A stretch of DNA of 63,025 nt, filler included, from Octopus bimaculoides (taxonomy: Eukaryota): NCBI RefSeq assembly GCF_001194135.2. It is 6 parts of 5 records of this genome, joined end to end, with 100 filler letters (N's around TTAATTAATTAA, not from the genome) between each part and the next. Parts side by side here need not be neighbours in the genome. Positions count along the whole stretch, not along the records: positions 1 to 20,017 come from NC_068988.1; 5 more parts are not named here. One strand, given 5' to 3'. The position numbers were made by a program, and so were the translations under genes. How positions within the stretch are numbered: position 1 is the first letter of the stretch; every line of letters starts with the position of its first letter. Positions 1 to 63,025 of the stretch are shown one piece after another. The notes below the pieces were generated by a model, which saw only the letters and a program-made list of their open reading frames with translations, was not told the origin of the DNA and made no database searches.

Positions 1-170
1 ATATATATATATATATATATACATATATATAAACACACATATATAGATGTAGATATAGATATAAATATATAAATATATGCATAGAGATATATATGCATAT
101 ATGTTCGTAGTGTGTGTGTCTATGTGTGTTCGCGCGTGTGTGTGTGTGTGTGCGTGCACGTGCGCCACTT
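1..170. repeat. (TA)n / (TG)n microsatellite tract
   Basis: Direct dinucleotide runs. Confidence 0.9.
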
Positions 171-1887
171 GTGTATAATACACTACACACATAAAACACA
201 ATTTTATTTCAAAAATAACTCGGGTAATTGTAGAGTGTTCCAATTCACATATTCATTTATTTAGTTGCTATATGAATTATTATGAACAAGAAAGCCGGTA
301 TTCATGATCGAATATGCCAGTATAACTGAAAACATATCACGAATGAATATAGTATTCCGAAACGTTTTTCGTCTAATGCTTGTTACTCTTTTCTTCTCCA
401 ACGTATTTTATCGGTTATTTCATGTATCATCCTCCGTTGGTTTTTTTTATCAATGTGTTTGATAGTTTTCTTCATCATATATCATACCCAGTATAATCTC
501 TCACAGATTCTTATATTATCTCTTATACAAAACATAAATGTATTTATATCGAGATCAATTTCTCTTATATCATATTGAAGACGATCAACCTTTTATAGGC
601 TCAGTACGTTAATCTGCAATGATTGGTTGTCTTACCTATCATGTGAGTTTCGAACATTGCTTCAGTCCTGTGCTTTGACTGATTGAGTATTGCACAGGAT
701 GTGGATCGAAGACCCAATCACATTCTGTGTAATACATTCTCAAGCAACAAATCTGAAAGCACTCTGGAGCCTACTCGCTTCCTATAAATTGATGTAACAA
801 AATCATCTATGAGAAGGGTGAGCAATTTTCAACGGGGCACATGTAGCCAATGACCGTCCGATCTGTATTATCCAAAAGATGGCTGAACCATATAACCACC
901 AGAAATCGTGATGTTTTTTTTATATTTGGTCCACTGTACTGTTTAACGGAGGAATAAAGTCACGCTGTTATATTTGAAGTTCGTTTCTTGTATTTCTTGT
1001 ATTGTTTCCACGAGTGAACAGGCATCATATATTATGTAATGGTTTGCAAGATTCTGTAGTAAAACCAAAGGAGGCTTTATAGAACGCTGATTAATATTTA
1101 TTGCCAAATGTATATCAGCAGTTACTTCATTCAAATGTAATTACGGAAAGCATTGAAATAAGCTCATAAAAATTGCAAGGTCAGCAAATCCACAGTAATA
1201 ACACGATAATATTTTGTAAAGTACGTCGTAGCCTATTATATTTTCTTCGACAGACTTTCGTATTAATCACTTAATATCTTTAGAAGAATATCATTTAAAT
1301 TGCATTAATTATAGAGGCAATGTTACACATTAAGTTTGATAATGCGCTTAATTCAACGCCTAGTTTACTGTGATTTCTTTAACTTTACGATTCACTCGTG
1401 AAAGAGACAAAAACGCGTAGTCTCTTGATATTATTAAGGAGATAATTAAAACAAGACGAGAAATTGTTTGATGGCGAAGAATATAATATAAGAACAGGTT
1501 TGAGGCAATAAAATGAAATATAACTATACCTCCGAAAGTCAATGCCGCTCACACCTCAGAAAAACAGTTGTGGTCCTGATACCTAGAATGAACACTGTGA
1601 CACGTGTGATTTTTAACATACAGGAGATTGAGTGAGAAGCTTTCATTAAGTTTGGCTATTAAGTAAATACGTTGACATATTGAAAGTTGTTACATAATAT
1701 AACGATGTTAAGTTTATAAACGTGAAATTCCACCGGATCATATTTGTTTCATTTCTTGTTTTTTTTTTTTTTTTGGTTTTGTGTTTTTTTACAATAGTTT
1801 TACAGATGAAATACCACTACGCATATTGTCCGGCGTGCTAACGATTCTGCCGGTTCGTGGGGTTAAAGCTGAGTATATTTTTTAATT

Positions 1888-2255
1888 CTTTTACCTTTTT
1901 CAGTTATTTGACTCCGGCTATGTTGGAGCACCGCCTAAGAGTGTTTTTTTAGTCGACGAAATCGCCCCGGGACTTATTTGTGTAATCCTAGTATTTATTA
2001 CACCGTTCTCTTTAGCTGAACCGCAAGGTTACAGGGACGTAAACGGTTGTCAAGTGATGGGGGGGGGCGTCAAACATAAACACAAAGTCACACACACGCA
2101 TATATATTGGGCTTCTTTCAGTTTCCGTCTTCCAAATCCACTCAGAAAGACTTGGTCGGCCCGAGGCTCCAGTAGTAGACACTAGCTACGCAGTGGGACT
2201 GAACCCATAACGATGAGGTTGGGAATCAAGCTTTTTATCACACATCCATGCCTGT
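1888..2255 (-). mobile_element. SINE family A copy (diverged)
   Basis: Reverse complement matches head (GGGTTCAGTCCCACTGCGT), GGAAACTGAAAGAAGCCC and tail (GGCGGTGCTCCAACAT..) seen in other copies such as 13418-13804. Confidence 0.85.
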
Positions 2256-2522
2256 ACCTACAGCCTTGACCAAAACTATTAGGTTACACGAATATTTTGG
2301 GGTTCACCTATCTCAATGTTAATGAACCTCGTGCACATGATAGAGTATGGTATATTTCACAATATACATTTAATGTCTGGTTGATCCTTCTTTAACATCA
2401 ATTACCGCTTTTACATTATACTGTACATATGTAATCAATTATGAGTAAGACCAATGTCCAAAATTAACTTATGGTTCCTTGATTATTTCAGAGTTTTATG
2501 CTAAAATACCTTGTAGATACAG

Positions 2523-2990
2523 TTGATAAGCAGCAAAATGCTTAAAACAAGGGAGTTGAGTGAGTGTGATCGAGGTAAACTCGTAGCTCATCATAAAGGT
2601 GGAACGTCACACAGGCAATCTGCGCAGATGAAATGTACTCGATGTGCGGCGCAAACCACTCTCAAGCGCATCAGAGAGGCAAAAGATGTGAAGACAATAC
2701 AAAGAACAGGTATAAAAAAGGCTACATCACCTCGTGATGACAGATCCATAAACTGCCAGTCGCTCAGAATCAGGACAAAAGTATTGTCGGCGCTTTGTGC
2801 GAATTTCAACGAGGCAAGTACTTCACAAATATCAACCAGAACTTTTGACTACGGTGTCAAAGGCTTTAAAGCCATTGGTTTCTGAAGCGAATGTGGAAAA
2901 ACGCCTTCAGTGGGCCAAAAACCACTCTAATTGGACCAGTGACAATGGTCGAAAGTCATATGGGCTGATGAAAGTATCTATGAGGTAAGA
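2523..2990 (+). pseudogene. Tc1-family transposase relic (HTH region to first catalytic D), frameshifted and truncated
   Basis: RELSECDRGKLVAHHKGG..RTGIKKATSPRDDR; KPLVSEANVEKRLQWAKNHSNW; and in a shifted frame WSKVIWADES (2946-2975), typical of Tc1 transposases. No TIR pair identified. Confidence 0.85.
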
Positions 2991-4319
2991 TACTAAATGA
3001 ATTCAATCAACATATAAACTTATTGTAACAGGCTTGATGCCCAAATTATATTTTGAAAAAGAGTAGCCAACATAAAGCTAATATTATTTTTCATGTTTTT
3101 ACTCGAGTTTCGGTACATCTGGTGCAACTTTCGTGCACTCTCACATCATCTTGAAATAGAAGACCAGTCGAAAAACCACCGAAGCATGACAGATTAGCCC
3201 AGAAACAAAAAAGGCCTTTTGATTTCACAAACTATTCGAAATCGGATCATGTGGATGCTCCCTGCCAACCAACCGCCCACACTATTTCTAAAAATAGCAA
3301 CCATCCTTGCAAAGCACACATACAAGAATGGATATGAAGAAAAAATTTTGGTTATTCCCCTCAATTTTTTATTAAAAATTATGATTTCTGATGAACTTTT
3401 GACAAAGCAATACACGGTCTCTCTTGTTAAATACTATCTAGACATTCTTTCGGAATATATGCTTATAAAAAATAATATCTGATGAACCTATAAACAATTA
3501 TGAACTTATTTTACTTGCCTGTTTTGAACACTTTTATGTAAACTGTTTAAACACAAAATTTCTGTTAACTTCTTTTATCAGTGTCAAAGATTTTATCACT
3601 GTATTTTAATACATCTATATTAACTAATTTTTATCACCACAAAATCCGCACAAAGCCTCAGCCTTTACTTTAAAATTTTCTTTTCAAACCGGTCTAGTCA
3701 ATAAACATTTTTAAAAGACCTCTGCATTTGCAAACCCTCTTTCCTATATGTTCTCACTCGTGCGTTACCTTCCAATATAGCATAATGTTGTTGTTTTTTT
3801 TAATCGGGTGTTATTTCTTTTGTTTCCCTTAGCGTTTTGAAATCTCTTTTTCTTTTCTTACATTTTATCTCGTCATCTTTTAGTGAAGGAGGATAAACTT
3901 TCTCGACTAGTATGAAGTTAAGTTCATTAAGACGTAGTCTCTAAGTAATCCCATCAGACAATATTGTACATATACTTTTCTCTAAATTCAGTAAGGTAAT
4001 TATTTTAATGAGTTTCGGGTGGCTTGAGTTAAATAGTATGTATTGCTTCGAATATGTAGTTTTATAAGAGAAGTCGGTTTCAGTTTGATTACTAGCTATT
4101 TATTGTTTTTATTTTATTAAAATAACAAGAAACGGAAGTTTCTCTTTGTTCTTTACAATTGTAAATGGAATGTTAGCATTTATGCAATTGGGCAGTGTTT
4201 TACATTCGAATTGTTTACGAGTATCCAAAAGGATAAACTAGTCATTCAGATATCTGTTTCGGTTCTCTCTTATATACTGATAAAATGAGTATCTCTATTT
4301 TTGTTATGATACATGATAC

Positions 4320-4870
4320 GTAGTCAATTCCAATCACCCCATTACTAGATGTCCAAGAATTAAACCTGCTTTGGATCCCATCACAATTCTACATCTGACC
4401 GGTAGTAATCGGTATCAAACAATAAGTAAATTGTTCTGGAGGATAAATCTTCGTGCTTTAATTACAAATTCTTTGTTAATGCCCTCTGATAGTTCTTTTG
4501 GATGGTTTTCCAGCCTGAAATTCCTTCTATTGCATACATCGTAGTATCGTACACACTTACAATAAAAGATTGATATTGAAATATGTTTACTTCACCGAAT
4601 TCATACGAAGATAGACACATTCAGTTTACTTCCCATAAGCATGATCTCAGTGTTATGATTCCTATGAATGACACGAATAATCGATGTATCAAAGATTTAT
4701 AATATCGACACTCAGCGTTATCTATCCTATGAGTAATATGGAATCGGGTGAATTAACTTCAATGACTAGCAATCAATTATCTTATCAAATCCTGAAATGA
4801 AAATTTTGATATAACCTAGAACATATGGAGGTGAAATAAAATACCAGAATTCTTCGCATTATAAAAGCCA
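4320..4870 (-). pseudogene. Penelope-like element RT relic (degenerate)
   Basis: Minus-strand translation LENHPKELSEGINKEFVIKARRFILQNN..(shift)LFDTDYYR..IVMGSKAGLILGHLVMG resembles PLE RT 'NNYF.F...YY.Q..GTAMG...AP.YANL.MG'. The 4520-4870 extension is weaker. Confidence 0.6.
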
Positions 4871-5200
4871 ATCTAGACGATCGTGCTAATGAATATAACA
4901 CAATATAAGTGCTGCCGATGGCATTCATTCGAGACGTTGGTTAATATGAAACTTAGTTTTTGATCTAGACATGAGAGATGTTTTGCTGCTAGTATAAATG
5001 CATATGATACCCAGTTTCATTATTAAATAACTGTCTAATAGTACTTCTCAACTGGTATTTTAATGGTGACAACTGTGGTAAAAAAGCACAAGCTACACTC
5101 TCAAAGAAGTACCAATAACGAACCACAAAGAGATCGGGAAAAATAATTTACTTACATTATTTACATTTGACGGATATTTGTCCTCATCTTGTTTGTTGTT

Positions 5201-5247
5201 AACACAACTTTTCGACTGATATACCCTCTAGCCTTCATCAAGTGTCT
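5201..5247 (-). ncRNA. Degenerate hammerhead ribozyme motif (family D)
   Basis: AGACAC UUGAUGA A GGCUA..CAGUC GAAAA GUU GUGUU; core substitutions. Confidence 0.6.
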
Positions 5248-5304
5248 TTGGAAAATTTCGAACCTGGGTTCTCATTCCTAAGGTACTTTTCGATGTTGTT
5301 GTTG

Positions 5305-5346
<42 letters not shown>

Positions 5347-5395
5347 ACATCGAAAAATACCTTAGAAACGAGAACCCAGGTTAGAAATTTCCCCA

Positions 5396-5442
5396 ATACA
5401 CCTGATGAAGGCTGGACGGTATATCGGCCGAAACCCTGTGTT
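5396..5442 (+). ncRNA. Hammerhead ribozyme motif (family D), cleavage triplet mutated
   Basis: AUACAC CUGAUGA A GGCUG gacgguauau CGGCC GAAAC CCU GUGUU. Confidence 0.7.
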
Positions 5443-7506
5443 AACAACAAACAAGATGAGGACTAATATCCGTCAAATGTAAATAATGTAAATAATGTAC
5501 ATAATTCATCATCTCTTAAATATAGACCAGTAGTTTACTTGTAGAAACTTCACATATTGGTTAAATATTGCTCGAAGTCGTTTGACTAATGTTCCTTCAA
5601 CAGAGCATCTAGAACAGGATCTACGTTTTATTACCAACACGATCGTCCCTGGTTATAGTGCAAAATTCATGATAAAGTTAACGCTTTACTGATTATTACG
5701 TATTTAGAAATTTGCTCTGAGTTGTTTATCGAGTACTTCTGCACAAAGACGCAATCTGTTATCTTAGATTTAAATTCCGACTGATATTTATTTCGAAAAT
5801 AGAATTATGTATTTCTAAAATGTATTTTCCCTCTGCATATTGAAGAAATATATTTATCATTATAAACAATGTTTCTTTTACGATGGATTTTGCTAAAGTT
5901 TGAGTGACAATACTTTAGCCTTCATATCACTAATAACCACTCTTTTTTGGACACATGGGTAAAATTTATATCTGTGAAAAAAAAAAATCTCTAGTAATTT
6001 TATATTCATTTCTCTACTTAAAAGAGTATGCATTTATTAATCCTGTAAAACTGTGGCCATTAAATGCTAATATGGTATTTGCATTTACCAAAATCTAAAC
6101 ACCATATAACGTTAAGAATATGAAATATCCTCATGCCTAATTTATTTCCTGACAATTACCGGTGTTCAGAAGAATTTTCCTAAACAGTTTCCGTAAAACC
6201 AAATGAATTGCACCACTTAGAATCATAGTAACGCATCTGGTGTAACGCAAGTGATATATAAATATAACAGGCATTTTATTAAACCTTATCGAGGCTGAGA
6301 ATCAATCATGTCATTTCATTGCATTTGATCTTATGGGTTTGAATATTAATGTCTATGTATATAAGGCACTTACAATGAAACCTACAAAATACTGATGTAT
6401 GTTAAACTCCTTTTGGAACAAAACACAAGAATTTCTACCAAATTGAAATGGTATAATACTTTATCCGAATAACATGTCACGTTCGACAACAAAAAAAAAA
6501 AACTTCGTGATCTATCGCTTTAATCTAGTTTAGCTAGGTAAAGATTCTTATATTGAATTTTTTCTACCTTGTGTAAAAGTAGTCCATATAATAAATATTA
6601 AAGCTTTGATGACAACGTAGGTTTTGGAATAATTAAGTATTTAGTGTCATATATAAAGAGGTTAGTGCCAATTCAAAAAAAAATTATGTTACATTTAACA
6701 GCTTGAAATTTAATATTTTAGCAATTTTATGATAGTTGATTATAATGAGATACTGACAGAATTGCAATACACTAAATCTTACAATCTATATGATTATAAC
6801 ATAGTGAACTCAATATAATATAAATTATCTGGAGAATTCCACAAAAATCTATCGTATATTTTTGGTTGCAAACACAAATAATAATACGTACATCAAATAC
6901 GCGTAACTTGTTCAAAGTTTAATAGAAAAAGAATATCGATAACCGAAAATAAATGAGGACGGGAAATGGGTGTAGTCATTTTGAAAATACCTGAAAGAAT
7001 TATGTTTATCTTATCACTCTAGAGGTAAGAATATATTTGACAGCTAGATACAAACAGCTGCAAAACTATACTTCAATGCACTAAGTTCTTTTTTATTTGT
7101 CATTTGAAGAAATTTTATGATGTGAAAGAAATCTATATTGAAATATATTACAGAGATGTGAATGTAGTTTCCTATCTTCTGGCAAAGTTCCTATTTTATA
7201 TGCATTCAAACATCCGGTGCAGATAATTCTAATGCTGCAGTAATCCATACAAGTTGGATGAATAGAATATGTCACACTTATGCTATACAAAAAAATTATA
7301 CCGACGGCAGATATATGATATATGGCAAATTTTCTATGATGTACGCATTCATGCATCCGGTTGAGATAAGCAAAACGTTGGAAGAGTACATAGTTTTATT
7401 AATCGATTATGTCACCCCCGTTGGCTATAAAGCAATAAGAAAACGATGAAAAATTATATATGATATATACGTGTGCGCCTGAATGATAGCATATACAAGT
7501 GTAGAG

Positions 7507-7556
<50 letters not shown>

Positions 7557-7897
7557 GTGTGGGCGGAAGCATATGTGAATCGTATTAAAATTAAGCAATA
7601 ATATAGTTCCATTTTTATCAGGCTTATTCATATTTTCCAATATGTAAGAACATATCAATGTTTCTTGACTTCAATACTATTTAAAGTTGACACTTCTTTT
7701 TTTCTTTTTTTTTTTCTTTTTTTTTACCAAGGTCTAATCTAATTTTTCTCACTTTAGTAAATGTAATATTAGAAAGAGTCCGACTTTTGAAATGGGAGCT
7801 CATAGATGTACTTGTAGGTCTTATTGGAAACTCCTACAGCTTAACGGAGCTACTTCTGGTATTTATCTATCTTTCTATCTATCTATCTATCTATACA

Positions 7898-7931
<34 letters not shown>

Positions 7932-8685
7932 CACTCATACATACATAGTTCCTTACGTGTTTTGTTATATTATTCAGGTTCTGACACCAATGTTACTGGT
8001 GATGAAAGAGAGATCAGAGAGAGGAAATACTATATTGGAGGCTTTGTATGCCTTTTTTGTTCCAGTTTGAGCCATGATTTAAATGATAATCTTCGAGTTA
8101 CATTGCAACGGTTTACCTTGAAAATATAAATTTTATCTTGCAACAAGTTTAGTGCATGATAATAATGCATGACAAAATTTGATGTTTACATGCGTGATTA
8201 AAATTCCTCATATGATATACATATTTTTAGTTAGAAAATATAGACATCAAGCTCCATAAAAATAGAACGTTATTTAAATGTGCATGTCTAGTTAACTTTA
8301 AGTGGCATAATGGCATGTTCAACAATGTGGGTGACAATTATATTAAGTACAAAATACAGAGACAGCATATATTGGAACGCTATCATTAGTAAAATTTCTC
8401 TTTCAAATATCTTACACGACTTCAAATGCCTTAAGAGAAAAGCAATTCGCGATGATTTCATATTTTCACGATTACATTTGGTGAAGTTTGTTATTTTGAA
8501 GTATTTAACTGTTACTTAAGTATTTAACTGTTAGTAAAGGTAATTGAATTACATCCGACTATATATGAACATATATACATATACATACACCCACAAGTTT
8601 GCCTTCGAGACGGAAACAACGAAACATGATCTTTCAATTAAATGTATACCTATACTAATGAAAATGATGCACCTTAAACTATTAT

Positions 8686-8890
8686 TTTTCTACTCTAGGC
8701 ATAAGGCCCGAAATTTTGCGGGAGGGAGCTAGTCGATTAGATTAACCCTAGTACGCAACTGGTACTTAATTTATCGACCCCGAAAGGATGAAAAGCAAAT
8801 TCGACCTCGGCGGAATTTGAACTCAGAACGTTAAGACAAACGAAATACCGCTAAGCATTTCGCCCTACAGTTTCTGCCTGCTCTCCGCCT
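8686..8890 (-). mobile_element. SINE family B full-length copy with 17-bp TSD
   Basis: tRNA-like head with B-box (GAGTTCAAATTCC), core CATCCTTTCGGGGTCGATAAATTAAGTACCAG; TGCACCTTAAACTATTA at 8668-8684 and 8891-8907. Confidence 0.92.
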
Positions 8891-11279
8891 TGCACCTTAA
8901 ACTATTAACAGTGAACAAAAGCTCCTTCATCCGTCCACTTAGTTTAGATCCCCTTTCTTTAGCAAAAAAATGAATGGGGATAATTCAAAAGGACTCGAAG
9001 AATGTATATACGTATGAATTCAAAACTTGAGATACCCCCACCACTAATTAACACCTGGCCCTTTTTTGAAGTTGAATTGTATAATATATGGAACCATAAA
9101 TCTCAGTAAATTTCCCTTCCGTCACAAGCATCACCAGAGGAAACACTGAGGCAGTTCCTTGAGAATGTGAGGGTAGCACCGGAATTTTTTGTACCAGCAG
9201 ATAAGACCGGTAACTAATACCGGGTTCGTATAGATTCCTATTATAACTTAACTGTGAGAGAATTATGTAGAACTTTTATGAACACACATTCCGCACTTAC
9301 AAAATTGAAAATTGGCCTACACACAGTGACTAAACTAGGATTAGATGATAGGACCGAGCCATATAACCCACCTTCCACAAAAAATATCTTATTAACGCTA
9401 AAGATCACATGTTTAATTTTGAAAGTAAATCAACTGTGTAACTAATATGCTCATGTAAATTTGAAAAGGTAGGGTTAGGAAGAAAATTGTGAGCAAGGTG
9501 CTACTTGTTCTCCACTCTAAAATAAAACTTGCATTACGTTCAGATACACTAGAATATAAATAACGTATGATATTCATACAGTTTGATATATCATGCTGTT
9601 ATCCTTCTATAATTCAATAGTGTTAAATAAGGCCTTGATATTTGGCATGAAAATAAAATCTACTTTATCAAGCTGAGATGCTGCACGTAAAATTTTAATG
9701 GTGTATGGAAGAAAATCTCGACCCGTAGTGATATAACGTATACATTTGACATACCAACGGTGCCTAGTAACTCAGTACATGTAACAGATCGCTTCCAAAT
9801 GGAGTTCTGGCCTCCGAAGTTGAAGCCGAGAAGACGCTCTCTTTAATATAGATGTAGCGCATGGGAAACTAGAAAGACAGGAAAAAACTATATTCTTTAA
9901 ATAATTTCGGTATCCATAACAGTATAAAAAATTACAGATTAGCTAATTTGCTTGACGTATCATTAGACTGATTTACATATCAAAAAGCAAATGGAGACCT
10001 ACAGCGTCATCAGAGACTCAAATCATGCAATTTCAGTTATTGATGAAATAGCACCGTGTACCATAGAATATCGAGACTTGCAACGAATGAAAGATTTTCT
10101 AATACATATACAAGATTACTACAACGTAACTAGGGCGTGTATTAATTATAAAAAAAAACAGGTATATTTCAAGTGACGGAGTAAAAGTACTTCTTGCAAG
10201 CATTTATATAGAAACAAAAAATAATAGGAATTTTGATTACAAGTTTCTCAGACTGGAAAGTAAGGATGGAAACCGGGAAATAAATAGGCTTTTTTTGTAC
10301 AGGCATTTTCTTTAATAGACCTTCGAAACATTCCTTTTCGAGTAGGATACCTTTCCTCAAAATACGATACGTTGTGGGAAATTTTCTAACTAGAACCCTC
10401 CCTTCTGGAGTATTTCGCCCGTTGTTGAAATTCTAATCTTATTAGAGACTACAAAGTCCATCACTTCCTTATTCTCCTTTAAAAAGACTGTGTAGTTGAG
10501 ACGTTCATCCATGAGATGTTGCTCTAATGGTTCCGTCTCTTGTAGTTGATGTTGTTTTCATCTTGGTTATATTTGCTTTTGATTTTGTTGCTCGTCCTGT
10601 TGAGTCTCACACTGTTGTTGGGAATGTTGTTTCTATTTCTGTTCTCGTTGAGACGTCTCTTGTTATTGTTCTTGGAGTTGTTGTTGTTGTTTTGGTTTAT
10701 GTAACATTTGGCATATTGATTTTGTTTCGGGATTGAACTCACCATTTGATACCAACAATTTTGGAGATTTCCTTTAGGGAATTCAATCAAGAGTTTCATC
10801 TCCTGCCACCACCACTTCTTCATTCGGAGGATCGCTCGACTTTAGCCCTCTGGTGCTGTTGTCTCGTCCAAGGCCGCTTCTATATTCGTGGAGTCAGAGG
10901 CTTGCGTTCGCTTTGTTTCCAATCTTCTACAACGTTGCTTGTTGTAGCGCTTTCCGTTGAGTTCTTTGTGATTACAACAAATTTTATGTGGGAACAACGG
11001 TGGAAAGTGAGACACCGCTCCAGACACCTCCACAGTGAGACAAAGCTTTTAAGTGGTCACTGTTGGTATATATATATATAGAAACTGCGTTTTGTACCCT
11101 CCATAACCACCCGCATCTGCTCGCACTATTCTCCGAAACAATAAAAAAAAAAGGGTGAGATGTCATATAAGTCTTTCGAAACAACCAAAAGCTGGAACGC
11201 CATAGATGTTCCGTTTCTGTCTTGTTGGAGGCTTCATTTCATACATATTATCTCCCCGTGCTCCTCTAGTTTGACCATT

Positions 11280-11436
11280 AATCTAGCATGGACTTTATGT
11301 GAGTTATGTAAAAAGCAAGGATTTGGCCATACTGATAACTGGTATGATCATAAAGGTACTAATTGCTAGAAAGTTAGAAATATAGGATGTGAAGTTTTAA
11401 GGTTCAGACTGATAGAGTAATATAGCAGGCCTGATT

Positions 11437-11510
<74 letters not shown>

Positions 11511-11765
11511 TACAAAAGGAATTAGAGTCCCAAATGATGAGGAAGTGAATATGAGAGGTATAAAGAAAAGAGCAAACAACCAAGACCTAGCTATTGAGTT
11601 ACAGGAGTTATGGAAAATGCAGATAAAATGTATCCTCGTAGTTATAGGTGCATAAGGAAATAATACTAAAGATTTGAACAGACGGATAGAGTGCAGCTCC
11701 AGAAACCATATTAAAAGAGAGAACTAAGGTACTTAAAAAGGTCCTTAGCCTCTAATGTTACCTGC
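11280..11765 (+). pseudogene. R4/Dong-type RLE non-LTR retrotransposon 3' relic with (GTA)n expansion
   Basis: LCKKQGFGHTDNWYDH, GCCTGATTTA(GTA)n, AIELQELWK; similar to 35160-35667. Confidence 0.75.
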
Positions 11766-11835
11766 AGTCCGATGTTAAGCATTTTTTCCAATAGTCTAAA
11801 CGTTTGTGCGTACATGAAATAATAATAATCATAGC

Positions 11836-12030
11836 CCTTCTACGGTAGGCACAAGGCCTGTAATTTGTGGAAGGGGACTAGTCGATTACACTACCCCAGT
11901 GTTTCACTGGTACTTAATTTATCGACCCCGAAACGATGAAAGGTGAAGTCAACCTCGGCAGAATTTGAACTGATAACATAGCAACGAGCGAAATACCGCT
12001 AATTATTTCGTTCAGCGTGTTATTGATTCT
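11836..12030 (-). mobile_element. SINE family B copy
   Basis: Matches 8686-8890. Confidence 0.85.
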
Positions 12031-12240
12031 TTTCTACTCTAGGCACAAGGCCCGAAATTTTGGAGGAAGGTGCCACTCTATTAGATCGACTCCAGTAAAC
12101 AACTGGCACTTAATTAATCGACCCCGAAAGAGTGAAAGGCAGAGACGACCACGGCAGAATTTGAACTCAAAACGTAGCGAAGGGTGAAATACTGCTCAGT
12201 ATTTCGTCCGGCGTGCTATCGATTCTGCCATATCGCTGCG
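12031..12240 (-). mobile_element. SINE family B copy, adjacent to previous copy
   Basis: TTTCTACTCTAGGCACAAGGCCCGAAATTT..CCGGCGTGCT. Confidence 0.88.
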
Positions 12241-12242
12241 TT

Positions 12243-12243
12243 C

Positions 12244-12280
<37 letters not shown>

Positions 12281-12345
12281 TAATAATGATAATGATGATG
12301 ATGATGATGATGACGATGATGATGATGATGATGATAATAATAATA
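12243..12345. repeat. (AAT)n/(GAT)n microsatellite
   Basis: Direct repeats. Confidence 0.95.
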
Positions 12346-12901
12346 CGAGTAGTAGCAACATGCGTAATAATAAGGAAGAAAATTATTAACGCTAACAGCG
12401 ACTGTACTATCAAAAATGTTAAAAGACATAATTTCAGAAATAGATATACCTACGTACTTCACTCATTCTTTTTACACTCTAGAAAGATTTCCGGATTTTT
12501 GTTTGATTATTTCGTTGTGGATCATGCTTCATTTTTGACCTCTTAATCCCTATTCTCAATTCGGTGCATATTTACGAAAAGGCTATGATGTTCATTCAAA
12601 ATCAGCATTGACAGATGTTGATGTTGTTTGCAAATAGACGCAGCGAAAGAGAAAAATAAATAAGTGAGATATAAAAAGACAAAAACAAAAACGCTACGCC
12701 GGGAAATACTTCTAGATAACATAACACGCGCGGGCACACATACATACGCACACGCAGACGTACATATACACACGCACATATCTTCACACGTATATATGTC
12801 TATTAGAATCGAATGTAACACATGTCTTCTGTAGTATCCTCTACTATCAATTTTGCTCAGATGATTTCCTTAGACCATTTATGCGTAACATGGGAAAATT
12901 A

Positions 12902-13067
12902 TACAGTTCTATATTTAAGAGATGAAGAATTATGTACACTATTTACATTATTTACATTTGACGGATATTTGTCCTCATCTTGTTTGTTGTTAACACGTTT
13001 CGGCTGATATACCCTCCAGCCTCCATAAGGTGTCTTCGGGGAAATTTCGAACATGGATTCTCATTCC
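12902..13067 (-). mobile_element. Family D inverted tail arm
   Basis: Reverse complement of 13245-13372 plus further 3' sequence; degenerate hammerhead at 12992-13035. Confidence 0.9.
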
Positions 13068-13161
13068 AGTCATATGGCGTAGTGGTTAAGAGCGCGGGCT
13101 ACTAACCCCAAGATTCCGAGTTCGATTCCAGGCAGTGACCGGAATAATAATAATAATAATA

Positions 13162-13200
<39 letters not shown>

Positions 13201-13202
13201 AG

Positions 13203-13235
<33 letters not shown>

Positions 13236-13372
13236 TCGAAATATAGGAATGAGAACCCATGTTCGAAATTTCCCCAAGACACATGATGAAGGCTGGAGAG
13301 TATATCAGCCGAAACATTGTGTTAACCACAAACAAGATGAGGACAAATATCCGTCAAATGTAAATAATGTAA
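13068..13372 (+). mobile_element. Family D element: tRNA-derived head + (AAT)n + hammerhead-bearing tail
   Basis: A-box TGGCGTAGTGG (13075-13085), B-box GAGTTCGATTCC (13118-13129), AAT/ATT linker, hammerhead fold 13277-13323. Confidence 0.88.
13277..13323 (+). ncRNA. Hammerhead ribozyme motif (family D), C3 and triplet substitutions
   Basis: AGACAC AUGAUGA A GGCUG gagaguauau CAGCC GAAAC AUU GUGUU. Confidence 0.7.
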
Positions 13373-13417
13373 AGAATGGGAGAATGAAATACTAATTATC
13401 ATATGGTGTAGAGTTTT

Positions 13418-13804
13418 ATAGGAGTGGTTTGTGGCACGTAGCTTGCTTACCAACCACATGGTTGCGGGTTCAGTCCCACTGCGTGACACCTTGGCCAAGT
13501 GTCTTCTACTATAGCCTCGGGTCCACCAAAGCCTTGTGAGTGGATTTGGTAGATGAAAGCCGAAACAAGCCCGTCGTATATTTATGTATATAGGTATCTG
13601 TATGTGTGTCTGTGTTCATCCCCCCAACATCGCTTGACAACTGATCTTCGTGTGTTTACGTCCTCGTAACATAGCGGTTCGGCAAAATTGCCTGATAGAA
13701 TAAGTACTAGGCTTACAAAGAATAAGTCCTAGGGTCGATTTGTTCGACTAAAAATACGGTGCTCCGGCATGACCGCAGTCAAATGACTGAAACAAATAAA
13801 AGAA
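13418..13804 (+). mobile_element. SINE family A full-length copy
   Basis: tRNA-like head with GGGTTCAGTCCC B-box, internal TA/TG tract, tail ending TGACTGAAACAAATAAAAGAA. Confidence 0.92.
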
Positions 13805-13810
13805 TGTGTG

Positions 13811-13882
<72 letters not shown>

Positions 13883-15244
13883 CGTCATCTTATCTGCAAA
13901 AGAGATTTTTCAGGAATATACCCCATTCTTTCTCACTGCTACATATGATAGCTCTTTACACATTAATTCTTTCATTATGTTTCTGTTCTTATTTAATATA
14001 ATTCTTATATCTAGAAATTATCTGCAACTTATTTTGTTCATTCTTATATTTTATTTCAGTTTATGTACAGTTAAAAACTTATCTATTAAAATATTGTTTC
14101 AAAAATTGATTTTTGACTAAATTAGTATTAAATATGGAATCTAAAATAGAAAATAGAAATATTGACTTCAATATGTTGTATTTCTGTCTTGGATCTTATT
14201 TTATAAATTACTCCAAAACAGAAATATACTAAATATACAACTGTCAATACTTAGCTTGTTACCGCCCCTGTATGTGTCACTATTTCTGTGTAAGTATATA
14301 TATATATATATATATATATAAATATATATATNNNNNNNNNNNNNNNNNNNNNNNNNNNNNNNNNNNNNNNNNNNNNNNNNNNNNNNNNNNNNNNNNNNNN
14401 NNNNNNNNNNNNNNNNNNNNNNNNNNNNNNNNNNNNNNNNNNNNNNNNNNNNNNNNNNNNNNNNNNNNNNNNNNNNNNNNNNNNNNNNNNNNNNNNNNNN
14501 NNNNNNNNNNNNNNNNNNNNNNNNNNNNNNNNNNNNNNNNNNNNNNNNNNNNNNNNNNNNNNNNNNNNNNNNNNNNNNNNNNNNNNNNNNNNNNNNNNNN
14601 NNNNNNNNNNNNNNNNNNNNNNNNNNNNNNNNNNNNNNNNNNNNNNNNNNNNNNNNNNNNNNNNNNNNNNNNNNNNNNNNNNNNNNNNNNNNNNNNNNNN
14701 NNNNNNNNNNNNNNNNNNNNNNNNNNNNNNNNNNNNNNNNNNNNNNNNNNNNNNNNNNNNNNNNNNNNNNNNNNNNNNNNNNNNNNNNNNNNNNNNNNNN
14801 NNNNNNNNNNNNNNNNNNNNNNNNNNNNNNNNNNNNNNNNNNNNNNNNNNNNNNNNNNNNNNNNNNNNNNNNNNNNNNNNNNNNNNNNNNNNNNNNNNNN
14901 NNNNNNNNNNNNNNNNNNNNNNNNNNNNNNNNNNNNNNNNNNNNNNNNNNNNNNNNNNNNNNNNNNNNNNNNNNNNNNNNNNNNNNNNNNNNNNNNNNNN
15001 NNNNNNNNNNNNNNNNNNNNNNNNNNNNNNNNNNNNNNNNNNNNNNNNNNNNNNNNNNNNNNNNNNNNNNNNNNNNNNNNNNNNNNNNNNNNNNNNNNNN
15101 NNNNNNNNNNNNNNNNNNNNNNNNNNNNNNNNNNNNNNNNNNNNNNNNNNNNNNNNNNNNNATATATATATATATATATATATACGTATGCATGTATGTA
15201 TGCATGGTTTATGTATGCATGCGCACACGTGTATTTGTAGGTCT

Positions 15245-15416
15245 CGGCGTGGGTGAGTGGTAACAAGTTTGCACATCAACCACATAGTTCCAGGTTATGA
15301 TCCACTACATGGAACCTTACACAAGTGTCTTTTACTATAACCTCGGAGAGTCCAGAGTTTTGTCAGTATATTTGGCAGACGTTTACTAAAAGAAATTTGT
15401 CGTGTGTATATATATA

Positions 15417-15457
<41 letters not shown>

Positions 15458-15636
15458 CTGTGTGTGGTAGGGTATGCCTTTGTGTCTGTATCTGTTGCCT
15501 ACCACCCTATCACCGATTGAGAACCGGTGTTGGTATGTTTACGGCTCCGTGACATAGTGGCTCGCCCCGAAAGACCCGATAAGTAAGTACCAGGCATTTA
15601 AAAAATTAGTTCTGGAATCCATTCATCCGACTAAAA
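15245..15636 (+). mobile_element. SINE family A, older diverged copy with expanded internal (TG)n
   Basis: Colinear similarity to 13418-13804. Confidence 0.75.
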
Positions 15637-16076
15637 TGTTACGAGGTGACCCCCCCACCCCGCCGGGGGGAAACTTTGTTTAATGACTGAAGCATGTAAA
15701 AGATGAATGAAAAATATACAGCTGTTATTATGGTGTTTAAGAATGTAGTGAATCTTGTCTGGAAACCGCTGATCATTTTCTTGATTAACGTTCTTTTCCT
15801 GCCATTATTCGCATGCATAAATAATACAGGCATATAGAATACAACATCCATTCTTTGCTCTGTGACGATGATAATAATCTTGTCGCGTGTCAGAACAAAA
15901 TATAAACGTTTCATTCATCTGCTTTTGATTGAGTGATAAATAAAAGATAATTGTTTTCCCTCGGGCAGGAGAGTTACGAATGAGAACAAAACAACGGAAA
16001 TCGAATAACGATGAAAAGAGAAAGTAGAATTAAATTTTCAACGGGTTAAGTGTACGGAGTAAGCGTAATCTCCGTC

Positions 16077-16077
<1 letters not shown>

Positions 16078-16149
<72 letters not shown>

Positions 16150-16161
16150 GTTATTATTATT
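16078..16161. repeat. (ATT)n microsatellite
   Basis: Direct repeats. Confidence 0.97.
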
Positions 16162-17155
16162 TTGCAAAGATTCAAAGGATGGTTTCCCCTTTTATCTGAT
16201 TTTATACAATTACATCTTTACATATATTTCTCTTTTATCCTATTCCCAGTTCCGGGTCCTCTGATAAGACATATCTTTTCTACCAGATAAACAAACATGC
16301 GAAACTCAGCAGCTCCCTCCCCTCTTCTGCACAACCAAAATATATATTCGGTCTTCGAACATTAGCTTTGAAGGATGTCATACTTGGTGTGATTCACAAG
16401 AGCCAGTTACCGAACTAAGTCCAACCAACGTAAATCTTCTGTTGCTTTGTGTGGGAAGTAGCGCTAAGAAATCGACTGTTGTTACGATAGAAAACATTTC
16501 ACACACTGAGGATTGGAGACTTTGTAACAACATAGAATTGATCACCGTCATGAAAAACAGATACTCATGGATTCTGAGAGAAATAATGAGAGCAAGTGAG
16601 AAAGAGGGAGAGAAAAAAGGTATTGCATTTTGGATTCAAGTAATAAACCATCGCCAGGGCTCCTACTGAAGCATGAAATAGAAGTACTGTCTGAACCGGA
16701 TATCTATTTCGAGTGAAAAACTGGAAATAGATGTCATTATTGCTTAGCAAAAGAAAGACGCTTACACCTACTGGTTAAGAGGTATAGGATTACATTAAAC
16801 AACCTGTTGTTCCTTCTTGAAGTTAGTGTATTGAGATGGGAGATAGATTTCTTCTGTTTCAGTCATTGAGCATTGTATATCTTCAGTTAGAGAAGAGTGA
16901 AATAAGACTAGGAGAACGAATTATACTGATCTCAGAAATTTGATTTGGCCAAGAAGCAGAAAAGCAAAACTCTACGAAAAAGATGCAGCTAACACAATTC
17001 TTATAGGTATCTACGAACAAGGAGGCAGTTTACTAAAATTTGCAGATGCTAAAGAAATAAACTAGAAATCACATGTTCAATTAATATATGCGTATTTTAG
17101 AGTGTGATATATATATCTGTGAGAGAATGTGCGTGTCTGTTCTATATACTTCAAC

Positions 17156-17348
17156 ATTTGGCACAAGGCTATCAAGTTCTGGAAAGACGTTAAGTCGAAT
17201 TCATCGACCCCAAGACTGAGCTGGTACTTATATTATCGACCATGAAAGGATAAAACGCAAAGTCTACCTCGACAGTATTTGAACTAGGAGCGTAAAGACT
17301 TGCGAAAAGTCGCTAAATATTTTGCTCGGAGTGCTAACGATTCTGTCA
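17156..17348 (-). mobile_element. SINE family B, diverged
   Basis: GGCACAAGGC..ATCGACC..GAAAGGAT..GTGCTAACGATTCTG. Confidence 0.8.
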
Positions 17349-17709
17349 TTTATGTATGTGTATAAATGAGTTTATATTTAGGTAATACATGTTTAATGTT
17401 GCAAATGAAAATGGGTTGCCTGGTTTCGTATTTAAGGAGAGACATCTCAATTACTAGAATCACTAGGTTGTTTCAGTGCATATAACAAAATGTTATGTGA
17501 TAATATATGAAGGAAAACAAAAGAAAGTAGTGGGCAGACCTAATATGTTCGTCACCTGTTGTTTAAAGTATAAAGGTGATGAATATAAAAATCACTGACG
17601 CATTCAGTATAGTGACTGCTTTTAATTGCTGAAGTAACAACATACACTGAGATATAAACGTGCTCATGTTATAGATCCTACCATGTCTAATATTCACATG
17701 GCTCTTTTG

Positions 17710-17908
17710 ATAGAATCGTTAGCACGCCAGGCAAAATGTTTAGCGGCATCTCGTCCGTCTTCATGTTCTGAATTCAAATTCATTCTAGGATCATTTTGAC
17801 ATTGATTCTTTCGAACCGATAAAATAAGTTTCCGTTGAACACTGTGAACGATTTAAACAGCTTAGCACGTCCCACAAATCTGGTGGCCATGTGCAAAAAT
17901 TTGAAACC
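17710..17908 (+). mobile_element. SINE family B, diverged, plus strand
   Basis: AGAATCGTTAGCACGCCAGGCAAAATGTTTAGCGG..TTCTGAATTCAAATT. Confidence 0.75.
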
Positions 17909-19255
17909 AATATTCACTTGACCCTGGAATATAATGCAGATAAATCTTGAATATCGTAGTTTGTAGATATTTACACCTTAAGATGTACAGCTTCTAGCTA
18001 TTTGTTTCATGAATATATTTTATGTATTGGTCTAAACATTCTATTTCAATTCTTCTATGTATCACAGTCATGATTTTCTGTTTACATAAGAATCTTAACT
18101 TGTACGTGTTTATTAAATCTGATACGTCTCAGATAACAACATTAATCTAGAATATATACTCGTGGTATCGTTAATGAAGAAGATATTATCTTAAAGAACC
18201 AAATACAAATCTGGTTTAATTTATAAAAAAAAATATATCCGTTTATCTTCATTAGCGTTGGAAAAGGTTATCATAATATTTATAAAACACTGAAATCAAC
18301 ATTGTACGTCTTCCTGTAACCACTCCTTTAGCGAATCTATAGACTGAATGGTGTAGATAGATTTATGAATGGATATTTGTATATATGAGCAAGTAATAAC
18401 ATTAATACATATGTACATCTGTGTACGCCTGTGAGTGTGCAACTACGGAGAGATAAACATACCAGCTACTTGCAGTATGTATGTGCGTGTATGTACGTGT
18501 ATTAAGTTTTATACGGTACACGTCTTCAGTGACATTGAAATTTTGTCTTGCTCGCCTTCATTAAGCTCTGCCAAACTTTGGTTGTTTTGATTTCATAAAA
18601 TCGTTACGAGATTTGCTTTTTGCAGTGTAGGTGTGCCTATATGAATGGCAATTATGGAAAGAGGGGAGGCAGTAATATACGTTTCTCTCTATACGTAAAA
18701 TGTTTTGACTTATTTCATAAAAATGTACGTTATCTTAGTTCATAATTTTACAATCTATCTTGCAATATGATTAGTTTTCGATATGAGCTCTCTCATAATT
18801 AAAAAAAAACCTCTTTAAATGGAAGAATCACAGACATTCGAACAGCTAGTATCAGAAAGCGAAATCAACGGCTAAATACATGCATACATAGATATACACA
18901 TACATATATACACATACATTTACATACACCCGGAACAGAGACAACTCATGAAGGGAAACATTCTTTATGTTGCATGTCTCGTTTCTCTGTTTGCTTTTTT
19001 CGTTGTTCGAAAAAGAGTTTGTTTTCTGTTTTCGTATTTATGTTTTCATTTCTCATTGTGTTTAGCGTTATTTTATTTATTTATTTATTATTATTTTTTT
19101 TTGTGATGTCCTGTACCTTTATGTGCATGTATGTATATATATATATATGTATATATATATATCTGAAGGTATATACATATATGTATAGATACATGCATAT
19201 ATTATTTATATTATTGTATATATATATATATATATATATAAGTATACATATATGT

Positions 19256-20017
19256 ATGGGGACGAGGTTTGCTCCCGTTTATGCGAATTCGGTGATGGGT
19301 TACTTGGAACAAAAACTCTACCAGGAAATAGAGGAGATATATAACACCGAATTTAGGAACTTTATAGAAAAAGCATGGAAGAGATACCTGAACGATTGCT
19401 TCATAATATGGACCAAACCTCAAAGCATTGTGGAAGAATTTAACACCCTACTGAACAACCTACACCCATCCATCCAATTTACAAAGGAGATGAACATTAG
19501 CAAATTACCATTTCTAGGTATAATGGTAATTAAAAAGAACACCGCCATTACCACATATATATATTACAAACACACAGACACACACCAATACTTGAACTTT
19601 AAATCGTGCCATCCACCCCATACAAAACGCAACATACCATACTGCCTAGCCAGGAAAATATGTACTATTGTAGAGGATATAGAGACCAGAAATCAGCGTT
19701 TGATGGAACTGAAAGAATTTCTGCTGAAGCAAAAGTACCCATCACGACTCATAGAAAATGGTATTCAGCGGGCTCCGAATATACCCATACAACAACTGAG
19801 GACACCGCAAAGAAAAGACAAACAGGAAAAGATCATTCCATTTATAGTGACACAAAATCCATGCCACCAGAACATCTTTAATATCGCCAACGCGAATTTA
19901 CCGATCCTTGCACAAAGTAAGGAATTGAGAAATATCATTACAGATCAAAATATAACTCTCAGTAAGAGACAACCTAAAAACTTGAAAAAGCTATTAACAA
20001 AGGCAAGGTTTGACCTC
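19256..20017 (+). pseudogene. Penelope-like element reverse transcriptase C-terminal half and thumb; stop-free frame but catalytic motif YLND
   Basis: MGTRFAPVYANSVMGYLE..WKRYLNDCFIIW..LNNLHPSIQFT..LPFLG..YYKHTDTHQYLNFKSCHPPHTKRNIPYCLARKICTIV..QKYP: hallmark PLE RT motifs; bounded by a TA microsatellite and a gap. Confidence 0.93.
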
Positions 20018-20127
20018 NNNNNNNNNNNNNNNNNNNNNNNNNNNNNNNNNNNNNNNNNNNNTTAATTAATTAANNNNNNNNNNNNNNNNNNNNNNNNNNN
20101 NNNNNNNNNNNNNNNNNATATATATAC

Positions 20128-20159
<32 letters not shown>

Positions 20160-20172
20160 TACACATATACAC

Positions 20173-20204
<32 letters not shown>

Positions 20205-20391
20205 TACACATATACACATATACACAAATATACATATATACATATACACATATATACATATACACATATATACATATACACTCGCGTATAGATAGATAGA
20301 TAGATACCAATTTCACTGATTTTAATTTTATTGTTCTCTCTCTCTTTCTCTCTCTCTCTCCTTCATTCTTTTCTTATTGTATCTACCTCCA

Positions 20392-20448
<57 letters not shown>

Positions 20449-20505
20449 TTTTCATTTGATATAGTCCTCTCGTGAAAGACAAACAGGGTTCTCTGAATGT
20501 TGGTA

Positions 20506-20590
20506 TTGTTTAGCCCCCAGATCAACTCTGATCCAGCAAGCCAGAGTTATCATCAAAGACATTCAAATCGTGGCCATCCCACCTTCTTTT
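20506..20590. repeat. Short interspersed repeat fragment (family G)
   Basis: TTGTTTAGCCCC(C)AG.TCA..C.TG.ATCCAGCA..ATCAAAG..CCATCCCA shared with 50455-50531. Confidence 0.65.
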
Positions 20591-21000
20591 GTCATACAAA
20601 ACTCAGACTATACAATGCCATATGTTTCGTTTCTTTATTAATTTAAATCTATTTCACTGTATAGTCGGTAAAATGTGATTTGAGCTTTTCACCTGCTGTT
20701 TATATTAGGCAGCACTCCCTTGTTACTCTTTGTTTTGTATGTAAAATAGTCAATGTAGTACTCAGGATAATGTATGTACGATAGGTAAAAATTGATTGGA
20801 TGTTCATATATTTACATAAATAATTAACTATACGTTAAGCATTTTGAAAGTGCATGAGCGTATGTTTATGAGCAGGTGTGTTGTTTAAACTGTGTGGGTG
20901 TTGCTTTTTATCCCCAGCTCAGTACTATATATATACAGAAATATACAAAAATACACACACACACATACATACATATATACATACATACATACTTACTTAC

Positions 21001-21061
<61 letters not shown>

Positions 21062-21470
21062 ACGCACATATATTGTGAAGGAAAATCAGGAATGAAGACA
21101 TCCAGGCCAATACCTCGGGTATCATTCTATGCCCTCTGTCATTCTTTGATTGATATCTTCTTCGTCCAATCAATGATGACCAATGCCAGGACAACTTTGT
21201 GGTCATTAGAGAGTCATTAGGACACTGATATCCATACAAACTCTATGTGATGCAATTGCGTTTCACCTCCGAGCGCATCACATGTCCGTATTGTTACGCA
21301 AAGTTTACAACACTCCAAAGGTTAACGCCCGAACCTGTGTCTTTGCCTGTGATCCTTATATTTATTTTCCCCCCCATGCTCTGAAGCACTCGTCTGAGAT
21401 AACCCTGTATGTCTGCTCAACCGATGCTGACTGGGGGCGACACAATAATAACAATTACAAATGTCGATAT

Positions 21471-21666
21471 ACTCTTTACTCTTTTACTTGTTTCAGTCCA
21501 TGCTGGAGCACCGCCTTCAGTGGAGCAAATCGACCCCAGGACTTATTCTTTAGAAGCCTAGTGCTTAGTATATCGGTCTCTTTGGCCGAACCGCTAAGTT
21601 ACGCGGACGTAAACACACCACCATCGGTTGTCAAGCGATGTTGGGGGGACAAACACAGACACACAA

Positions 21667-21697
<31 letters not shown>
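21471..21697 (-). mobile_element. SINE family A 3' half (runs into (CA)n and gap)
   Basis: CATGCTGGAGCACCGCC..GCCGAACCGCTAAGTTACG. Confidence 0.9.
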
Positions 21698-22434
21698 NNN
21701 NNNNNNNNNNNNNNNNNNNNNNNNNNNNNNNNNNNNNNNNNNNNNNNNNNNNNNNNNNNNNNNNNNNNNNNNNNNNNNNNNNNNNNNNNNNNNNNNNNNN
21801 NNNNNNNNNNNNNNNNNNNNNNNNNNNNNNNNNNNNNNNNNNNNNNNNNNNNNNNNNNNNNNNNNNNNNNNNNNNNNNNNNNNNNNNNNNNNNNNNNNNN
21901 NNNNNNNNNNNNNNNNNNNNNNNNNNNNNNNNNNNNNNNNNNNNNNNNNNNNNNNNNNNNNNNNNNNNNNNNNNNNNNNNNNNNNNNNNNNNNNNNNNNN
22001 NNNNNNNNNNNNNNNNNNNNNNNNNNNNNNNNNNNNNNNNNNNNNNNNNNNNNNNNNNNNNNNNNNNNNNNNNNNNNNNNNNNNNNNNNNNNNNNNNNNN
22101 NNNNNNNNNNNNNNNNNNNNNNNNNNNNNNNNNNNNNNNNNNNNNNNNNNNNNNNNNNNNNNNNNNAAATATATTCTTACATAAAACAATATAAAAACGA
22201 AGTCTTTAACTGTACTCGAACGGCCAGACGTGGCTTTTGAGACATTAATAGTTAATCTATTTGATATCTTTGAACTGTTTGTAACATTTGGAAGACATTA
22301 ACTTAAATTTAAACTGAAGTATTTTTCTTGGCTTACTTTTTGGAGAGGAGAATATGGTGGTCATATATTTTTTTTAATAAAAGGAGCGCAGTCGGTCACG
22401 GATACACACGTGATCATACATATATACACACGTA

Positions 22435-22484
<50 letters not shown>

Positions 22485-22623
22485 TTCTCTCTTTCTCTCT
22501 CTCTGTTAGTCTCCTCTCTCATATATATATATATAGATAGATAGATATCTTTTTCTCTCTTTCTTTCTGTCACATATTCAATTTGTCTTCCTCTTCTCTC
22601 TATCTCTAGTAAACTATTTCCAT

Positions 22624-22662
<39 letters not shown>

Positions 22663-23647
22663 TTCTTTCTCTCTCTCCTGCTGTTATTTCCCTTTCCCTC
22701 GTTCCATTATCATTTGTTTTGCATTATTGCTAAATACCATTTGGTACAGATTTTACCAATTTCAACCATACCCTAGCTTAAAGCTTCACCAATACTCTAT
22801 TCCAAATAAATAAACAGACTGCAGAAGAAACAGGTGTTCTGTGGATGCCATTTAGTAGCATCCCAAGAACCAATTCTTCACCATCTGGGTCCTTTTTCCG
22901 TCTGTGGCTCTAACAATTCACATGTGGATCGTATGCACAGAAAAATTCAATGGCGGCGGAGAATGTAAAATACATGAAAACAGTAGAAAAATGTCATTTG
23001 CAGCAGCTTGAACATTATTTTATTTATTAATTAATTTATATATTTATTTATTTGGGAGCTTTTTTTCCTTTCACACTTCTTATGAATGTTCCCTGAAATA
23101 TTTGGGGATACATTTGTGTATTTATTTATTAAAGCTGAGTAAAAAACGGAAGCTGTCAGATTGGAGAAAGCAATACGGAGTAAAATAAAGGTTTATAACC
23201 AACGTGCGTTCTTCTGGCTGTTTCTGCTTACAATCTCTAAGACATATATACACTGAAATTGCTGGAGTGTGTTTAATTTCTTTCATCTAGGGAACATCTG
23301 GCAGTAAGCAAAAATATCATCGACAGCAAAAGAAGAATTATTCGAAATTTCGAAAATAGTTTGGACCATGGTTTCTTTCTGTTATGTAGATGCTCCATGT
23401 CACACACACACACACACACATACACACACACACACACGAACGCACGCTCGCGCGCATATATGCAAGTGTGTGATGCAAGTTTAAAGAAAGAGCATTATAC
23501 ATATANNNNNNNNNNNNNNNNNNNNNNNNNNNNNNNNNNNNNNNNNNNNNNNNNNNNNNNNNNNNNNNNNNNNNNNNNNNNNNNNNNNNNNNNNNNNNNN
23601 NNNNNNNNNNNNNNNNNNNNNNNNNNNNNNNNNNNNNNNNNNNNNNN

Positions 23648-23964
23648 CCGGGCGTTGTGAGTGTTTATTGAGCGAAAACACCTAAAAGCTCCACGAGGCT
23701 CCGGCAGGGGATGGTGGCGAACCCTGCTGTACTCTTTCACCACAACTTTCTCTCATTCTTACTTCCTGTTTCTGTTGTGCCTGTAATTCAAAGGGTCAGC
23801 CTTGTCACACTGTGTCACGCTGAATATCCCCGAGAACTACGTTAAGGGTACACGTGTCTGTGGAGTGCTCAGTCACTTGCACGTTAATTTCACGAGCAGG
23901 CTGTTCCGTTGATCGGTTCAACTGGAACCCCCGACGTCGGAAGCGACGGAGTGCCAACAACAAC
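23648..23964 (+). mobile_element. SINE family C (head lost in gap), (CAA)n tail
   Basis: Near-identical to 27483-27828 and reverse complement of 41221-41568. Confidence 0.9.
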
Positions 23965-24339
23965 ATGTATGTATGTATGTTATCAATCAGTTTCATTTCT
24001 GTATTTCTTGTCCATAGAGAAAGAGCCGGACTCTTACATAGATTCAAGGCTCCTTCATTGGAACTTTTATCAACATCATCTAGGTATTTGTGCATATGTG
24101 TGTGTGCGCAGTATTTGGTGTTAGTGTATGCGCAGATTTGTATGTTTGTTTTATGTATGTATGTATGTATTTAGAATTTAGGGAGATTTGGCTTCTATTT
24201 CTTAGAGGTGAGAGATCACTCGAGGCATTCCCATCGTTTCCTGCTGTTATTAGGGTTTGCGCTGATGTCCCCTATTATCGTTGTAGTTGCCATAGATGAC
24301 AGTTGCTATATCCTTAAACACATACTCCCATTAACACAT

Positions 24340-24396
<57 letters not shown>

Positions 24397-25372
24397 NNNN
24401 NNNNNNNNNNNNNNNNNNNNNNNNNNNNNNNNNNNNNNNNNNNNNNNNNNNNNNNNNNNNNNNNNNNNNNNNNNNNNNNNNNNNNNNNNNNNNNNNNNNN
24501 NNNNNNNNNNNNNNNNNNNNNNNNNNNNNNNNNNNNNNNNNNNNNNNNNNNNNNNNNNNNNNNNNNNNNNNNNNNNNNNNNNNNNNNNNNNNNNNNNNNN
24601 NNNNNNNNNNNNNNNNNNNNNNNNNNNNNNNNNNNNNNNNNNNNNNNNNNNNNNNNNNNNNNNNNNNNNNNNNNNNNNNNNNNNNNNNNNNNNNNNNNNN
24701 NNNNNNNNNNNNNNNNNNNNNNNNNNNNNNNNNNNNNNNNNNNNNNNNNNNNNNNNNNNNNNNNNNNNNNNNNNNNNNNNNNNNNNNNNNNNNNNNNNNN
24801 NNNNNNNNNNNNNNNNNNNNNNNNNNNNNNNNNNNNNNNNNNNNNNNNNNNNNNNNNNNNNNNNNNNNNNNNNNNNNNNNNNNNNNNNNNNNNNNNNNNN
24901 NNNNNNNNNNNNNNNNNNNNNNNNNNNNNNNNNNNNNNNNNNNNNNNNNNNNNNNNNNNNNNNNNNNNNNNNNNNNNNNNNNNNNNNNNNNNNNNNNNNN
25001 NNNNNNNNNNNNNNNNNNNNNNNNNNNNNNNNNNNNNNNNNNNNNNNNNNNNNNNNNNNNNNNNNNNNNNNNNNNNNNNNNNNNNNNNNNNNNNNNNNNN
25101 NNNNNNNNNNNNNNNNNNNNNNNNNNNNNNNNNNNNNNNNNNNNNNNNNNNNNNNNNNNNNNNNNNNNNNNNNNNNNNNNNNNNNNNNNNNNNNNNNNNN
25201 NNNNNNNNNNNNNNNNNNNNNNNNNNNNNNNNNNNNNNNNNNNNNNNNNNNNNNNNNNNNNNNNNNNNNNNNNNNNNNNNNNNNNNNNNNNNNNNNNNNN
25301 NNNNNNNNNNNNNNNNNNNNNNNNNNNNNNNNNNNNNNNNNNNNNNNNNNNNNNNNNNNNNNNNNNNNNNNN

Positions 25373-25427
25373 AACCCTAACCCTAGGGTTAGGGTTAGGG
25401 TTAGGGTTAGGGTTAGGGTTAGGGTTA
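25373..25427. repeat. Interstitial telomere-like repeat, (CCCTAA)n joined to (TTAGGG)n at CCTAGG
   Basis: AACCCTAACCCT-AGGGTT x7. Confidence 0.9.
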
Positions 25428-25959
25428 AAGCAAATTTAAAATGAAAAAAGCAAATAAAACGAAGAATCGTTTGTTTATGTAGTCGGCACTTAATGTATAT
25501 CGACTGAATGGACGTCAGTGATTGGTTGAAATTATCGAAATAAGACAATTTTTTACATGAAATAAATTCGAATACAAAAATATTTTTCTGTTCTATAACA
25601 CAAAATAGATAAGTATACGAAGTTTGAAAGTCTTTCGGTACCAAAAACACTACGTAAAACATTAATGAAAAATGTGGCCCCCGTTTTAAAAAAGATCCCA
25701 GAAAACTTATTGAACACACATACAGGCACAGGCACACACACACATACACACACACACCACAAACTCTCAAACATATGCACTACAACAAACACACTACGCA
25801 CACAGAAATACACACACACGCACACAACGCCCTCTCTAACACGCATACACGCAACAGAGAACAAATACACAAACACACAGAATGCACAGGAAAGAGCGAA
25901 AGAGACAGAAGAGTACAGGGAGAGGGGCAGGAGAATGGAGAGAGAGAGAGTGTGTGAGT

Positions 25960-25997
<38 letters not shown>

Positions 25998-63025: not shown

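What the first reader, a model, noticed from the sequence alone, without database searches (positions are those of the whole stretch)
5151..5526. All three family D loci are head-to-head inverted pairs
Seen: at 5151-5526 two tails point outward around (ATT)n. At 12902-13372 an inverted tail-only arm abuts the 5' end of a full copy. At 58851-59162 a full minus copy is followed immediately by GTGACCTGAATAATAATAA, the head end plus linker of an opposite-strand copy running into a gap. Known: PLE insertions often have an inverted 5'-truncated pLTR next to the 5' end. Three of three loci is unlike ordinary LINE-driven SINE insertion and supports PLE-type integration. Transcripts across these loci would form ~150-bp dsRNA hairpins.
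Basis: partly seen in the sequence, partly recalled or inferred. Interest (0 to 1): 0.72.

Follow-up and report, generated by a model that had tools for sequence, protein, structure and literature searches.

The report
Octopus SINE inserted as inverted pairs
A short tRNA-headed mobile element in an octopus genome sits at both of its sites in this window as two copies joined head-to-head, with the sequence marks expected if a Penelope-like retrotransposon enzyme copied RNA into both strands of one DNA break.

Summary
Confirmed for both loci in the piece. Locus 1 (5154-5530) is two tail modules pointing outward around (TTA)12. Locus 2 (12900-13375) is an inverted, 5'-truncated tail module that abuts, within 1-2 nt, the first base of a full copy (tRNA-like head, (AAT)n linker, tail).

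- Each whole composite is bracketed by a 10-bp target-site duplication (9/10 matches; chance about 1.5% per locus). This points to one integration event per pair.
- In each locus only one outer end carries an extra ~37-40 nt, 28/29 identical between loci. This matches the published one-sided PLE "tail".
- The family consensus forms a PLE-type minimal hammerhead ribozyme (0 of 200,000 shuffles).
- Two PLE reverse-transcriptase fragments lie in the same window.

Eight copies of two other SINE families in the window never form abutting head-to-head pairs. The arms differ by 6-11%, so they are not assembly fold-backs.

Limits: only two loci could be examined, no autonomous partner with a matching 3' end was found, and every hammerhead copy is mutated. 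This is a new family showing known PLE insertion behaviour. The closest element precedent is schistosome Sm-alpha.

The parts
5144..5153 (.). Locus 1 left target-site duplication, TAATTTACTT
   Evidence: 9/10 match to 5531-5540. A match this good occurs in 1.5% of random window pairs.
5154..5297 (-). Locus 1 left arm: tail module in minus orientation with the short 3' end (...CCGTCAAATGTAAATAATGT) at 5154. Holds a mutated hammerhead remnant at about 5201-5247.
   Evidence: (nhmmer E 2.7e-55).
5298..5345 (-). Locus 1 spacer: GTTGTTGTTGTTTGTT plus (TTA)12. This is the (AAT)n linker of the minus-strand copy read on the plus strand.
   Evidence: TRF 5309-5345, 100% matches; alignment A1.
5346..5530 (+). 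Locus 1 right arm: 5'-truncated tail module starting at the linker/tail boundary, with the long 3' end. The extension is at about 5494-5530. Hammerhead motif at 5397-5442; this is the only copy with an intact CUGAUGA / helix II / GAAA, and it has U16.1 changed to C.
   Evidence: (E 3.3e-55).
5531..5540 (.). Locus 1 right target-site duplication, TAGTTTACTT
12890..12899 (.). Locus 2 left target-site duplication, ATGGGAAAAT
   Evidence: 9/10 match to 13376-13385.
12900..13067 (-). Locus 2 inverted arm: tail module 5'-truncated at GGAATGAG, with the long 3' end (extension 12900-12936). Hammerhead remnant at about 12991-13036.
   Evidence: (E 1.1e-48).
13069..13140 (+). tRNA-like head of the full copy. 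By eye, A box TGGCGTAGTGG and B box GAGTTCGATTCC. It starts 1-2 nt after the inverted arm.
   Evidence: Rfam tRNA model positions 1-71, 12.3 bits, below the gathering score. ARAGORN finds no tRNA. The same head-linker-tail order is seen in P0091.
13143..13233 (+). Linker microsatellite (AAT)6 (ATT)18 AAGAT (AAT)9. The internal ATT block is unexplained.
   Evidence: The canonical linker is a plain (AAT)~9 in P0091.
13234..13375 (+). Locus 2 sense tail module of the full copy, with the short 3' end (...GTAAATAATGTAAAGA). Hammerhead remnant at 13278-13323, with core CAUGAUGA.
   Evidence: (E 2.5e-48).
13376..13385 (.). Locus 2 right target-site duplication, ATGGGAGAAT
19253..20017 (+). Context: Penelope-like element ORF fragment (RT C-terminal half), open for 254 codons. 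It is 5'-truncated next to a (TA)n run and cut by the piece edge before the GIY-YIG domain. It shows that a possible source of the enzyme is present in this genome. It is not shown to be the partner.
   Evidence: 87 homologues carrying RVT_1 / HTH_animal / GIY-YIG; best hit O. sinensis, 83% identity; tblastn.
3749..4558 (-). Context: old, stop-riddled PLE RT fragment about 600 nt from locus 1. The locus 1 duplication separates it from the composite, so it is not part of the same insertion.
   Evidence: tblastn E 1e-19 to 1e-25 with in-frame stops. No PLE homology in 4560-5130.

Best explanation
Family D is a non-autonomous retroelement of octopuses. It has a tRNA-derived head (presumed Pol III promoter), an (AAT)n linker, and a ~150-190-nt tail module derived from the hammerhead-bearing terminal region (pLTR) of a Penelope-like element (PLE).

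Proposed mechanism. It is copied into the genome by a PLE reverse transcriptase / GIY-YIG endonuclease acting in trans. The enzyme cuts both strands of an AT-rich target about 10 bp apart. Each exposed 3'-OH primes reverse transcription on an element RNA, starting at one of two internal sites about 40 nt apart (short end or long 'tail' end). The two cDNAs grow towards each other and are joined. One is full-length or reaches the linker; the other is 5'-truncated. The result is a head-to-head palindrome with tails outward, flanked by one target-site duplication.

Shown by sequence: the architecture, the duplications that bracket the composites, the one-sided extension, the consensus hammerhead, the equal age of the arms within a locus, and the recurrence of the head-linker-tail unit.

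Inferred: Pol III transcription, the identity of the enzyme, dual-strand priming in vivo, and how the cDNAs are joined.

A transcript crossing either locus would fold into a 125-150-bp duplex.
For: Pairing and polarity.

Exactly four arms in two pairs, with no solitary copy in the window.

Target-site duplications of 10 bp (9/10) flank the whole composite at both loci. The null is 1.5% per locus, so about 2e-4 jointly. There is no second duplication at the inner junction; in locus 2 the inverted arm meets base 1 of the head with 0-1 nt of filler.

The one-sided extension GTACATAATTCWTCATCTCTTAAATATAGA... is 28/29 identical between L1-right and L2-left. It is also present in P0088 of O. bimaculoides. 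It is absent beyond both short ends (shuffle tests give 0.04-0.64 across the four comparisons; only one falls below 0.05, which I do not count as a match after four tests).

[quoted passage not shown] These are the features listed for PLE min-HHRs in PMC4209133. 0 of 200,000 shuffles match, and there is no other hit in 59 kb of octopus DNA on either strand. The fold costs -12.0 kcal/mol against an MFE of -13.0.

Private substitutions are about 6-8 for both L1 arms and about 3-5 for both L2 arms.

P0091 encodes antisense tail, I9, then antisense head, so the composite unit recurs at an independent locus.

PLE RT fragments lie in the window.

Published PLE behaviour: an inverted 5'-truncated copy, a one-sided 30-40-bp tail, a variable duplication length and a microsatellite bias (PMC8557442). 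Both strands are cleaved and extended, there are two RT start sites, and ATT is preferred (PMC11167929). Dual min-HHRs occur 100-700 bp apart on opposite strands (PMC4209133).

Controls: 0 of 8 copies of two other SINE families are abutting head-to-head.
Against: - Only two loci were examined.
- No autonomous PLE with a matching 3' end or pLTR was found. The tail profile hits nothing in 37 kb of O. sinensis DNA that includes two PLE copies. A six-frame tail query found no PLE protein with a matching terminus.
- Rfam reports no hammerhead, and every individual copy has at least one core mutation. The ribozyme therefore rests on a four-sequence consensus, and I wrote the descriptor after seeing the motif, although from published features.
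- Both duplications are 10 bp, whereas PLE duplications are described as variable. Their boundaries were chosen after the fact within +/-3 nt.
- No partial-tandem (pLTR) arrangement is seen.
- The one external DNA copy (L003) has an unseen 5' side and may be solitary.
- The aberrant linker of locus 2 is not explained by the model.
Confidence: 0.72

Rival explanations
1. Two independent insertions per locus. A first family D copy landed, and a second was later attracted to it. The attraction could be that the enzyme recognises its own tail sequence or prefers the ATT-rich linker. The pairing would then reflect self-targeting rather than a single dual-primed event.
For: The PLE endonuclease is reported to recognise PLE-derived sequence and to prefer 5'-ATT-3' (PMC11167929). 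The (AAT)n linker is a run of that motif. The arms of a locus are not closer to each other than to arms of the other locus (88.5-94.3% overall, star-like pattern).
Against: The only duplications found bracket the whole composites. No second duplication lies at the inner junctions, and no leftover linker or head lies beyond the right arm of locus 1, as nesting would leave. The arms of each locus carry equal private substitution loads.
Confidence: 0.12
2. A foldback or MITE-like DNA transposon, for example Mutator-like, with ~150-190-bp terminal inverted repeats and a fixed 10-bp target-site duplication. It would move by cut-and-paste. The tRNA-like head in locus 2 would be internal cargo or an insertion.
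For: Long inverted arms with an AT-rich centre. The duplication is the same 10-bp length at both loci.
Against: - The two termini are not inverted repeats of each other. One end extends ~40 nt beyond the other, and the sequence past the short ends does not match the extension.
- The inner ends of the arms differ between loci, as 5' truncation would give.
- The head-linker-tail order recurs at an independent locus as a unit.
- The arms contain a hammerhead and end in variable 9-mer repeats, which is typical of a retroelement 3' end.
- No site supports separate 'long-arm' and 'short-arm' lineages shared across loci.
Confidence: 0.05
3. An ordinary LINE-driven SINE insertion, followed by a local inverted duplication. 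Hairpin formation or template switching at the self-complementary AAT/ATT microsatellite during DNA replication or repair would cause the duplication.
For: The AAT/ATT runs sit at the centre of both palindromes, and in locus 2 they switch polarity. They pair with each other in the predicted fold.
Against: A fold-back duplication would copy flanking unique DNA as well. Here the arm homology stops at element 3' ends, and the two ends are of different types (short and long). Direct duplications, not inverted flanks, bracket the composites. There is no poly-A or simple-repeat 3' tail.
Confidence: 0.05
4. Assembly artefact: a short-read assembler folded a repeat back on itself or joined two unrelated copies.
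For: The piece comes from a gapped assembly (N run 14332-15161). PLE-type structures are known to trouble short-read assemblies (PMC8557442).
Against: The arms differ at 6-11% of positions with private substitutions and indels, so they are distinct genomic sequences rather than a mirrored read path. Matching duplications flank both composites. The same architecture occurs twice, with different inner junctions.
Confidence: 0.03

Closest known systems
Insertions of endonuclease-positive Penelope-like elements (Penelope/Poseidon, Neptune, Naiad), as described by Craig et al. 2021 (PMC8557442) and Frangieh et al. 2024 (PMC11167929)
   Same: An inverted 5'-truncated copy abuts the 5' end of a more complete copy. 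A 30-40-bp tail extension is present at one end only. There is a hammerhead in the terminal region, an AT-rich or microsatellite context, and a target-site duplication. In vitro, both strands are cleaved and extended.
   Different: Family D has no ORF. It is about 0.3 kb, begins with a tRNA-like head and an (AAT)n linker, and shows no partial-tandem pLTR in these two loci.
Sm-alpha / Sj-alpha SINE-like elements of Schistosoma (PMC2770079)
   Same: tRNA-derived head plus a hammerhead ribozyme in a short, dispersed, high-copy non-autonomous retroelement.
   Different: Sm-alpha carries a canonical type I hammerhead that Rfam detects. Family D has a minimal PLE-type hammerhead without helix III, an (AAT)n linker, and a different phylum. 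I found no description of Sm-alpha insertion junctions (inverted pairs, tails) in the papers I read.
Metazoan non-LTR retrozymes (PMC7229834; bioRxiv 10.64898/2026.07.22.740005)
   Same: Short, non-coding, hammerhead-bearing dependants of PLEs, related to pLTRs.
   Different: Retrozymes occur as head-to-tail tandem repeats and are proposed to move through circular RNA. Family D is dispersed, has a tRNA-like head, and forms inverted pairs rather than direct ones.
L1 twin priming (Ostertag and Kazazian 2001; from my own knowledge)
   Same: Both strands of the target prime cDNA synthesis in one integration event, giving an inverted segment and a single target-site duplication.
   Different: Twin priming uses one RNA. 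The inverted and direct segments are therefore different parts of the element and form no palindrome. Here the two arms are the same part of the element.
LINE-dependent tRNA SINEs, for example the two other SINE families in this window
   Same: tRNA-like head, short length, dispersed copies with flanking duplications.
   Different: The control copies in the window are solitary, in direct tandem, or tail-to-tail 359 nt apart, and one family ends in a simple repeat. Family D ends in (GTAAATAAT)n with or without a 40-nt extension, and is always paired here.

Membership tests
PLE-type insertion (non-autonomous dependant of a Penelope-like element) | An inverted 5'-truncated copy adjacent to the 5' end of a more complete copy | tested here: met
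   Both loci. In locus 2 the inverted arm meets base 1 of the head.
PLE-type insertion (non-autonomous dependant of a Penelope-like element) | A 30-40-bp 'tail' extension present at only one end of the insertion unit | tested here: met
   The ~37-40-nt extension is on L1-right and L2-left only, 28/29 identical between them. No significant match lies beyond the short ends.
PLE-type insertion (non-autonomous dependant of a Penelope-like element) | Hammerhead ribozyme motif in the terminal (pLTR-like) region | tested here: inconclusive
   The consensus meets the min-HHR features, against 0 of 200,000 shuffles. However, each copy is mutated, Rfam finds nothing, and no cleavage assay was done.
PLE-type insertion (non-autonomous dependant of a Penelope-like element) | Target-site duplication flanking the whole tandem or inverted unit | tested here: met
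   10-bp, 9/10 duplications at both loci; null 1.5% per locus.
PLE-type insertion (non-autonomous dependant of a Penelope-like element) | 3' module homologous to the terminus of an autonomous PLE in the same genome | tested here: inconclusive
   No match in the O. sinensis PLE loci L001/L002 or among database proteins. No complete PLE 3' end from this genome was available to compare.
PLE-type insertion (non-autonomous dependant of a Penelope-like element) | Partial head-to-tail tandems (pseudo-LTRs) | tested here: not met
   No direct tandem of family D in the window. This feature is frequent in PLEs but is not obligatory.
tRNA-derived SINE | Head derived from a tRNA with internal Pol III A and B boxes | tested here: inconclusive
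   Full-length but sub-threshold tRNA model match (12.3 bits against a gathering score of 29). ARAGORN is negative. The boxes were recognised by eye only.
tRNA-derived SINE | 3' end shared with a partner LINE and ending in poly-A or a simple repeat | tested here: not met
   The tail ends in (GTAAATAAT)2-3 with or without a unique 40-nt extension, with no A-rich or simple-repeat terminus. No LINE partner was searched genome-wide.
MITE / foldback DNA transposon | The two termini are inverted repeats of each other up to the duplication | tested here: not met
   One terminus is ~40 nt longer. The terminal sequences ACATTATTTAC... and ...AGAACTGTATA are unrelated.
MITE / foldback DNA transposon | Target-site duplication of fixed length | tested here: inconclusive
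   Both are 10 bp, but n = 2.

The most novel reading that the evidence does not exclude
Family D would be the first tRNA-promoter SINE shown to ride on Penelope-like element machinery. Dual-strand priming would be its normal, near-obligate mode of insertion. Almost every new copy would then create a 125-150-bp perfect hairpin, making this one family a systematic source of long dsRNA (ADAR editing or siRNA substrates) in octopus transcripts. It would also give a compact, genome-wide in vivo record of the PLE integration reaction.
Probability: 0.25. Interest if true: 0.75.

Novelty: new member of a known kind. Interest (0 to 1): 0.5.

Why it matters
How PLEs integrate is the least understood of the major retrotransposition mechanisms. 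Cleavage and extension of both strands, and the two internal start sites, were shown in vitro only in 2024. A 0.3-kb dependant whose complete insertions (both junctions, both end types and the target duplication) fit in 400-500 bp would allow thousands of natural integration events to be read from a genome assembly.

It would also add a PLE partner to the list of SINE drivers in a lineage where SINEs make up a large share of the genome. It would identify a repeat family that builds long inverted repeats by its own insertion mechanism, which is relevant to the extensive RNA editing of cephalopods.

Tried and rejected
- **Rfam**, on the whole piece and on one arm alone, gave no hammerhead. The miRNA-like hits at 5256-5387 only reflect the long hairpin.
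- **ARAGORN** found no tRNA.
- **Exact-pattern DNA scans** for other copies found nothing: metagenome contigs twice, prokaryotic genome contigs once, viral contigs once. These collections hold no octopus DNA.
- **Protein searches as a stand-in for DNA search** gave four ORFs from other copies (P0088-P0091). Only one had retrievable DNA (L003), and that contig starts inside the linker, so pairing could not be scored.
- **The 37 kb of O. sinensis DNA** around two PLE copies contains no family D copy and no min-HHR.
- **Coding origin of the tail.** I considered that the open 62-codon sense frame of the tail marks a coding origin. I rejected this because 8% of shuffles do as well.
- **Locus 1 as pLTR of the old PLE fragment.** I considered that locus 1 is the upstream pLTR plus inverted copy of the old PLE fragment at 3749-4558. 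I rejected this because the duplication at 5144-5153 separates them and there is no PLE homology in 4560-5130.
- **Palindrome as master copy.** I considered that the palindrome itself is a retrotransposing master copy. I rejected this because no site groups the long arms against the short arms across loci, and the inner junctions differ.
- **Structure of the tail RNA.** The tail RNA as a whole is not unusually structured (z -0.35).
Full report

At locus 1, the repeat finder reports inverted arms 5148-5297 and 5346-5495 (150 nt, 89% complementary, 48 nt apart). They surround a perfect (TTA)12.3 at 5309-5345. At locus 2, an inverted arm (12900-13067) is followed at once by a tRNA-like head, a 91-nt AAT/ATT microsatellite and a sense tail.

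Aligning the four arms (A1) defines a shared tail module, AACATCGAAA...CCGTCAAATGTAAATAATGTAA. All four have their 3' ends pointing outward. A profile built from the arms finds exactly these four matches in the window (E 1e-48 to 1e-55) and nothing else even at E<=10.

A self-comparison of the window shows two other SINE families with eight copies. They occur as solitary copies, as a direct tandem (11838-12226), or tail-to-tail 359 nt apart, and never as abutting head-to-head pairs. Counted by locus this is 2 of 2 against 0 of about 7, which is roughly p = 0.03. The positional coincidence of two abutting pairs in 20 kb is of the order of 1e-5.

**Host and element.** The window is octopus DNA.
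- An open PLE reading frame at 19253-20017 is 83% identical to an Octopus sinensis protein. Its relatives carry RVT_1, HTH_animal and GIY-YIG domains.
- Translations of the tail module hit O. bimaculoides and O. sinensis proteins and one Logan contig.
- P0091, an O. bimaculoides NUP42 gene model, ends in ...PSSGVLGKFRTWVLIPKVFFDA-IIIIIIIII-QVTAWNRTRNLGVSS. This is the antisense reading of tail, (AAT)9 and head. The head-linker-tail composite is therefore a recurring unit and not an accident of locus 2.
- The head gives a full-length but sub-threshold tRNA match at 13069-13140 (12.3 bits), and ARAGORN calls nothing. 'tRNA-derived' is therefore likely but not proven.

**New evidence 1: one event per pair.** The sequences just outside each composite are direct repeats. 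At locus 1 they are TAATTTACTT (5144-5153) and TAGTTTACTT (5531-5540). At locus 2 they are ATGGGAAAAT (12890-12899) and ATGGGAGAAT (13376-13385).

A 10-mer match this good, within 29-nt search windows, occurs in 1.5% of random window pairs from the same piece. For both loci together that is about 2e-4. One mismatch in ten fits the 6-11% divergence between arms.

There is no second duplication at the inner junctions. In locus 2 the truncated inverted arm ends at 13067 and the tRNA homology begins at 13069. Private substitutions number about 6-8 in each arm of locus 1 and about 3-5 in each arm of locus 2, as expected if the two arms of a locus are the same age.

**New evidence 2: asymmetric ends.** L1-right and L2-left continue about 37-40 nt past the point where L1-left and L2-right end. 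The core of this extension (TACATAATTCWTCATCTCTTAAATATAGA) is 28/29 identical between the two loci, and it also appears in P0088. The DNA beyond the two short ends does not resemble it (shuffle tests give 0.04-0.64 across four comparisons; only one falls below 0.05, which I do not count as a match).

Each composite therefore has one long end and one short end. In both loci the long end belongs to the more 5'-truncated arm. The short ends fall at slightly different points inside a 9-mer repeat, (GTAAATAAT)n.

[quoted passage not shown] Frangieh et al. showed that a purified PLE protein cleaves and extends both strands. They also showed that it prefers 5'-ATT-3' and starts reverse transcription at two internal sites whose spacing corresponds to the tail (PMC11167929).

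**New evidence 3: a hammerhead.** The family consensus reads GACAC-CUGAUGA-A-GGCUGG(AGGGUAUA)UCAGCC-GAAA-CA-U-U|GUGUU. It has the following features:
- the catalytic boxes;
- the G10.1-C11.1 pair;
- a 5-6-bp helix II;
- no helix III;
- a 5-bp helix I.

Cervera and de la Pena list these features as recurring in metazoan PLE 'min-HHRs', which they propose act as dimers (PMC4209133). They also note dual min-HHRs 100-700 bp apart on opposite strands, which is the geometry seen here.

A descriptor built from those features matches the consensus, 0 of 200,000 shuffles, and nothing else in the piece. A relaxed version matches only L1-right in 59 kb of octopus DNA on both strands. The hammerhead fold is within 1 kcal/mol of the MFE of that segment, and helix II appears in the MFE and centroid folds of the whole tail.

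There are caveats. Every individual copy has at least one core mutation. Rfam's curated models find nothing. I wrote the descriptor after noticing the motif. The predicted cleavage site lies 52-57 nt upstream of the short ends and 93-97 nt upstream of the long ends. This layout is similar to the anole element, where the cut site precedes the reverse-transcription start sites by about 85-92 nt.

**Mechanism.** The best reading is that family D RNA is used in trans by a PLE enzyme. The enzyme opens both strands about 10 bp apart, and each 3'-OH primes cDNA synthesis at the short or the long start site. The two cDNAs meet and are joined, and one of them usually stops early. This accounts for tails pointing outward, variable inner ends, a single duplication, the one-sided extension and the equal age of the arms.

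Several points remain inferred: whether one or two RNA molecules are used, how the cDNAs are joined, why the long end goes with the truncated arm (n = 2), and which PLE is the partner. Transcription across either locus would give a very stable hairpin: -194.2 kcal/mol with z -25.7, and -248.7 kcal/mol with z -25.9. Whether such transcripts exist was not tested.

**Rivals.**
- *Independent, self-targeted insertions.* These should leave arm-specific duplications or remnants of the interrupted copy; none are seen.
- *A foldback or MITE DNA transposon.* The equal 10-bp duplications fit this. It is contradicted by termini that are not inverted repeats of each other, by variable inner ends, and by the recurring head-linker-tail unit.
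- *Fold-back duplication at the AAT/ATT run.* This would copy flanking DNA, whereas homology stops at element ends of two different types.
- *An assembler fold-back.* This would give identical arms, whereas these differ at 6-11% of sites with indels.

**What is missing.** I could not sample the genome. The public DNA collections available hold no octopus sequence. The only external DNA copy (L003) starts inside its linker. No complete PLE 3' end from an octopus was available, so the partner relationship is untested. The tail profile finds nothing around two O. sinensis PLE copies, and no PLE protein shares the tail's translation.

**Comparison and novelty.** The insertion anatomy is that of canonical endonuclease-positive PLEs. 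The element type resembles schistosome Sm-alpha/Sj-alpha, which are tRNA-derived, SINE-like and hammerhead-bearing (PMC2770079). More loosely it resembles animal retrozymes, which are now argued to be PLE dependants (bioRxiv 10.64898/2026.07.22.740005).

Searches of the held literature found no description of a cephalopod SINE with PLE-type insertion, or of a tRNA-headed SINE whose junctions show the PLE tail and inverted copy. I therefore file it as a new member of a known kind: a new family, in a new phylum, showing known PLE behaviour in a compact form.

**Verdict.** Confidence in the PLE-type single-event explanation is 0.72. Interest is 0.5.

Noticed in passing
window 19253-20017 (+): Penelope-like element ORF fragment (RT C-terminal half), open for 254 codons with no stops. 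It begins directly after a (TA)n run (19130-19257) and is cut by the piece edge before the GIY-YIG domain. Best relative is O. sinensis at 83% identity. The homologue P0002 has a CX4CxxC motif before GIY-YIG, as described for the Neptune and Nematis clades.
   Followed up: partly
window 3749-4558 (-): Old PLE RT fragment with many in-frame stops, about 30% identical to the same homologues and about 600 nt from locus 1. It seems unrelated to the locus 1 insertion.
   Followed up: partly
window 13143-13233: The linker of the full copy reads (AAT)6 (ATT)18 AAGAT (AAT)9, whereas another full copy (P0091) has a plain (AAT)9. The inverted ATT block is self-complementary with its neighbours. The insertion model does not explain it.
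   Followed up: no
P0090 (O. sinensis LOC115224785 isoform X2) and P0091 (O. bimaculoides NUP42 model): Family D copies are built into gene models. The first 36 residues of P0090 are the sense tail, and the splice donor seems to fall in the GTAAAT repeat. The last ~60 residues of P0091 are an antisense full copy. These may be exonisation or annotation artefacts.
   Followed up: no
window 2523-2988 (+): Fossil Tc1/mariner-type transposase fragments with weak HTH_SB and HTH_Tnp_Tc3_2 matches below the Pfam cut-offs.
   Followed up: partly
window 11838-12345: Two copies of another SINE family in direct tandem (11838-12010, 12030-12226), followed by an (ATA)n(ATG)n microsatellite. Further copies lie at 8686-8865 and 17148-17360, with an inverted one at 17708-17829.
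   Followed up: partly
window 13397-13805 and 1885-2232: A third tRNA-like SINE family starts 12 nt after the right duplication of locus 2. Its 5' end (CATATGGTGTAGAG) resembles the start of the family D head (CATATGGCGTAGTG).
   Followed up: partly
window 11437-11510: Perfect (TAG)24.7 microsatellite.
   Followed up: no
window 14332-15161: Assembly gap (run of N) flanked on both sides by (TA)n. The top-ranked 'inverted repeats' of the repeat finder there are only the N run.
   Followed up: yes

What the first reader, a model, noticed from the sequence alone, without database searches (positions are those of the whole stretch)
13068..13372. tRNA-headed SINE carrying a hammerhead ribozyme tail (family D): candidate Penelope-mobilised SINE system
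Seen: the element is a Pol III head (A-box TGGCGTAGTGG, B-box GAGTTCGATTCC), an (AAT)n linker and a ~170-bp tail. A second full copy lies at 58851-59143. Five tail copies (5201-5247, 5396-5442, 12992-13035, 13277-13323, 58950-58979) give the consensus AGACAC CUGAUGA A GGCUG-10nt-CAGCC GAAAC GUU GUGUU. That is stem I GACAC/GUGUU, a full core, a 5-bp stem II and a loopless palindromic stem III (AACGUU). Each copy is broken at a different position, as expected for decay from an intact ancestor. Known: minimal type I hammerheads with palindromic stem III mark PLE pseudo-LTRs and are thought to act as dimers; schistosome SM-alpha repeats are a precedent for Pol III promoter plus hammerhead. Inference: a non-autonomous Pol III transcript that borrows PLE RT/GIY-YIG machinery through a pLTR-like tail rather than a LINE 3' end. 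I do not know of this being described in cephalopods but cannot check that.
Basis: partly seen in the sequence, partly recalled or inferred. Interest (0 to 1): 0.9.

Follow-up and report, generated by a model that had tools for sequence, protein, structure and literature searches.

The report
Dead hammerhead-tailed SINE, inserted Penelope-style
The finding is part of an old, inactive octopus jumping-gene copy: a tRNA-like promoter head joined to a tail that descends from a small self-cutting RNA (hammerhead).

Summary
The head, (AAT)n linker and tail are at the stated coordinates. Each is flanked by a 9/10 direct repeat, so they record two insertion events, not four.

No single copy has an intact hammerhead. 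An unbiased majority consensus does give GACAC-CUGAUGA-A-GGCUGG..UCAGCC-GAAAC-GUU-GUGUU. That descriptor found nothing in 20 Mb of composition-matched random sequence. A homologous family in another genome keeps intact motifs.

The layout is what is described for Penelope-like element (PLE) insertions. An inverted 5'-truncated copy abuts a fuller copy, and a 39-43 nt extension sits at one end only.

The tRNA-like head occurs once in this piece. A second, non-orthologous octopod locus has the same order: inverted arm, head, linker, tail. The related family also pairs a tRNA-like head with hammerhead units.

Verdict: a decayed tRNA-headed SINE with a PLE-type minimal hammerhead tail, most likely moved by PLE machinery.

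Not shown: a matching PLE terminal repeat, any cleavage activity, or copy number.

It is a new variant of a known kind (schistosome SMalpha, animal retrozymes). Interest is moderate.

The parts
12890..12899 (.). Left target-site duplication candidate of composite B (ATGGGAAAAT)
   Evidence: 9/10 match to 13376-13385. Best local match of the flanks has p=0.026 against random flank pairs from the window.
12900..13067 (-). Composite B, inverted 5'-truncated copy of the SINE body U. It starts at U position ~20 (GGAATGAG). Bases 12900-12942 are a 43-nt 3' extension that the other arm lacks.
   Evidence: Inverted repeats I1/I2/I6; alignment of arms; 94.6% identity to the right arm over the shared core.
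12992..13035 (-). Hammerhead remnant in the left arm of B: CUUAUGG core (G5->U, A9->G) and a 3-nt deletion at GAAAC-G--GUGUU
   Evidence: Stems I and II still form in the minimum-free-energy fold. Fails the descriptor.
13069..13140 (+). Degenerate tRNA-like head (Pol III type-2 promoter): A box 13075-13085, B box 13118-13129
   Evidence: Sequence. ARAGORN cloverleaf only at -ps90. No Rfam tRNA hit. Its 3' half recurs at the same place in L005.
13141..13233 (+). Linker microsatellite (AAT)7 (ATT)13 ATAAG (ATA)10
   Evidence: AAT-type repeats also precede U in element A, L003 and L005.
13234..13375 (+). Composite B, body U of the full-length copy. This is the short form, without the 3' extension.
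13277..13323 (+). Hammerhead remnant in the right arm of B: C3->A, and GAAACAUU (16.2 G->A)
   Evidence: fails the descriptor.
13376..13385 (.). Right target-site duplication candidate of composite B (ATGGGAGAAT)
5144..5153 (.). Left target-site duplication candidate of composite A (TAATTTACTT)
   Evidence: 9/10 match to 5531-5540, p=0.026.
5154..5345 (-). Composite A, the fuller copy. It is truncated inside the linker: U short form (5154-5297) plus (AAC)4(AAT)12 read on the minus strand (5298-5345). No head.
5201..5247 (-). Hammerhead remnant in the left arm of A: C3->U, stem II G->A, GAAAAGUU
5346..5530 (+). Composite A, inverted partner copy truncated at the start of U. Bases 5492-5530 are the 39-nt 3' extension.
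   Evidence: The arms of A are 88.7% identical.
5396..5442 (+). Hammerhead remnant in the right arm of A: intact CUGAUGA and GAAAC, stem II kept by a U.G wobble, but GAAAC-CCU-G puts G at the cleavage position
5531..5540 (.). Right target-site duplication candidate of composite A (TAGTTTACTT)

Best explanation
The finding is the right two-thirds of a 476-bp composite insertion (12900-13375) of an old, now dead, tRNA-derived SINE of octopods.

The full-length RNA would be:
- a degenerate tRNA-like head with internal Pol III A and B boxes;
- an AAT-type microsatellite linker;
- a ~190-nt body (U), whose middle descends from a Penelope-type minimal type I hammerhead and whose 3' end serves as the reverse-transcription handle.

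Shown here:
- Copies were laid down as mirror-image composites. A fuller copy is abutted at its 5' end by an inverted, more 5'-truncated copy, and the pair is bracketed by one ~10-12 bp target duplication.
- In A, B and L008 (not L006), the more truncated copy runs 36-43 nt further at its 3' end.
- This is the insertion signature described for PLE reverse transcriptase/GIY-YIG endonuclease.

Inferred:
- The SINE was transcribed by Pol III from the head.
- It was copied in trans by a PLE enzyme that recognises the pLTR-like tail.
- The hammerhead, inactive as a monomer, acted only in dimers or tandems in master copies, or served as a structural tag.

In this window every hammerhead is broken and the arms are 5-11% diverged. 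Nothing here is likely to be active. A read-through transcript would fold into a long hairpin.
For: 1. Two composites with 125-150 nt arms. Arm divergences fit simultaneous origin from one master: within A 11.3%, within B 5.4%, A-to-B 8-9.6%.
2. Flanking 9/10 direct repeats at both composites, p=0.026 each. The younger relative L008 has an 11/12 repeat flush with both ends of the whole composite.
3. A one-sided 3' extension of 39 nt (A), 43 nt (B) and ~36 nt (L008), each time on the more truncated copy. PMC8557442 describes an inverted 5'-truncated copy adjacent to the 5' end and a 30-40 bp tail at one end only.
4. PMC4209133 reports dual min-HHRs 100-700 bp apart on opposite strands in schistosome PLE remnants. 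The same layout is seen here.
5. Hammerhead:
   - The majority consensus passes a min-HHR descriptor, with 0 hits in 20 Mb of random sequence.
   - It has the extra nucleotide after A9 and the G10.1-C11.1 pair.
   - GAAACGUU is intact in L009 and the left arm of L006.
   - Units in L004/L008 are homologous (76-84% over 68-88 nt, E down to 1e-15) and carry intact motifs.
   - Pair 10.4-11.4 runs U-A / U.G / C-G and is never unpaired.
6. Head belongs to the unit:
   - L005 has the same order in unrelated flanks.
   - L004/L008 have a tRNA-like head plus hammerhead units.
   - The head is far more degenerate than the 3-6% decay of the arms, so it was already a SINE head when it inserted.
   - The 5' ends form a truncation series: full head (B), mid-head (L005), linker (A).
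7. PLEs exist in this genome. Window 19256-20017 is a PLE ORF fragment whose relatives carry RVT_1 plus a C-terminal GIY-YIG domain.
Against: - No similarity of U to the 3' regions of the few PLE copies available. The partner is therefore unidentified.
- Only two head-bearing octopod copies are known, and one of them is partial.
- Covariation is not above shuffles.
- Rfam finds no hammerhead or tRNA. A control shows Rfam also misses the intact relative.
- In L006 both arms carry the extension.
- The linker of B contains an unexplained (ATT)13 block.
- The target duplications are only moderately significant in AT-rich flanks.
- Copy number and activity are unknown.
Confidence: 0.68

Rival explanations
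1. The arms are simply 5'-truncated remnants (solo terminal repeats) of an autonomous PLE, as proposed for most dispersed min-HHRs. The tRNA-like head would not be part of the element. It would be either a separate SINE that landed in the central microsatellite, or a chimera made when the reverse transcriptase switched template to a small RNA.
For: - PMC4209133 interprets most dispersed and opposite-strand min-HHR pairs as truncated PLEs.
- Element A and L006 have no head.
- The linker of B has an odd (AAT)7(ATT)13 junction right after the head.
- A SINE with an (AAT)n tail could target (ATT)n.
Against: - No arm extends upstream of the microsatellite into PLE coding or other sequence. All five arms first examined (A, B, L003) end in U or the linker.
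- The head recurs at the same position and orientation in L005, with unrelated flanks.
- The related family also has head plus units.
- The head is too degenerate to be a freshly captured tRNA.
Confidence: 0.14
2. An ordinary LINE-mobilised tRNA-SINE. The hammerhead-like consensus would be a vestige or a coincidence. The mirror-image copies would arise from nested insertions or local rearrangement.
For: - tRNA head, microsatellite and ~10-bp target duplications are generic SINE traits.
- The partner element is unidentified.
- LINE RT fragments are common in these genomes.
Against: - Five of six loci whose upstream side is visible are inverted pairs of the same 3' region (A, B, L005, L006, L008).
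- The duplications surround the whole pair.
- LINE twin priming does not duplicate the 3' end.
- The hammerhead match is far beyond chance and is conserved in a second family.
Confidence: 0.1
3. A miniature inverted-repeat or foldback DNA transposon (for example Mutator-like, with long terminal inverted repeats and 9-11 bp duplications). The centre would have picked up a SINE.
For: Long inverted arms, an AT-rich sequence, a central microsatellite and ~10-bp flanking repeats.
Against: - The ends are not symmetrical: one arm is 39-43 nt longer.
- Inner ends vary like 5' truncations (A, B, L005, L006).
- The relative L008 pairs a full-length unit with a truncated tandem array.
- A single uninverted copy exists (L009).
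- It does not explain the hammerhead consensus.
Confidence: 0.05

Closest known systems
Minimal hammerheads (min-HHR) in the pseudo-LTRs of Penelope-like elements (Cervera & de la Pena 2014, PMC4209133; Lunse, Weinberg & Breaker 2017, not readable here)
   Same: - Type I topology with CUGANGA and GAAA cores.
- An extra nucleotide between A9 and G10.1, and a G10.1-C11.1 pair.
- A short helix I (3-5 bp).
- No hairpin helix III, only a short palindrome (ACGU), which implies action as a dimer.
- Motif pairs on opposite strands 100-700 bp apart.
- High sequence variability between copies.
   Different: - Here the motif sits in a ~190-nt body joined to a tRNA-like head, not next to an RT/GIY-YIG ORF.
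- Helix II is 5-6 bp, not the 7-8 bp of the schistosome families.
- All window copies are mutated.
SMalpha / Sjalpha SINE-like retroposons of schistosomes (Ferbeyre et al. 1998; Laha et al. 2000; summarised in PMC6765202)
   Same: A Pol III promoter module and a hammerhead in one short non-autonomous retroposon.
   Different: - SMalpha carries a canonical, efficient hammerhead and is typically tandem.
- The octopod element has the minimal PLE-type motif, one per unit.
- It shows PLE-type inverted composites.
- No homology was tested.
Animal non-LTR retrozymes (Cervera & de la Pena 2020, PMC7229834; Li, Clavereau & Pollet 2026 preprint, 10.64898/2026.07.22.740005)
   Same: - Short, AT-rich, non-autonomous HHR-bearing repeats proposed to depend on PLEs.
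- Target duplications longer than 4 bp.
- The relative in L004/L008 is tandem (129-nt units).
   Different: - Retrozymes are defined by tandem 170-400 bp repeats that give circular RNAs, and no Pol III head is part of the definition.
- Octopod U was never seen in tandem in six loci.
- It has a tRNA-like head.
PLE insertion architecture (Craig, Yushenova, Rodriguez & Arkhipova 2021, PMC8557442)
   Same: An inverted 5'-truncated copy abutting the 5' end, a 30-40 bp 'tail' at one end only, and association with microsatellites.
   Different: - That description is for autonomous 3-4 kb elements. Here it is seen on a <500-bp non-coding element.
- The microsatellite is internal (a linker), not demonstrably the target.

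Membership tests
PLE-type minimal type I hammerhead (min-HHR) | Conserved core C3-U-G-A-N-G8-A9 ... G12-A-A14, with H (not G) at the cleavage position 17 | tested here: met
   Met by the majority consensus of 5 and of 14 copies and by intact relatives in L004/L008. NOT met by any of the four window copies taken singly.
PLE-type minimal type I hammerhead (min-HHR) | Helix II closed by G10.1-C11.1, with an unpaired nucleotide between A9 and G10.1 | tested here: met
   A-GGCUGG...UCAGCC in the consensus and in 3 of 4 window copies. G10.1-C11.1 is present in 9 of 14 sequences.
PLE-type minimal type I hammerhead (min-HHR) | No hairpin helix III; positions 15.2-16.2 palindromic so that two copies can pair | tested here: inconclusive
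   ACGU is present in 8 of 14 aligned sequences, including L009, the left arm of L006 and all L004/L008 units. In the window only the left arm of B keeps C-G, and there with a deletion. This is the most variable column in octopod copies.
PLE-type minimal type I hammerhead (min-HHR) | Compensatory changes that support helices I and II | tested here: inconclusive
   One pair (10.4-11.4) shows UA 7 / UG 4 / CG 3 and is never unpaired. All whole-structure measures are within the shuffles. 77% of cells pair, against 18-50% in slid registers.
PLE-type minimal type I hammerhead (min-HHR) | Self-cleavage, as a dimer | not testable with these tools
   No experiment was possible. Published PLE min-HHRs cleave poorly in vitro (PMC4209133).
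Rfam hammerhead families | Covariance-model score at or near the gathering threshold | tested here: not met
   No hit at gathering, or at E<=10 in 200-540 nt searches. Control: the intact L004 motif is not found either, so these models do not cover this class.
tRNA-derived SINE (SINE2) | Internal Pol III A and B boxes at tRNA-like spacing, in a tRNA-like fold | tested here: met
   TGGCGTAGTGG and GAGTTCGATTCC are 32 nt apart. The cloverleaf is found only at a relaxed threshold, and Rfam tRNA is negative, so this is a degenerate head.
tRNA-derived SINE (SINE2) | Head and body joined in independent copies, with 5' truncation and target duplications | tested here: met
   B and L005 are joined in unrelated flanks. 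Truncation series B > L005 > A. Duplications 9/10, 9/10 and 11/12. Only two head-bearing octopod copies are known.
tRNA-derived SINE (SINE2) | 3' end shared with the autonomous partner | tested here: inconclusive
   No match to the PLE fragments in the window, L001, L002, L010 or L011. None of the octopus PLE copies at hand includes its 3' end. Whole octopus genomes could not be searched.
PLE-mediated insertion | Inverted 5'-truncated copy adjacent to the 5' end of a fuller copy | tested here: met
   A, B, L005, L006/L007 and L008. L009 is single and L003 is cut by the contig end.
PLE-mediated insertion | [quoted passage not shown] | tested here: met
   39 nt (A), 43 nt (B) and ~36 nt (L008), always on the more truncated copy. 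Exception: both arms are long in L006.
Animal non-LTR retrozyme | Head-to-tail tandem repeats of 170-400 bp, each with a type I hammerhead | tested here: not met
   No tandem U in six octopod loci. The related L004/L008 family is tandem but has 129-nt units.
MITE / foldback DNA transposon | Inverted repeats reaching both termini symmetrically, and a fixed-length duplication | tested here: not met
   One arm is 39-43 nt longer, and the inner ends vary like truncations.

The most novel reading that the evidence does not exclude
tRNA-headed, Pol III-driven SINEs whose tail is a Penelope-type minimal hammerhead module may be a distinct, recurrent class: the 'SINE partners' of Penelope-like elements. 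The class would be present in octopods (single-unit form) and in at least one other animal genome (tandem 129-nt-unit form). The hammerhead region would serve as the handle that the PLE reverse transcriptase recognises. The one-sided 36-43 nt extension and the inverted partner copy would be a direct read-out of the still unknown PLE integration mechanism, on a template small enough to reconstitute.
Probability: 0.4. Interest if true: 0.75.

Novelty: new variant of a known kind. Interest (0 to 1): 0.55.

Why it matters
How PLEs integrate is poorly understood. Their non-autonomous dependants have so far been described as tandem 'retrozymes', or inferred from dispersed hammerheads.

A sub-500-bp, non-coding element would be a compact natural substrate for dissecting that mechanism. 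It shows the whole PLE insertion signature: the inverted partner, the one-sided extension and the target duplication. It would also tie a Pol III SINE head to PLE machinery outside schistosomes.

For annotating this window it matters little. The copies are dead repeats in non-coding DNA.

Tried and rejected
- Rfam at gathering and at E<=10 on the whole piece and on short stretches gave no hammerhead or tRNA. A control on an intact relative showed the models are blind to this class.
- Exact-pattern scans of metagenome contigs (two patterns) and of viral contigs found nothing.
- Two O. sinensis loci fetched through the PLE ORF (37 kb) hold no U or head copy.
- The look-up of the O. bimaculoides ORF P0088 was not on record. 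The P0090 gene was too long to fetch.
- Translating U and searching protein collections was the route that worked.
- My guess that 'NGIRT' in related ORFs encoded a reverse-complement B box was wrong once the DNA was read.
- My guess that P0099 carried a head was also wrong.
- CpG decay as the cause of the variable 15.2/16.2 site was rejected. Window CpG observed/expected is 0.92, and by my reading of the aligned arms the other CpGs of U are mostly intact.
- The organism behind assembly ERZ21867824 could not be named. It shares no other repeats with octopus.
- PLE copies from other genomes (L010, L011) show no similarity to U.
- Literature searches for the sequence itself and for PLE-mobilised tRNA SINEs found nothing specific.

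Full report
WHAT IS THERE

The piece is AT-rich (34% G+C), repeat-laden octopus DNA. The best named relative of its one clear ORF is from Octopus sinensis.

At the finding's coordinates I confirm the following:
- A tRNA-like segment at 13069-13140. It has a perfect A box (TGGCGTAGTGG, 13075-13085) and a near-perfect B box (GAGTTCGATTCC, 13118-13129), 32 nt apart.
- A triplet microsatellite at 13141-13233.
- A ~140-nt tail at 13234-13375.

The head is degenerate. ARAGORN misses it at default settings and finds a poor cloverleaf at 90% of threshold. Rfam's tRNA model is silent even in a 541-nt search.

Self-comparison shows that the four tail copies in the piece are the arms of two long inverted repeats.
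- Composite A spans 5154-5530. Its arms meet across 48 nt of (GTT)4(ATT)12, and it has no head.
- Composite B spans 12900-13375. The head and the microsatellite lie between its arms.

So the finding's range is about two-thirds of one composite. The "five decaying copies" are at most two insertion events in this piece.

I call the repeated body U (~190 nt). Oriented by the hammerhead sense, both arms of each composite point outward, so their 5' ends face each other.

Three further regularities:
- In A and in B one arm runs further at its 3' end: 39 nt in A (5492-5530) and 43 nt in B (12900-12942). The extra sequence is the same in both composites, so it is templated.
- In both, the arm with the extension is the more 5'-truncated one.
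- Each composite is flanked by a 9/10 direct repeat close to its ends: TAATTTACTT/TAGTTTACTT for A and ATGGGAAAAT/ATGGGAGAAT for B. Each scores p=0.026 against random flank pairs from the same window.

Arm identities are 88.7% within A, 94.6% within B and 90-92% between them. This is what two arms copied from one master at each insertion would give.

THE HAMMERHEAD

No single copy is intact, and none passes my minimal-hammerhead descriptor. The defects differ between copies:

| Copy | Defect |
|---|---|
| B, right arm | C3->A; G16.2->A |
| A, left arm | C3->U; a stem II break; C15.2->A |
| B, left arm | G5->U; A9->G; a 3-nt deletion |
| A, right arm | GAAAC-CCU-G, which puts G at the cleavage position |

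A plain MAFFT majority consensus of five arms gives GACAC CUGAUGA A GGCUGG-8 nt-UCAGCC GAAAC nUU GUGUU. With 14 sequences the open position n resolves to G.

The descriptor had no hit in 20 Mb of Markov-1 random sequence with the window's composition. The chance of a hit in a 190-nt consensus is therefore below about 1e-4.

The motif also has traits that Cervera & de la Pena list as unprogrammed marks of Penelope-type minimal hammerheads (PMC4209133): an extra nucleotide between A9 and G10.1, the G10.1-C11.1 pair, a short helix I, and a palindrome in place of helix III.

Stems I and II are the minimum-free-energy fold of the consensus and of all four window copies, but the z-scores are unremarkable.

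Covariation is thin. Only pair 10.4-11.4 varies on both sides (UA 7, UG 4, CG 3, never unpaired), and the whole-structure measures do not exceed shuffles.

Rfam finds no hammerhead. It also misses an intact relative, so that negative carries no weight.

RELATIVES FROM ELSEWHERE

Eukaryotic genomes could not be searched as DNA. U has one frame open over ~60 codons, so I searched its translation instead.

The word-based search found three ORFs:
- two from O. bimaculoides, one of them the N-terminus of a dystrobrevin-beta isoform model;
- one on a Logan contig.

A profile search of 1.84 billion representatives found 79 ORFs. Fetching their DNA gave six further loci.

Octopod read assemblies (run series SRR118693xx):
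- L003: a single arm preceded by (AAT)n at the contig edge.
- L009: a single copy with GAAACGTT intact.
- L006/L007: an inverted pair with both arms truncated near U position 25-30.
- L005: an inverted U arm, then the 3' half of the head including the B box (22/27 identical to the matching stretch of the window head, about 13108-13134), then an AAT-type linker, then U. The flanks are unrelated to the window.

L005 is a second, independent instance of the order head, linker, U with an inverted partner upstream.

An unnamed ENA assembly (ERZ21867824) shares no other repeats with octopus. It holds a related family in L004 and L008:
- A tRNA-like head (A box TGGCGTAACGG, B box GGTTCAATTCT), a ~110-nt leader, and then one to three tandem 129-nt units.
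- Each unit has an intact CAC CUGAAGA A GGCCGG..UCGGCC GAAAC GUU GUG.
- The units are 76-84% identical to the U hammerhead module over 68-88 nt, with E down to 1e-15.

In L008 a full-length copy with its head is abutted at its 5' end by an inverted, 5'-truncated tandem array. The truncated array runs ~36 nt further at its 3' end. The whole 665-bp composite is bracketed by CTTAAAAACTGT/CTTAAAAATTGT, flush with both ends. This is the layout of B in a younger state.

HOW IT MOST LIKELY WORKS

Craig et al. describe, as hallmarks of PLE insertions (PMC8557442):
- an inverted 5'-truncated copy immediately adjacent to the 5' end;
- a 30-40 bp tail at one end only;
- a link to microsatellites.

Cervera & de la Pena report min-HHR pairs 100-700 bp apart on opposite strands. 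A, B, L005, L006 and L008 fit this. LINE twin priming does not duplicate the 3' end. DNA-transposon inverted repeats would be symmetrical.

My reading is therefore:
- Shown: the structure, and the ancestry of the motif.
- Inferred: Pol III transcription from the head; reverse transcription and integration in trans by a PLE RT/GIY-YIG enzyme that recognises the pLTR-like tail; and a hammerhead that works only in dimers or tandem masters, or serves as a structural tag.

Copies that include sequence 5' of the cleavage site must derive from uncleaved RNA. That fits the known low activity of monomeric min-HHRs.

The head was already degenerate when it inserted. It is much more decayed than the 3-6% per-arm decay. 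This argues against a freshly captured tRNA.

PLEs are present in this genome. [quoted passage not shown]

WHAT IS NOT SHOWN

- No PLE terminal repeat matches U. The octopus PLE copies I could fetch lack their 3' ends, and two PLEs from other genomes are unrelated in sequence. One of those, L010, does have a hammerhead-like GAAAACGUUA motif between tandem ORFs.
- Copy number, transcription and cleavage are unknown.
- Several details remain unexplained. The linker of B has an (ATT)13 block. L006 carries the extension on both arms. The inverted arm stops at the same U position in B and in L005.

COMPARISON AND NOVELTY

All of the following are already described (PMC6765202, PMC7229834, bioRxiv 10.64898/2026.07.22.740005):
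- a Pol III promoter plus a hammerhead in one SINE-like element (SMalpha/Sjalpha);
- non-autonomous hammerhead repeats proposed to depend on PLEs (animal retrozymes);
- dispersed min-HHRs as PLE remnants.

Two things appear new here. The first is the combination of a tRNA-derived head with a PLE-type minimal hammerhead tail. The second is the full PLE insertion signature on so small an element, in cephalopods and in a second genome. I found no paper describing this, but the library searched is incomplete.

I rate it a new variant of a known kind and of moderate interest. The copies in this window are themselves inert.

Noticed in passing
window 19130-20017: A 5'-truncated Penelope-like element ORF (thumb/HTH_animal region) runs off the piece end on the + strand from 19256. 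It starts directly at a (TA)n run (19130-19257). The best hit is an O. sinensis protein (83% identity), and relatives carry RVT_1 plus a C-terminal GIY-YIG domain.
   Followed up: partly
window 13404-13805 (+) and 1874-2262 (-): Two copies of an abundant octopus tRNA-derived SINE (tRNA-like only at relaxed ARAGORN settings), also present in L001, L002, L005 and L006. One starts about 20 nt after composite B's right flanking repeat, and a truncated one abuts the element in L005 in the same orientation.
   Followed up: partly
window 2523-2885 (+): A 120-aa ORF with a weak match to the Sleeping Beauty transposase HTH domain (E=0.0036, below the Pfam cut-off). Probably a Tc1/mariner remnant.
   Followed up: no
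window 14332-15161: An 830-base run of N (an assembly gap) flanked by (TA)n. ORFs listed across it are artefacts.
   Followed up: no
window 5344-5463, 13234-13371, 12902-13054(-): U has one reading frame open over ~60 codons in most copies, with no Pfam match. At E<=0.001, 79 database ORFs matched its profile; nearly all derive from it or from related repeats. One forms the N-terminus of an O. bimaculoides dystrobrevin-beta isoform model (P0090), probably an exonised or mis-annotated repeat.
   Followed up: partly
L002 10708-10762 (+): A different minimal hammerhead in O. sinensis: CTACG CUGAUGA A GCUA..UAGC U GAAA CUGCAGU A CGUAG. It has a palindromic ACUGCAGU in place of helix III and a 5-bp helix I.
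   Followed up: no
L004 2870-3345; L008 9717-10381: In an unnamed ENA assembly (ERZ21867824): a family with a tRNA-like head, a ~110-nt leader and 129-nt tandem units with intact minimal hammerheads. L008 shows an inverted composite with an 11/12 target duplication and a one-sided ~36-nt extension. L004 has a further inverted motif at 3674-3714.
   Followed up: partly
L010 1541-1787; L011 3037-5179: PLE copies from other assemblies. L010 is a tandem pair with a hammerhead-like motif (TTCGC CUGAAGA .. GAAAACGUUA GCGAA) between the ORFs. L011 is a head-to-head inverted pair of truncated ORFs, each followed by a (TA)n run.
   Followed up: partly
window 13141-13233: The linker of B switches strand sense twice, (AAT)7 then (ATT)13 then (ATA)10, forming a perfect 31-nt microsatellite palindrome. 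The L005 linker has one orientation only. Unexplained.
   Followed up: no
window 13060-13068 and L005 ~680-690: The inverted arm ends at the same U position (...CTCATTC) in B and in the non-orthologous L005. This suggests a preferred template-switch point rather than random truncation.
   Followed up: no
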